DNA from: Candidatus Rokuibacteriota bacterium | Lineage (GTDB): Bacteria > Methylomirabilota > Methylomirabilia > Rokubacteriales > CSP1-6 | Length of the DNA: 56,247 nucleotides | NCBI GenBank assembly: GCA_016184305.1 | Contig: JACPCX010000122.1 | Location: 1 to 56,247 of the forward strand | Direction: 5' to 3' | In this document: positions 1-56,247 of the stretch, piece by piece | Layout of the letters: each line of letters starts with the position of its first letter | Numbering within the stretch: the first letter of the stretch is position 1 | The notes under the pieces: generated by a model | What the model was told of the DNA's origin: nothing | Database searches by the model: none | What the model saw: only the letters and a program-made list of their open reading frames with translations | Made by a program: the position numbers and the translations under genes

Positions 1-509
1 GCTTCGTTCAATCCGACTTTTTCACGCATCGCGGAATCGCGTGCCGTCGTGTTTCATCCTTGGTGGCGCGACGCGCGAAAAAGCCCTCTTCATTATGTCG
101 GGGTGACGGGGGCCACGAGGGGGGCGCCCGCCGCTGTGGCATCGGCTCCTGGGGCTCTGTGCCATCCGTTCCTGGGGTTCCTGGGGCGGCCGGCGTCCGA
201 GTCTGGCCCCTTCTGTCAAGCTCTCGGGGCCCGAGGAGGCCAGGGGGTGGGCCGCGTAGCTTCGCATGGCCTTGACGTTGACCATGCTCAACGCACGCGG
301 GAGCATGGCCAGCGCCGCCCAGGGTGGTTGCGCCTGGGTTGCGCCCTGTGCTACGTTCTGCCGTGATCTGCAACATCGCGCGCCTGATATTCTCGCTACT
401 TCGGGCGCGTCGGGCGACGTGTCAGATCAGATACGCCCGGGTTGCACACGTGCTGCTCGCCGGAGTCGTCGAGGGCGGAGAGGACGAGCCGCGGCCGTCC
501 GCAGGGCTT

Positions 510-713
510 CTAGCGCGTCACGCCCTGCTTGGCCCGCGTGAGCCACACCAGCGCCAGGTCGGTATCTCCCCAGCCGTGGGACCGGAGATGGGCCACCCAG
601 GCCTTCACGGTGGCCGCCGGGACCTCTCTCTCCTCCCGGTCGACCTCGATCCGGTCGGGGCAGGGCTGACGGCTGTTGCGTTCCGAAGCTGGAGGCGTGT
701 CGGTGGGCTTCAT
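510..713 (-). CDS. Small hypothetical protein (67 aa)
   Basis: ATG preceded by purine-rich GAGGAAGGGAA on the minus strand; composition is more protein-like than the overlapping Arg/Gly/Pro-rich frames; no family recognised. Confidence 0.5.
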   Translation of the reverse strand: MKPTDTPPASERNSRQPCPDRIEVDREEREVPAATVKAWVAHLRSHGWGDTDLALVWLTRAKQGVTR

Positions 714-870
714 GTGGGTTCCCTTCCTCGTGCGATAGATGGAATCCGGCAGGGCCGACGGCGGGACGGGGAGATACCGGCGAGGACACGAGAGGGCAGC
801 GGGGACGCCAGCCCCGCCATTCTCTTCCGCGAAGAGGATCTCAGTATACAGGAAACGGGCACCGCCGGGG

Positions 871-1986
871 TCACGGCATCAACGCCGCGCGCGTGATGGT
901 GAGCGTGTCCTTGTTGTGCCACTCGCTGGCCGCGAAGGCCTCGTTGATCTTCTCGAGCGGGTACGTGTGGGAGAGGATCCGCTCCCACGGCCAGCGGGTC
1001 TTGGTGCGCACGAGGAAGTCCAGCGCGCGCGGGATGACCCACGGGTCGTACTGGAACACGCCCACGATCTTCTTCGAGCCCCAGACGAGAAGCGACGGCT
1101 CCAGCTCCACCTTGGCGCCGCGGCTGATGGTGCCGATCTCGATGTAGGTGCCGCCGGCGCGCAGCATCTCGATCCCCTCCGGGATGACGGCGGGGAAGCC
1201 CACCAGGTCGCATGCCACGTCGGCGCCCACGCCGTCCGTCCACTGGCGCACGAGCTTGACGCGCTCTTTCCGGTCGGGCACCTCGCGGATGTTCAGCGTG
1301 TGGTCGGCGCCGAAGGCGCGGGCCAGCTCGAGCCGGCCGGGGATCTGGTCCACGACGATCACGCAGGAGGCGCCCATGTCCTTGGCGACGGCCGCCGTCT
1401 GGACGCCGAGGCCCCCCGCGCCCTGGATCAGCACCCGGTCGCCGAGGCGCAAGCCAGCCACGGTGAGCCCGTAGATGACCTGCGACAGCGCGCAGTTGAC
1501 GGGAGAGACCACCTCGTCCGACAGCCCGTCCGGCACCTTGAAGATGGCGCCGCCGGGGCGCAGGTAGTAATGATCCGCGAAGGCGCCGTGCAGATGCGGG
1601 AAGACCGAGGGCCCGACGGCCCGCTCGATCTTGTTGGGGCAGGCCGAGGGCTCCTTGTGCAGGCAGGCGTAGCAGCGGCCGCACGGGTAGAAGTAGGTGT
1701 AGGCCACCCGGTCGCCTTCCTTGAGGGGCCGGCCGAGCGAGTCCGTCTTGACCCGCGCGCCCAGCTTGGCGACGCGGCCCGTCATCTCGTGACCGTAGAT
1801 CCAGCCGTCTTCCGGCAACTTCAGCGGAGCATCTCCACGCCAGAAGTGGAGGTCCGACCCGCAGATGTTCGCCACGGTGACGCGGATCAACACGCCCTCC
1901 GGCTCCACCTCCGGGATCGGCACGTCGCGCAGCTCGAAGGGCTTGCCGGGGCCGAAGAAGACGGCGGCTCTCGCGGTGGCTGGCAT
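871..1986 (-). CDS. Zinc-binding alcohol dehydrogenase (MDR family)
   Basis: ICGSD, GHE, structural-Zn CGRCYAC...C and GAGGLG Rossmann motifs; start set at MPATARAAVF behind AGGAG. Confidence 0.92.
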   Translation of the reverse strand: MPATARAAVFFGPGKPFELRDVPIPEVEPEGVLIRVTVANICGSDLHFWRGDAPLKLPEDGWIYGHEMTGRVAKLGARVKTDSLGRPLKEGDRVAYTYFYPCGRCYACLHKEPSACPNKIERAVGPSVFPHLHGAFADHYYLRPGGAIFKVPDGLSDEVVSPVNCALSQVIYGLTVAGLRLGDRVLIQGAGGLGVQTAAVAKDMGASCVIVVDQIPGRLELARAFGADHTLNIREVPDRKERVKLVRQWTDGVGADVACDLVGFPAVIPEGIEMLRAGGTYIEIGTISRGAKVELEPSLLVWGSKKIVGVFQYDPWVIPRALDFLVRTKTRWPWERILSHTYPLEKINEAFAASEWHNKDTLTITRAALMP

Positions 1987-2000
1987 GACTGGTCTCCTGA

Positions 2001-3230
2001 TTACGCGCCTCGGTCGCGGCCGAGGTCGAAGGCGTCGTGGAGCGCGCGGACGGCGAGCTCGGTGTACTTGTCCTCGATCACGCACGACACGGCGATCTCG
2101 GAGGTGGAGATCATCTGGATGTTGATGCCTTCCTTCGAGAGCGTGGCGAAGATCTGCCCGGCCACGCCCGCGTGGCTCCGCATGCCCACCCCGACGGCGG
2201 AAACCTTGGCGACGCGGTCGTCGGCCGCCACGCCCGCCGCCCCGATGTCCTTGGCCACGATGGCGAGCACCTGCTCGGCGCGCGCGCGGTCGGCCCGGGG
2301 CAGGGTGAAGGAGATGTCGGTGAAGCCGTCCCGGCTGATGTTCTGGACGATCATGTCCACCACGATGCTCTGGGCGCCGAGCGCTCCGAACACCTGCGCG
2401 GCGATGCCGGGCCGGTCGGGCACGCGGAGGATGGAGACCTTGGCCTGGCCCCGGTCATGCGTGATGCCGGTGACCACCACCTCTTCCATGCTGTCGTCCT
2501 CCCTGGTCACGAGGGTGCCCGGGTCCGGCTTGAACGTGGAGCGGACGTGGACCGGCACCCCGTACTTCTTGGCGAACTCGACGGAGCGGGACTGGAGCAC
2601 CTTGGCGCCCAGGCTCGCCATCTCGAGCATCTCGTCGTAGGACACGCGCGCGAGCTTCCGGGCCTCGGGCACGACGTTGGGATCGGCCGTGTAGACGCCA
2701 TCCACGTCGGTGAAGATCTCGCAGACGTCGGCCGTGAGGGCGGCGGCCAGCGCCACACCCGTGAGGTCCGATCCCCCGCGCCCCAGCGTCGTGATCTCGC
2801 CGGCCTCCGTCATGCCCTGGAAGCCGGCCACGACGACGATCTTCCCCGCGGCCAGCGCCGCGGCGATGCGCTCGGCGCCGATCCGCCTGATGCGCGCCTT
2901 GGTGTGGACCTCGTCGGTGATCATGTTGACCTGCGGCCCGGTGAACGAGCAGGCGGGGTGGCCGAGGGACTGCAGCGCCATGGCGAGGAGCCCGATGGTG
3001 ACCTGCTCGCCCGTGGCCAGCAGCATGTCCATCTCGCGCGGGTCCGGGGTCGGCGTGATGGCGGCGGCCAGGGCCACCAGAGAATCGGTGGTCTTGCCCA
3101 TGGCGGAGACCACCACGACCACGCGGTGCCCCTGCGCCGCGGACTCGGCCACGCGGCGAGCGACGCTCTTGATCTTCTCGGGGTCGGCGACGGAGGAGCC
3201 GCCGTACTTCTGGACGACGAGGAGCCCCAT
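2001..3230 (-). CDS. lysC: Aspartate kinase (two ACT domains)
   Basis: [33 protein letters not shown] motifs; 409 aa. Confidence 0.96.
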
Positions 3231-3255
3231 GACTGAGGCATCCTACACGACATCC

Positions 3256-3361
3256 GGCAGGTGAAAAAGGGCTTGGCGAGCCGCAGCCGAGAGGCAAGGC
3301 GAGCGGAGATGGAAATCCCCCGAGCGGAGCGAGCCAGCCGGACGGTTCTGGCTGATGCTAG
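3256..3361. repeat. Dispersed repeat: 65-bp module (3271-3335) also found nested in MITE-like copies at about 11.1 and 12.3 kb
   Basis: gcttggcgagccg...gaggc(a/g)agg(c/t)gagcgga...cgagcg(t)gagcgagcc aligns with 12255-12319; preceded by TIR-like ggcaggtgaaaaagg and followed by CTAG at 3358-3361. Confidence 0.75.
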
Positions 3362-4029
3362 CGGCCGGGGCGCTCGGCGCCGGGAGGGTGGGGGACCGGC
3401 CGGCCTCCCGCGCCCCCGCGCGGGCGCTCCTCCCGGCGCCCGCCCTCGCCACCAGGCCCCTCGCGCTGCTCCCGCCGCTCGCGCCACACCTCGCGCGCCC
3501 GCTGGCGCTCGCCGGACGTCATGCGGCGCCAGCGCTCCCAGTTGCGCTCCACGCGCTGGCGCTCTGCGGGCGTCATCGCCTGGTACTGCCGGAAGCGCTG
3601 CATGAGCTGCTCCTGGCGCTCGGGTGAGAGCCGCTGGAAGCGCTCGTGAGCTCTCTCGATCTCGCGCCTGCGCTCTTCCGACAGTTGGTTCCAGCGCTGG
3701 AAGTCCTGGAGGATTCTGGCGCGCTCGGCCGGCGGCATCTTCCGGAGCCGCTCCTGGTTCTGCCGCGCCGCCTTGCGCTCCTCCGGGGTGAGCGCCTTCC
3801 AGTGCCGGTAGTTCTCGAGCACCCGCTGGCGCTCGGCCGGGGGCAGCGCCCGCCAGCGCTCCAGGTTCCGCCGGGCGATTTCCTGTTCCTCCGGGGAGAG
3901 ACGCTCGAGCCCCTGGATCGCGGGCTCCGAGAGCCGTCCAGCCGGGGGGGGCGCCTGCGCCGGCGTCGGGCCGGCATCGGCCAGCAGCATCGCGGTCGCG
4001 AGCGCCGCCATCCACAGCAGCCTCACCAT
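3358..4029 (-). CDS. DUF3106-like secreted/periplasmic helical repeat protein (currently in frame with the upstream sigma remnant)
   Basis: Signal-peptide-like MVRLLWMAALATAMLLADAGPTPAQA followed by repeated (W/F)xxL(S/T/P)PEERQ units. Confidence 0.75.
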   Translation of the reverse strand: MVRLLWMAALATAMLLADAGPTPAQAPPPAGRLSEPAIQGLERLSPEEQEIARRNLERWRALPPAERQRVLENYRHWKALTPEERKAARQNQERLRKMPPAERARILQDFQRWNQLSEERRREIERAHERFQRLSPERQEQLMQRFRQYQAMTPAERQRVERNWERWRRMTSGERQRAREVWRERREQREGPGGEGGRREERPRGGAGGRPVPHPPGAERPGR

Positions 4030-4521
4030 CTCAGTCGTGGGCAGTCCCTCCCGACACGAGAGCAGCACCGCCGCGCGCTGCTGCGGCGACAGCTCCTCCA
4101 CGGCCTTCCACAGGCGGCTCATGCGCCGGTCCTCGTCCAGCGTGTCCCCGGGGTCGACGAACGGCGCCGGCTCGCGCTCCACCGGATCGCTGTCCGCCAT
4201 CTCGCCGGCATCCCGATCGCGCCACGCGAGAAGGCGGCGCCAGCCGCGGCCGCGCCGCCGGTGGTCCAGACAGCAATTGACCAGGATGCGGTAGAACCAC
4301 GTCGAGAACTTGGCCTGGCCGGCGAAGGTGCGGGCCGACCCGTGCAGCCGGATGAAGGCCTCCTGCGAGCAATCCTTGGCGTCCTCCTGATTCCGCAGGA
4401 TGGACCAGGCGATCCGGTAGGCGCGCTCCTGGTACCGCTCCACCAGGAGGTCGAACGCCCGCGCCCCCTGGTTGGCGACGCGACGGCAGAGCGCTTCATC
4501 GGAGAGATCCAGGCAGTCCAC
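4030..4521 (-). pseudogene. ECF sigma-70 factor truncated in region 4 and fused in frame to the DUF3106 gene
   Basis: Region 2 (DAKDCSQEAFIRL...KFSTWFYRILVN) intact; region 4 begins (LSPQQRAAVLL..EGLPTTE) but the HTH recognition helix is missing. Confidence 0.8.
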
Positions 4522-4606
4522 TCGACCGATCGTCCCACACGCCCATCTCATGCACCAAGCCTGAGGGAGCGCGGCAGCGCGGCCGCGCTCCCTCAGGCGG
4601 CATGGC

Positions 4607-4984
4607 TCACCGCCCGCGACGCTGCCTGAGGTCTCGATGCAGCTCGCGCCGATCCTGGCGCAGGTCGCGCCCGTCGTCGCGCCGGTCCCGGACGTCCTCT
4701 CGCAGCTCGCGCCGGTCGCCCCGCAGCTCCTGGCGCGCCTCGCTGATCCGCTCCTGATCGCCCGACTTCACGGCCTCGCGCAGATCCCGCCGGTCGCCCC
4801 GCAACTCGCGACGGTCCTGCTGGATCTCGCGGGTGTCCTGCCGGATCTCCTGGCGGTCCTGGCGGATGTCCTGCAAATCCTTCTTGATCTCCTGAGCCCC
4901 TGCCGCATAGGTGAGCAGTCCCACCACCACGCAGGTCGCGGCCACCGCCATGGCCCCCGCCGTCCAGCCTGAAATGTCCTTCAT
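4607..4984 (-). CDS. Secreted coiled-coil protein with 7-residue D-R-R-(E/D)-L-R-x repeats
   Basis: GGGAGGG SD; hydrophobic N-terminus ending AGA; heptads DRQEIRQ/DTREIQQ/DRRELRG/DRRDLRE. Confidence 0.8.
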   Translation of the reverse strand: MKDISGWTAGAMAVAATCVVVGLLTYAAGAQEIKKDLQDIRQDRQEIRQDTREIQQDRRELRGDRRDLREAVKSGDQERISEARQELRGDRRELREDVRDRRDDGRDLRQDRRELHRDLRQRRGR

Positions 4985-5037
4985 CGCGTCCCTCCCGTGT
5001 CGGGGTCAAGCCCCGGATTGGGTTCGTCTGGTTGGTA

Positions 5038-5067
5038 TGACGGCGGCGGACAGCGGGATGTTTACAC
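5038..5067 (-). promoter_or_regulatory. Candidate ECF-type promoter (TGTAAAC-N17-CGTCA)
   Basis: AAC -35 and CGT -10 cores typical of ECF sigma promoters, about 55 nt upstream of the heptad-repeat gene that precedes the ECF sigma. Confidence 0.5.
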
Positions 5068-5102
5068 GCCCCTTCGGGGCGCGGGCCTCGAGCGGGCGCG
5101 GG

Positions 5103-6101
5103 CTAACCCGTCGACGAGGCCGGGTGGACGCCTGTGCTCCGGGCGGCATCGGTGAGGCTCACCTGCTCGACCACCAGGAGGGCGAGTCCCCAGAGGGTCA
5201 CGGGGAGGAACTGGGAGACGTGCAGCAGGATGGAGAAGCTCAAGGCGTCGGTTTGCGGCACCGCGAAGAGCGCGAGCGCAAGGACCACGGCCGCCTGGAC
5301 GATCCCCGCGAAGCCGGGGCTCGAGGGCAGGCTCACTCCGAGACCGAGGAAGGCGAGCACGGCCCAGGCCGCACCGAAGGGCAGCTCCAGGTGGGCGGCG
5401 CGGAAGGCCGTCCACACGCAGGCGGCCAGGGCGAGCCAGATGCCTGCCGACCAGCCAACGATGGGCAGCAGGTGGCGGCGCGCCCGGATTCCGCGGAGCC
5501 CCTCGTTGATGGTCTCGAGGACGCGGGCGGCGGAGGCCGCCAATCGGGGCCAGCGCCCGAAGAACGTGGTCAACAGGCGGCGGCAGCGTTCCGGAGCGGC
5601 CGCGATCGCGGCCAGGAGCCCGATCAGCGCCAGGTCCACGCTCAGGAAGACGAGCGCCGCCCACTCGAGCTCGCGCGGCACCGGCATGAGGAGAAAGAGG
5701 CCCACCAGCATGATCCCCACCGCGAGGGCGTCCAGCACTCGCTCCACGACCATGGTCGCCACGACGGTCCAGAAGCGCTGGCCGCGGCGGGTCACCACGT
5801 AGGCGCGGACAACCTCGCCCGCCCGGAGCGGCAGGAGGTTATTGCCCATGTAGCCGATCATCACCGCGCTGAAGAGGTGCGTGGGGTGGGCGTCCGGCGG
5901 GAAGAGGAAATGCCAGCGGCGGGCGCGCACCCAGAGCGACAGCAGGTTGAGTCCGATGCTCGCCGCGAGGAAGCCCCAGTGCGTTCGGACCAGATTCGCG
6001 GCGATGGCGTCGAGATCGGCATTCCAGAAGAGGGAGACCAGCAGGGCGGCGCTCACCGCCATGCCCAGCAGGATCTTGAGGAGCCGTCCGCGCGACGGCA
6101 C
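5103..6101 (-). CDS. Lysylphosphatidylglycerol synthase TM-domain / flippase-like membrane protein (UPF0104)
   Basis: RARRW, GYMGNNLLPLRAGE, VVERVLD, PSSPG motifs; multiple TM segments; GTG start inferred. Confidence 0.88.
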   Translation of the reverse strand: MPSRGRLLKILLGMAVSAALLVSLFWNADLDAIAANLVRTHWGFLAASIGLNLLSLWVRARRWHFLFPPDAHPTHLFSAVMIGYMGNNLLPLRAGEVVRAYVVTRRGQRFWTVVATMVVERVLDALAVGIMLVGLFLLMPVPRELEWAALVFLSVDLALIGLLAAIAAAPERCRRLLTTFFGRWPRLAASAARVLETINEGLRGIRARRHLLPIVGWSAGIWLALAACVWTAFRAAHLELPFGAAWAVLAFLGLGVSLPSSPGFAGIVQAAVVLALALFAVPQTDALSFSILLHVSQFLPVTLWGLALLVVEQVSLTDAARSTGVHPASSTG

Positions 6102-6109
6102 GGGCGGGA

Positions 6110-7174
6110 TCAGAGCCCGAGCTGGGCGAGCACGGCGTCGAGCCGCGGCGGCACGCTGATGGGGCGGGAGGCGGACTCCAGCGCCGTGTCGGGGTCCTTG
6201 AGCCCATGCCCGGTGAGGGTCAGCACGAGCGTCGATCCCGGCTCGAAGCGGCCCGCCTTGACCATCTTCATGAGCCCGGCCACGGTGGCGCAGGAGGCCG
6301 GCTCCATGAAGATGCCCTCCTCGCGCGCGAGCATGCGGTAGGCGCGGATGATCTCCTCGTCGGTCACCGCCTCGATCCAGCCGCGGGAGTCGTGCAGCGC
6401 TTCCTTGGCGAGCCCCCACGAGGCCGGGTTGCCGATCTTGATGGCGGTGGCCACGGTCTTCGGCTCGGCGATGATGCGGTCCTCGACGATCGGCGCGGCG
6501 CCGGCGGCCTGGAAGCCCACCATCTTCGGCAGTTCCTTGGCGAGCCCGGCGCGGTGGTACTCGCGGTACCCGCGCCAGTAGGCCGTGATGTTGCCCGCGT
6601 TGCCCACGGGGATGAGGTGGTAATCGGGAGCGCGCCCGAGCTGGTCCACCACCTCGAAGGCGCCCGTCTTCTGCCCCTCGAGACGGAAGGGGTTCAGGCT
6701 ATTGACCAGCGTGACCGGGTGGCGCTCGGCGATTTGCCGGACGATGTCGAGGGCCTGGTCGAAGTTGCCGTCCACGACCAGCACGGTGGCGCCGTGGATG
6801 GCCGCCTGGGAGAGCTTGCCGATGGCGACGGCCCCCTTGGGCACCATCACGAAGGCGCGCATGCCGGCGCGGGCCGCGTAGGCGGCTGCCGACGCCGAGG
6901 TGTTCCCCGTGGACGCGCAGATGACCGCGCGGGCGCCGGCCTCCGCGGCCTTGGAGATGGCCAGGGTCATGCCGCGGTCCTTGAAGGAGCCGGTAGGGTT
7001 GAAGCCCTCGCACTTCAGGTAAATGCGGAGCGTCGGGTCCGTCGCCTCGGCCAGCCGCGGGGCCGGCACGAGCGGCGTATTGCCCTCGTGAAGCGTCACC
7101 ACCGGGGTCTTCGGCGTGACGGGCAGGAAGGCCCGGTAGCGCTCGATCACTCCCGGCCACGCGGAAGAGGTCAT
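6110..7174 (-). CDS. thrC: Threonine synthase
   Basis: EGNTPL, NPTGSFKDRG (PLP lysine), ASTGNTS, PVGNAGN, LTGHGLKD. Confidence 0.96.
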   Translation of the reverse strand: MTSSAWPGVIERYRAFLPVTPKTPVVTLHEGNTPLVPAPRLAEATDPTLRIYLKCEGFNPTGSFKDRGMTLAISKAAEAGARAVICASTGNTSASAAAYAARAGMRAFVMVPKGAVAIGKLSQAAIHGATVLVVDGNFDQALDIVRQIAERHPVTLVNSLNPFRLEGQKTGAFEVVDQLGRAPDYHLIPVGNAGNITAYWRGYREYHRAGLAKELPKMVGFQAAGAAPIVEDRIIAEPKTVATAIKIGNPASWGLAKEALHDSRGWIEAVTDEEIIRAYRMLAREEGIFMEPASCATVAGLMKMVKAGRFEPGSTLVLTLTGHGLKDPDTALESASRPISVPPRLDAVLAQLGL

Positions 7175-7365
7175 GCCGGGTTCTCTCCATGTCGCCTGAA
7201 TGTGAATGACATCGGGTGGCGGTAAGGCCTCTTCGCCCCTGCGGGGCTCTCTCCATGTCGCCTGAATGTGAATGACATCGGGTGGCGGTAAGGCCTCTTC
7301 GCCCCTGCGGGGCTCATCGGGGCGTCCGCATCACCGATCCGCTGTCTCACCGAGGGGACGATCAT
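7171..7365 (-). CDS. Candidate 64-aa repeat-derived mini-ORF overlapping the hom stop and the thrC start
   Basis: ATG 7365 overlaps the hom TGA (ATGA); its own TGA overlaps the thrC ATG (ATGA); contains two 22-aa repeats SPAGAKRPYRHPMSFTFRRHGE. Confidence 0.4.
   Translation of the reverse strand: MIVPSVRQRIGDADAPMSPAGAKRPYRHPMSFTFRRHGESPAGAKRPYRHPMSFTFRRHGENPA
7182..7315. repeat. Perfect 66-bp tandem duplication (2 copies)
   Basis: Unit tctctccatgtcgcctgaatgtgaatgacatcgggtggcggtaaggcctcttcgcccctgcggggc at 7182 and 7248. Confidence 0.95.
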
Positions 7366-8663
7366 GCCGGTTCTACCCTGATCATGGTGGTGCGCGCGGC
7401 GACGACGGGGAGGCGGTCGATGGCCGCGAGCGCGGCCCGCATGTCCCGCTCGCGCGCGTCGTGGGTCAGCATCACCACGGGCACGGCCTCGCCCTCGGCG
7501 CGTGCCTTCTGGAGCACCGAGACCAGGGAGATGTCGTGGCGGCCGAGGATGCCGGCCACCTGCGCCAGCACGCCGGGGCGATCGAGAGCCATCACGCGCA
7601 GGTAGTAGGCAGAGCGGATCTCGTCCATGGGGCGGAGCGGCAGCGGGGCCCTGGCCACCGACGGCAGCTCCACCGGGAGCGCCGGGATCCCGTGGGCCAC
7701 GCGCCGGGCGATCTCGAGCGCGTCCGACCACACGGCCGAGGCCGTGGGGAGCTGTCCGGCGCCCCGGCCGTAGAACATCAGGTTGCCGACGTTGTCCCCG
7801 CTGATGAACACCGCATTGTAGACGCCCGAGACGGCCGCCAGCGGCGACTGGGTCGGGATCATGGTCGGGTGCACCCGCGCCTCCAGCCCGCCATTGGAGG
7901 CCTTGGCGATGGCGAGGAGCTTGATGCGGTAGCCCAGCTCGGCCGCGTTGACCACGTCCTCGTGGGCGACGCCCGTGATGCCCTCGGTGTAGATGTCCTT
8001 GAGGTCCAGGGAAGTCCGGAACGCGAGCATGGCGAGGATCTGCAGCTTGTGGGCCGAGTCCATGCCCTCGATGTCGAGCGCGGGGTCCGCCTCGGCGTAC
8101 CCGCGCGCCTGGGCCTCCTTGAGCACCACGGAGAAGTCGAGCCCCTCGTCCGTCATCTTCGAGAGGATGTAGTTGCATGTCCCGTTGACGATGCCGAAGA
8201 CGGAGGCGATCCGGTTGGCCGGCAGGCCCTCCCGGACGGCGCGGAGCAGCGGGATGCCGCCGGCCACCGCGGCCTCGAACCCCAGCATGACCCGGTGGCG
8301 CCGCGCCTGCTCGAACAGCTCGGCCCCGTGGTGGGCGAGGAGGGCCTTGTTGGCCGTGACCACGTTCTTGCCCGCGGCGAGGGCGCGCAGGATGAAGGTC
8401 CGCGCCGGCTCGAGCCCGCCGATGAGCTCGATGACGATCTGGATGGACGGGTCGTCGAGGACCTGCCGGGCGTCGGGGACGAGGTGCAGGCGCGCGAGGT
8501 CGATCCCCTCACGCTCGCGGATGAGGTCGGCGTCGGCGATCGCTGCCAGGGTGAGCCGGCAGTCGGTCCGCTCCTGCATCTCGGCGCCGTGCGTGTCGAG
8601 GATCTTGACGACGCCCGCGCCGACCGTACCGAGTCCGAGAAGGCCGATCCTGATCTCGTTCAT
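7362..8663 (-). CDS. hom: Homoserine dehydrogenase with C-terminal ACT domain
   Basis: GLLGLGTVG, VVTANKA, FEAAVAGGIP, GIVNGTCNYIL, GYAEADP, DRPGVLA; start MNEIRIG. Confidence 0.96.
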   Translation of the reverse strand: MNEIRIGLLGLGTVGAGVVKILDTHGAEMQERTDCRLTLAAIADADLIREREGIDLARLHLVPDARQVLDDPSIQIVIELIGGLEPARTFILRALAAGKNVVTANKALLAHHGAELFEQARRHRVMLGFEAAVAGGIPLLRAVREGLPANRIASVFGIVNGTCNYILSKMTDEGLDFSVVLKEAQARGYAEADPALDIEGMDSAHKLQILAMLAFRTSLDLKDIYTEGITGVAHEDVVNAAELGYRIKLLAIAKASNGGLEARVHPTMIPTQSPLAAVSGVYNAVFISGDNVGNLMFYGRGAGQLPTASAVWSDALEIARRVAHGIPALPVELPSVARAPLPLRPMDEIRSAYYLRVMALDRPGVLAQVAGILGRHDISLVSVLQKARAEGEAVPVVMLTHDARERDMRAALAAIDRLPVVAARTTMIRVEPA

Positions 8664-8730
8664 CGTGAGTGTGGCGTGCTGTGATCCGCGGGTGAGCGCG
8701 CCGGCGGTGCCCCGCGCCCGGCCCTGAGCG

Positions 8731-9903
8731 TTACCGCCTCGTGAGACTCCGGAGGCCCCGGAGCGCCTGTCTGATGCGCTGCTCGTTCTCCACCAGCGCA
8801 AAGCGGACGAATCCCTCGCCGTACTCGCCGAAGCCGATTCCCGGGGAGACGGCGACCCTGGCCTCCTGGATGAGCATCTTGGCGAACTCGAGGGAGCCCA
8901 TGGCCCGGAACGCCTCCGGCACGGGCGCCCAGACGAACATGGTGCCCCTGGGCTTCTCGACCTTCCAGCCGGCCTTGTTGAGTCCGTCTACCAGCACGTC
9001 GCGCCGGCGCCGGTAGACTTCCCGGATTCCCTCCACGCAGGCTTGATCGTCCTCGAGGGCGATGATGCCCGCGATCTGTATCGGCTGGAAGACGCCGTAG
9101 TCCAGGTAGGACTTGATGCGCGCCAGCGCGTTGACCATTTCCCGGTTGCCGCAGCAGAAGGCCAGCCGCCAGCCGGCCATGTTGTAGGACTTGGTGAGCG
9201 AGAAGAGCTCGACCCCCACCTCCTTGGCCCCCGGGACCTCGAGGAAGGACGGAGGCGTGTAGCCGTCGAAGTGGATGTCGGCGTACGCGAAGTCGTGGAC
9301 GACCATCAGGCGGTGCTCCTTCGCGAAGTCCACCACCTTGACGAAGAAGTCCCGGTCCACGCAGAGCGTCGTGGGGTTGTGGGGGAAGGAGAGGATCAGG
9401 AGCTTCGCCTTCGGCCACGACAGCCGCGCCGTCTCCTGGAGCCGCGCGAAGAAGTCCTCTCCCGGGACGAGCGGCACCGAGCGCAGATCCCCGTCGGCGA
9501 TGACAACCGAGTAGGAGTGGATCGGGTAGGTGGGGTTCGGCACGAGCGCTCCGTCGCCCGGCTGGAGCACCGCCAGGGCCAGGTGCGCCAGCCCCTCCTT
9601 GGCGCCGATGGTGGCGATCGCCTCGGTCTCCGGGTCCAGCTCGACTCCGTAGTGGTCGTGGTACCAGGTCGTGATCGCCTTCCGGAGCCGCGTGATCCCC
9701 TTGGAGGCCGAGTATCGGTGGTTGCGCGGGTTGCGCGCCGCCTCCACCAGCTTGTCCACGATATGCGGGGGCGTGGCCTGGTCGGGGTTGCCCATTCCCA
9801 GGTCGATGATGTCCTCGCCACGAGCCCTGGCTTTGGCCTTGAGGTCGTTGACAATGGCGAAGACGTAAGGGGGGAGCCGCTTGATCCGGTAGAACTCGTC
9901 CAT
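8731..9903 (-). CDS. alaC: Class I/II PLP aminotransferase, AlaC/LL-DAP aminotransferase-like
   Basis: [43 protein letters not shown]; typical position upstream of hom. Confidence 0.85.
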
Positions 9904-9925
9904 GATGTGGGTTCCGCTTCGAAAA

Positions 9926-9955
9926 ATCATACTCTGCGGCTGCGCTCAGTGTCAA
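9926..9955 (-). promoter_or_regulatory. Sigma-70 promoter for aminotransferase-hom-thrC
   Basis: TTGACA (9955-9950)-N18-TATGAT (9931-9926). Confidence 0.7.
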
Positions 9956-10012
9956 CAAAACGACCGAATGGCGCGGAGATAGCGCGCACCCGGGAGAACA
10001 GGCAGTTCAGGG

Positions 10013-10041
10013 TTGACACCCCCCGGTGGGGATGCTAAAAA
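10013..10041 (+). promoter_or_regulatory. Sigma-70 promoter for the M23 peptidase gene (divergent)
   Basis: TTGACA-N17-TAAAAA with TG extended -10. Confidence 0.55.
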
Positions 10042-10181
10042 CCTCGCTAGCCGATGGGGTGGAAGTCCCCGCGGCACCTTCCGGAAATCAGGCGGTCGGC
10101 GCGCGTTCACGGGCGCTCCCGGTGCCGGACGACGGCGACCCGGGATGAGCGAGTCCAGGCGAACGAGGAGGCGGCAGGTCC

Positions 10182-11081
10182 ATGAGCAGCCGGAGCCCCG
10201 AGCGGGTCCACGTGGTCATCGAGCGGACGGACGGCTCGCGCATCGTCCGCCTGCCGGCACCACGCTGGCTCGTGTCCGTCGCGGTGGGGATCGGGGGGCT
10301 CGCCCTGGTCGCTGCAGGTGCCCTCTACACCGACTACGTTGCCCTCAAGCAGCAGCGCGAGCAGTTCGCGGCCCTCGAGGCCCGGCTCGCAGAGCAGCAG
10401 CAGGTGATCGACGGGTTCCAGCAGCGCGTGAGCCGTGTGCGGGCGGAGGTGGACAGCTGGCGCGACCTGCGGGAGAAGATCTGGCAGCCCTTCGGGCCCG
10501 AGCGAGACACTCCCGCGCGCGGCAGCGGCATCGGTGGCGGCACCGCCCAGCGACACCTGGAGACCACCTCGGGCCCGCGGCTCTCCATCCTCGACGAGCT
10601 GGATGAGCTCACGGCCGTCGTGACGGACGAGGGCGAGAACCTGCGCGCCCTCGAGCGCTTCATCGGCAAGGCAGGGAAGGCGCTGGCCTCGCTGCCCTCG
10701 CGCTGGCCGGTGCGCGGCCCCGTTAACTCGGGCTTCGGCGGACGGCCCTCGCCGTGGTCAACCGGCTCCACGGAGTTCCACGGGGGGCTCGACATCGGGG
10801 CGACGCGCGGGACGGCCGTGATCGCGCCCGCTCCCGGCACCGTGGTCTTCGCCGGGCAACACGCCGAGTACGGTGTCACCCTCGTGATCGACCACGGCCA
10901 CGACATCAAGACGCTTTACGGGCACCTCACCAAGGTGACCGTCGCCCAGGATCAGAAGGTGCAGCGCGGCCAGCCGATCGGCCTCACCGGCAACACCGGC
11001 CGCTCCTCCGGTCCCCACCTCCACTACGAGATCCAGGTCAAGGGCCAGGCGGTGAATCCCCGCAGCTACCTCTGGGACTAG
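10182..11081 (+). CDS. M23 family metallopeptidase with N-terminal TM helix and coiled coil
   Basis: HGGLD (HxxxD), YGHL, GNTGRSSGPHLHYEI; GGAGG SD. Confidence 0.93.
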   Translation: MSSRSPERVHVVIERTDGSRIVRLPAPRWLVSVAVGIGGLALVAAGALYTDYVALKQQREQFAALEARLAEQQQVIDGFQQRVSRVRAEVDSWRDLREKIWQPFGPERDTPARGSGIGGGTAQRHLETTSGPRLSILDELDELTAVVTDEGENLRALERFIGKAGKALASLPSRWPVRGPVNSGFGGRPSPWSTGSTEFHGGLDIGATRGTAVIAPAPGTVVFAGQHAEYGVTLVIDHGHDIKTLYGHLTKVTVAQDQKVQRGQPIGLTGNTGRSSGPHLHYEIQVKGQAVNPRSYLWD

Positions 11082-11268
11082 CCGGCCGCCGATAAAGGCC
11101 CATCTGCTTCGTTGGCGCCCTCGGCCGCACGCTCAACGTGGCTCGCTCACGCTCGCCCGGATCTCCGGATCCGCTCGCCTCGCCTCCGGCTCGGCTCGCC
11201 AAGCGAAGTACGCCTCGCGTGTGGCCCTCGGGCGCCGCCTCGCATCTGGACCTTTCTCGGCGGCCGGC
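11078..11268 (-). mobile_element. MITE/REP-like non-autonomous element, copy A (with nested 65-bp module)
   Basis: 18-bp imperfect TIRs gccggccgccgataaagg / cctttctcggcggccggc; abuts CTAG containing the M23 stop; reverse-complement homologue of copies B-D. Confidence 0.75.
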
Positions 11269-11308
11269 GGCGCGCGGGTCCAAGTCCGTTGCCACGGGAC
11301 GTTCGGGG

Positions 11309-12121
11309 TCAGCGGGAGGGGTGCTTGGCGAGGAAGGCGAGCACCGCCTCGTTGAAGGCCTGCGGCTGCTCGATCGGGTGCAGGTGGCCCGCGTCCGGGA
11401 TCACCACGAAGTCGGCGTGCGGGATGCGGGCGTGCAGCGTGGAGGAGTGGTGCGGAGGGACCATGATGTCGTCGGCGCCCGTCGTGATCAGCGTCGGCAC
11501 GCGGATCTGTGAGAGGCGCTCCAGGCTCGACCAGAGGCCGATGGCCTCGGCCTGGCGCTTGAGCCCCACGAGGCTTGTCGGGTAGGGGTTGTCCACGGCC
11601 CGCTGGATCAGGAGATCCACGAGGCCGGGCTTGTCCGCCACCGTCTTCGGGCTGAGCACCCACGCCAGCAGCATCCGCGCGAAGTCCTCGCGGTTCTCGT
11701 GGGCGCGGATGCGCACCATGCCATCACCGCGGAACGAGAGGAAGGCATCCGTCTGCGGCAGCGTGCAATGCAGTCCCAGCGTGAGCACCCGGGCGGGGTG
11801 GCTCAGGGCGATCTCCTGGGCGATCACCCCGCCCATGGACAGGCCTGCCACATGCGCCGTGCCGATCCCGAGCGCGTCGAGGAGTCCCACCGTGTCAGCG
11901 GCCATGCCGGCAATGGTGTAGGGGACGTCGGGCTGATCGGACTGCCCCGCGCCGCGATTGTCGAGGAGGATCACGCGGTACCGCGCCGAGAAGGCCGGCG
12001 CCTGGAAGGCCCAGGCCGTGTGATCGCCGCCCCAGCCCATGATGAGGACGAGGGGCTCGGCGTCCGATGGGCCGATCTCCTGGTAGAAGATCTCGATGCC
12101 GTTGACGCGCACCCTGGGCAT
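11309..12121 (-). CDS. Alpha/beta hydrolase (PcaD/enol-lactonase-like)
   Basis: DNRGAGQS, GLSMGG nucleophile elbow, catalytic D and AGH. Confidence 0.92.
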   Translation of the reverse strand: MPRVRVNGIEIFYQEIGPSDAEPLVLIMGWGGDHTAWAFQAPAFSARYRVILLDNRGAGQSDQPDVPYTIAGMAADTVGLLDALGIGTAHVAGLSMGGVIAQEIALSHPARVLTLGLHCTLPQTDAFLSFRGDGMVRIRAHENREDFARMLLAWVLSPKTVADKPGLVDLLIQRAVDNPYPTSLVGLKRQAEAIGLWSSLERLSQIRVPTLITTGADDIMVPPHHSSTLHARIPHADFVVIPDAGHLHPIEQPQAFNEAVLAFLAKHPSR

Positions 12122-12171
12122 GACGGTCAGTCTCCCACAGGGGAGGGCGGCCATCCCCTCGCCGGCCCTGT

Positions 12172-12377
12172 CACGATGCTGAAAGAGCTAGCAGGCCGCC
12201 GGGGAAGGCCCAGATGCAAGGCGGTGCCCGAAGGCTGCACGCGAGGCGTACTCCGCTTGGCGAGCCGAGCCGGAGGCGAGGTGAGCGGATCCGGAGATCC
12301 GGGCGAGCGTGAGCGAGCCACGTCGAGCGTGCGGCCGAGGGCGCCAACGAAGCAGATGGGCCCTTCTCGGCGCCCGG

Positions 12378-12381
<4 letters not shown>
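12172..12381 (+). mobile_element. MITE/REP-like element, copy B (with nested 65-bp module at 12255-12319)
   Basis: ctagcaggccgcc...cagatgcaaggcgg...gaggcgtac[insert]acgtcgagcgtgcggccgagggcgccaacgaagcagatgggcccttctcggcgcccggctag; ends at the CTAG stop of the ABC ATPase. Confidence 0.75.
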
Positions 12382-13352
<971 letters not shown>

Positions 13353-13365
13353 GGTCTCGATCCTC

Positions 13366-14343
<978 letters not shown>

Positions 14344-14431
14344 GGCCTGTCCTTTTTTCAGCAACATGCCTGCGGCATGCTGACCGTGGGCCAGATGGTC
14401 GCATCGGCCCGCGTGTCGTTATCTGCGTTCG

Positions 14432-15469
14432 CTACCAGCCGCTGGTGATCTCCCGGAAGGCGTTGAGCGCCCGGTCGATGTCTGCTCGGTCCACGTCCTT
14501 GTGGGTGACGCACCGGATGGCGGCGGGCCCGATCTGGTGGATCTTCACCTTGCGGGCGAGGCAGCCCGTGACGAGCTCCGCAACACCGCCCTCGCGCTCC
14601 ACCCGGAAGATGACGATGTTGGTCTGCACCTTGGTGAGGTCCACGCGGCACCCGGGCAGCCTGGCCACACCCTCCGCCAGCCGCCGTGCATGAGCATGGT
14701 CCTCGGCGAGGCGCTCCACCATGGTCTCCAGCGCCACCAGCCCCGCGGCGGCCAGCACGCCCACCTGGCGCATGCCGCCGCCCACCATCTTCCGGAGGCG
14801 GCGGCACCGCGCCACGAAGTCCCGTGTCCCGCACACCAGCGAGCCCACCGGGGCCGCGAGCCCCTTCGACAGGCAGAAGGTGAGCGAGTCCACGTGGCGT
14901 CCGAAGTCCGCGAGCGGGCGCTCCTGCGCCACGGCCGCGTTGAAGAGGCGGGCCCCGTCGAGGTGCACGGGGACACCCGCGGCGTGAGCCACGGCCGCGA
15001 CGGCCTCGATCTCCTCCGGGGTGCAGCAGGTGCCGCCGTGGCGGTTGTGGGTGTTCTCGAGGCACACGAGCCCCGTCTGCGGGATATGCACATTGCTCGG
15101 CCGGATGCTGTCCCGGACCTGCGCGGGCGTGAGGAAGCCCCGTTCGGTCGGGATCGCCAGGGTCTGCACCCCGCCGATGAGCGCCGTACCTGCCACCTCG
15201 TAGTTGAAGATATGGCAGTCGCGGTCGAGGATGACCTCCTGCCCAGGCCGTGTCTGGGCCAGCACCGAGACCAGATTGCCCTGGGTGCCGGAGCTGACGA
15301 AGAGCGCCCCCTCCTTGCCCGCTCGCCGCGCGGCTTCCTCCTCCAGCCGCTTGACGGTGGGGTCTTCCTCCCACACGTCGTCGCCCACCTCGGCACGCGC
15401 CATGGCTTCCCGCATCGCCGGGGTGGGGAGGGACAGCGTGTCCGAGCGCAGATCCACGATGTCGTGCAT
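14432..15469 (-). CDS. ltaE: Low-specificity L-threonine aldolase
   Basis: DLRSDT, VGDDV, SGTQGN, ENTHN, HLDGAR, CLSKGL, GGGMRQ. Confidence 0.94.
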   Translation of the reverse strand: MHDIVDLRSDTLSLPTPAMREAMARAEVGDDVWEEDPTVKRLEEEAARRAGKEGALFVSSGTQGNLVSVLAQTRPGQEVILDRDCHIFNYEVAGTALIGGVQTLAIPTERGFLTPAQVRDSIRPSNVHIPQTGLVCLENTHNRHGGTCCTPEEIEAVAAVAHAAGVPVHLDGARLFNAAVAQERPLADFGRHVDSLTFCLSKGLAAPVGSLVCGTRDFVARCRRLRKMVGGGMRQVGVLAAAGLVALETMVERLAEDHAHARRLAEGVARLPGCRVDLTKVQTNIVIFRVEREGGVAELVTGCLARKVKIHQIGPAAIRCVTHKDVDRADIDRALNAFREITSGW

Positions 15470-15473
15470 GGCG

Positions 15474-16262
15474 TTACCTCGCGGCCGCCCTGAGTCGCTG
15501 CGCCGCGCGCCGGCCCCAGTCGGTGTAGGCGAACTCGGTGGCCAGCTGTCGGAGCTTGTCCTGGGACTCCGGCACCCGACCTTCCTGGGCATACACGTCG
15601 GCCAGCCGGAACAGCGCCTCGGGCACCACCAGGGTGCGCGGGTACTCCTTCAGCAGGGATTCGAGCCGCTGGCGGGCAGCCGCCGGGTTCCCCTGGTCCA
15701 TGTAGTAGCTCGCGACCCACAGATCCTTCTGGGCGAGCCGCCCACGGCAGATGTCGATCTTGGCCAGCGCATCGGAGGCGTAGCGGCTGTCGGGATAGTC
15801 GCGGACCAGCTTCTTGAACGCCTCCATGGCCTTGACGGTGATGCCCTGGTCCTGCTCCACGGGCTTGAGCTGGTCGTAGTAGCTCATGGCGAGCCGGAAC
15901 TGCGCGAGGTCGGCGATCTCGTGACGGGGGAAGAAGGCCAGGAAGCCCTCGATCTCCTTGACCGCCTTGTCCCACTCCGCTTCACGGTAGTAGGTCTCGC
16001 CCACGAGGAAGCGGGCCCGGGCCGCGTAGCTCGACTGCGGGTGGCGCTCCACGATCTTGCGGAAGTGGGTGCGCGCGTCCTCGTACCGCTTCTTGTTCAT
16101 CTCGGTCTCGCCCATCTGGTACAGGTCGGCCGCCGGGAGCAGGGGCTGCGGCCGTGGCTTGAACAGATCGGCGACATACGAGCCGACGGACGAACACCCT
16201 CCGACGAGGAGCGCGGTCGCGAGCACCGCGGGAAGCAGAAGGGTCAGCGACCTGGGGCGCAT
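15474..16262 (-). CDS. bamD: Outer membrane protein assembly factor BamD (TPR lipoprotein)
   Basis: Lipobox VGGC, TPR repeats, EQDQ, YPDSRYA motifs. Confidence 0.88.
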   Translation of the reverse strand: MRPRSLTLLLPAVLATALLVGGCSSVGSYVADLFKPRPQPLLPAADLYQMGETEMNKKRYEDARTHFRKIVERHPQSSYAARARFLVGETYYREAEWDKAVKEIEGFLAFFPRHEIADLAQFRLAMSYYDQLKPVEQDQGITVKAMEAFKKLVRDYPDSRYASDALAKIDICRGRLAQKDLWVASYYMDQGNPAAARQRLESLLKEYPRTLVVPEALFRLADVYAQEGRVPESQDKLRQLATEFAYTDWGRRAAQRLRAAAR

Positions 16263-16270
16263 TCGTCAGG

Positions 16271-16333
16271 AAGGTACGGTCAGACCCCTTCAAAGTCAAG
16301 GACATTGACAGGCTCCAATCCCTTCCGTATGAT
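16271..16333. promoter_or_regulatory. Back-to-back sigma-70 promoters, probably producing leaderless mRNAs
   Basis: Plus strand TTGACA (16305)-N17-TATGAT, 7 nt before ATG 16341; minus strand TTGACT (16299)-N17-TACCTT, 8 nt before the bamD ATG. Confidence 0.7.
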
Positions 16334-16340
16334 CCCGCCG

Positions 16341-17452
16341 ATGCCTCTTCCCAGGATGCTCCGGGTTCGGCAGATCTTCCCGCGCCCACGACTGGCCGAT
16401 ATCCCGGCGCGAGCCCGTTCGTCTTCCCGGCCATGGGGAGCCACGGCGGCGGCACCCCCGAGGGGCAGCGTGAGGTGCTCGCCCACTACGGCATCACCGA
16501 GGCCACCATGGGGTGCGAGATCCGCGCGACCATGGACGTCGTCCAGGTGGGGGAGGCCCTCGGGATGCCCGTCTGGCTCGACCGGATCGCCTCCGAGGCC
16601 GACTGGATCGGGCTCGTCAACCGCGTCAAGCCCCACACCGACTTCAAGGGCAGCATCGAGTCCGGCCTGTTCAAGATGCTGACCATCGGGCTGGGCAAGT
16701 GGCACGGGGCCACGCAGTACCACCGGGCCAACGTCAACCACGGCTACGAGACCGTGATCACCGCCGTGGGGCGGGAGATGCTCACCAAGGCGCGCATCGG
16801 CTTCGGTCTCGGCATCGTCGAGAACGGTTACGACGAGACGGCGCGCGTGGAGGCCTTCAACGCTGCCGACCTCGAGGCGGGGGAGCGCAGGCTCCTGAAG
16901 GACGCCCGCGAGTGGATGGCGCGCCTGCCCTTCTCGCCCATCGACGTGCTGGTGGTCGAGGAGATCGGCAAGAACATCTCCGGCGCCGGGATGGACACCA
17001 ACGTCATCGGCCGCCCGTCCAACCCGCATGAGCCGTTCCCGGCGGATCCCAAGATCCTCTGGATCGTGGCGCTGGACCTCACGGAGGAGAGCGGCGGCAA
17101 CGCCACGGGCATCGGCAACGCCGAGTTCACCACGCGGCGGCTCCGCGACAAGATCGACTGGAAGAAGACGGCCATCAACTGCCTCACGGCGTGCGCGCCC
17201 AACGGCGCCAAGCTGCCGCTGGTCTTCGACTCCGACCTGGAGGCGGTGGAGAACGCGCTCAACTGCATCGGCCTCACGCAGCCCGAGCAGGCGCGCGTCA
17301 TCCGCGTCAAGAGCACCCTCGTCCTCGGCGAGATCGAGTGCTCCGAGGCCTTCCTGCCGGAGATCGCCAAGCGCTCCGACCTGGAGGTCATCGGCGTCCC
17401 GCGCCCGCTCGGCTTCGACGCGGGCGGGCAGATCGTCCCGCTGGCTCACTGA
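16341..17452 (+). pseudogene. LarA-like (DUF362/DUF2088, lactate racemase domain) protein with an apparent internal deletion/frameshift near 16408
   Basis: N-terminus MPLPRMLRVRQIFPRPRLADIP in one frame, then GASPFVFPAMGSHGG...NRVKPHTDF...SGLFKM...GKNISGAGMDTN in another; the intervening family segment is absent. Confidence 0.8.
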
Positions 17453-17488
17453 CGAACGCTGGCCTCCGGCGAACAAGGAGATTCGACT

Positions 17489-18466
17489 ATGGGCAGTGGA
17501 ACCCGTATTCTCGCGGTCCTGCTGGCGGTGGGGCTGTGCGGCGCGGCGCTCGTCGCCCCCGCCCAGGCCCAGCAGAAGGCGAACGTGGTGTTCTCGGCCG
17601 GCCCCACCGGAGGGTCGTGGACGCCCATGGCCGCGGCCACCGCGGACGTCGTCAGGAAGAAGTTCCCGGAGGTGGACGTCCAGGTGGAGCCGGGCGCGGC
17701 CCTGGTCAACATGGAGAAGATCCGCAACGACAAGGCCGACCTCGGGTGGTCAATGACGACGGTCGTGGCGGATGCCCGTGCCGGCGCGGGGTCCTGGAAG
17801 GGCAAGCAGACGGACAAGCCGCTCCTGGTGGCCAACTACTACCCGAACGTGTGGCAGCTGGTGGTGCCCGCGGATTCGGACGTCAAGCAGCTCGCCGACC
17901 TCAGGGGAAAGCCGGTGGCGCTTCCTCCGCGCGGCAACACCAGTCTCGCCGAGGGGTGGGAGTTGCTGCTGCGCGTCCACGGGATGAAGCTCGACGACCT
18001 GGGCACGAAGAGCTACGGCTCCCTGACCGAGAACGTGGAGCTGATCAAGAACCGGCAGGCCGTGGCCATGGGGTGGTTCACCACCGTGCCCGCCTCCATC
18101 GTCCTCGACCTCGGCTCCGCGCGCAAGGTCCGGCTGCTGTCGGTCCCCGAGGACAAGATCGCGGAGATGAAGAAGCTCAACGCGGGCTTCGTGCGGCACG
18201 TGATCCCGAAGGGCGCCTACGCGGCCCAGGGGGTGGAGGCGGACGTGGTGACCATCCAGGCGCCGACCATCCTCATCGCCTCGTCGAAGACGCCCGCGGA
18301 CGTGATCTACAAGATCACGAAGGCCATCGTCGAGGGCCGCGACGCCTTCGGCAACGTCACGGCCGCCATGAAGGGCGTGACCGCCGGGCAGATGGCCGAG
18401 AGCTTCGGGCTCCCCCGCCATCCGGGGGCCGAGAGGTACTACCGGGAAGCCGGCCTGCTGAAGTAG
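17489..18466 (+). CDS. TAXI family TRAP transporter solute-binding protein
   Basis: Signal peptide, AGPTGGSW, DLRGKPV, C-terminal P.HPGAERYYRE. Confidence 0.92.
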   Translation: MGSGTRILAVLLAVGLCGAALVAPAQAQQKANVVFSAGPTGGSWTPMAAATADVVRKKFPEVDVQVEPGAALVNMEKIRNDKADLGWSMTTVVADARAGAGSWKGKQTDKPLLVANYYPNVWQLVVPADSDVKQLADLRGKPVALPPRGNTSLAEGWELLLRVHGMKLDDLGTKSYGSLTENVELIKNRQAVAMGWFTTVPASIVLDLGSARKVRLLSVPEDKIAEMKKLNAGFVRHVIPKGAYAAQGVEADVVTIQAPTILIASSKTPADVIYKITKAIVEGRDAFGNVTAAMKGVTAGQMAESFGLPRHPGAERYYREAGLLK

Positions 18467-18475
18467 CCGCGTCCG

Positions 18476-20365
18476 GTGCGCAAGCTCGCGGGCTACGCCG
18501 GGCTGGTCGTGGGCGTCGTGGGGGTGGCCATGTCCCTCTACCATGTCCACGCCCGGCTCACGCCGGCGGCGCCCGACAGCCTCGCCCTCAGGATCATCAC
18601 GCTGGCCTTCAGCCTCACCCTCGCCTTCCTGCTCTTCCCCCGGAAGGCCGGCGCCAGCCCCGAGCGGATCCCCTGGAGCGATCTCGGCCTGGCGGCGCTC
18701 TCGCTGGGCTGCGTGGGCTACCTCTTCGCGAACTACCAGTACGTGACGACCCGGATGCCCACGGCGGAGCCCCTGAGCCGGGCCGACATGGTCGTCGGGG
18801 CGGTCGGCACGCTCCTGGTGCTCGAGGCGACGCGCCGGACCATCGGCCTCGCCCTGCCCCTGGTGGCCCTCGGGTTCATCGCCTACGGGCTCGGCGGCCC
18901 GTGGCTCCCCGGCGGGCTCGGCCACCGGGGGCTGTCGCTCGAGATCCTCCTCGACCAGACGTACTTCACCACCGAGGGCATCTTCGGGATCCCCATCGGG
19001 GTGGCGGGCACCTACGTCATCCTGTTCATCATCTTCGGCGCCTTCCTGGAGAAGTCGGGCGCCGGCCAGTTCTTCATGCACTTCGCCAACGCTATCGCCG
19101 GTGGCTCCCGGGGCGGGCCAGGCAAGGTGGCGGTGGTGTCGTCGAGCCTGTTCGGCACCATCTCGGGGTCGGCGGTGGCCAATGTCATGGTGGACGGCTG
19201 GCTCACCATTCCCATGATGAAACGGACGGGGTTCAAGCCGGAGGCCGCGGCGGCCATCGAGGCGGTGGCGTCCACCGGCGGCCAGATCATGCCGCCCATC
19301 ATGGGAGCCGCCGCGTTCGTGATGGCGGAGTTCCTGGGGGTGTCCTACGCGCAGGTGATGATCGCCGCAGCGATCCCGGCCCTCTTCTACTACGGCGCGC
19401 TCTTCGCCGCGATCCACTTCAACGCGATCCGGAGCGGCCTCAGAGGGATCCCGCGGGAGGAGCTTCCGATCCTGGGCCACATCATCATGCAGCAGGGACA
19501 CCTGTTCATCCCGCTCCTGATCATCTTCGTCCTGCTGCTGCAGGGATATACAGCGACATACGCCGCGATCATCTCCACGGCATCCGTGCTGGTCCTGTCG
19601 TGGATGCGGCCCGAGTCCCGGGTCACTCCTCGCCGGGCCATCGAGGCGCTCCGGGACGGGGCCTTCCAGACGGTGCCCGTGGCCATGGCCACGGCCGCCG
19701 CCGGCGTCGTGATCGGCGTGATCCTCCAGACCGGGCTCGCGATCCGGTTCACCAGCTTCCTCGTGAGCGTTGCCGCCGGCAGCCTGCTGGTCGCGCTGGG
19801 GATCACGATGATCGCGGGTGTGATCCTCGGCATGGGCATGCCGACCACCCCCGCCTACATCATGCAGGCCGCGCTGCTGATCCCGGCGCTGATCAAGCTC
19901 GGGGTCGCCCCCATGGCGGCCCACATGTTCGCGTTCTACTTCTCGTGCCTGTCGGCCGTGACGCCGCCCGTCGCGCTGGCCGTGTACGCCGCCGCCTCCA
20001 TCAGCAAGTCGGGCCTCTGGGGCTCCGGCTGGCAGGCCGTGAAGTTTGCCTCGGCGGGCTTCATCGTGCCCTTCTTCTTCGTGTACTCGCCCGCCCTCCT
20101 GTTCTCGGGCAGCTGGGGCGAGATCCTGCTGGCGGTGGTGACCGGAGGCGTCGGGGTCGTGGCGCTGGCCGCGGGCCTGGAGGGCTACTTCATCCGCCCC
20201 GCCCGCTGGTGGGAGCGCGTCCTGTTCATCGGCGCCGCCATCATGCTGATCAAGCCCGGCGTCTACACCGACCTGGCGGGGCTCGGGCTGCTGCTGTTCG
20301 CGCTGGGCCTGCAGCGGCTGCGGTCCCGGAGCCCGGTGGCGCTGGCGGCGGGATCGCCCCCGTGA
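18476..20365 (+). CDS. TRAP transporter fused 4TM/12TM permease
   Basis: RGGPGKVAV, GTISGSAVAN, ASTGGQIMPPIMGAAAF, GMGMPTT, TPPVALA. Confidence 0.94.
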   Translation: MRKLAGYAGLVVGVVGVAMSLYHVHARLTPAAPDSLALRIITLAFSLTLAFLLFPRKAGASPERIPWSDLGLAALSLGCVGYLFANYQYVTTRMPTAEPLSRADMVVGAVGTLLVLEATRRTIGLALPLVALGFIAYGLGGPWLPGGLGHRGLSLEILLDQTYFTTEGIFGIPIGVAGTYVILFIIFGAFLEKSGAGQFFMHFANAIAGGSRGGPGKVAVVSSSLFGTISGSAVANVMVDGWLTIPMMKRTGFKPEAAAAIEAVASTGGQIMPPIMGAAAFVMAEFLGVSYAQVMIAAAIPALFYYGALFAAIHFNAIRSGLRGIPREELPILGHIIMQQGHLFIPLLIIFVLLLQGYTATYAAIISTASVLVLSWMRPESRVTPRRAIEALRDGAFQTVPVAMATAAAGVVIGVILQTGLAIRFTSFLVSVAAGSLLVALGITMIAGVILGMGMPTTPAYIMQAALLIPALIKLGVAPMAAHMFAFYFSCLSAVTPPVALAVYAAASISKSGLWGSGWQAVKFASAGFIVPFFFVYSPALLFSGSWGEILLAVVTGGVGVVALAAGLEGYFIRPARWWERVLFIGAAIMLIKPGVYTDLAGLGLLLFALGLQRLRSRSPVALAAGSPP

Positions 20366-20457
20366 GCCGCGCGGCCCTGGCGGCGCTCACCCTCATCGCG
20401 GCGGTCCTGCTGCTCGGCACCGTCGCCTACGGTATCCTGCGCCTCTACGCGTACTGA
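20362..20457 (+). CDS. Candidate 31-aa single-TM small protein
   Basis: GTG overlaps the permease TGA (GTGA); MSRAALAALTLIAAVLLLGTVAYGILRLYAY; GC-ending codons. Confidence 0.55.
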   Translation: MSRAALAALTLIAAVLLLGTVAYGILRLYAY

Positions 20458-20526
20458 CGGGTCGCCGTGACGGTTCAGCTCACGCTCGTGCCGCTCCCCT
20501 GAGGGTCGGCGGCGCATCCCGAGGCG

Positions 20527-21102
20527 ATGGGCACCTCCGACCCGCCGACCCCCCAGCCGGGGGAGATCCCCCGCGAGTTCGACCGCCAGGTCGTCCTCAA
20601 GGACGGGGCGCATGTGTGGCTCCGCGCCATCCGCCCCGACGACGAGCCGCGCCTCGTGGACCTCTACGGCCGGCTGAGCCAGAACACGGCCTACCAGCGC
20701 TTCTTCACGGTGATGAAGCGCCTGCCGCCCGACTGGGCGCACTTCTTCGCCAATGTGGACTATCGGCGCCGGATGGCGGTGGTGGCCGAGCGCGAGCACG
20801 AGGGGCGGGTCGAGCTTATCGGGGTCGGGCGCTACGAGGCGTCCGACGAGGAGGCCGCCGCCGAGGTGGCCTTCGTCGTCCAGGACGGCTGGCAGGGGCG
20901 GGGCCTCGGGGCGATACTCCTCGACGACATCACCCGGGCAGGCGAGGCGCGGGGCATCCGCCGATTCCGGGCCTATGTGCTCGCGGACAACCACCGCATG
21001 CTGGAGCTCCTGACGCGCGCCACCGACGTCCTGGAGCGTAAGCTCGAGGATGGCGTGGTCAACTTCGTGTTCAAGCGGCGGGAAACGGCTCCCAGCGTCT
21101 AG
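20527..21102 (+). CDS. GNAT N-acetyltransferase (stand-alone Pat-type GNAT domain)
   Basis: LKDG.HVWLRAIRPDD, YQRFF, AEVAFVVQDGWQGRGLG, VLADNHRML. Confidence 0.9.
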   Translation: MGTSDPPTPQPGEIPREFDRQVVLKDGAHVWLRAIRPDDEPRLVDLYGRLSQNTAYQRFFTVMKRLPPDWAHFFANVDYRRRMAVVAEREHEGRVELIGVGRYEASDEEAAAEVAFVVQDGWQGRGLGAILLDDITRAGEARGIRRFRAYVLADNHRMLELLTRATDVLERKLEDGVVNFVFKRRETAPSV

Positions 21103-21219
21103 CAGGATGCGGAAAAACTCCGCAGGCCGCTCAAAAAGGTCCAGATGCAAGGCGGCGCCCGAGGGCCGCACGCGAGGCGTACTCGCTGTACGTTGAGCGT
21201 GCGGCCGAGGGCGCCAACG
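21099..21219 (+). mobile_element. MITE/REP-like element, copy C (right end missing)
   Basis: First ~49 bp identical to copy D (ctagcaggatgcggaaaaactccgcaggccgctcaaaaaggtccagatgc); stops at gccaacg where DJ-1 coding sequence begins. Confidence 0.78.
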
Positions 21220-21220
21220 C

Positions 21221-21787
21221 TTCGCGGGGCCCTTCGAGGTGTTCTCGCGCACGCGCCTCGTGCCGGGCGCGGCCTCCCGGCGCTCCGAGGAGAGCGCCCC
21301 CTTCAACGTCTTCACCGTGGCGAAGTCGCGCGCGCCGATCCAGACTACCGGGAACCTGGAGGTCGTGCCCCACCACGGCTTCGCGGACGCGCCGCGGATC
21401 GACCTGCTCCTGGTGCCGGGAGGGTGGGGGACGCGCCCGTTGCTCGACGATCGGGAGACGCTGGAATGGATCCGGGGCGCCGCGGCCACGGCGCGCCGGA
21501 CCACCTCGGTGTGTACCGGCTCGCTGCTGCTGGCGAAGATCGGGCTCCTCGCGGGCCGCCGGGCCACCACCCACTGGGCCGCCCTCGATCTGCTGGAGTC
21601 CCTCGGCGCGGGGGTGAAGGTGGAGCGGGCCCTCAGGGTGGTGGACGACGGGATCATCAGCTCGGCCGGCGTCGCCTCCGGCATCGACATGGCCTTCTAC
21701 GTCGTGGAGACGCTGTTCGGCAAGGCGGTTGCCGACGAGACGGCGCATTACATCGAGTACCGCCGCGTCACAGCAGCTTCTCCATGA
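21221..21787 (+). pseudogene. DJ-1/PfpI family protein (isonitrile hydratase-like), 5'-truncated
   Basis: FAGPFEVFS..LLVPGGWG..SVCTGS..ATTHW..SSAGVASGID; in-frame TGA at 21194 and no start upstream of the FAGP motif. Confidence 0.8.
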
Positions 21788-22394
21788 TCAGCGTGTCCAC
21801 CCACTTGCCGTCCAGCATTCCCTGCTCCTGGTAGACGCCCACCCGCCGGAAGCCGAGCCGCTCGTAGAGCGCCACGCCCGGCTCGTTGAAGGGGAAGGTC
21901 GAGAGCACCATCTTGTGGTAGCCGATCTCCCGCGCCAGCTCGATGAGCCAATCGAGGAGCCGGCGGCCCACGCCCTTGCCGCGCCACTCCCGCTCCACGT
22001 AGACGGAGAAGTCGGCCACGTGCTCGTAGGCCTTGCGCGGGTTGAACTGGTTGAGGCTGCCCCAGGCTATTACTACCATGGGACGGGCACCCGGGCTGTC
22101 GCCCGCCCGTCCCAGCGGCTCGCTCCGCTCGGGCGGCCCCGCGAGTCTGGCACCCGGGCTGTCGCCCGCCCGTCCCAGCGGCCCGCTCCGCTCGACGCGC
22201 TCGGGCACGCGGGCCTCGGCCACGATGACAGGGTGGCGATGGCTCCGGGAGGCCAGCCAGTGCCGCCGCTCGGCCGGCGTCCGCGGCTCGGTCTCGAGGG
22301 TGGCGATGCGGTCCTCGATCCCCTGGTTGTAGATGAGGCAGATGGCTTCCGCGTCCGCCTCGGCGGCGGGGCGGAGGGTGACGGCGGACGTCAC
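21768..22394 (-). CDS. GNAT acetyltransferase, phosphinothricin/arsinothricin (Pat/ArsN1)-like, with a ~40-aa in-frame repeat insertion
   Basis: IYNQGIEDRIATLET, SVYV...WRGKGVG, N.PGVALYERLGF, GKWVD. Confidence 0.88.
   Translation of the reverse strand: MTSAVTLRPAAEADAEAICLIYNQGIEDRIATLETEPRTPAERRHWLASRSHRHPVIVAEARVPERVERSGPLGRAGDSPGARLAGPPERSEPLGRAGDSPGARPMVVIAWGSLNQFNPRKAYEHVADFSVYVEREWRGKGVGRRLLDWLIELAREIGYHKMVLSTFPFNEPGVALYERLGFRRVGVYQEQGMLDGKWVDTLIMEKLL
22086..22194. repeat. Two 46-bp direct repeats (63-bp period) inside the GNAT gene
   Basis: ggcacccgggctgtcgcccgcccgtcccagcggc(t/c)cgctccgctcg at 22086 and 22149. Confidence 0.92.
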
Positions 22395-23368
22395 GTGGCG
22401 GGCTCCAGCTCCCGAGCGTCAAGGCGCCCGGCCCGGGCCAGCGCGGAGAACCTGTCGAGCGTCTTCCGGATGCCGTCGCGGAGCCCGGTTCGCGGGCGCG
22501 GCCCGAGGTCGCGCTGATAGCCCGTGTCCGCCAGCTCCGCGGGGAAGGGGATGGGCTGCTCGACGTGGGAGAGGAGGCCCCTGGCCTCGGGCCAGGCTTC
22601 CTCGATCATGCGCACGACGTCCGCGATCCTCGCCGACTCGCCGTGGAGGTTGTACACGCGGGCACCGTCGAGCGTGGAATCGGCAGCGGCGAGGCAGGCC
22701 TGGGCCACGTCGTCGGCATAGATGAGATCCGTGGCGCCGCCCCAGCGGATCTCGAAAGACCGTCCCAGCACGGCTGCCTTCAGGGCGAGCGTGGGGTCGG
22801 CGGTGAGGCCGAAGTCGCGGCCGGGCCCGTACACCGACAGCGGGCGGAAGCCCATGGACGCGATCCGGTGCTCCTCCCAGTAGATCCGCGCCGTCTCCTC
22901 GTTGGCGACCTTGTAGACGCCGTAATGCGTCGCGGGCTTCGGCGGGGCGTCGTCGCTGACCGGCCCCGGGCCGTAGAGGTGCGGCGGCCCGAACACCGCC
23001 GCGGAGGAGAAGTAGGTCACGCGGCCGACGCGATGCGCCTTGGCCGCTTCGAAGACGTTGGCCGTTCCCACCACGTTGACGAGGGCGCCATTCGAGGGAT
23101 CCTGCCGGCAGAGCGGCACCTGCCAGGCGGCCAGGTGGATGATGCGGGTGATGCCGTGGTCGCCGACGACCCGGACCACGGCGTCGCGGTCGGCGATGTC
23201 GCCGCGGACCACGACCAAATCCCTGAGCCGATCCGGCTCCACGATCATGCGCATCCGCCACGGGTCGTCGCTGAGGTCGTAGACCACCGGGCGCTCCCCG
23301 GCAGCCAGAAGCCGCTTGACCACCCAGGCTCCGATGCACCCGAAACCGCCCGTCACCAGAGTTGTCAT
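22391..23368 (-). CDS. NAD-dependent epimerase/dehydratase (extended SDR)
   Basis: TGGFGCIG, HLAA, NVVGT, SSAAV, YGVYK, VYGPG; GGAGGAG SD. Confidence 0.9.
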   Translation of the reverse strand: MTTLVTGGFGCIGAWVVKRLLAAGERPVVYDLSDDPWRMRMIVEPDRLRDLVVVRGDIADRDAVVRVVGDHGITRIIHLAAWQVPLCRQDPSNGALVNVVGTANVFEAAKAHRVGRVTYFSSAAVFGPPHLYGPGPVSDDAPPKPATHYGVYKVANEETARIYWEEHRIASMGFRPLSVYGPGRDFGLTADPTLALKAAVLGRSFEIRWGGATDLIYADDVAQACLAAADSTLDGARVYNLHGESARIADVVRMIEEAWPEARGLLSHVEQPIPFPAELADTGYQRDLGPRPRTGLRDGIRKTLDRFSALARAGRLDARELEPAT

Positions 23369-23540
23369 CGCTCCTCCACATGGGCGGGCACCCTGGATTC
23401 GCCACGCCCGGCCCCGCCGGATTCTCGCTCCCCGTTTGACCTTCGCGTGGCGAGAACTGCCCCCACCCGTCGCGCGAGGCCCGCCGAAGTTCTACACCGG
23501 GGCGGTGCCCCGTTGGCGTCATTTGGGTATAATGCAGGTC

Positions 23541-24269
23541 GTGTTCGACAGCAAGCGCTTCTTCGAGGAGTCGTGGCCCAAGATCTCCCAGGGCTTCGAA
23601 TCCGACGCGGACGCCGAGGCGGAGATCGCATGGATCCTCGGGCACGCACAGCCGCCAGCAGGGGGATCCGTGCTCGATGCCCCATGCGGGTTCGGGCGCC
23701 ACTCCCTGGCCCTGGCTCGCAGGGGCTTCGCCGTCACCGGCGTGGACCTGAGCGAGACGGAGCTGGTGCGCGCCCGGGAGCGGGCGGCGGCGGCGGGCGT
23801 GACGCTCCGCCTCGTGCAGCAGGACATGCGCGACATGGACTTCTCGGCCGAGTTCGACCTCGCGCTCAACCTCTTCTCGAGCATCGGCTACTTCTCCGAC
23901 GACGAGGACCGGCTGCTGCTGGACCGGTTCTGCCTCGCGTTGAAGCCCGGCGGCACCTTCGTGCTGGACACCAGGAACCGCGACCACTTCATCCGCACCT
24001 GCGCCGCCGACGAGACCTACGCGCTGCCGGCGGGGAAGGTGACCATCAAGAACCGGATCGATCTCACGACGAGCCGGGTCCACGGCGAGTGGTGGCTCGA
24101 GGACGGGCACCGCGGTCTGGGAGAGACCGAATTCCGTCTGTACTCCGCGCACGAGCTCTACCGCATGCTGCGCCCCGAGCGGTGGTCGCGGGTCGAGCTG
24201 TTCGGCGATCTCGACGGCCGCCGCTTCGAGCTCGACTCTCCCCGCCTCGTCCTCGTCGCCACCAAGTAA
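23541..24269 (+). CDS. Class I SAM-dependent methyltransferase
   Basis: VLDAPCGFGRH, VTGVDLS, DMRD, LKPGG; GTG start 7 nt after TATAAT (23528-23533). Confidence 0.88.
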   Translation: MFDSKRFFEESWPKISQGFESDADAEAEIAWILGHAQPPAGGSVLDAPCGFGRHSLALARRGFAVTGVDLSETELVRARERAAAAGVTLRLVQQDMRDMDFSAEFDLALNLFSSIGYFSDDEDRLLLDRFCLALKPGGTFVLDTRNRDHFIRTCAADETYALPAGKVTIKNRIDLTTSRVHGEWWLEDGHRGLGETEFRLYSAHELYRMLRPERWSRVELFGDLDGRRFELDSPRLVLVATK

Positions 24270-24279
24270 GGAGCCCTGC

Positions 24280-25260
24280 GTGAAGCCATTCGTCGTCGTC
24301 GGCGGAGCCATTCACCCCGATGGGATCACCCAGCTCGAGACCGAGGCCCGCGTGGTCGTGACCGAGGAGATCACCGAGGCGGGCATGATCCGCGCCGCCA
24401 AGGAGGCGGACGGCATCCTCTTCCGCATCAAGCCCCCCTGCAGCCGGTCGCTGATGGCCGCGTGCCCCAAGCTCAAGGTCGTCGGACGCTACGGCGTGGG
24501 GCTCGACACGGTGGACCTCCCCGCCGCGACGGCCCTGGGGGTCGCCGTCGTGCACGCGCCGGGGTCGAATTCCGACTCGGTGGCCGAGCATGCCCTCATG
24601 CTGATCCTGGCCTGCGCCAAGCGGACCATCGTGCTCGACCGCTTGACCCGCAAGTCCGACTGGTCCCCCACCCGCTGGAAGGGGCTCACCGAGATCAAGG
24701 GCATGACCCTCGGCATTATCGGAGTGGGGAATATCGGCCGGCGCGTGGCGCGGATGGGCGCCGCTTTCGGGCTCCGGGTGCTCGGCTACGACCCCTACGT
24801 GGCGCCGGACGAGCTGAGGGCGCGGGGCGCCGAGCCCGTCGCGGATCTGGCAACGCTACTGAGCCAGGCCGACATCGTGACCTGCCACACGCCCCACACG
24901 CCCGAGACCCACCACATGATCAACGCGGCGGCCGTCGGTCAGATGAAGGACGGCGTCATCTTCGTCAACACCTCCCGCGGCAAGACCCAGGACGAGAGCG
25001 CGCTCCTGGCCGGCCTCGGCAGCGGCAAGATCCGCGCGGCCGGCATGGACGTGTTCGAGGAGGAGCCGGTGTCCTCGGACAACCCGCTGCTCCATCTCGA
25101 CAATGTCGTGGTGAGCTCCCACATCGCCGGCGTCACCGAGCAGGCGCACCGCCACATCGGACTCCAGGTGACGGCCGAGATGCTCCGGGTGCTGCGCGGC
25201 GAGCGGCCCACCGTGCTCGGCAATCCCGACCTCTGGCCCAAGCTCGCCCACCTCAGCTAA
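24280..25260 (+). CDS. D-2-hydroxyacid dehydrogenase (SerA-like, no ACT domain)
   Basis: GVGLD, SVAEH, GVGNIG, NTSRG, DVFEEEP, SHIAG. Confidence 0.92.
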   Translation: MKPFVVVGGAIHPDGITQLETEARVVVTEEITEAGMIRAAKEADGILFRIKPPCSRSLMAACPKLKVVGRYGVGLDTVDLPAATALGVAVVHAPGSNSDSVAEHALMLILACAKRTIVLDRLTRKSDWSPTRWKGLTEIKGMTLGIIGVGNIGRRVARMGAAFGLRVLGYDPYVAPDELRARGAEPVADLATLLSQADIVTCHTPHTPETHHMINAAAVGQMKDGVIFVNTSRGKTQDESALLAGLGSGKIRAAGMDVFEEEPVSSDNPLLHLDNVVVSSHIAGVTEQAHRHIGLQVTAEMLRVLRGERPTVLGNPDLWPKLAHLS

Positions 25261-25315
25261 GCGGCGACAGCAGGCGCGGGGGCGGGCACAGGCTCTCTCG
25301 CGCCGGGAGGGGACC

Positions 25316-26104
25316 ATGCCCATCGACGCGCGCCACCCGAAGGAGATCCGGGCCGACATCCGCCGGGGCGCCTTGGCCGGCGTCACCGCCGGACTCGCGC
25401 CGGGATTCGTCCAGGCCAACCTCGCGATCCTGCCGAAGGAGAACGCCTACGATTTCCTCCTGTTCTGCCAGCGCAATCCGCGCCCGTGCCCGCTCATCGA
25501 GGTGACGGACATGGGCTCCCCCGAGCCCGTCGGGGTTGCGCCCGGGGCCGATCTGCGGACCGACATCCCGAGATACCGCATCTACAAGGACGGCGCGCTC
25601 GCGGATGAGGTCACCGACATCACGCCCTTCTGGCGCGACGACCTCGTGTCCTTCCTCCTGGGCTGCTCGTTCACCTTCGAGTGGGCGCTGCTGGATGCGG
25701 GGATCCCGATGCGCCACATCGAGGAGGGGAAGAACGTGGCCATGTGGAAGACCTCCATCGCCTGCCGGCCGGCCGGGCGCTTCCACGGGCCCACGGTCGT
25801 GTCCATGCGCCCGATCCCGCAGGCGATGCTCGCGAAGGCCGTGACCGCCTCGGCGCGCTTTCCCGGCGCCCACGGCGCGCCCATCCACGTGGGCGACCCC
25901 GCCGCCATCGGCATCGCCGACGTCACGAAGCCCGACTGGGGCGACTTCGTCGGCATCCGGCCCGGCGAGGTCCCGGTGTTCTGGGCCTGCGGGGTGACCC
26001 CGCAGGCCGTGGCGCTGGCCTCGAAGCCCGCCTTCATGATCACCCACAGCCCGGGGCACATGTTCATCACGGACCTTCCGAACCATGCCCTCGCCGTCAT
26101 CTAG
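25316..26104 (+). CDS. DUF1445/YcsI putative hydro-lyase (D-glutamate cyclase family)
   Basis: QANL, FCQRNPRPCPL, DLRTDIPRYR, GCSFTFE, HGAPIH, PVFWACGVTPQ, ITHSPGHM. Confidence 0.92.
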   Translation: MPIDARHPKEIRADIRRGALAGVTAGLAPGFVQANLAILPKENAYDFLLFCQRNPRPCPLIEVTDMGSPEPVGVAPGADLRTDIPRYRIYKDGALADEVTDITPFWRDDLVSFLLGCSFTFEWALLDAGIPMRHIEEGKNVAMWKTSIACRPAGRFHGPTVVSMRPIPQAMLAKAVTASARFPGAHGAPIHVGDPAAIGIADVTKPDWGDFVGIRPGEVPVFWACGVTPQAVALASKPAFMITHSPGHMFITDLPNHALAVI

Positions 26105-26117
26105 GGGCCCGCGGCGG

Positions 26118-26864
26118 GTGGCGATCTCTCCCGAGCCGCGCTTCCTGCCCTGCGGCGACGTCGCGGTGTCAGTCGAGCTGGGCGAGGAGATCAGTCGCGA
26201 GGTCAACGCCCGCGTCCTGGCGCTGGAGTACCTGATCGGGCAGACGGCGCTGGCGGGCGTCACCGAGACCGTCCCCACCTTCCGCGCGCTGCTCGTCTAC
26301 TACGACCCGCTCGTCGTCGGCTACGAGGCCCTGTGCGCCACGCTCGGCAGTCTCGTGGCCCAGGCGCGGCCCGAGTTGCTGCCGCCGGCGCGCATCGTGG
26401 AGCTGCCCTGCTGCTATGGGGGTGAGCTCGGTTTCGAGCTGGACGCCGCCGCGGCCAAGCTGGGGCTCCCTCCCGACGAGGTGGCGCGACTGCACGCCTC
26501 GGCCGACTACTACGTGTTCTTCGTCGGCTTCACCCCGGGGTTGCCGTACATGACGGGCATGCCGGAGCGGCTCACCATCCCTCGGCTAGAGTCCCCCCGC
26601 ACGAGCACGCCTCCCGGCAGCGTGGGCATCGGCGGAACCCAGTGCTCCGTCTACTCGGTCGAGAGTCCCGGCGGCTTCTGGGTGCTGGGCCGCACCCCGC
26701 TCCGGCTCTACGACCCGGCCGCCCCCGATCCGATCCTGCTCCGCGCGGGGGATCACGTGCGCTTCCGCTTCATCGCCCACGCCGAGTTCGACGCCATCGC
26801 CGCCCAGGTGGCCGCCGGGACGCACCGACCGCGCATCGAGCAGGGCGAGCAGGGCTCGCGGTGA
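26118..26864 (+). CDS. pxpB: 5-oxoprolinase subunit B (KipI/AHS1)
   Basis: GFTPGLPY, PRLESPR, GSVGIGG, SPGGF, GRTP. Confidence 0.9.
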   Translation: MAISPEPRFLPCGDVAVSVELGEEISREVNARVLALEYLIGQTALAGVTETVPTFRALLVYYDPLVVGYEALCATLGSLVAQARPELLPPARIVELPCCYGGELGFELDAAAAKLGLPPDEVARLHASADYYVFFVGFTPGLPYMTGMPERLTIPRLESPRTSTPPGSVGIGGTQCSVYSVESPGGFWVLGRTPLRLYDPAAPDPILLRAGDHVRFRFIAHAEFDAIAAQVAAGTHRPRIEQGEQGSR

Positions 26865-27790
26865 GCCGGCTCGTCGTCCGCGACGCGGGACCGTTCACGA
26901 CCGTGCAGGACCTCGGGCGGCCCGGGTACCTGCGCGTGGGCATCCCGCCGTCGGGGCCCATGGACCGCGAGGCGTTCATCCTTGCCAACCGGCTGGTGGG
27001 CAACGCGGACGGGGCGGCGGCGCTGGAGTCCACGTTCAGCGGGCCGCGCGTCGAGTTCTTCGACGAGCGGCTCGTGGCGATCACGGGCGCCGACATGCCC
27101 GTCACGCTCGACGGCGCCGCCGCCCCGCGCTGGGAGTCGTTCCGCGTGCGGGCGGGCGGCGTGCTCCGCCTCGGGGCCGCCCGCTGGGGCGTGCGCTGCT
27201 ACCTCGCGGTTTCCGGCGGGATCGACACGCCGCCGGCCCTGGGCTCGCGGGCCACCTACGTCCGCGGCCGGCTCGGCGGTCTCGGGGGGCGCACGCTCCA
27301 GAAAGGCGACGCGCTGCCGCTGGGGCGCGCGGGCGCGAGCCGGCCTGCGCGCGTCACGCGGGAGCATGTCCCGGACTACACGATCGAGCCCGACGTCCGT
27401 GTGGTGCTCGGCCCGCAAGACGACCGCTTCACCCCGGCGGGGATCGCGGCCTTTCTCGAGGGGCCGTACGAAATGCTGCCACAGTCGGACCGCATGGGCG
27501 CCCGCTTCCGCGGCCCGCGCATCGAGCACGCGCGCGGGCACGACATCGTCTCCGACGGCGTGGCGCTGGGCGGCATCCAGGTCATCGGCGAAGGGCAGCC
27601 CATCGTGCTCCTGGTGGATCGTCAGTCCACGGGGGGCTACACCAAGATCGCCACGGTCTGCTCCTTCGACATCGGGCGGGTGGGGCAGGTGAAGCCCGGG
27701 CAGCGTCTGCGCTTCCGGCGCGTCACCGTGGGTGAGGCCCACGCCATCCTGCGCTCGCGTCGCCGGGAGCTCGACACCGCGATAGAGTAG
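26861..27790 (+). CDS. pxpC: 5-oxoprolinase subunit C (KipA/AHS2)
   Basis: TVQDLGRPG, GPMD, ANRLVGN, GPQDD, SDRMG, DRQSTGGYTKI; GTGA overlap with pxpB. Confidence 0.9.
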   Translation: MSRLVVRDAGPFTTVQDLGRPGYLRVGIPPSGPMDREAFILANRLVGNADGAAALESTFSGPRVEFFDERLVAITGADMPVTLDGAAAPRWESFRVRAGGVLRLGAARWGVRCYLAVSGGIDTPPALGSRATYVRGRLGGLGGRTLQKGDALPLGRAGASRPARVTREHVPDYTIEPDVRVVLGPQDDRFTPAGIAAFLEGPYEMLPQSDRMGARFRGPRIEHARGHDIVSDGVALGGIQVIGEGQPIVLLVDRQSTGGYTKIATVCSFDIGRVGQVKPGQRLRFRRVTVGEAHAILRSRRRELDTAIE

Positions 27791-27828
27791 CCCGTCACCC
27801 TGACCCTCTTCCCTGAGGGGGAAGGGGG
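27791..27828. repeat. REP-like hairpin of the ccctcaccc...ctctccc...gggagaggg type
   Basis: cccgtcaccctgaccctcttccctgagggggaagggg; related degenerate copy at 36658-36692. Confidence 0.6.
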
Positions 27829-27855
27829 CGAGAGAAGAGAGAGAAGGAGGTCCCC

Positions 27856-29181
27856 ATGATCGAGAACGAGATCGACGACTACAAGGCCAAGACCCCGCGC
27901 TCCCGCGCCCTCTTCGAGGAGGCGCTGCGCGTGATGCCCGGCGGCAACAGCCGCACCACGACCTTCTTCGACCCGTACCCCTTCTACATCGCGCGTGGGG
28001 CGGGCGCGCGGATCTGGGACGCCGACGGCGTCGAGCGGCTTGACTTCAACGGGAATTACACGAGCCTGATCCTCGGCCACGCCCATCCCGCCGTGGTCAC
28101 GGCGATCCAGGAGACGGCCGCCCACGGCATGTCCTTCCCGGGGCCGAGCGAGCTCGAGATCAGGCTGGCCGAGATCCTGACGCAACGCATCCCCGCCATG
28201 GAGGCGATCCGCTTCGCCAACTCGGGTACGGAGGCCACCATGCACGCGATCCGCGTGGCGCGGGCCTTCACGGGCCGGTCGAAGATCGCCAAGTTCGAGG
28301 GCGCCTATCACGGCACCCACGACTGGGTCCTCGTGAGCGTCTCGCCGGACCCGGCCCAGGCCGGCTCACGCAAGCGCCCGAAGTCCGTGGCGTGGTCGGC
28401 CGGCGTGCCGCCCGCGGTGCTCAAGCACGTGCTCGTGCTTCCCTGGAACGATCTCGCCTCCTGCACCGCCATTCTCGAGAAGCACGCTGTGGATCTGGCC
28501 GCCCTCATCATCGACCCCATGCTCGCCAATGCGGGGATGGTCCCGGCGCGCGAGGGTTTCCTCGAGGGGCTCAGGGAGGTGACGGCGCGCCTCGGGATCC
28601 TCCTCATCTTCGACGAGGTGATCTCCTTCCGGGTGGCCTCGGGCGGCGCCCAGGAACGTTTCGGAATCCGCCCCGACCTCACCACCCTCGGCAAGATCAT
28701 CGGCGGTGGGCTCGCGGTGGGCGCCTTCGGCGGGCGCGCGGACGTGATGAACTTCTACGACCCGCGCGGGGGGCGCGGGCGGATCAACCACGGCGGCACC
28801 TTCAACGCCAACCCGCTCACCATGGCAGGAGGCGTGGCCACCCTGGAGCAGCTCACCGCGCAGGCGTATGCGCGGCTCGACGCCCTCGGCAATCGGCTGC
28901 GGGACGGCGTGACGCGCATGCTCAAGCGGAAGAAGCACCCGGGGCAGGTGACCGGCACGGGCTCCCTCTTCTGGCTCCACTGGACCAAACGGCAGCTCAG
29001 TGACTTTCGCTCCGCGCGACCGGACGACTCGACGGTGCCGCAACAGGTCTTCATGGGGCTCGTCAACGAGGGCGTGCTGATGTCGCAGCGCGGGCTCGGC
29101 GCCTGCTCGCTCGTCATGACCGATGCCGAGGTGGATCGCTTCGTCGAGGCGCTGGGCCGCGTCCTCGACCGGGTAGGCTAG
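27856..29181 (+). CDS. Class III PLP aminotransferase (glutamate-1-semialdehyde aminomutase-like)
   Basis: MPGGN, LGHAHP, NSGTEA, GAYHG, FDEVI, GKIIGGG, GTFNANP; AAGGAGG SD. Confidence 0.9.
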   Translation: MIENEIDDYKAKTPRSRALFEEALRVMPGGNSRTTTFFDPYPFYIARGAGARIWDADGVERLDFNGNYTSLILGHAHPAVVTAIQETAAHGMSFPGPSELEIRLAEILTQRIPAMEAIRFANSGTEATMHAIRVARAFTGRSKIAKFEGAYHGTHDWVLVSVSPDPAQAGSRKRPKSVAWSAGVPPAVLKHVLVLPWNDLASCTAILEKHAVDLAALIIDPMLANAGMVPAREGFLEGLREVTARLGILLIFDEVISFRVASGGAQERFGIRPDLTTLGKIIGGGLAVGAFGGRADVMNFYDPRGGRGRINHGGTFNANPLTMAGGVATLEQLTAQAYARLDALGNRLRDGVTRMLKRKKHPGQVTGTGSLFWLHWTKRQLSDFRSARPDDSTVPQQVFMGLVNEGVLMSQRGLGACSLVMTDAEVDRFVEALGRVLDRVG

Positions 29182-29951
29182 GCCATGGCGCCGCCGTCCA
29201 CCGTGTAGAGGCCGCCGTTGATGAAGGAGGCGCCCGGGCCGCAGAGGAACACGACCAGCTCGGCCACCTCCGTGGGCGTCCCGTAGCGCCGCATGGGGAT
29301 CGTCGTCTCGAACCGCCGCCGGGCCGCGTCCTCGTCCCTGGCGTTGAAGCCCACGTGGAGCGCTTGGGCCATGGCCGTCTCGATGGGGGCGGGGCAGATG
29401 GCGTTCACGCGGATCCCGTGGCGCGCCAGCTCGAGGGCCGCGGTGCGGGTGATTCCCACCACCGCGTGCTTGCTCGCCGTGTAGGCGACGAGGTTGGGCG
29501 ACCCCCGGAGGCCCGCGATGGAGGCGGTGTTGACGATGGCGCCGCCCCCGCGCTGCCGGATCGCCGGCACCACGTAGCGGAGCCCGAGCCACACGCCCTT
29601 GAGGTTGACCGCGATGACCCGGTCGAAGACCTCTTCCGGGTACTCCGTCAGCGGCGCGACGTCGCCCAGAATGCCCGCGTTGTTGAAGAAGCAGTCGATG
29701 CCGCCAAAGCGCTCGACCGTAGCCGCCACGTAGCGCTGGACCTCCGCGGCCCGGGTCACGTCGGCCTCCACGGTGAGAGCCTCGCCGCCGGCCCGCTTCA
29801 CGGCGGCCGCGCTCTCCTGGAGCCCCGCCGGCGCCACGTCCACCAGCACGACGCGCGCCCCTTCCGAAACGAATCGCAGGGCGGCTGCGCGCCCGATTCC
29901 GCCCCCGCCGCCCGTGATGACGACCACCTTGTGCTCGTAGTCCCCGGCCAT
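29178..29951 (-). CDS. Short-chain dehydrogenase/reductase
   Basis: TGGGGGIG, NNAG, YTASK, VNAICP, VDGG; shares a CTAG stop site with the convergent aminotransferase. Confidence 0.92.
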   Translation of the reverse strand: MAGDYEHKVVVITGGGGGIGRAAALRFVSEGARVVLVDVAPAGLQESAAAVKRAGGEALTVEADVTRAAEVQRYVAATVERFGGIDCFFNNAGILGDVAPLTEYPEEVFDRVIAVNLKGVWLGLRYVVPAIRQRGGGAIVNTASIAGLRGSPNLVAYTASKHAVVGITRTAALELARHGIRVNAICPAPIETAMAQALHVGFNARDEDAARRRFETTIPMRRYGTPTEVAELVVFLCGPGASFINGGLYTVDGGAMA

Positions 29952-30111
29952 GTCGATCCCCCCCGTGATGTGGTGTCGGCGCCTCGTGGGTGTCGTGCCT
30001 TCCGCCCGCCGAGTATAATGCGCCCCGCGGTTTCACGTTGGCGAGGTACTCTTGGAATCGAAGGGCAGCGAGGGCACCGACTCAGGACCCGCGAGAGAAG
30101 GAGCCACCGAC

Positions 30112-30885
30112 ATGGCGAAGATCATCGATCTCAACTGCGATATGGGGGAGTCCTACGGGCGCTGGACGCTCGGGGCCGACGAGGCCGTCATGCCGTTCAT
30201 CACCTCGGCGAACGTGGCCTGCGGCTTCCACGGCGGGGATCCGCACGTGATCCGCAAGACCGTGGAGCTGGCGCTCAAGCACGGCGTCGCCGTGGGCTCC
30301 CACCCGGGGCTGCCGGACCTCATGGGCTTCGGCCGGCGGCAGATGGACGTGACGCCCCAGGAGGTGCGCGACTACATGTGCTACCAGACCGGTGCCCTGC
30401 GCGAGTATCTCCGCGTGGCCGGGGCCGATGTCCAGCACGTGAAGCCGCACGGCGTCCTCTACAACATGATGGAGGCCGACGAGGCGCTGGCGGCGGCAGC
30501 GGGGCAGGCCGCGATGGACTCGGGGCTGATCCTGATGACGCTCGCCTCGGGCAAGTACGACGCGACCTGCCGGAAGATGGGCGCCCGCGTCGCCTCCGAG
30601 GGGTTCGCCGACCGCGCCTACAACGTGGACGGGACGCTGGTGTCGCGGAAGACTCCGGGCTCGGTCATCACCGATCCCGCCAGGGCCGCGGCCCAGGCGG
30701 TGAAGATGGCCATGGAGGGCAAGGTGCGAACGCTCGATGGCGTCGAGATCGACATCTCCATCCAGACCATCTGCTGCCACGGCGATACCCCGGGCGCCGA
30801 CAGAAACGTGCGGGCGGTTCGCGAGGCGCTGGAGAAGACCGGCTGCCAGGTGAAGCCACTGCGCGACTGGCTTCCCACGGCATAG
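30112..30885 (+). CDS. pxpA: 5-oxoprolinase subunit A (LamB/YcsF)
   Basis: DLNCDMGES, ANVACGFHGGD, HP...GFGRR, HVKPHG, FADRAY, HGD. Confidence 0.93.
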   Translation: MAKIIDLNCDMGESYGRWTLGADEAVMPFITSANVACGFHGGDPHVIRKTVELALKHGVAVGSHPGLPDLMGFGRRQMDVTPQEVRDYMCYQTGALREYLRVAGADVQHVKPHGVLYNMMEADEALAAAAGQAAMDSGLILMTLASGKYDATCRKMGARVASEGFADRAYNVDGTLVSRKTPGSVITDPARAAAQAVKMAMEGKVRTLDGVEIDISIQTICCHGDTPGADRNVRAVREALEKTGCQVKPLRDWLPTA

Positions 30886-30987
30886 CGGGAGCTGGTGCAA
30901 CAGAAGCTTCGCCCCTGGCGCGTTCGTGTAGATAATGGGACGAGACGGTCATGCGCCGGCTCGATCCACACGGAAGGGGGAGTCCAC

Positions 30988-31422
30988 ATGAAGCGTTCAT
31001 GGCAGCGAGTCACCTCCTGGGGGACCATCATCGGCTTCGCGGCAATGCTCTCGGGCTGCGCCTCGGCCGAGCGGCCCAATGTCTACGCCTACCCGCAGAA
31101 GGGTCAGACCGCCGAGCAGCAGTCGCGGGACCAGGCGGAGTGCCAGGCCTGGGCCAAGCAGCAGTCGGGCTTCGACCCGGCGATGGACACCGCCAAGGGG
31201 GCGGGGGTCGGCGCGCTGATCGGCGCGCTCGGCGGGGCGGCGGCGGGCGCGGCCATCGGCGCGGCCACGGGGCGGCCGGGGACCGGCGCGGCCATCGGGG
31301 CGGCGGCCGGCGGCATCGGCGGGGCGGGCATCGGCGGCACCTACAACTACTCCAAGTCCAAGGACGGGTACGACCAGGCGTTCGGGGCCTGCATGAGCGG
31401 CCGCGGCTACTCCACTCGCTGA
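30988..31422 (+). CDS. Glycine-zipper lipoprotein
   Basis: Lipobox LSGC; YP.KGQ..EQQ..D..EC; GAxxGA zipper; ACMSGRGYS. Confidence 0.85.
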   Translation: MKRSWQRVTSWGTIIGFAAMLSGCASAERPNVYAYPQKGQTAEQQSRDQAECQAWAKQQSGFDPAMDTAKGAGVGALIGALGGAAAGAAIGAATGRPGTGAAIGAAAGGIGGAGIGGTYNYSKSKDGYDQAFGACMSGRGYSTR

Positions 31423-31570
31423 GATCCTGCTGGCCTGACTCCGCGGCGAGCGGCGCCGCGGGGGGCGGCGACCCGCGCGCGCGCGCGCCTGCGGCTCGCC
31501 GCCCGCCTGTCGAGCCGCACTCCCGCTTTACCTGCCGCGCCCGCTCGATTAAGATGATCCGGGTTTCCTC

Positions 31571-32689
31571 ATGACCACCTCCACCCCCTCGGCGAAGCTC
31601 AAGCGCACACCGCTCTTCGACGTCCACGTCAGGGCGGGGGCGAAGATGGTGCCCTTCGGCGGGTGGGAGATGCCCGTGCAGTATGCCGGCATCATCGAGG
31701 AGCACCGCGCCGTGCGCGGGGCCGTGGGGCTCTTCGACATCAGCCACATGGGCGAGCTCGAGGTGCGCGGGCCCGAGGCCCTCGCGGTCGTGCAGCGGCT
31801 CACCACCAACGACGCCTCGGTGCTGGCCGAGGGCCAGGTCCAGTACACGCTGCTCTGCGACCCGGAGGGCGGCGTCGTGGACGACCTCACGCTCTACCGG
31901 CTCGGGCCCGAGCAGTTCATGCTGACCGTCAACGCCGCCAACACCGACAAGGACTGGGCGTGGGTGACGGCGCAAGGCGCGGGCGCCGAGTGGCGGAACG
32001 TGGGCGTGGAGACCGGGCTCCTGGCGGTGCAGGGGCCGAGGGCCGAAGCTCTCGTCGGACGGCTCGCGGATCGCAACGTGACGGGCATCGCCTACTACCA
32101 CTGCGCGCGGGGGCGGGTGGCCGGAGTGTCGGCCCTCATCTCGCGCACGGGCTACACGGGCGAGGACGGCTTCGAGCTCTACGTGGCGGCCGGCGATGCG
32201 GAGCGGTTGTGGCGCGCCCTCATGGACGCCGGCCAGCCCGATGGCATCCAGCCCATCGGCCTCGGCGCGCGCGACACGCTCCGACTCGAGATGCGCTACG
32301 CGCTGTACGGCAACGACATCGACCAGACGACGAACCCCCTCGAGGCCGGCCTCGGCTGGGTCGTCAAGCCGGCCAAGGGGGAGTTCATCGGGCGGGCGGC
32401 CATCGAGGCCCTGCGCGCGCGCGGCGTCGCGCGCAAGCTCGTGGGCTTCGAGATGGTGGAGCGGGCCGTGCCGCGTCACGGCTACCGCCTCCTCAAGGCG
32501 GGCGCCGAGGTCGGCACGGTCACCTCCGGCTCGTTCGCGCCGAGCCTCGAGCGCGGCATCGGCATGGGCTACGTCCGGGCCGATCTGGCCGCGGCCGGCA
32601 CCGAGGTCGACGTGGAGATCCGCGGGGCATCCAATCGGGCGCGCATCGTGCGCACGCCGTTCCACCCGTCCCACACCAAGAAGGCCTAG
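31571..32689 (+). CDS. gcvT: Glycine cleavage system aminomethyltransferase T
   Basis: PFGGWEMPVQY, FDISHMG, RTGYTGEDGFE, GLGARDTLRLE. Confidence 0.96.
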   Translation: MTTSTPSAKLKRTPLFDVHVRAGAKMVPFGGWEMPVQYAGIIEEHRAVRGAVGLFDISHMGELEVRGPEALAVVQRLTTNDASVLAEGQVQYTLLCDPEGGVVDDLTLYRLGPEQFMLTVNAANTDKDWAWVTAQGAGAEWRNVGVETGLLAVQGPRAEALVGRLADRNVTGIAYYHCARGRVAGVSALISRTGYTGEDGFELYVAAGDAERLWRALMDAGQPDGIQPIGLGARDTLRLEMRYALYGNDIDQTTNPLEAGLGWVVKPAKGEFIGRAAIEALRARGVARKLVGFEMVERAVPRHGYRLLKAGAEVGTVTSGSFAPSLERGIGMGYVRADLAAAGTEVDVEIRGASNRARIVRTPFHPSHTKKA

Positions 32690-32714
32690 ATACCAGAAGC
32701 CCGAGGGAGGCGAG

Positions 32715-33107
32715 ATGGCACACGTTCCGGTAGACCTCAAGTACACCACGGAGCACGAGTGGGCGAAGATCGAGGGCGGCCAGGCCCGCATCGGTATCAC
32801 CGCCTTCGCGCAGGAGCAGCTGGGGGATGTGGTCTTCGTGGAGCTGCCGAAGGTCGGCGCCAGGGTCACGGCCGCGAAGACCTTCGGGGTGGTGGAGTCG
32901 GTGAAGGCGGTGTCCGACCTCTTCGCGCCGCTCTCCGGGGAGATCGTGGAGGTCAACGGTGAGCTGCCCAAGAAGCCCGAGACCGTGAACACCGACCCGT
33001 ACGGCCAGGGGTGGATGATTGTCGTGAAGCTGTCGAATCCCGCCGAGGCCGACGGGCTCATGAGCGCCGAGGCCTATCAGCAGCTCATCGCGGCGGCCTC
33101 GCACTGA
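32715..33107 (+). CDS. gcvH: Glycine cleavage system H protein
   Basis: HEW, GITAFAQ.QLGD, VESVKAVSD (lipoyl Lys), DPYGQGW; GGAGG SD. Confidence 0.96.
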   Translation: MAHVPVDLKYTTEHEWAKIEGGQARIGITAFAQEQLGDVVFVELPKVGARVTAAKTFGVVESVKAVSDLFAPLSGEIVEVNGELPKKPETVNTDPYGQGWMIVVKLSNPAEADGLMSAEAYQQLIAAASH

Positions 33108-33131
33108 GCGGAACAGGAGCGAGGACCGGAC

Positions 33132-34340
33132 ATGCGCTACATCTCCAATACGGCCGCCCAGCAGCGGGAGATGCTCGCCCGGATCGGCGCGGGAAGCATC
33201 GAGGACCTGCTGGCTGGCGTCCCGGCCAAGGCGCGGCTCGCGCGCCCGCTCGCCCTGCCGGCCGCCATGGCCGAGACCGATCTGGTGCGCCACCTGCGCG
33301 CCATGGCCGCGCGGAATGCGGGCGCCGATGACTACGCCTGCTTCCTGGGCGCCGGCTCCTACGATCACGCGATCCCGAGCCCCATCAATCACCTGATCTC
33401 GCGCGGGGAGTTCTTCACGGCCTACACGCCGTACCAGCCGGAGGCGAGCCAGGGGACGCTCCGCACCATCTTCGAGTACCAGACGATGATGGCCGAGCTC
33501 ACGGGGATGGACGTGGCCAATGCCTCCATCTACGATGGGGCCTCCTCGCTGGCCGAGGCGGTGCTCATGGCGCATGCGGTGACGGGACGCGACGCCATCC
33601 TCCTCTCGCGCGGGGTCAACCCGCTCTACCGGCAGGTGGTGGAGACCTACTGCGAGGGGGTGGATGTCCGGCTCCGCTCGGCGCCCCTCGGCGATGGCGT
33701 CACGGACCTGGAGGCCCTGCGCAAGGCGGTCTCGGAGAAGACGGCCGCGGTGGTCGTCCAGTACCCGAACTTCTTCGGCTGCCTGGAGGATGTGCGGGCC
33801 GCCGCGGAGATCGCCCATGCCGCCGGCGCGCTTCTCGTGGTGGTGGCGGACCCCGTGAACCTGGGGCTCCTCACCCCACCGGGCGCCCTCGGCGCCGACA
33901 TCGTGGTGGGCGAGGGGCAGGGGCTCGGCGTCTCGATGAGCTTCGGCGGGCCCAGCCTCGGGGTCTTCGCGGCGAAGCAGGATCTGGTCCGCCGCATGCC
34001 GGGGCGCCTCGTGGGCGCCACCGTGGACCGAGACGGGCAGCGGGGCTTCGTGCTCACGCTCCAGACGCGCGAGCAGCACATCCGCCGCGAGAAGGCCACG
34101 TCCAACATCTGCACCAACGTCGCCCTCTGCGCGCTGATGGCCACCATCTACGTGTCCATCCTGGGCAAGCAGGGCCTGCGCAAGGTGGGCGAGCTGTCCG
34201 CGGCCAAGGCGCACTACGCGGCCGGAGCCCTCGCCCAGGTCCCGGGCGTCCGCCTCCGCTTCGGCGCGCCCTTCTTCAAGGAGTTCACGCTGGAGCTGCC
34301 GAAGTCCCCGGAGCGCGTGGTGAAGCGCCTCCAGAAGGGA
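33132..34340 (+). pseudogene. gcvPA: Glycine dehydrogenase subunit 1, lacking its C-terminal ~40 aa and stop codon
   Basis: FLGAG.Y, TAYTPYQPEASQG, NASIYDG, REQHIRREKATSNICTN; homology ends at ...VVKRLQK and runs straight into the gcvPB SD region with no stop. Confidence 0.85.
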
Positions 34341-34353
34341 GGGAAGGAGCCCG

Positions 34354-35826
34354 ATGACCGCCCGACCGAGCTACGACACGCTGATCTTCGAGCTGTCCTC
34401 TCCGGGCCGCTTCGCGTACTCGTTGCCGGCGTCCGACGTGCCCGTGAGCGATGGCGCGAGGCTCCTGCCGGCCGAGTTCGTCAGGCCCGAGGCCCCCGAG
34501 CTTCCAGAAGTCTCGGAGGTGGACGTGGTGCGCCACTACTCGCGGCTCAGCCAGCTGAACTACGGGGTGGACACCCACTTCTACCCGCTGGGCTCCTGCA
34601 CGATGAAGTACAACCCGAAGGTCAACGAGGACATGGCGCGGCTGCCGGGGTTCGCGCGGCTGCATCCGCTCACTCCCGAGGCGGGGAGCCAGGGAGCGCT
34701 GGCCCTCATGCACGAGCTGGCCCGCGACCTGGGCGAGATCGGGGGCATGGACCACGTCTCGCTCCAGCCGGCCGCGGGCGCCCAGGGCGAGCTGGCCGGC
34801 GTGCTCATGATCCGCGCCTATCACCTCTCGCGCGGCGAGCGGCGCCACACGGTGCTGATCCCCGACTCCGCGCATGGGACGAATCCCGCCTCGGTGGCGC
34901 TGGCGGGCTTCTCCGTGGTCCAGCTCAGGTCGGACGACCACGGCGAGGTGGATCTCGCCGACCTCGAGCGGCATCTGGACGAGGACGTGGCCGCCTTCAT
35001 GATCACCCAGCCCAACACGCTGGGGCTTTTCGAGTCGAAGATCCATCAGATCACCGAGACGTGTCACGCCCGGGGCGTGCAGGTCTACATGGACGGCGCC
35101 AACTTCAACGCCATCCTCGGGCTCACGCGCCCGGGCGACCTCGGCTTCGACGTGTGCCACTTCAACCTGCACAAGACCTTCACCACGCCCCACGGGGGCG
35201 GCGGGCCCGGCTCCGGGCCCGTGGGCGTGAAGGCGCATCTCGCGCCCTTCCTGCCCGTGCCGGTGGTGGTCCAGGCCGAGGACGGCGGGTTCGGTCTCGA
35301 CTGGAATCGGCCGCAGTCCATCGGCAAGCTGCAGGCCTTCTGGGGCAACTTCGGCATGCTGGTGCGGGCGTACACCTATATCCGCACCATGGGGCCCGAC
35401 GGGCTGCGCGCCGTGGCCGAGAATGCGGTGCTCAACGCCAACTACGTCCTGAAGCGTCTCGAGGGGGACTACGACCGCTCGGCGCCGGGCCCGTGCATGC
35501 ACGAGTGCGTGCTCTCCGCGCGCCGCCAGAAGCGTCTCGGGGTCAGCGCCATGGACATCGCCAAGCGGCTCCTGGATCTGGGCTTCTACGCGCCGACGAC
35601 GTACTTCCCGCTCATCATCGAGGAGGCGCTGATGATCGAGCCGACGGAGACCGAGTCCAAGGAGACCCTGGACGCGTTCTGCGACGCCATGATCCAGATC
35701 GCCCGCGAGGCCGAGACGAACCCTGCCCTCGCCCAGGAGGCGCCGGTGACGACGCCGGTGCGGCGGCTCGACCAGACGCTGGCCGCACGCCAGCCGGTCC
35801 TCCGCTGGACCCCGCAGGTGAAGTGA
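34354..35826 (+). CDS. gcvPB: Glycine dehydrogenase subunit 2
   Basis: [48 protein letters not shown]. Confidence 0.96.
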
Positions 35827-36722
35827 GCGCCTGGCGCCTCGTCATCACGGAGCCGCTCGACGGGGCGGCGAACATGGCCCTCGACGAGGCGCTCCTGCTC
35901 AGCCGGCTCCGCGGGGCCGGGCCGCCCACGGTCCGCTTCTTCGGCTGGGCGCCCCCCACGATCTCCCTCGGCTACGCCCAGCCGCTCGATGATGGCCGCA
36001 TCGATCTGGAGGCCGCCGCGCGCATGGGGCTCGGGCTCGTCAGGCGCCCCACGGGGGGCAGCGCCATCCTGCACGAGGGCGCCGAGCGCGAGATCACCTA
36101 CAGCGTGGTGGCGGCGGCCGGAGATTTTCCCGGCGCCGAGACCTTGCTCGAGACGTATCGGTGGATCGGCGCCGCGCTGGCCGCGGGACTGCGCGCCATT
36201 GGCGCTGCCGTGGACATGGTCTCCGTCCAGCCCTCGGACCCGGCCGCCATGCCCGTGTTCTGCTTCGCGCGCACCGGTTCCTACGAGCTCGAAGTCGGCG
36301 GCCGCAAGATCGCCGGCAGCGCCCAGCGGCGCCAGGGCGCGGGCTTTCTTCAGCATGGCTCGGTGATGCTGGCGGCCGACCCGGAGCGGCTCGCGCGCGT
36401 GTTCCCAGGCGAGCGAGATCCGCTCGCCGGCATGACGACGCTCGAGGCGGTGCTCGGGCGCCGGCCGTCCTTCGACGACACCGCCGAGCGGCTCGCCGAA
36501 GGGTTCCGCCAGGTCCACGGCATCGAGCTCTCCCCCGGCGGGCTCTCGCCCGACGAGACCGCGCTGGCCGACGCCCTCGCGCGCGAGAAGTACTCGACGC
36601 AGGCGTGGACCCGCGCGGGCCGCGCAGGAGGCAGCCCCTGGACAGCCGTCGGAGCCACCCCTCACCCCACCTTCTCCTCTCAGGCGAGAGGGCAAGGGGG
36701 AGGGGAGCTGGCCGACGCGTGA
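35823..36722 (+). CDS. Lipoate-protein ligase / octanoyltransferase (LipM/LplA family)
   Basis: [41 protein letters not shown] overlap with gcvPB. Confidence 0.9.
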
Positions 36723-37207
36723 CGGATCCGGTCCGCGAGTTCCCTGACGCCCCGCGCGTCGGCGTGGGCGCCGTCGTGCTGGATGGCGACCGCGTGCTCC
36801 TCGTCAAGCGCGGCCGGCCCCCCGCGGAGGGCAAGTGGAGCCTCCCCGGTGGGCTCGTTCACCTCGGCGAGCGGCTCGAGGATGCCGTCGTCCGCGAGGT
36901 GGAGGAGGAGTGCGGGCTCCGCGTGGCCCTCCTCGGCGTCTGCGGGGTCGTCGACCGGGTGGTGTACGGCGAGACGCACACGGCGGGACCGAGCCCGGCG
37001 ATCCGCTATCACTGGGTCATCATCGACTATGCGGCTGCCGTCGTGAGCGGGCGCCTGCAGGCCGCCAGCGATGCGGCAGAGGCCCGCTGGGTGCCGGTGG
37101 CCGAGCTGGATCGCCACGACACGACGGAAGGGATCGCCGACATGGTGCACCGCGCGGTGAGGCTCAGAGACGCCAACATGCAGCCAGAGGGAGGACGGGG
37201 CCGATGA
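36719..37207 (+). CDS. NUDIX hydrolase
   Basis: PRVGVGAVV, WSLPGG..HLGE.L..AVVREVEEECG Nudix box. Confidence 0.9.
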   Translation: MTDPVREFPDAPRVGVGAVVLDGDRVLLVKRGRPPAEGKWSLPGGLVHLGERLEDAVVREVEEECGLRVALLGVCGVVDRVVYGETHTAGPSPAIRYHWVIIDYAAAVVSGRLQAASDAAEARWVPVAELDRHDTTEGIADMVHRAVRLRDANMQPEGGRGR

Positions 37208-38703
37208 AGCTGTCTCTCGAGACGCGGGACCTCGCACGGGCACGGGCCGACATGCTGGTGGTGGGCCGCCACGCCGGGGAGGCGCGGCTCGGGCCCGCGC
37301 TCCAGGCGCTGGACGCGGTCCTCGGCGGGACCTTGTCTCGGGTGCTGGCCGCAGAGAAATTCGAGGGGAAGCCGGGACAGTCCTCCCACTTCTACACGGA
37401 TGGCCGCCTCGCCGCCCCGCGCGTCCTCGTGGTGGGCCTCGGCCAGAAGAATGAGGCGAGCGCCGAGGCTGTCCGCCGCGCGGCCGCCCACGGCGCGCGC
37501 CGCGCGCGCGACCTGGGCGCCGTTTCCGCCGCCATGTTCCTGCCCGGCGAGGGCGTGCCGCCGCGCCAGCGCGCGCAGGCCGCGGCCGAAGGCGCGATCC
37601 TCGGGAGTTACCGCTTCGACAAGTACCTCACGGAGAAGAACGGCAAGGCGCTCGGCGCCGTCGCCGTGGTGGAGCCCGATCGCCGGCAGCAGGCGCTCGC
37701 CCGGGAAGGGGTGCGGCTCGGCGAGATCTGGGCGCAGGCGACTTGCGCCGCCCGTGATCTGGTCAACGAGCCCGCCAACCTGGTGACGCCGACCTACCTC
37801 GCGGGCCGTGCCGAGGAGATCGCCAGGGCCGGGCGCCTGAAGGTACGCGTTCTGGAGCGCGACGCCTGCGCGACCCTCGGTATGGGCGCCTTCGTGGGTG
37901 TCGCGCGAGGGAGCCAGGAGCCGCCCAAGTTCATCCACCTCACCTACGCTCCGCGCGGTCGCGCGCGCAAGCGCGTCGCCCTCATCGGCAAGGGGATCAC
38001 CTTCGACTCGGGGGGGCTCGACCTCAAGACGGCCGATGGCATGCTCCGCATGAAGGACGACATGTCGGGAGCCGCCGCCGTGCTGGCCGTCTTCCAGGCG
38101 CTTCCCAGGCTGAGGCTTCCCCTGGAGGTCCACGGCCTCATCGCGGCCACCGAGAACATGCCCTCGGGCACGGCCCAGCGCCCCGGGGACATCGTGCGCG
38201 CCATGAACGGCCTCACCATCGAGATCGGCAACACCGACGCCGAGGGGCGCCTGACGCTCGCCGACGCCCTCGCCTACGCTGCGACGGAGATCGAGCCCGA
38301 CGAGATGATCGACATGGCGACCCTCACCGGCGCCGTCGTCATGGCCCTGGGCCTGGGCCTCTCCGGCGTCCTGGGGAGCCAGGACGCGACCACCGAGCGC
38401 GTCCTCGCCGCCGCGGATGCCGCAGGGGAGCGCATGTGGCGCCTGCCGCTCCACGAGGAGTACAAGGACGGCCTCAAGAGCGACGTGGCCGACCTCAACA
38501 ACATCTCGAGCCAGCGGGGCGGCGGAGCCATCGTGGCCGCCCTGTTCATGCGCGAGTTCACGGGAGGCATCCCGTGGGTGCACCTCGACATCGCGGGCAC
38601 CGCCTTCACGGAAAAGGAATTGCCGCTGGGGCCGAAGGGCGGGACCGGCGTCGCCGTGCGGACGCTGCTCACCTACCTGATGCGCCTCGCGGGAAAGCGC
38701 TGA
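37204..38703 (+). CDS. pepA: Leucyl aminopeptidase (M17)
   Basis: GKGITFDSGG, MKDDMSG, NTDAEGRL, HLDIAG. Confidence 0.95.
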   Translation: MKLSLETRDLARARADMLVVGRHAGEARLGPALQALDAVLGGTLSRVLAAEKFEGKPGQSSHFYTDGRLAAPRVLVVGLGQKNEASAEAVRRAAAHGARRARDLGAVSAAMFLPGEGVPPRQRAQAAAEGAILGSYRFDKYLTEKNGKALGAVAVVEPDRRQQALAREGVRLGEIWAQATCAARDLVNEPANLVTPTYLAGRAEEIARAGRLKVRVLERDACATLGMGAFVGVARGSQEPPKFIHLTYAPRGRARKRVALIGKGITFDSGGLDLKTADGMLRMKDDMSGAAAVLAVFQALPRLRLPLEVHGLIAATENMPSGTAQRPGDIVRAMNGLTIEIGNTDAEGRLTLADALAYAATEIEPDEMIDMATLTGAVVMALGLGLSGVLGSQDATTERVLAAADAAGERMWRLPLHEEYKDGLKSDVADLNNISSQRGGGAIVAALFMREFTGGIPWVHLDIAGTAFTEKELPLGPKGGTGVAVRTLLTYLMRLAGKR

Positions 38704-38711
38704 GGGCGGCC

Positions 38712-39599
38712 ATGCCGGGAGGGGTGGACCTCCACTCGCACACGACGGCGTCGGACGGAACCCTGACGCCGCGCGAGCTGGTGCGGGAGGCGGCCCGCCG
38801 CGGGTTGCGGGTGCTCGCCGTGACGGATCACGACTCCACCGAGGGGCTCGCCGAAGCGCTGGACGAGGCGGCCCGGTGCCCGCCGCTCGAGATCGTTCCC
38901 GGCATCGAGATCAACTGCGACGTGGACGGCGGTGAGATTCACATCCTCGGGTACTCGATGGACTACGACATCCCGTGGTTCCAGGCTTTCTGCCGTGAGC
39001 AGCGCGAGGAGCGGCGGGCGAGGGTCCACCGCATGGCGGAGCGCCTGGCCGCGCTGGGGATGCCCATCGACCCGGCGGAGGTCTTCGCGCTGGTCCGCGA
39101 GGGCTCGGCCGGGCGGCCCCATGTGGCGCAGGTGATGGTGCGGCGGGGCTACGTGAAGAGCGTGCGCGAGGCCTTCGACCGCTACCTGGGCGCCGGCAAG
39201 CCGGGTCATGTCCCGCGCAAGAAGCTCTCCCCCGAGGACGCCGTGCGGCTCCTGCGCCGGGCCGGCGGGGTTCCCGTGCTGGCCCATCCCGGGCTCGCGG
39301 CCAGAGACGAGATCATTCCCGCCCTGGTAGAGGCCGGGCTCATGGGCATCGAGTGCTACTACAACGAGCACTCGGCGGCGCAGACCGGCGCATACGTTCA
39401 GATGTGCCGTGACCGCGGCCTCGTCGCCACCGGAGGCTCGGACTTCCACGGCGCCACCGTGCGCGCGGCGCGGCTCGGGACCCCCCGCGTCCGGCTGGCG
39501 GCCTGGGAGGCGCTCAAGGCGAAAGCGGTCGAGGCCCGAGCCTCCCGGCCGTCGTCGCTGTCCTCCACCGGGCGGCCGTTTCCCGGCAACGCCGATTAG
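38712..39599 (+). CDS. PHP domain phosphoesterase (TrpH/YciV-like)
   Basis: DLHSHTTASDG, VTDHD, GRPHVA, LAHP, TGGSDFHG. Confidence 0.92.
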   Translation: MPGGVDLHSHTTASDGTLTPRELVREAARRGLRVLAVTDHDSTEGLAEALDEAARCPPLEIVPGIEINCDVDGGEIHILGYSMDYDIPWFQAFCREQREERRARVHRMAERLAALGMPIDPAEVFALVREGSAGRPHVAQVMVRRGYVKSVREAFDRYLGAGKPGHVPRKKLSPEDAVRLLRRAGGVPVLAHPGLAARDEIIPALVEAGLMGIECYYNEHSAAQTGAYVQMCRDRGLVATGGSDFHGATVRAARLGTPRVRLAAWEALKAKAVEARASRPSSLSSTGRPFPGNAD

Positions 39600-39676
39600 G
39601 CAGGCGCCTGGCTCCGTCGGATAATGAGGAAGCGAACAGTCCCGGGGCACGGGGCTGCAGCGGGAGGAGGGTGCCG

Positions 39677-40015
39677 ATGAGCGTGCGTGCAACAGCAGTC
39701 GCGATGGCGTTCGTGCTGGTCTCCGCGGTCCCCGCGCTGGCAGCCGACGACTCGAAGGTGAAGGCAGCGACCCAGCAGGTCGAGAGCGGCGCGAAGAAGA
39801 TCGGCAAGGGCGAGATCGGCGCGGGTGTCGCGGAGACGGCCAAGGGGATCGGCGCGACCGTGGTGGAGGGCGCCATGTTCAGCGGCGAGAAGATCAAGGA
39901 GGCAGCCTCGGCCGCGGAGCCTCCAGCCAAGAGCGCCTGGGAGAAGACCAGGGAAGGCGCGGTCTCCTTCGGCCAGAGCGTGAAGAACTTCTTCACGCGG
40001 CTCTTCAGCAACTGA
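39677..40015 (+). CDS. Secreted hypothetical protein
   Basis: GGAGGAGG SD, signal peptide ending ALA, Ala/Gly/Lys-rich amphipathic body. Confidence 0.75.
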   Translation: MSVRATAVAMAFVLVSAVPALAADDSKVKAATQQVESGAKKIGKGEIGAGVAETAKGIGATVVEGAMFSGEKIKEAASAAEPPAKSAWEKTREGAVSFGQSVKNFFTRLFSN

Positions 40016-40028
40016 CGCCCGGATCCAC

Positions 40029-40889
40029 CTACCGCGCGTAGCCCGGGAACATCCTCCGGAAGAGGTCGGGTGGCGTGCGGTCGCGGAAGTATTCCATCTG
40101 GCGGGGCGAGTAGTCGGCGCCGCCGCGGAAGACGATGGACGCCGTGGCGAGGAGGTCGCCTGTCTCGGTGAGGAGCGCCGAGGCGGTGCGCCAGAAGGTC
40201 CGCTTGCGGTCGACGGGCTCGACCTGGTCGAAGCGCCCCACGCCGATCAGCGGTGTGCCCGCCGGCAGCGCCCCGTCGAGCAGGGTGACGCTGATCCGGT
40301 TCGTCAGCCCGCCTTCCTTCATCACCAGGGCCCCGAGCCACCATGCGATCTCGTCGAGGAGGACGGGCGCGATGGCCGGATGGAGCGTGCCGGCCCCCGT
40401 GCTCCAGGGCTCGCGCGGCACAAGCCGCGCCCAGACGCCTTCGTCGTCGAAGTGAAGCCCCACCTGGAGGCCCAGCGGGTTGCGCGCGCCGCAGGCGAGG
40501 CAGTCCTCCGACAGGGGCAGGGGCCATCCCGCCCCACCGCCGCGCCAGGCCGGCGCGGTCGCGTGGTCACCCCCGCGCAGCGGTGTGACCGAGGCGGAGG
40601 TGAGCGTCTGCCCGTTCTGAAGCACGGTGACGGTCACCGCGCCGTCGTGAGCGCGCCCGTCGAGTTCGAGCTCCGTCTCGACGGGCACGGACGAGGTGAG
40701 GCGGCCCTCGAGGACGCGGGGGCCTCCGGCGAGACCCGCGCGAGCGGCCGCGTCGTCGAGCGTGGCCAGCAGGCCGCCTCCGTGGACGATCCCCGGCCAG
40801 CTCTGCAGCCGCTGCGGCGCGCGGAGGCGCCCGCGTCCGGGCCGCGCGAGGGTGACCGCGGAGGCGAAGACGCCGGCGATCGTGATCAC
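40029..40889 (-). CDS. Double hotdog-fold (PaaI-like thioesterase) protein
   Basis: WPGIVHGG..ATLD; second unit C..CG..NPLGL...LHP....LLDE. Confidence 0.75.
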   Translation of the reverse strand: MITIAGVFASAVTLARPGRGRLRAPQRLQSWPGIVHGGGLLATLDDAAARAGLAGGPRVLEGRLTSSVPVETELELDGRAHDGAVTVTVLQNGQTLTSASVTPLRGGDHATAPAWRGGGAGWPLPLSEDCLACGARNPLGLQVGLHFDDEGVWARLVPREPWSTGAGTLHPAIAPVLLDEIAWWLGALVMKEGGLTNRISVTLLDGALPAGTPLIGVGRFDQVEPVDRKRTFWRTASALLTETGDLLATASIVFRGGADYSPRQMEYFRDRTPPDLFRRMFPGYAR

Positions 40890-40969
40890 GCGAGAGCCCG
40901 CATGCTATACTTCTCTCGTCTCATGTCGCACGCCATTCTACTGCGGCGCTCGGGCCCGCGGCCAGCCCG

Positions 40970-42211
40970 GTGAGCTCCGCGCTCCAGATCCTGATGCGCG
41001 GCCCGTACGCGCGGGCCATGCTCACCAACTTCCTCTTCTTCCTCGCCCTCAACGGCTTCCTGCTGCTGCCGCTGTACGTGAAGCGGCTGGGCGGCAGCGA
41101 GGCGGACGTCGGTCTCGTCCAGAGCATGTTCAGCGTGGCCGGCATCCTGTGCCAGCCGCTGATCGGCCTGTGGGTGGACCGCCTGGGCCGCCGCCTCTTC
41201 ATGCTGCTCGGCGTGGGCCTGCTCGCGCTGTCGTCGGCGGCCTTCATCGTCGGCGTCTCTATCCCGGTCGCGGCGGCCTTGCGCGCGCTGCACGGGATCG
41301 CCTTCTCGCTCTTCTTCGTCGCCAACTACGTCCACATCGTGGATCTCGTCCCCGTGGAGCGGCGCGGCTGGGCGCTGGGCATCTTCGGGCTCTCGGGGCT
41401 CGTCTCCACGGCCGTGGCGCCGCTCATCGGGGAGGTCGTCATCCGCCGCCTGGGCTTCGGATGGTCCTTCGCGGTCTCGTCGCTCGTGGCCGCGGTGGCG
41501 CTGGTCCTCGTGCTGCGCAGCCGAGACGTGCGTCCGCCCGTCATGGGGGCAGGACCGGGTGTCGAGGCGTTCCGCGTGGGCCTGCAGGAGCTGCTGCGGA
41601 TCCACATGGCCCTTGGCTTCTTCTTCGGACTGGGAACCGGGACCCTGTTCACCTTCCTCCCGACCTTCGCGGAGCACATGGGCGTGACTGGGCTGGGATT
41701 GTTCTACACGGGGTACTCGGCATCGGCCATGGCGGTACGCGTCTTCGGCGGGAATCTGATCGACACGCACGGTCGTCGCGCGGTCATCGTGCCCTCGATG
41801 TTCGTCCAGACGGCCGCCGTGGCTGTCCTGGCCCTCCTGGCCTTGCTCCTCGGCCCCACCGTGGACGTCCCGGTCCTGCCGTTCCTCCTCTTCGCCGGCG
41901 TGATGGCGGGAAGCGCGCATGGCTTTCTCTATCCCGCCCTCTCTGCGCTGGTCGTGGACGTCACGCCCGAGGCCCGGCGGAGCAGCGCGGTCGGCATCTT
42001 CAGCTCCGTCTGCCTTGTCGGCAACGCCCTCGGCGCCATGACGTTCGGGTACGTGGCCCACGGCCTCGGCTACGGCGTGATGTGGACGGGCCTCGGCCTT
42101 CTCCTGGCGCTGGGGATCCTCGCGAGCCTTAGGTTGAGGCCCCTGGTGCCCGCCGGTGCGGGCACGCAGCGTCCTCAGCCGGCGCATGTCGACCGCCGCG
42201 GGCATGGCTGA
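40970..42211 (+). CDS. MFS transporter
   Basis: About 12 TM segments, motif A GLWVDRLGRR and GNLIDTHGRR. Confidence 0.9.
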   Translation: MSSALQILMRGPYARAMLTNFLFFLALNGFLLLPLYVKRLGGSEADVGLVQSMFSVAGILCQPLIGLWVDRLGRRLFMLLGVGLLALSSAAFIVGVSIPVAAALRALHGIAFSLFFVANYVHIVDLVPVERRGWALGIFGLSGLVSTAVAPLIGEVVIRRLGFGWSFAVSSLVAAVALVLVLRSRDVRPPVMGAGPGVEAFRVGLQELLRIHMALGFFFGLGTGTLFTFLPTFAEHMGVTGLGLFYTGYSASAMAVRVFGGNLIDTHGRRAVIVPSMFVQTAAVAVLALLALLLGPTVDVPVLPFLLFAGVMAGSAHGFLYPALSALVVDVTPEARRSSAVGIFSSVCLVGNALGAMTFGYVAHGLGYGVMWTGLGLLLALGILASLRLRPLVPAGAGTQRPQPAHVDRRGHG

Positions 42212-42282
42212 GTTGACTTGATCCGTCCCCGGGCTGATACTGCTGGCGCGCTACGGAGTCGGGCGCGGCAGGGGGGTCAGCC

Positions 42283-42819
42283 ATGGGGGAACGCAGGCGG
42301 ATCGCAACGCTCGGCCTTCTGCTCGTATGCGGCACGGCGCTCCTGGCGGCCGGCGGCAAGAGCGAGGTGCCGTCCCCCAGGGCGCTCGGTCCCCAGGAAG
42401 TGGAGGTCGTCGGGCTGTTGCTGAGCCCGAACACCCTTCAACCCACGGTGGTGCTCCAGGGCAAGCGTGACAAGCGCACCTTCGCCATGGCCATCGGCGC
42501 TGCAGAGGCCACCGGAATCGCATTCCCCCTGCAGAACCTCACGCCCCCACGCCCGCTCACCCACGACCTCTTCCTCACGCTCTTCGGGCGCCTGAACGTG
42601 TCCGTGAAGAAGGCGGTGATCACCGACCTCAAGGACGACATCTACTACGCGACCGTGTATCTGGTGGCGGCCGGCGGCGACATGCAGCTCGACTCCCGGC
42701 CGTCCGATGCCATCGCGCTCGCCATCCGCGCCAAGGCCCCCGTCTTCGTCGAGGACCGCGTGTTCGAGAAGTCCGAGCGCCTCCAGCCGCCGCCCGCCGG
42801 CGCCCCGCCGAGGATCTGA
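42283..42819 (+). CDS. Bifunctional nuclease (BFN/DUF151) domain protein with N-terminal signal peptide/TM
   Basis: IG..EA..I, PPRPLTHDL, DSRPSDAIALA motifs; N-terminus RRRIATLGLLLVCGTALLAAG. Confidence 0.88.
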   Translation: MGERRRIATLGLLLVCGTALLAAGGKSEVPSPRALGPQEVEVVGLLLSPNTLQPTVVLQGKRDKRTFAMAIGAAEATGIAFPLQNLTPPRPLTHDLFLTLFGRLNVSVKKAVITDLKDDIYYATVYLVAAGGDMQLDSRPSDAIALAIRAKAPVFVEDRVFEKSERLQPPPAGAPPRI

Positions 42820-42821
42820 CC

Positions 42822-43793
42822 GTGGCGGCCGAGGAGGTGAAGGACGCCGTCCCCGAGCCGCCGAAGAACGGCGGCCAGCAGTGGGCGATCCAGCGCCGCA
42901 TCGAGGATGTCTTCGCGAAGCTCGGGGAGAAGTTCGGTGACCTGAGCGGGCGGGTCGTGGTCACCATCAAGCCGGAGACCTCCTTCGAGCACATCGGCGG
43001 CCTCGCCCAGGCCAAGGCGGCCGTGCGCGGCTTCGCCACGGCGCTCACCGACCCGGAGCTCTACCGCAAGTGGGGCATCACCCCGCCCAAGGGCCTGCTC
43101 CTCTACGGTCCGCCCGGCACCGGCAAGTCCATGCTCGCGCGCGCGCTGGCGACGAGCGCCGGGGCGATCTTCTACCACCTCAAGCTGATGAACCTCACGT
43201 CCAAGTTCGGCCCGAACACGGGCGAGCTCTTGCAGGAGATCGTGGGGATCGCCAAGGCCGAAGGGAAGGCCGTGGTCTTCCTGGATGAGGCCACCGCGCT
43301 GTCACTGGAGCACCTGCTCCCGCCTGCCCAGGCGCGGGAGGCCAGCGCCCGCCTGGTGGCGGCGCTCTGCGAGAAGATGGATAGCCTCGATGACTTCTCG
43401 CCCGTGATCGTCGTCGCCTCGACGAACCGGACGGACTCGGTGGATCCCTCGCTCGTCGCCCCGGGACGTCTTGACCGCCTCGTGGAGGTGACCCTGCCCG
43501 ATGGTCCCGCACAGCAGGAGATCCTGCAGCTGGCGAAGACGCAGGCGGAGACCGCCGCGGGCCGCCCGCTCTTCGAGAGCCTCGACCTCCGCTCGCTCCT
43601 GCCCCCCATGGGCGGGATGAGCGGAGCAGAGATCTCGGAGGTGCTCCGGCGGGCGCTCGAGCAGAAGGTGTACGCCGCGGGCGAGGGGCGGGACGCGGGG
43701 CTCGTCACCACCCAGGACCTGCTCCACCAGATCGACGCCTACCGTCGCATCCGCGAGGTCGTCGAGAAGCTCCGCTACGGCCAGTATTTGTAG
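42822..43793 (+). CDS. Stand-alone classic-clade AAA+ ATPase with C-terminal GQYL (proteasome-activator-like)
   Basis: FEHIGGL, PPKGLLLYGPPGTGKS, FLDEA, STNR..SVDPSLVAPGRLDR, MSGAEI, ends ...YGQYL*. Confidence 0.88.
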   Translation: MAAEEVKDAVPEPPKNGGQQWAIQRRIEDVFAKLGEKFGDLSGRVVVTIKPETSFEHIGGLAQAKAAVRGFATALTDPELYRKWGITPPKGLLLYGPPGTGKSMLARALATSAGAIFYHLKLMNLTSKFGPNTGELLQEIVGIAKAEGKAVVFLDEATALSLEHLLPPAQAREASARLVAALCEKMDSLDDFSPVIVVASTNRTDSVDPSLVAPGRLDRLVEVTLPDGPAQQEILQLAKTQAETAAGRPLFESLDLRSLLPPMGGMSGAEISEVLRRALEQKVYAAGEGRDAGLVTTQDLLHQIDAYRRIREVVEKLRYGQYL

Positions 43794-43813
43794 CCGGTAC
43801 GCGCCCGCCCGAG

Positions 43814-44236
43814 ATGGCCACCACGACCCACATTCGTGTGCGCTACAAGGACACCGACACCATGTCGGTCGTCTACTACGGCAACTACCTCACCTACTTC
43901 GAGGTCGGGCGCGTCGAGTATCTCAGGCAGGCGGGGCTGCCGATGGCGCAGGTCAACCTGCGGATCCACATGCCGGTGGTGGAGGCCCTCGTCCGCTACG
44001 TCAAGCCGGCCCGCCTCGACGACCTGCTTGCCGTCATGAGCCGCGTGAGCGAGCGCCGGCGCGCGAGCTTCACGTTCTCCTACGAGATCCGCAATGAGGC
44101 CTCTGAGCTGATCGCCACCGGACATACCCACCACGCCTGCTGGGACCCGCAGACGCAGAGGATGATCGCCATCCCCGACTGGCTCAAGAAGATCATGCCC
44201 GATGCCGACCTCGACCCGGCCCCGACTCGCCCCTAG
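43814..44236 (+). CDS. Acyl-CoA thioesterase (YbgC/4HBT family)
   Basis: RVRYKDTD.M.VVYYGNYLTYFEVGR, YVKPARLDD. Confidence 0.9.
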   Translation: MATTTHIRVRYKDTDTMSVVYYGNYLTYFEVGRVEYLRQAGLPMAQVNLRIHMPVVEALVRYVKPARLDDLLAVMSRVSERRRASFTFSYEIRNEASELIATGHTHHACWDPQTQRMIAIPDWLKKIMPDADLDPAPTRP

Positions 44237-44481
44237 CCTTCCGCGCCCCATCGCGGACCTGGCGCGGGACCTCGGCCTCGCCGAGGCCGAATGGGTGCCG
44301 TACGGGCGGGATATGGCCGCGGGGCTTCCGGATCACCGTGAACGGCGTCGAGATCTCGGCGGGGGCCGGCTTCCTCGTGGCGTTCGCAGGAGACATCGCC
44401 ACCATGCCCGGCCTGCCCCGCCACCCGAACGCGGAAAGCGTCGACGTCGCGCCCGACGGCTCCATCACCGGGCTGCTCTAG
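44202..44481 (+). pseudogene. fhs: Formate--tetrahydrofolate ligase remnant (N- and C-termini only)
   Basis: RPIADLARDLGL...PYGRDMA (Fhs N-terminus) joined out of frame to PRGFRITVNGVEISAGAGFLVAFAGDIATMPGLPRHPNAESVDVAPDGSITGLL* (Fhs C-terminus). Confidence 0.85.
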
Positions 44482-44627
44482 CAGGATGCGGAAAAACTCC
44501 GCAGGCCGCTCAAAAAGGTCCAGATGCGAGGCGGCGAGGGATGCGACGAGCGAGGCGTACTCACTGTACGTTGAGCGAGGAGCGACCGAGCCAACGAAGC
44601 AGATGGGCCTTTTTCAGCGGCCTGCTA
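44478..44627 (+). mobile_element. MITE/REP-like element, copy D (complete, no nested module)
   Basis: Starts at the CTAG stop of fhs; TIRs gcaggccgctcaaaaagg / cctttttcagcggcctgc (1 mismatch). Confidence 0.78.
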
Positions 44628-44659
44628 CCCGGCGGCGCCGGAAGAGGGCGCCGCGTGTG

Positions 44660-46801
<2,142 letters not shown>

Positions 46802-46911
46802 GGACCCTCCGAGCCGCTATGGTCTCACGCCCGGGACGCGCCAGCAAAGGTCCCGGCCCGGGACTATGTGCTATACTGAGCGCCGGCTACGATGTACATC
46901 GGCCAACATCC

Positions 46912-47901
46912 ATGATCGAAGTCGATCGGCTGACCAAGCATTACGGGCCTGTCACGGCCGTCCAGGACGTGTCCTTCACCGTCGAGAAGGGGACGATCGT
47001 CGGCTTCCTCGGCCCCAACGGCGCCGGCAAGTCCACGACGATGAAGATCCTGTCGTGCTTCATGCCGGCCAGCGGCGGGACGGCACGCATCGCGGGCTTC
47101 GACGTGTTCTCCCAGTCCATGGAGGTGCGCCGGCGCATCGGGTACCTGCCCGAGAACGCCCCGCTCTACCCGGATCTTCCCGTGGCGGCGTATCTGGACT
47201 TCGTGGCCGAGATCAAGGGCGTGCCCCGACGGGCGCGGAAGGGCAAGGTCGCCGAGGTGATGGAGCGCTGCTTCATCACGGACATGCAGCGCCGGCTGGT
47301 CGGCAAGCTCTCCAAGGGGTACCGGCAGCGCGTCGGGCTGGCGCAGGCGCTCCTGGGCGACCCCGAGGTGCTGATCCTGGACGAGCCCACCATCGGCCTC
47401 GATCCGAAGCAGATCGCCGAGATCCGCGCCCTCATCCGCTCGCTGGCGGGGCAGCACACCGTGATCCTGTCCACCCACATCTTGCCCGAAGTCTCCATGG
47501 TCTGCGACGGCGTGATCATCATCCATCGCGGGCGCATCGTGGCCCAGGGCACGCAGTCCGAGCTCGTCGAGCAGGTCTTCCCGACCTCCCGCGTGGCGAT
47601 CGAGGTGGGGGCGCCGGCGGAGGCGGTGGAGGCGGCGCTTCTCGGCGTGCCGGGGGTGCTTCGCGTGGCGGTGCAAGAGACGCGGGACGGCGCGGCCTCC
47701 TTCGTGGTGGAGGCATCGCGCGGCCACGACGTGCGCGGCGATCTGGCCCGTCTCGTCACGAGCCGCGCCTGGCCGCTCCTCGAGCTGCACCAGGTCGGCA
47801 TGAGCCTGGAGGAGGTCTTCATCCGCGTGGTGGCAGGCGAGGAGGCCGCCGAGTCCGCCGAGAGCGTGGAGACCCCCACGGCCACCGCCGAGGTCGCCTG
47901 A
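46912..47901 (+). CDS. ABC transporter ATP-binding protein (GldA-like)
   Basis: GPNGAGKST, LSKGYRQRVG, DEPTIGLDP. Confidence 0.92.
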   Translation: MIEVDRLTKHYGPVTAVQDVSFTVEKGTIVGFLGPNGAGKSTTMKILSCFMPASGGTARIAGFDVFSQSMEVRRRIGYLPENAPLYPDLPVAAYLDFVAEIKGVPRRARKGKVAEVMERCFITDMQRRLVGKLSKGYRQRVGLAQALLGDPEVLILDEPTIGLDPKQIAEIRALIRSLAGQHTVILSTHILPEVSMVCDGVIIIHRGRIVAQGTQSELVEQVFPTSRVAIEVGAPAEAVEAALLGVPGVLRVAVQETRDGAASFVVEASRGHDVRGDLARLVTSRAWPLLELHQVGMSLEEVFIRVVAGEEAAESAESVETPTATAEVA

Positions 47902-48668
47902 TGCGCTGGTGGCCCGTCTTCAAGAAGGAGATGCGGCTCTACTTCGGATCGCCCGTCGCCTACGTGGTCGGCACCTTCTTCCTGGTGATCTCGGGCTGGT
48001 TCTTCAGCCAGATCCTCCTCTTCTACAACATGTCCTCGATGCAGGCGGCCATGCAGCCGCAGATGGCGCAGAGCCTGAACCCCACCGAGGGCATCCTGCG
48101 GCCGCTCTTCTCCAACATGGCCGTGGTGCTCCTCTTCTTCATGCCCATGGTCACGATGCGGCTCTTCGCCGAGGAGAAGCGCTCCGGGACCCTCGAGCTG
48201 CTCCTGACCTATCCGGTCCGTGATGGCGAGATCCTCCTGGGCAAGTTCCTGGCGGCGGGCGCGCTCTACGTGCTCCTGCTGGCGCTCACGCTGCTCTACC
48301 CGGGCATGGTCTCGTACTTCGCGCGGGTGGAATGGGGCGCCGTCATGACGGGCTACCTCGGGCTTCTGCTGCTCGGTGGGACCTTCCTTGCCGTCGGGAT
48401 GCTGCTATCGTCCATGACCGAGAACCAGATCGTGGCGGGCTTCGCGACCTTCGGCATCCTGCTCGGGCTCTGGGTCGTCGGCTGGGGGGCTGACTTTGCC
48501 GGCGGGACGCTCAGGACGGTGCTCCAGTACGTCTCCATCACCGACCACATGGACAGCTTCAGCAAGGGCGTGCTCGATACGAAGGACGTGGTGTACTACG
48601 TGACGGCCATGGCCTTCGCACTCTTCCTGGCGCTCCGGTCGCTGGAGGCCAAGCGGTGGAAGGGATAA
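47901..48668 (+). CDS. ABC-2 type permease (GldF-like)
   Basis: KEMRLYF.SPVAY, TMRLFAEEKRSGTLELLLT.P, LGKFLA, TENQIVA. Confidence 0.9.
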   Translation: MRWWPVFKKEMRLYFGSPVAYVVGTFFLVISGWFFSQILLFYNMSSMQAAMQPQMAQSLNPTEGILRPLFSNMAVVLLFFMPMVTMRLFAEEKRSGTLELLLTYPVRDGEILLGKFLAAGALYVLLLALTLLYPGMVSYFARVEWGAVMTGYLGLLLLGGTFLAVGMLLSSMTENQIVAGFATFGILLGLWVVGWGADFAGGTLRTVLQYVSITDHMDSFSKGVLDTKDVVYYVTAMAFALFLALRSLEAKRWKG

Positions 48669-48672
48669 CGCC

Positions 48673-50292
48673 ATGAGCGTCCTCCGCCGCTGGGCTGCGT
48701 CCCTCGCGATCGTGCTGCTGCTCGGCGCGGGGGCGCTTGTCCTGTTCGTGCCCGCGCTCGAGCGGCTCCGCTGGGCCCTCGTCGTCGCGGGCGCCCTGCT
48801 TCTGGTCCTGTCGCTCGCGCTCAACGCCGGGTCCGTGGGCCGCGCCCTCGGGCAGCGCTCCACGCGCTACGGGGCGGGCGTGGGCGTGATGGTCCTCCTG
48901 GCGCTCGGCGTCGTGGTGCTCGCCAACGCGGTGTCCATGCGTCACAGCACGCGCTGGGATCTGACGGAGAACAAGCGGCACAGCCTCTCCCCGCAGACCA
49001 TCAAGGTGCTGCAGACGCTCAAGATGCCGGTGGAGGCCATCGCCTTTTTCCGCTCCGACACCCCAGGCAAGCGCCCTGCCGAGGACCTGTTCAAGCAGTA
49101 CGCATCCTACTCCGGCGGCAAATTCACCTCGCGGATGGAGGATCCCGACCGGGCGCCGGGGCTGGCGCGCCGCTACGGCGTCGAGAGCTACGGCACCGTG
49201 GTGCTGGAGCGCGGCGGCAAGGGCGAGACCAAGTCCGAGAAGATCCTGGACGCCGAGGAGGAAAAGCTCACCAACGGTCTGGTGAAGGTGACGCGGGACG
49301 GCAAGCGCGTCGTCTACGCCGTCAAGGGGCACGGCGAGGCCGACATCGCCGGCAGCGACCGCCCGGGGTTCAGCCAGGCCAAGGAGCAGATGGAGAAGGC
49401 CAACTACGAGGTCAAGGAGCTGACCCTCGCCCGCGATCCCACGATCCCTGGCGATGCGGCCATGCTGATGATTCCGGGGCCGCGCACCGATCTCTTCCCG
49501 CAGGAGCTGGAGGCCGTCGACTCCTATATCGGCCGCGGCGGGAAGGTCCTCTTCATGGCGGCGCCCTTCCAGGCGGAGGGCCTGCGGAAATACCTCGCGA
49601 AGTACGGCTTCGACATCGGCGACGACCTCGTGGTCGAGATGAATCCCATCGGGCGGCTGTTCGGAGTCGGACCCGAAGTGCCGGTCGTGAACCAGTACGA
49701 CAATCACCCGATCACGCGGGACATGGGCGGCGTCATGACGCTCTTCCCGCTGACGCGGTCGGTGTCCCCGGCGGCGACCTTGCCGAAGGGCGTCCAGGTA
49801 CGCACCCTGGCGCATTCGAGCCCGCAGTCCTGGGGCGAGACCGACAAGGCGGCGCTGCAGCGCGGGGAGGCCAAGCCCGATCCGCAGGACAAGAAAGGCC
49901 CGCTCCCCGTGGCCGCCGTCGCCACCATCGAGATCCAGGCGGACGCCAAGACGGGTGACCGGGGCGGCGCCAAGCCCGGGGTTCCGGGCGGGGACGGCGC
50001 CGAGGAGCGGAAGCCCGCGAAGGCCCGCCTCGTCGTGGTCGGCACCGCGAGCCTGGCCTCCAACCAGTTCATCGGCGCTCAGGGCAACCGCGACTTCTTC
50101 CTCAACATCGTGTCCTGGCTGGCCGAGGAGGAGGATCTGATCTCGGTGCGCGCGAAGGACGCAACCCAGATCCCGATCATGCTCACGTCCTCCCAGTCCC
50201 AGGCCGTGCTCTGGCTGCCCGTCGTGGTGCTGCCCGGCGCCGTCGTCGCCTGCGGGATCGTCGCCGTCGTCCGCCGGCGCCGCTCGAGGTAG
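48673..50292 (+). CDS. GldG-family ABC transporter auxiliary component
   Basis: WDLTENKRHSLSPQT, EEKLTNGL, GHGE, HPIT, GNRDFFLN, C-terminal TM. Confidence 0.88.
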   Translation: MSVLRRWAASLAIVLLLGAGALVLFVPALERLRWALVVAGALLLVLSLALNAGSVGRALGQRSTRYGAGVGVMVLLALGVVVLANAVSMRHSTRWDLTENKRHSLSPQTIKVLQTLKMPVEAIAFFRSDTPGKRPAEDLFKQYASYSGGKFTSRMEDPDRAPGLARRYGVESYGTVVLERGGKGETKSEKILDAEEEKLTNGLVKVTRDGKRVVYAVKGHGEADIAGSDRPGFSQAKEQMEKANYEVKELTLARDPTIPGDAAMLMIPGPRTDLFPQELEAVDSYIGRGGKVLFMAAPFQAEGLRKYLAKYGFDIGDDLVVEMNPIGRLFGVGPEVPVVNQYDNHPITRDMGGVMTLFPLTRSVSPAATLPKGVQVRTLAHSSPQSWGETDKAALQRGEAKPDPQDKKGPLPVAAVATIEIQADAKTGDRGGAKPGVPGGDGAEERKPAKARLVVVGTASLASNQFIGAQGNRDFFLNIVSWLAEEEDLISVRAKDATQIPIMLTSSQSQAVLWLPVVVLPGAVVACGIVAVVRRRRSR

Positions 50293-50309
50293 CTGCGGCG
50301 GCTTCCGCC

Positions 50310-52085
50310 ATGGGCTGGAAATCCCTCGTCGTTCTGGTCCTGCTCGCCGCCGGCCTCGGCGGCTTCTTCTACTACGACACCTACTGGCTCGCCCCTGCCC
50401 GGGAGAAGACGGAGAGCGTCAAGGGGCGCCTCTGGACCGTCGAGCCCAAGGACGTCCAGACGCTCACGCTCAAGCGCAAGACCGACACGGTGAAGCTCGC
50501 GCGCGCCGGTGACGGTGGCTGGGAGATGCTCGAGCCCGTGAAGACGCGCGGCGACCGCAATGCCGTGGACGGCGTGGTCACCACGCTCGCGACTCTCCGC
50601 GTGGATCGGGAGATCGACGGGAGCCCAGCCAAGCTCTCCGAGTTCGGGCTCGACCCGCCGGAGGTCCAGGTCACCCTGGAGGTCAAGGGGCGCGCCGAGC
50701 CGCTCGTGTTGCTGATCGGCGGCAAGAGCCCCACGGGGGCCTGGGTGTATGGCAAGGAAGGTAGCAAGCCCGCCGTGCTCGCGCTGTCCGAGGGCGTGGG
50801 CCGGGACGTGGCCCGCCCGCTGGCCGAGCTGCGGGACAAGACCGTTCTCTCCTTCGACCGCAAGACCATCACCGCCGTGGATCTGGACGTGGCCGGCGAC
50901 CGCATGACGGTGGAGCCCCAGGAGTCCGGCACGTGGCAGATCACCAAGCCCCGGGCGCTCAAGGCCGACGCCGACCTCATCGCCGACTTCCTCGAGAAGC
51001 TCGCCTCCGCCCGGGCGAAGGAGTTCATGGACGATACACCGAAGACGCTGGCGCCTTACGGGCTCGACAGGCCCACCACCGTGACGCTCTGGCTCGGGAA
51101 GGACAAGGAGCGCTCCTCCAAGGCGCTCCTCCTCGGACGGCAGGACAAGGACAAGAAGGGTGTCTACGTGATGCGCCAGGGCGAACCGGGTGTCATGCTT
51201 GTGGGCGAGGAGCTGTGGACGGCGGTGCCCAAGACGGTCGGGGTGCTCCGCGACAAGGTTGTGCTGGCCTACGCCTACGACAAGGTGGCCAAGATCGCGC
51301 TCGAGCACGCGAAGGGCGGGGTGATTCTCGAGCGTGACGGCAGCGGCTGGAAGCTCACGGCCCCCGAGCCGCTCAAGGCCGATCCGGGCGCGGTGAACGG
51401 TGTCCTCTGGCGGATCCGTGATCTGCGCGCCAGCGGCTTCCTGTCCGAGGACGCCAGGGATGTCCCGCGTTACCTGGCGAAGCCCGAGGTGACGGTCCGC
51501 ATCTGGGAAGAGGGCGCGAAGGAGCCGAAGGTGCTCCTGGTCGCCTCCTCGCGGGAGACTCGCGGGGGGCAACCGGTGGCGCTGGCGGCTGTTGCGGGGC
51601 AGGGGCCGGTGATGCTGGTGGAGGGCAAGGCCCTGGAGGATCTGGCCCGCACCGCCTCCGACCTCCGCGACAAGAGCCTCTTGCCGGCCTTCGAGCTCGG
51701 GGATGTCAAGCGGGCACGCCTGGCCGGTGGCGGCAAGTCCCTCCTGGTCGAGCGGAAGGGCGAGGCGGAGTGGCAGGTGCTCGAGCCCTCGAAGGGCAAG
51801 GCCAAGGAGGGCCGTGTGTCCGACGTCCTGCTGACGCTCAAGGCGCTCCGCTGGAAGGAGATCGCCTCTGCCAAGGGCGACGATGCCGCGCGATTCGGGC
51901 TGGACAGGCCGGAGCTCGAGGTGACGCTGTCCAGGGCCGACGGCGCTGAGCTGGCCACCCTCCTGTTGGGCAAGGAGGACGGGGACCGCACCTATGTTCG
52001 CGTGAAGACCTCCCCGTCGATCTACGTCATAGACAGCAAGCTGGTCCGCGACCTCCGAAAGGCCCCGTCGGAGATCCCGAGCTAG
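50310..52085 (+). CDS. DUF4340 repeat protein
   Basis: N-terminal TM; repeated W....P / (F/Y)GLD.P / LRDK units; typical position after GldG. Confidence 0.85.
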   Translation: MGWKSLVVLVLLAAGLGGFFYYDTYWLAPAREKTESVKGRLWTVEPKDVQTLTLKRKTDTVKLARAGDGGWEMLEPVKTRGDRNAVDGVVTTLATLRVDREIDGSPAKLSEFGLDPPEVQVTLEVKGRAEPLVLLIGGKSPTGAWVYGKEGSKPAVLALSEGVGRDVARPLAELRDKTVLSFDRKTITAVDLDVAGDRMTVEPQESGTWQITKPRALKADADLIADFLEKLASARAKEFMDDTPKTLAPYGLDRPTTVTLWLGKDKERSSKALLLGRQDKDKKGVYVMRQGEPGVMLVGEELWTAVPKTVGVLRDKVVLAYAYDKVAKIALEHAKGGVILERDGSGWKLTAPEPLKADPGAVNGVLWRIRDLRASGFLSEDARDVPRYLAKPEVTVRIWEEGAKEPKVLLVASSRETRGGQPVALAAVAGQGPVMLVEGKALEDLARTASDLRDKSLLPAFELGDVKRARLAGGGKSLLVERKGEAEWQVLEPSKGKAKEGRVSDVLLTLKALRWKEIASAKGDDAARFGLDRPELEVTLSRADGAELATLLLGKEDGDRTYVRVKTSPSIYVIDSKLVRDLRKAPSEIPS

Positions 52086-52169
52086 TCCCCCGAGCGGAGC
52101 GAGGCGAAACTCCTACCGCGCGCCCGGGGTTCCAGAGGCAGGAGGCTCTCTCCGAGGAGGTGGATTCCC

Positions 52170-52697
52170 ATGGCTCGGAGTTCCGGAACCACAGCCAAGC
52201 TCGTGGCCGGTGCGCTGGCCCTGCTGGCGTTCCTCAGCCTGACGCCGACACCGTCTCGGGCCGGAGGCTCCAGGATCATCGTTGGGGGCGGCACGGGGCC
52301 GGAGGTGACGTCCGGGGGGCACCGCGTACACCAGCAGGAGCGCACCAAGGTCATCGTCACCGATCCGCGCACCAGGGTGATCGTCACCGACCCGCGCACC
52401 AAGGTGATTGTCACCGATCCGCGCACCAGGGTGATCGTCACCGACCCGCGCACCAGGGTCATCGTCGCGCCCCGGACGTACTACTACGCCCCGAGCTACG
52501 TGGCGCCGGTCTATCCTCGCTGGATGCCCGGATACTGGACCTACCAGTGGGTGCCTCAGATGTCTACCTCCTACGCCTACGTGCCGGGGTTCTATACCGC
52601 CGAGGGCGTGTGGGTAGAGAGCCACTACCAGCCGAAGATGATCCAGACGGGCTATTACCAGCAGCCCGTGTGGGTGGAGGGGTACTGGGCCCGCTGA
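52170..52697 (+). CDS. Secreted protein with 9-aa tandem repeats and Tyr/Trp-rich (WxxGYW-like) C-terminus
   Basis: GGAGGT SD, signal peptide, RT(K/R)VIVTDP repeats, WMPGYW / WVEGYW. Confidence 0.8.
   Translation: MARSSGTTAKLVAGALALLAFLSLTPTPSRAGGSRIIVGGGTGPEVTSGGHRVHQQERTKVIVTDPRTRVIVTDPRTKVIVTDPRTRVIVTDPRTRVIVAPRTYYYAPSYVAPVYPRWMPGYWTYQWVPQMSTSYAYVPGFYTAEGVWVESHYQPKMIQTGYYQQPVWVEGYWAR
52341..52466 (+). repeat. 27-bp coding tandem repeat (~4.7 copies)
   Basis: cgcacca(a/g)ggt(c/g)at(c/t)gtcaccga(t/c)ccg units, varying mostly at synonymous sites. Confidence 0.92.
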
Positions 52698-52724
52698 GGC
52701 GAGGCCGAATGGTAGGATGAGGGC

Positions 52725-53393
52725 ATGAGCGACACCTTTTACCTCAAGCAGATGGAGCTCGGCCCCATGCAGAACTTCGTCTACCTGATCGGGGACCCGG
52801 TCACGCGGGAGTGCGTGGCGGTGGACCCCGCCTGGGAGATCGACGCCATCCTCGACCAGGTGGCGGCGGACGGCATGCAGCTCCGCGGGGTGCTCGTGAC
52901 GCACACCCACCAGGACCATGTGGGCGGGCACCTCTTCGGCCACGACATCCCCGGGGTTGCCGAGCTGCTGGGCAAGGCTCCCGCCAAGGTGTACGTGCAC
53001 AAGTCCGAGCGTGAGTTCCTCAAGGGCTTCGGCTCGGATCTCGTGAAGGTGGATGCCGGCGACACGATGGCCGTGGGCCGGCTCACGCTCACCTTCGTCC
53101 ACACGCCAGGGCATACGCCCGGATCGCAGTGTTTTCTCGTGGATGGGCGCCTCATCTCGGGCGACACGCTGTTCATCCGCTCCTGCGGGCGGATCGACCT
53201 GCCCGGCAGCGACCCGAAGGAAATGTACTACTCGCTGACTCAGCGGCTGGCGGCCCTGCCCGACTCCACCGTGGTGCTGCCGGGTCACAACTACGGCGGC
53301 TCGGTCACGACCATCGGCGACGAGAAGCGCCACAACCCAATGATGCGCTTCCCCTCGGTCAGCGAGTTCCTGCGCGCCATGGGCGCCGGCTGA
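52725..53393 (+). CDS. MBL-fold metallo-hydrolase (glyoxalase II-like)
   Basis: THTHQDHVGG, HTPGHTPG, GDTLF, PGHNY. Confidence 0.92.
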   Translation: MSDTFYLKQMELGPMQNFVYLIGDPVTRECVAVDPAWEIDAILDQVAADGMQLRGVLVTHTHQDHVGGHLFGHDIPGVAELLGKAPAKVYVHKSEREFLKGFGSDLVKVDAGDTMAVGRLTLTFVHTPGHTPGSQCFLVDGRLISGDTLFIRSCGRIDLPGSDPKEMYYSLTQRLAALPDSTVVLPGHNYGGSVTTIGDEKRHNPMMRFPSVSEFLRAMGAG

Positions 53394-53519
53394 TGGAGCC
53401 CGGAACCGGTGCCCATGCAGATCGACGGCGAGCCCTGGGGTGGGACGCCCTTCGAGGCCTCCGTCTGCCCCGGCGCCCTCCGGCTGCGCGCCTGACGCGG
53501 GCCGCAACCGCAGTCACGC

Positions 53520-54278
53520 TCACATCGCGGTGGCGCCGCCGTCCACGAAGAGGACCTGGCCGGTGATGTAATCCGGGCAGGTGGCGAAGAAGCACACCAC
53601 CGCCGCCACGTCGTCGGGGTCGCCGTGGCGGCCCATGGGGATGCGCGCACTCAGCCGCTTCCGTGACGCCTTCGGGAAGCCCTCTGGCAGGAGCACCACC
53701 CCCGGGCCCACCGCGTTGACCTGGATGCGCGGCGCCAGCGCCGCGGCGAGCCCACGGGTGAGCATCACGAGACCCGCCTTCGACACACTGTAGGGGATAT
53801 AGGCCGGCCAGGCGCGCACGGCGCCCACGTCCGCGATGTTGATGATCCGTCCGCCGCGGCGCCCCATGGCCCGGGCCGCCGCCTGCGAGCAGAAGAACGC
53901 GCCCCCGAGGTTCACGCCCATGAGATGCTCCCACTGGGCCGGCGTCGTCTCGGCGAGGGGCGTGCGAACGAAGACGGCCGCGTTGTTGACGAGGATGTCG
54001 AGCCGCCCGAGGCGCCTCACGGTCTCGGACACGAGACGCCGGGCCTGGGCGGGCCGCGCGATGTCGGCACGCAGGGCCGCGGCCCGCACCCCGAGCGCCC
54101 GCAGATCGTCCGCCGTCGCGCGGGCCGCCGCCACCGACCGGTGGTAACCGATGGCGACATCGGCGCCCTGTCGCGCCAGCCCGAGCGCGATGGCGCGGCC
54201 CACACGCACGGCGCCGCCCGTGACGAGCGCGATCTTGCCGGCCAGTTCCTTGACTTGCCTGGACCCCTGTGATGTCAT
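53520..54278 (-). CDS. SDR oxidoreductase, pteridine reductase/FolM-like (start uncertain)
   Basis: TGGAVRVG, NNAAVF, YSVSK, LAPRIQVNAVGPG, TGQVLFVDGG. Confidence 0.85.
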   Translation of the reverse strand: MTSQGSRQVKELAGKIALVTGGAVRVGRAIALGLARQGADVAIGYHRSVAAARATADDLRALGVRAAALRADIARPAQARRLVSETVRRLGRLDILVNNAAVFVRTPLAETTPAQWEHLMGVNLGGAFFCSQAAARAMGRRGGRIINIADVGAVRAWPAYIPYSVSKAGLVMLTRGLAAALAPRIQVNAVGPGVVLLPEGFPKASRKRLSARIPMGRHGDPDDVAAVVCFFATCPDYITGQVLFVDGGATAM

Positions 54279-54287
54279 CGAGCCGCG

Positions 54288-54899
54288 ATGTCCGGCACCT
54301 TCCGCAACTGGTTCAAGGTCCGATTCCTCACCGGCTTCTTCGTCACGGTTCCCGTCATCGCCACCTCGTGGCTCCTGTACGTGTTCTGGGACGCCATCGA
54401 CGCCTTCTTCTCGCCGGGGTACGAGCGGCTGTTCGGGCGGCGCATCCCGGGCCTCGGCTTCCTCACGGCCATGGTGGTGATCTTCGTCGTGGGCACCGTC
54501 GCCACCAACGTCGTCGGGCGGCGCATCCTCGCCCACGTCGAGCGGCTGCTCACCAGGGTTCCCATCTTCCGCAGCATCTACCCGACCGTCAAGGAGCTGC
54601 TCGAGTCCTTCTCGCCGGAGAAGCGTACGTCGTTCAAGGAAGTGGTGCTGGCCGAGCACCCCCGCAAGGGCGAGCTCGTCTTCGGCTTCGTCACATCCGA
54701 GGTGCTCGTGGAGGGCCCCGAGGGGAAGCGGCAGATGGTGACCGTGTTCGTCCCCACCAACAACCTCTATCTCGGCGACGTCATCGTGATCGCGCGGGAG
54801 GAGGCGCTCAGCACCGGGCTCACGATCGAGGAGGGCATCCGCATCATCCTCTCGGCCGGCACCGCCACGCCGGCCCGGCTCCCGCGCCAGCGCCCCTGA
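54288..54899 (+). CDS. DUF502 membrane protein
   Basis: FLTG...VP, PGLG, RVPIFRSIY..VK, F.EVVL.E.PR, VFVPT. Confidence 0.88.
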   Translation: MSGTFRNWFKVRFLTGFFVTVPVIATSWLLYVFWDAIDAFFSPGYERLFGRRIPGLGFLTAMVVIFVVGTVATNVVGRRILAHVERLLTRVPIFRSIYPTVKELLESFSPEKRTSFKEVVLAEHPRKGELVFGFVTSEVLVEGPEGKRQMVTVFVPTNNLYLGDVIVIAREEALSTGLTIEEGIRIILSAGTATPARLPRQRP

Positions 54900-54989
54900 T
54901 CACCTCCGGGTCCAGTGGCCCGCCAGGGGGTCGGACTCGAATATTCAAGGGCGGAGGGGCGTCTGAAAGATCGAGGTATACTTCCAGTG

Positions 54990-55499
54990 ATGTCGTCCCT
55001 CGGCTGCTTGTGGAACCGATCCCGCCTCGATGCCTACACCGACGGCGCCCTCGAACCGCCCGCGGCGCGCGCCGTCACCGCCCATGTCGAGCGCTGCCCT
55101 GCCTGCCGCACGACGGTGGAGCGCCTCAGGCGACTGCGTGACTTGGTCAGCGTGGAGGCCGGCCGGGCGGAGGATCCCGACTGGACGGGTTTCTGGCCGG
55201 CGGTGTGCCGGCGGATCGCGAGGGAGCCGGCGCGTCCCGCCGTGAAGGACGCCTGGTGGCTGCCGTTCTGGAAGCCCGTCTGGGGACATCCGCGGTTGGC
55301 CACGGTCACGGCCGCCATGGCGGCCCTGCTGCTGAGCTTCTCGTTCTGGCCCGGCCAGGAGGGCGAGGTGGCGTGGGCGGGGCCCGTGGTCGTGCAGGAC
55401 GTGAGCACCGCCGACCCCGGCGGCAGCGTGATGGTCTACTCGACGCCGGACCGGGACGTGACAGTGATCTGGGTCTTCTCACCCGAAGCTACCCGCTAA
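54990..55499 (+). CDS. Anti-sigma factor-like protein (zf-HC2, single TM)
   Basis: LDAYTDG.L......V..HVERCPAC (HxxxCxxC), TM helix; ATG 7 nt after TATACT. Confidence 0.82.
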   Translation: MSSLGCLWNRSRLDAYTDGALEPPAARAVTAHVERCPACRTTVERLRRLRDLVSVEAGRAEDPDWTGFWPAVCRRIAREPARPAVKDAWWLPFWKPVWGHPRLATVTAAMAALLLSFSFWPGQEGEVAWAGPVVVQDVSTADPGGSVMVYSTPDRDVTVIWVFSPEATR

Positions 55500-56247
55500 T
55501 CGCGGTCAACCGGTCCTTGGCCAGCGGCGCTTCCTCCGACTGGGGGAAGTTGTCCAGCAGATACCGCAGCCTCTGCTGGGCGAGCCTGGTCTGCTTGAGC
55601 TCGATCAGCGTCAGCGCTTCCTTGTAGATCGCGGTCGGCACCTTCTCGCCTCGCGGGTAATTCAGCACCACCTTGCGGAACTCCTGCACCGCCTGCTCCA
55701 GCTCGCGCGTGGCCTTGCTCGTCTGCCCGGCGCCGGCGCTGGCGCGCGCCAGGCTGAAGTAGGCCTCGCCCACCCAGTACTGGGCCTTGTCCGCGAGGGG
55801 CGAGTCGGGGAAGCGGCGAACGAATTCGCGAAAGCCCGAGACGGCCAGAGGGAAGTTGCCCTTGGTGAAGTCGAGATAGGCCGCCTGATAGGCCTGCTCC
55901 GGGGTCGGTCCGTCCCCCGATGGCCGGGGCGACGGGGTCACGACAGGCGCAGATCCCGGGGGAGCGGCGCCGGGCGCTGTTGCGGGGCGGGCGGCGATCT
56001 GGCGGTTCAGGGCCTCGACCCGCTCGGAAAGCTCTTCGACGCGCGCCGAGAGCCGTGAGAGCTCCGTGGTGAGGGTGTCGAGCCGTCCCGACAGCGCGCC
56101 CTGCTGTCGGGAACTGTCCGCGGCCTGCTCCCGGTTGCGGCGGTCGATCTGGCCGAGCACCGCCTCGGTGTCGCCCCGGGCGCGGTGGACCGAGAGGGTC
56201 AACGCATTCAGGTCCTGGCGGAACTGGGCGACGTCCTGATGGAGCCC
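55489..56247 (-). CDS. cpoB: Tol-Pal/cell-division coordinator CpoB (YbgF), 5' end beyond the window
   Basis: Coiled coil, Pro-rich linker, TPRs (YQAAY, FPDSPLADKAQYWVGE, YPRGEKVP, FPQSEEA); frame open to the window edge. Confidence 0.85.
   Translation of the reverse strand, partial: GLHQDVAQFRQDLNALTLSVHRARGDTEAVLGQIDRRNREQAADSSRQQGALSGRLDTLTTELSRLSARVEELSERVEALNRQIAARPATAPGAAPPGSAPVVTPSPRPSGDGPTPEQAYQAAYLDFTKGNFPLAVSGFREFVRRFPDSPLADKAQYWVGEAYFSLARASAGAGQTSKATRELEQAVQEFRKVVLNYPRGEKVPTAIYKEALTLIELKQTRLAQQRLRYLLDNFPQSEEAPLAKDRLTAISG

What the first reader, a model, noticed from the sequence alone, without database searches (positions are those of the whole stretch)
42822..43793. Minimal AAA+ protein ending in GQYL: candidate new type of bacterial proteasome activator
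Seen: a 323-aa protein consisting of one classic-clade AAA module plus about 50 N-terminal residues, ending exactly in GQYL. Walker A (GPPGTGKS), Walker B (FLDE) and sensor 1 (STNR) are intact. Pore loop 1 reads SKFGPNT instead of aromatic-hydrophobic-Gly (K[YWF]VGE), and the first arginine finger is Ala (LVAPGRLD versus LLRPGRLD). Known: GQYL is the C-terminal motif by which actinobacterial Mpa/ARC and Bpa/PafE dock on and open the 20S proteasome, and Mpa/ARC use N-terminal coiled-coil and OB domains to take up pupylated substrates. Inference: this could be a Pup-independent, nucleotide-binding but weakly translocating 20S cap, encoded away from any prcAB/pup locus in this window.
Basis: partly seen in the sequence, partly recalled or inferred. 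Interest (0 to 1): 0.8.

Follow-up and report, generated by a model that had tools for sequence, protein, structure and literature searches.

The report
Minimal GQYL-tailed AAA ATPase of Rokubacteria
A small, strongly conserved ATPase of an uncultured soil and groundwater bacterial phylum ends in the same four residues that known bacterial activators use to plug into the proteasome, so it is probably an undescribed extra proteasome cap, though binding has not been shown.

Summary
ORF 42822-43793 (+) encodes a 323-aa single-module classic AAA protein ending RYGQYL. It is not a truncated ARC. It belongs to a conserved family of 308-336 aa found in 159 of 201 sampled genomes of its phylum (source names: Rokubacteria/NC10/Methylomirabilota). 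All 235 of 235 family proteins collected end in GQYL, down to 40% identity. On a tree the family is one clade beside uncharacterised 465-561-aa single-AAA proteins, away from ARC and PAN.

The genome has a full Pup-proteasome set (arc, two Pup-ligase paralogues, pup, prcB, prcA), and its ARC also ends GQYL. These are the only 2 of 15,246 long open frames with that ending.

The altered pore loop and missing first arginine finger are traits of one subclade. Another subclade keeps K-W-Y-G and the arginine.

A fold of the tail region with two PrcA copies gave weak support only (0.46; best control 0.02).

Best reading: a further, N-domain-less 20S-docking ATPase ring; binding is unproven. My literature searches found no description. 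This scan noted the same family earlier on other genomes.

The parts
42822..43793 (+). Gene for the 323-aa single-module AAA protein ending RYGQYL (stop codon included)
   Evidence: ORF. PF00004 over res 92-224, E 6e-27. AF2 model with pLDDT 91.2.
42864..42935 (+). Conserved N-terminal helix (res 15-38). It is the only structured element ahead of the AAA core.
   Evidence: Helix 15-38 in the model. R25, L34 and G39 are at least 90% conserved and G43 is invariant in A3. All 232 members have only 76-104 residues before the Walker-A strand.
43107..43130 (+). Walker A, GPPGTGKS (res 96-103)
   Evidence: K102 is present in 232 of 232 members.
43200..43223 (+). Pore-loop-1 region, SKFGPNTG (res 127-134). 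The aromatic residue is kept; the hydrophobic and Gly positions are replaced by G-P.
   Evidence: Aligned opposite SKWVGESE of VAT D2. F-G-P/A in about 175 and W-Y-G/A in about 45 of 232 members. The model draws res 122-146 as one helix.
43272..43289 (+). Walker B, VVFLDE (res 151-156)
   Evidence: D155 in 226 and E156 in 228 of 232 members.
43419..43430 (+). Sensor 1, STNR (res 200-203)
   Evidence: T201 in 231 of 232. Position 202 is N in 144 and S in 80 of 232.
43452..43475 (+). Second region of homology, LVAPGRLD (res 211-218). The first arginine finger is Ala213; the second, Arg216, is kept.
   Evidence: Position 213 is A in 134, R in 46, E in 31 and Q in 8 of 232. R216 is present in 232 of 232.
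43779..43790 (+). C-terminal GQYL (res 320-323), the proposed 20S alpha-ring docking tail
   Evidence: G320, Q321, Y322, L323 and R318 are each present in 232 of 232 members. The tail is non-helical after helix 297-318, with lower pLDDT.
42283..42819 (+). Upstream, translationally coupled gene: a BFN-domain protein (178 aa) with a signal-peptide-like N-terminus
   Evidence: PF02577, E 7e-33. Its stop lies 2 nt before the GTG start. It is directly upstream in 20 of 22 loci at 52% identity or more and in 0 of 9 at 45-50%. The orthologues have basic-then-hydrophobic N-termini.
42810..42814 (+). GAGGA Shine-Dalgarno-like site, 7 nt before the GTG start
   Evidence: Read from the sequence.
43814..44236 (+). 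Downstream 4HBT-type thioesterase gene. It is part of the conserved MFS-BFN-AAA-thioesterase gene order, and no functional tie is shown.
   Evidence: PF13279/PF03061. Synteny.
40970..42211 (+). Upstream MFS transporter gene, part of the same conserved gene order
   Evidence: PF07690, E 3e-58. Synteny.

Best explanation
The gene encodes a ring-forming classic-clade AAA ATPase that has no substrate-receiving N-domain. It docks on the alpha-ring of the organism's own 20S proteasome through its invariant C-terminal GQYL, using the same pockets as ARC. It would then be a further, Pup-independent cap encoded outside the Pup-proteasome locus.

The shown facts:
- One AAA module with intact nucleotide-binding residues.
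- An invariant, exposed tail identical to that of the genome's ARC.
- A complete 20S/Pup system in the same genome.

The inferred steps:
- Hexamer formation.
- Nucleotide-dependent insertion of the tails between PrcA subunits, with the terminal carboxylate meeting the invariant pocket lysine.
- Gate opening.

In the subclade of this window the pore loop reads F-G-P, the first arginine finger is lost, and sensor-1 is often Ser. There I expect it to act mainly as a nucleotide-controlled gate opener or occupant for unstructured proteins and peptides, not as a strong unfoldase. The subclade that keeps K-W-Y-G and the arginine finger may still translocate.
For: (1) The tail. GQYL closes 120 of 120 close homologues and 111 of 111 relatives of the deepest member, 235 of 235 in all. 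E315, K316, R318 and Y319 before it are nearly invariant, while overall identity falls to 40%.

(2) Only 2 of 15,246 long frames in the genome end in GQYL. The other is the 663-aa ARC with OB domains.

(3) The genome holds arc, dop/pafA, prcB and prcA on C46, a second Pup-ligase paralogue on C231 and pup on C18. PrcA K53 is invariant in 21 of 21 sequences.

(4) From papers, as passages seen: Mpa/ARC and Bpa both dock through C-terminal GQYL (GxYx) into pockets between alpha subunits, with a salt bridge to a conserved lysine. The alternative regulators Bpa and Cpa are encoded outside the PPS locus (PMC6466877, PMC6017811, PMC12288473).

(5) The catalytic core is kept: K102 in 232, D155 in 226, E156 in 228, T201 in 231 and R216 in 232 of 232.

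(6) The model (pLDDT 91.2) superposes on the PAN AAA domain (3whk/3h4m, TM 0.88-0.90 normalised by target). It ends in a long helix (297-318) followed by a non-helical five-residue tail.

(7) Predicted complex of two PrcA copies with residues 226-323: verdict 'weak support'. Score 0.46 (runs 0.46, 0.49, 0.42); best of 3 controls 0.02. The mark was reached by 116 of 157 solved complexes and 2 of 215 mismatched pairs. At 0.60 or under it was reached by only 18 of those 157 and by both mismatches that passed. The runs agree in at least 42% of contacts, and partner pLDDT is at least 72.

(8) In G123 a second ARC paralogue lies tail-to-tail, 111 bp from the short AAA.

(9) G001 (100% complete) had a match for neither the short AAA nor PrcA, and its PrcB hit was weak, like the hits in the other PrcA-negative genomes.
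Against: - No binding, ring or gate-opening data exist.
- The complex pass is weak. Because GQYL-20S complexes (Mpa, Bpa) are solved, it may reflect memory of the motif and not this protein.
- Co-occurrence does not discriminate. PrcA is found in 157 of 201 sampled genomes. 31 genomes have PrcA without the short AAA, including most of family f6 (short AAA in 2 of 18), and 33 have the short AAA without a PrcA hit.
- In five of those 33 (93-100% complete) only one HslV-like proteasome-family hit was found. In G013 I found no Pup-ligase or ARC piece either, so one real carrier without a 20S is not excluded.
- The gene is linked to proteasome genes in only 1 of 31 loci examined.
- The tail after the last helix is only about 5 residues long, and I did not test whether it can reach the pockets.
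- The conserved operon partner, a BFN protein, looks exported and gives no proteasome link.
Confidence: 0.5

Rival explanations
1. It docks on the 20S through GQYL but is not an activator. It could be a nucleotide-sensing plug or competitor that keeps ARC off the alpha-ring. It could be a storage or inhibitory cap. Or it could be an alpha-ring assembly chaperone, in the way the eukaryotic HbYX proteins Pba1-Pba2 and PI31 are not activators (that comparison is recalled, not from a call).
For: The docking evidence is the same as for the best explanation. In addition, the window's subclade has lost the first arginine finger (0 of about 175 F-G-P/A members have Arg213), has an F-G-P pore loop, and has Ser at sensor-1 in about half. 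That pattern fits a protein selected for binding more than for work. No N-domain for substrates is present.
Against: Walker A, Walker B and Arg216 remain under strict selection. The family includes members with a canonical K-W-Y-G pore loop plus Arg213, which speaks for real motor activity at least ancestrally.
Confidence: 0.2
2. It is a fully competent unfoldase cap, a true alternative to ARC. It would recognise substrates through its conserved N-terminal helix or through an unidentified adaptor, and thread them into the 20S.
For: The N-terminal helix is conserved: R25, L34 and G39 at 90% or more, G43 invariant. The aromatic residue is kept at the pore-loop position (F129 in 174, W in 55 of 232). 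The canonical subclade has W-Y-G/A, Arg213 and Asn202. The nearest relatives have canonical SKWYGESE loops.
Against: In the window's clade the hydrophobic and Gly positions of pore loop 1 are G-P. The model folds the region into a helix, not a protruding loop. The first arginine finger is missing. No adaptor gene is conserved beside it across the family.
Confidence: 0.12
3. The GQYL end has nothing to do with the proteasome. It would bind another partner, or pack within the protein's own ring, and the identity with the ARC tail would be convergence.
For: There is no experimental link. The gene is unlinked to the proteasome locus in 30 of 31 loci. 31 PrcA-positive genomes had no match to it. 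G013 shows the family with no proteasome-system piece detected. Q321 is invariant here, whereas passages of PMC6017811 and PMC12288473 say the Q of GQYL is dispensable for 20S binding. Two ARCs of this phylum end GHYL. So the constraint on Q could come from something else.
Against: A four-residue ending shared only with ARC among 15,246 frames and invariant over 232 sequences is hard to ascribe to chance, given a phylum in which the 20S is near-universal. The predicted complex scored 0.46 against controls of 0.02 or less, which is a weak pass.
Confidence: 0.15
4. It is a remnant of an ordinary ARC gene that lost its N-terminal coiled-coil and OB domains by deletion or mis-assembly.
For: It shares the GQYL ending with ARC. 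ARC (pup_AAA, TIGR03689) appears among the NCBIfam hits, at 100.9 bits.
Against: All 232 aligned members have the short N-terminus of 76-104 residues before the Walker-A strand. The family is one clade (SH-aLRT 100) joined to non-ARC single-AAA proteins (100) and apart from ARC. The family HMM scores ARC lowest of the groups compared: 98-105 bits, against 180-214 for PAN-like proteins. There is no beta-grasp domain before the tail. The intact ARC is present elsewhere in the genome.
Confidence: 0.01

Closest known systems
Mpa/ARC, the proteasomal AAA ATPase of the Pup-proteasome system (NCBIfam TIGR03689)
   Same: It has a classic-clade AAA module and a C-terminal GQYL. ARC is present in the same genome as the 20S it serves, and that ARC ends NTGQYL.
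   Different: It has no coiled coil and no OB domains: PF17758 and PF16450 are absent but present in the genome's ARC. There is no beta-grasp domain before the tail. It scores 100.9 bits against a cut-off of 504.75. It sits in a separate clade. It is encoded outside the arc-dop-prcBA locus.
[quoted passage not shown]
   Same: It has a GQYL tail, is encoded away from the Pup-proteasome locus, and has no Pup-binding domain (paper passages).
   Different: Bpa is not an ATPase and forms a dodecameric ring (PMC6466877). There is no sequence relation: PF10759 is not among this protein's Pfam hits. No Bpa was detected in G000, but the control genomes did not ring, so that search is inconclusive.
Cdc48-type ATPases that meet the 20S: archaeal Cdc48/VAT and actinobacterial Cpa
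   Same: These are the best profile matches among solved structures: the D2 module of VAT (184 bits for the domain), Cdc48/p97, and 5e7p (204 bits in one stretch). According to passages of PMC6466877 and PMC6017811, archaeal Cdc48 binds the 20S directly, and Cpa stacks on the bacterial 20S in vitro.
   Different: This protein has one AAA module, not two, and no N-domain. Cpa lacks the penultimate tyrosine, and its last five residues are dispensable for binding, whereas here the tail is the most conserved part. That 5e7p is the M. smegmatis Cpa homologue is recalled, not from a call.
PAN, the archaeal proteasome-activating nucleotidase (NF003069/TIGR01242)
   Same: It is the best NCBIfam match (168.6 bits) and the best Foldseek match (PAN AAA domain 3whk/3h4m, E 4e-21). 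Both have a C-terminal tail with a penultimate Tyr.
   Different: The score is far below the cut-off of 500. There is no coiled-coil/OB N-domain. The tail is GQYL, not Hb-Y-X. It sits in a separate clade.
Unnamed 465-561-aa single-AAA proteins (P0154, P0165, P0171, P0179, P0182, P0193 and others)
   Same: They are the nearest relatives on the tree (joint clade SH-aLRT 100) at 40-44% identity. The lid domain is homologous, including the last helix up to an [ILM]-G-F position that aligns with I-R-Y.
   Different: They carry about 250 extra N-terminal residues with no Pfam family and a canonical SKWYGESE pore loop. They have variable C-terminal tails without GQYL.

Membership tests
Classic-clade AAA ATPases (Pfam PF00004) | AAA module with Walker A, Walker B, sensor 1 and the second region of homology | tested here: met
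   PF00004 scores 95.1 bits against a cut-off of 21.2. The motifs are located. Foldseek's top hits are PAN, FtsH and p97.
Mpa/ARC (TIGR03689) | Score over the curated cut-off of the equivalog model | tested here: not met
   100.9 bits against a cut-off of 504.75.
Mpa/ARC (TIGR03689) | N-terminal coiled coil and tandem OB domains (PF17758, PF16450) | tested here: not met
   There is no such Pfam hit. Only about 90 residues precede the Walker-A strand. The genome's real ARC has both domains.
Mpa/ARC (TIGR03689) | Beta-grasp domain between the AAA lid and the tail (feature taken from passages of PMC12288473) | tested here: not met
   The model goes from helix 297-318 straight into the five-residue tail.
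Mpa/ARC (TIGR03689) | C-terminal GQYL / GxYx docking motif | tested here: met
   It ends RYGQYL. The motif is invariant in 232 of 232 members.
Mpa/ARC (TIGR03689) | Placement within the ARC clade | tested here: not met
   The short family is a separate clade with non-ARC relatives (quick IQ-TREE, SH-aLRT only, with only 2 ARC rows on a long branch).
PAN (NF003069 / TIGR01242) | Score over the curated cut-off, and a coiled-coil/OB N-domain | tested here: not met
   168.6 and 160.7 bits against cut-offs of 500. There is no N-domain.
Cdc48/VAT/Cpa (TIGR01243) | Two tandem AAA modules behind a Cdc48-type N-domain | tested here: not met
   It has a single module. 150.8 bits against a cut-off of 802.65.
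Bpa/PafE (PF10759) | Match to the BPA family | tested here: not met
   PF10759 is not among the Pfam hits at E up to 0.01.
20S-docking regulators (functional class) | C-terminal motif with a penultimate tyrosine at the very end of the chain | tested here: met
20S-docking regulators (functional class) | 20S genes present in the same genome | tested here: met
   prcB and prcA are on G000 contig C46. Across the phylum, 126 of 159 carriers also gave a PrcA hit. In at least 4 of the 5 exceptions checked, pieces of the arc or Pup-ligase genes were present; in two (G014, G071) a piece is seen cut by a contig end.
20S-docking regulators (functional class) | Ring (hexamer) formation | not testable with these tools
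20S-docking regulators (functional class) | Physical binding to the alpha-ring and gate opening | tested here: inconclusive
   The predicted complex gave 'weak support': 0.46 against a best control of 0.02. The mark was reached by 116 of 157 solved and 2 of 215 mismatched pairs. At 0.60 or under it was reached by only 18 of the 157 and by both passing mismatches. The pass may be memory of solved GQYL complexes.

The most novel reading that the evidence does not exclude
An AAA lineage unrelated to ARC shed its N-domain and captured the GQYL tail. That created a fourth class of bacterial proteasome regulator, after Mpa/ARC, Bpa and Cpa, and the first one specific to a non-actinobacterial phylum. 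In most Rokubacteria this ring has then given up threading (F-G-P pore loop, no first arginine finger) and works as a nucleotide-sensing gate switch. It would couple 20S access to the cell's ATP/ADP state and compete with ARC for the alpha-ring.
Probability: 0.3. Interest if true: 0.8.

Novelty: new variant of a known kind. Interest (0 to 1): 0.62.

Why it matters
According to the reviews I read in passages (PMC6466877, PMC12288473), bacterial proteasome biology rests on three regulators, all from Actinobacteria: Mpa/ARC, Bpa and Cpa. A fourth would show that the bacterial 20S is a more modular platform than thought. It would be independently evolved, reduced to one AAA module plus the docking tail, and conserved through most of a widespread soil and groundwater phylum.

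It would also offer a minimal system of about 320 aa for asking how an AAA ring opens a proteasome gate. The family holds a natural pair of variants, one with a canonical and one with a degenerate pore loop and arginine finger. That pair could separate gate opening from translocation.

If the tail turns out not to bind the 20S, the invariant GQYL would point to an unknown partner that reads the same motif.

Tried and rejected
(1) Truncated-ARC idea: rejected. See the last rival.

(2) Co-occurrence with the 20S as a decisive test: not informative, because both genes are near-universal in the phylum sample. The cross-table gives both 126, short AAA only 33, PrcA only 31, neither 11, of 201 genomes.

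(3) Carriers without a 20S. Five 'short AAA only' genomes of 93-100% completeness have just one HslV-like PF00227 hit each and only weak PrcB hits. But G071 and G014 hold Pup-ligase pieces, and G114, G017 and G014 hold ARC OB domains. In G014, ARC is cut by a contig start and the ligase by a contig end. G013 gave nothing, so it remains an open possible exception.

(4) The search for related loci on the named genome collection with the family alignment. The family's range outside the phylum therefore stays untested. Source names on members are Rokubacteria, NC10 and Methylomirabilota, plus single MAGs labelled Binatia and Deltaproteobacteria.

(5) Protein atlas. The two nearest clusters are commonest in Methylomirabilota, and the rest are generic AAA.

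(6) The operon partner as a clue. The BFN protein looks exported, and the gene order is kept only among closer relatives.

(7) Bpa search in G000: no hit, but no control genome rang either, so it is inconclusive.

(8) RNA evidence. Three metatranscriptome runs hold small shares (0.06-0.10). Near-identical contig pieces lie inside the gene: X19, 42979-43179, 1 difference; X18, 43116-43266, 3 differences. Most other pieces are Walker-A look-alikes from other genes, and an RNA library can hold DNA. This is a weak hint of transcription only. Parts of the gene without cover prove nothing.

(9) Family fragments. Among the 50%-identity representatives, 11 rows with 53-75% identity are pieces whose match stops before about residue 270, or which end differently: P0125, P0128, P0137, P0143, P0146, P0152, P0156, P0159, P0190, P0202, P0261. 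I took them for truncated or frame-shifted calls without checking their DNA.
Full report
**Observation.**
The ORF at 42822-43793 (+) is real. It has a GTG start 7 nt after a GAGGA site and 2 nt after the stop of the upstream gene. It encodes 323 aa ending ...EKLRYGQYL. Pfam finds one AAA module (PF00004, residues 92-224, E 6e-27) and nothing N-terminal to it.

- Walker A, GPPGTGKS
- Walker B, VVFLDE
- sensor-1, STNR
- SKFGPNTG
- LVAPGRLD

The profile alignment to the D2 module of VAT sets K128-F129-G130-P131 against K-W-V-G. It sets A213 and R216 against the two arginines of R-A-G-R. So the pore loop and the first arginine finger are altered as claimed.

In the 3.2-Mb assembly (88.8% complete, 239 contigs), only 2 of 15,246 stop-to-stop frames of at least 100 codons end in GQYL. 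One is this ORF and the other is the full-length ARC.

**The genome has a complete Pup-proteasome system.**
Contig C46 carries four genes in a row:
- a 663-aa ARC with both OB domains, ending NTGQYL
- a Pup-ligase family gene
- prcB, whose start overlaps that gene's stop
- prcA, which abuts the contig end

A second Pup-ligase paralogue sits at the start of contig C231, and a pup gene (PF05639, 75.6 bits) is on C18. A third proteasome-family hit on C215 scores like the single HslV-like hits seen in other genomes. No Bpa (PF10759) was found, but no control genome rang, so that says little.

**It is a family, not a broken gene.**
The word-indexed search gave 1719 hits at E up to 1e-20. The best 120 are 256-336 aa long and 76-99% identical. 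The names their sources give are Rokubacteria, Methylomirabilota and one Binatia MAG. All 120 end in GQYL.

The exhaustive search of 50%-identity representatives added full-length members at 41-66% identity (P0122, P0134, P0138, P0183; 308-314 aa), all ending [YT]GQYL. It also returned 11 shorter or odd pieces that stop before the C-terminus. I took these for fragments without checking their DNA.

A search from the deepest member (P0183, labelled a Deltaproteobacteria MAG) returned 111 further members, with source names NC10 and Rokubacteria. All 111 end in GQYL. The total is 235 of 235.

In an alignment of 232 members of at least 295 aa (identity to the window protein 40-99%), the following holds:
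- G320, Q321, Y322, L323 and R318 are present in 232 of 232.
- E315 and K316 are present in 230, and Y319 in 229.
- Every member has only 76-104 residues before the Walker-A strand.

In a sample of 201 genomes of the phylum, 159 have a match at E up to 1e-40. All listed matches but one run to the last residue; the exception is cut by a contig end. This tally, and the PrcA tally below, include five genomes flagged unpublished (G029, G047, G058, G100, G151).

**Origin.**
The family HMM scores the two ARCs lowest of the groups compared:
- ARC: 98-105 bits
- proteins I labelled PAN-like by size: 180-214 bits
- Cdc48-like modules: 142-202 bits
- FtsH-like proteins: 150-170 bits

I built a tree of 74 AAA modules (IQ-TREE quick search, LG+G4, SH-aLRT only). 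The group labels other than ARC were set by me from length and domain count, not by Pfam, and one of eleven PAN-like rows was lost to a name clash. On this tree the short family is one clade (100). It joins a set of 465-561-aa single-AAA proteins (joint clade 100). PAN-like proteins form their own clade. The two ARCs sit on a long branch among Cdc48 D2 modules, a placement I would not trust.

The nearest relatives have the following features:
- about 250 N-terminal residues with no Pfam family
- a canonical SKWYGESE pore loop
- no names, and no NCBIfam match over a cut-off
- a C-terminus homologous to the short family's up to an [ILM]-G-F position that aligns with I-R-Y, after which they run on with variable tails, whereas the short family stops at GQYL

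So the family looks like an offshoot of a non-ARC lineage that lost an N-domain and gained the docking tail. The order of these events is inferred, not shown.

**Two states within the family.**
Pore loop, arginine finger and sensor-1 vary together:

| Members (of 232) | Pore loop | Position 213 | Position 202 (sensor 1) |
|---|---|---|---|
| About 45 | W-Y-G/A | Arg | Asn |
| About 175 | F-G-P/A | Ala, Glu or Gln; never Arg | Ser in about half |

The window protein is of the second kind: F-G-P, Ala213, Asn202. Walker A Lys, Walker B Asp-Glu and Arg216 stay nearly invariant in both states.

That loss of the first arginine finger lowers ATPase activity is established for other classic AAA proteins by my recall only; no call or paper here tested it.

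**Structure and docking.**
AlphaFold2 on a 48-row alignment gave pLDDT 91.2 and pTM 0.86. The model shows:
- residues 1-14 disordered
- a helix at 15-38
- the AAA core, in which residues 122-146 form one helix, so there is no protruding pore-1 loop
- a lid whose last helix (297-318) runs into a non-helical five-residue tail of lower confidence

Foldseek's best solved matches are the AAA domain of PAN (3whk, 3h4m; E about 4e-21; TM 0.88-0.90 by target length), then FtsH and p97. By inference, the tail leaves the module where PAN's docking tail does.

PrcA is highly conserved across the phylum (21 sequences, 58-92% identical), with Lys53 invariant. That this is the pocket lysine is my reading of the review passage on a conserved lysine, not a test.

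I folded two PrcA copies with residues 226-323, and the result was 'weak support':
- Score 0.46 (runs 0.46, 0.49, 0.42); best of three controls 0.02.
- The mark was reached by 116 of 157 solved complexes and 2 of 215 mismatched pairs.
- At 0.60 or under it was reached by only 18 of the 157 and by both passing mismatches.
- The runs agree in at least 42% of contacts, and partner pLDDT is at least 72.

Because GQYL-20S complexes of Mpa and Bpa are solved, this pass may only reflect the motif.

**Co-occurrence and linkage.**
PrcA was found in 157 of 201 genomes. The cross-table is: both 126, short AAA only 33, PrcA only 31, neither 11.

Family f6 mostly has PrcA (16 of 18) but not the short AAA (2 of 18). 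So the gene is accessory to the 20S.

I checked five 'short AAA only' genomes of 93-100% completeness:
- Each has only an HslV-like proteasome-family hit and only weak PrcB hits.
- Four of them hold ARC OB domains or Pup-ligase pieces.
- G071's Pup-ligase piece starts at base 1 of its contig.
- In G014 the ARC is cut by a contig start and the ligase by a contig end.
- G013 gave no such piece and remains a possible true exception.

Many PrcA matches lie within a few hundred bases of contig ends, as in G000 itself. This explains many of the false absences.

G001 (100% complete) had a match for neither gene.

The short AAA is unlinked to the proteasome locus in the contiguous genomes. It lies 113 kb from prcA in G136, 345 kb in G107, and on another contig in G181 and G123. 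In G123, however, a second ARC paralogue ending GHYL lies tail-to-tail, 111 bp from it. According to passages of PMC6466877, Bpa and Cpa are likewise encoded outside the locus.

**Neighbours.**
In 20 of 22 loci at 52% identity or more, the gene follows a BFN-domain gene within an MFS-BFN-AAA-thioesterase order. In 0 of 9 loci at 45-50% identity is this so. There the neighbours are GntR regulators, GNAT, DUF72, lytic transglycosylases, a cold-shock protein and, in G014, a ThiF-family gene and another AAA gene.

The BFN proteins all begin with a basic then hydrophobic stretch, and some have an L-L-G-C lipobox-like site. They are probably exported and unlikely to be direct partners.

**Expression.**
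Seventeen DNA runs from groundwater, soil and sediment hold half or more of the locus's sampled words. Three metatranscriptome runs hold small shares. After laying the runs, two near-identical RNA-library contig pieces lie inside the gene: X19 at 42979-43179 with 1 difference, and X18 at 43116-43266 with 3 differences. This is a weak hint only.

**Literature.**
- The search 'GQYL' + 'proteasome' found 20 papers, with 18 listed. By title and abstract, none of those listed describes a short AAA protein with this tail; those on the bacterial proteasome concern Mpa, Bpa/PafE or Cpa.
- 'Rokubacteria' + 'proteasome' found 6 papers, none on the subject.
- 'UBact' + 'proteasome' + 'Mpa' found 0.
- A fourth search on bacterial proteasomes outside Actinobacteria added nothing.
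- I read passages, not whole texts, of PMC12288473, PMC6466877 and PMC6017811. They name three regulators (Mpa/ARC, Bpa/PafE, Cpa) and say that Mpa and Bpa dock by GQYL, that the Q is dispensable, and that Cpa lacks the penultimate tyrosine.
- Subscription-only papers are outside the library.

Earlier notes of this scan (e1-7410618, e1-6391258, e1-7418355) describe the same family on other genomes with the same reading. They are unchecked AI notes. I re-derived each point here and do not count them as evidence.

**Verdict.**
The protein is best read as a member of an undescribed, phylum-wide family of minimal AAA rings that dock on the 20S through GQYL. In this subclade it is probably more a nucleotide-controlled gate opener or occupant than an unfoldase.

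Docking is inferred from the invariant tail, its uniqueness in the genome and the presence of the 20S. It is not demonstrated.

Noticed in passing
window 42283-42819 (+); orthologues in L013-L024, L104-L119: The BFN (PF02577, 'bifunctional nuclease') domain protein is translationally coupled to the AAA gene. In all 20 orthologues seen it carries a signal-peptide-like N-terminus, and several have a lipobox-like L-L-G-C. An exported BFN-domain protein is not what I would expect for this family.
   Followed up: partly
L105:2187-3887 (+) = G123:C1; also G123:C3:717917: G123 has two ARC paralogues. One lies beside prcA. The second lies tail-to-tail with the short AAA and ends GHYL instead of GQYL. 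The ARC of G014 (L144:1-1656) also ends GHYL.
   Followed up: partly
G000:C46:96-791 and many PrcA matches: In MAGs of this phylum the proteasome locus very often abuts a contig end, with PrcA matches starting within a few hundred bases of contig starts. This creates false 'no 20S' calls and hints at something hard to assemble next to prcA.
   Followed up: partly
G000:C46:1594 region (L012 1580-1600, minus strand); G000:C18:36058-36246: The stop of the Pup-ligase family gene overlaps the prcB start, so no pup gene lies between them. The only Pup-family hit is on another contig (C18). This gene order differs from the dop-pup-prcB-prcA order I recall for Actinobacteria.
   Followed up: partly
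P0154, P0165, P0171, P0179, P0182, P0193, P0211, P0243, P0256: This is an unnamed family of 465-561-aa single-AAA proteins. They have a canonical pore loop, about 250 N-terminal residues with no Pfam family, and a conserved [ILM]-G-F near a variable C-terminal tail. They are the sister group of the GQYL family.
   Followed up: partly
L111:5178-5966 (-) and L111:6534-8252 (-) = G014:C226: In G014 a ThiF-family (E1-like) gene and a second, very divergent 572-aa AAA gene lie just downstream of the short AAA gene.
   Followed up: no
window 44660-46801 (-): A 713-aa dCache-HAMP-GAF-GGDEF protein, a sensor diguanylate cyclase, lies convergent to the thioesterase gene.
   Followed up: no
G000:C200:6550-7845 (L007): A two-module Cdc48-like AAA gene is cut by a contig end. 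The genome may therefore also hold a Cpa-like protein. Its C-terminus was not examined.
   Followed up: no
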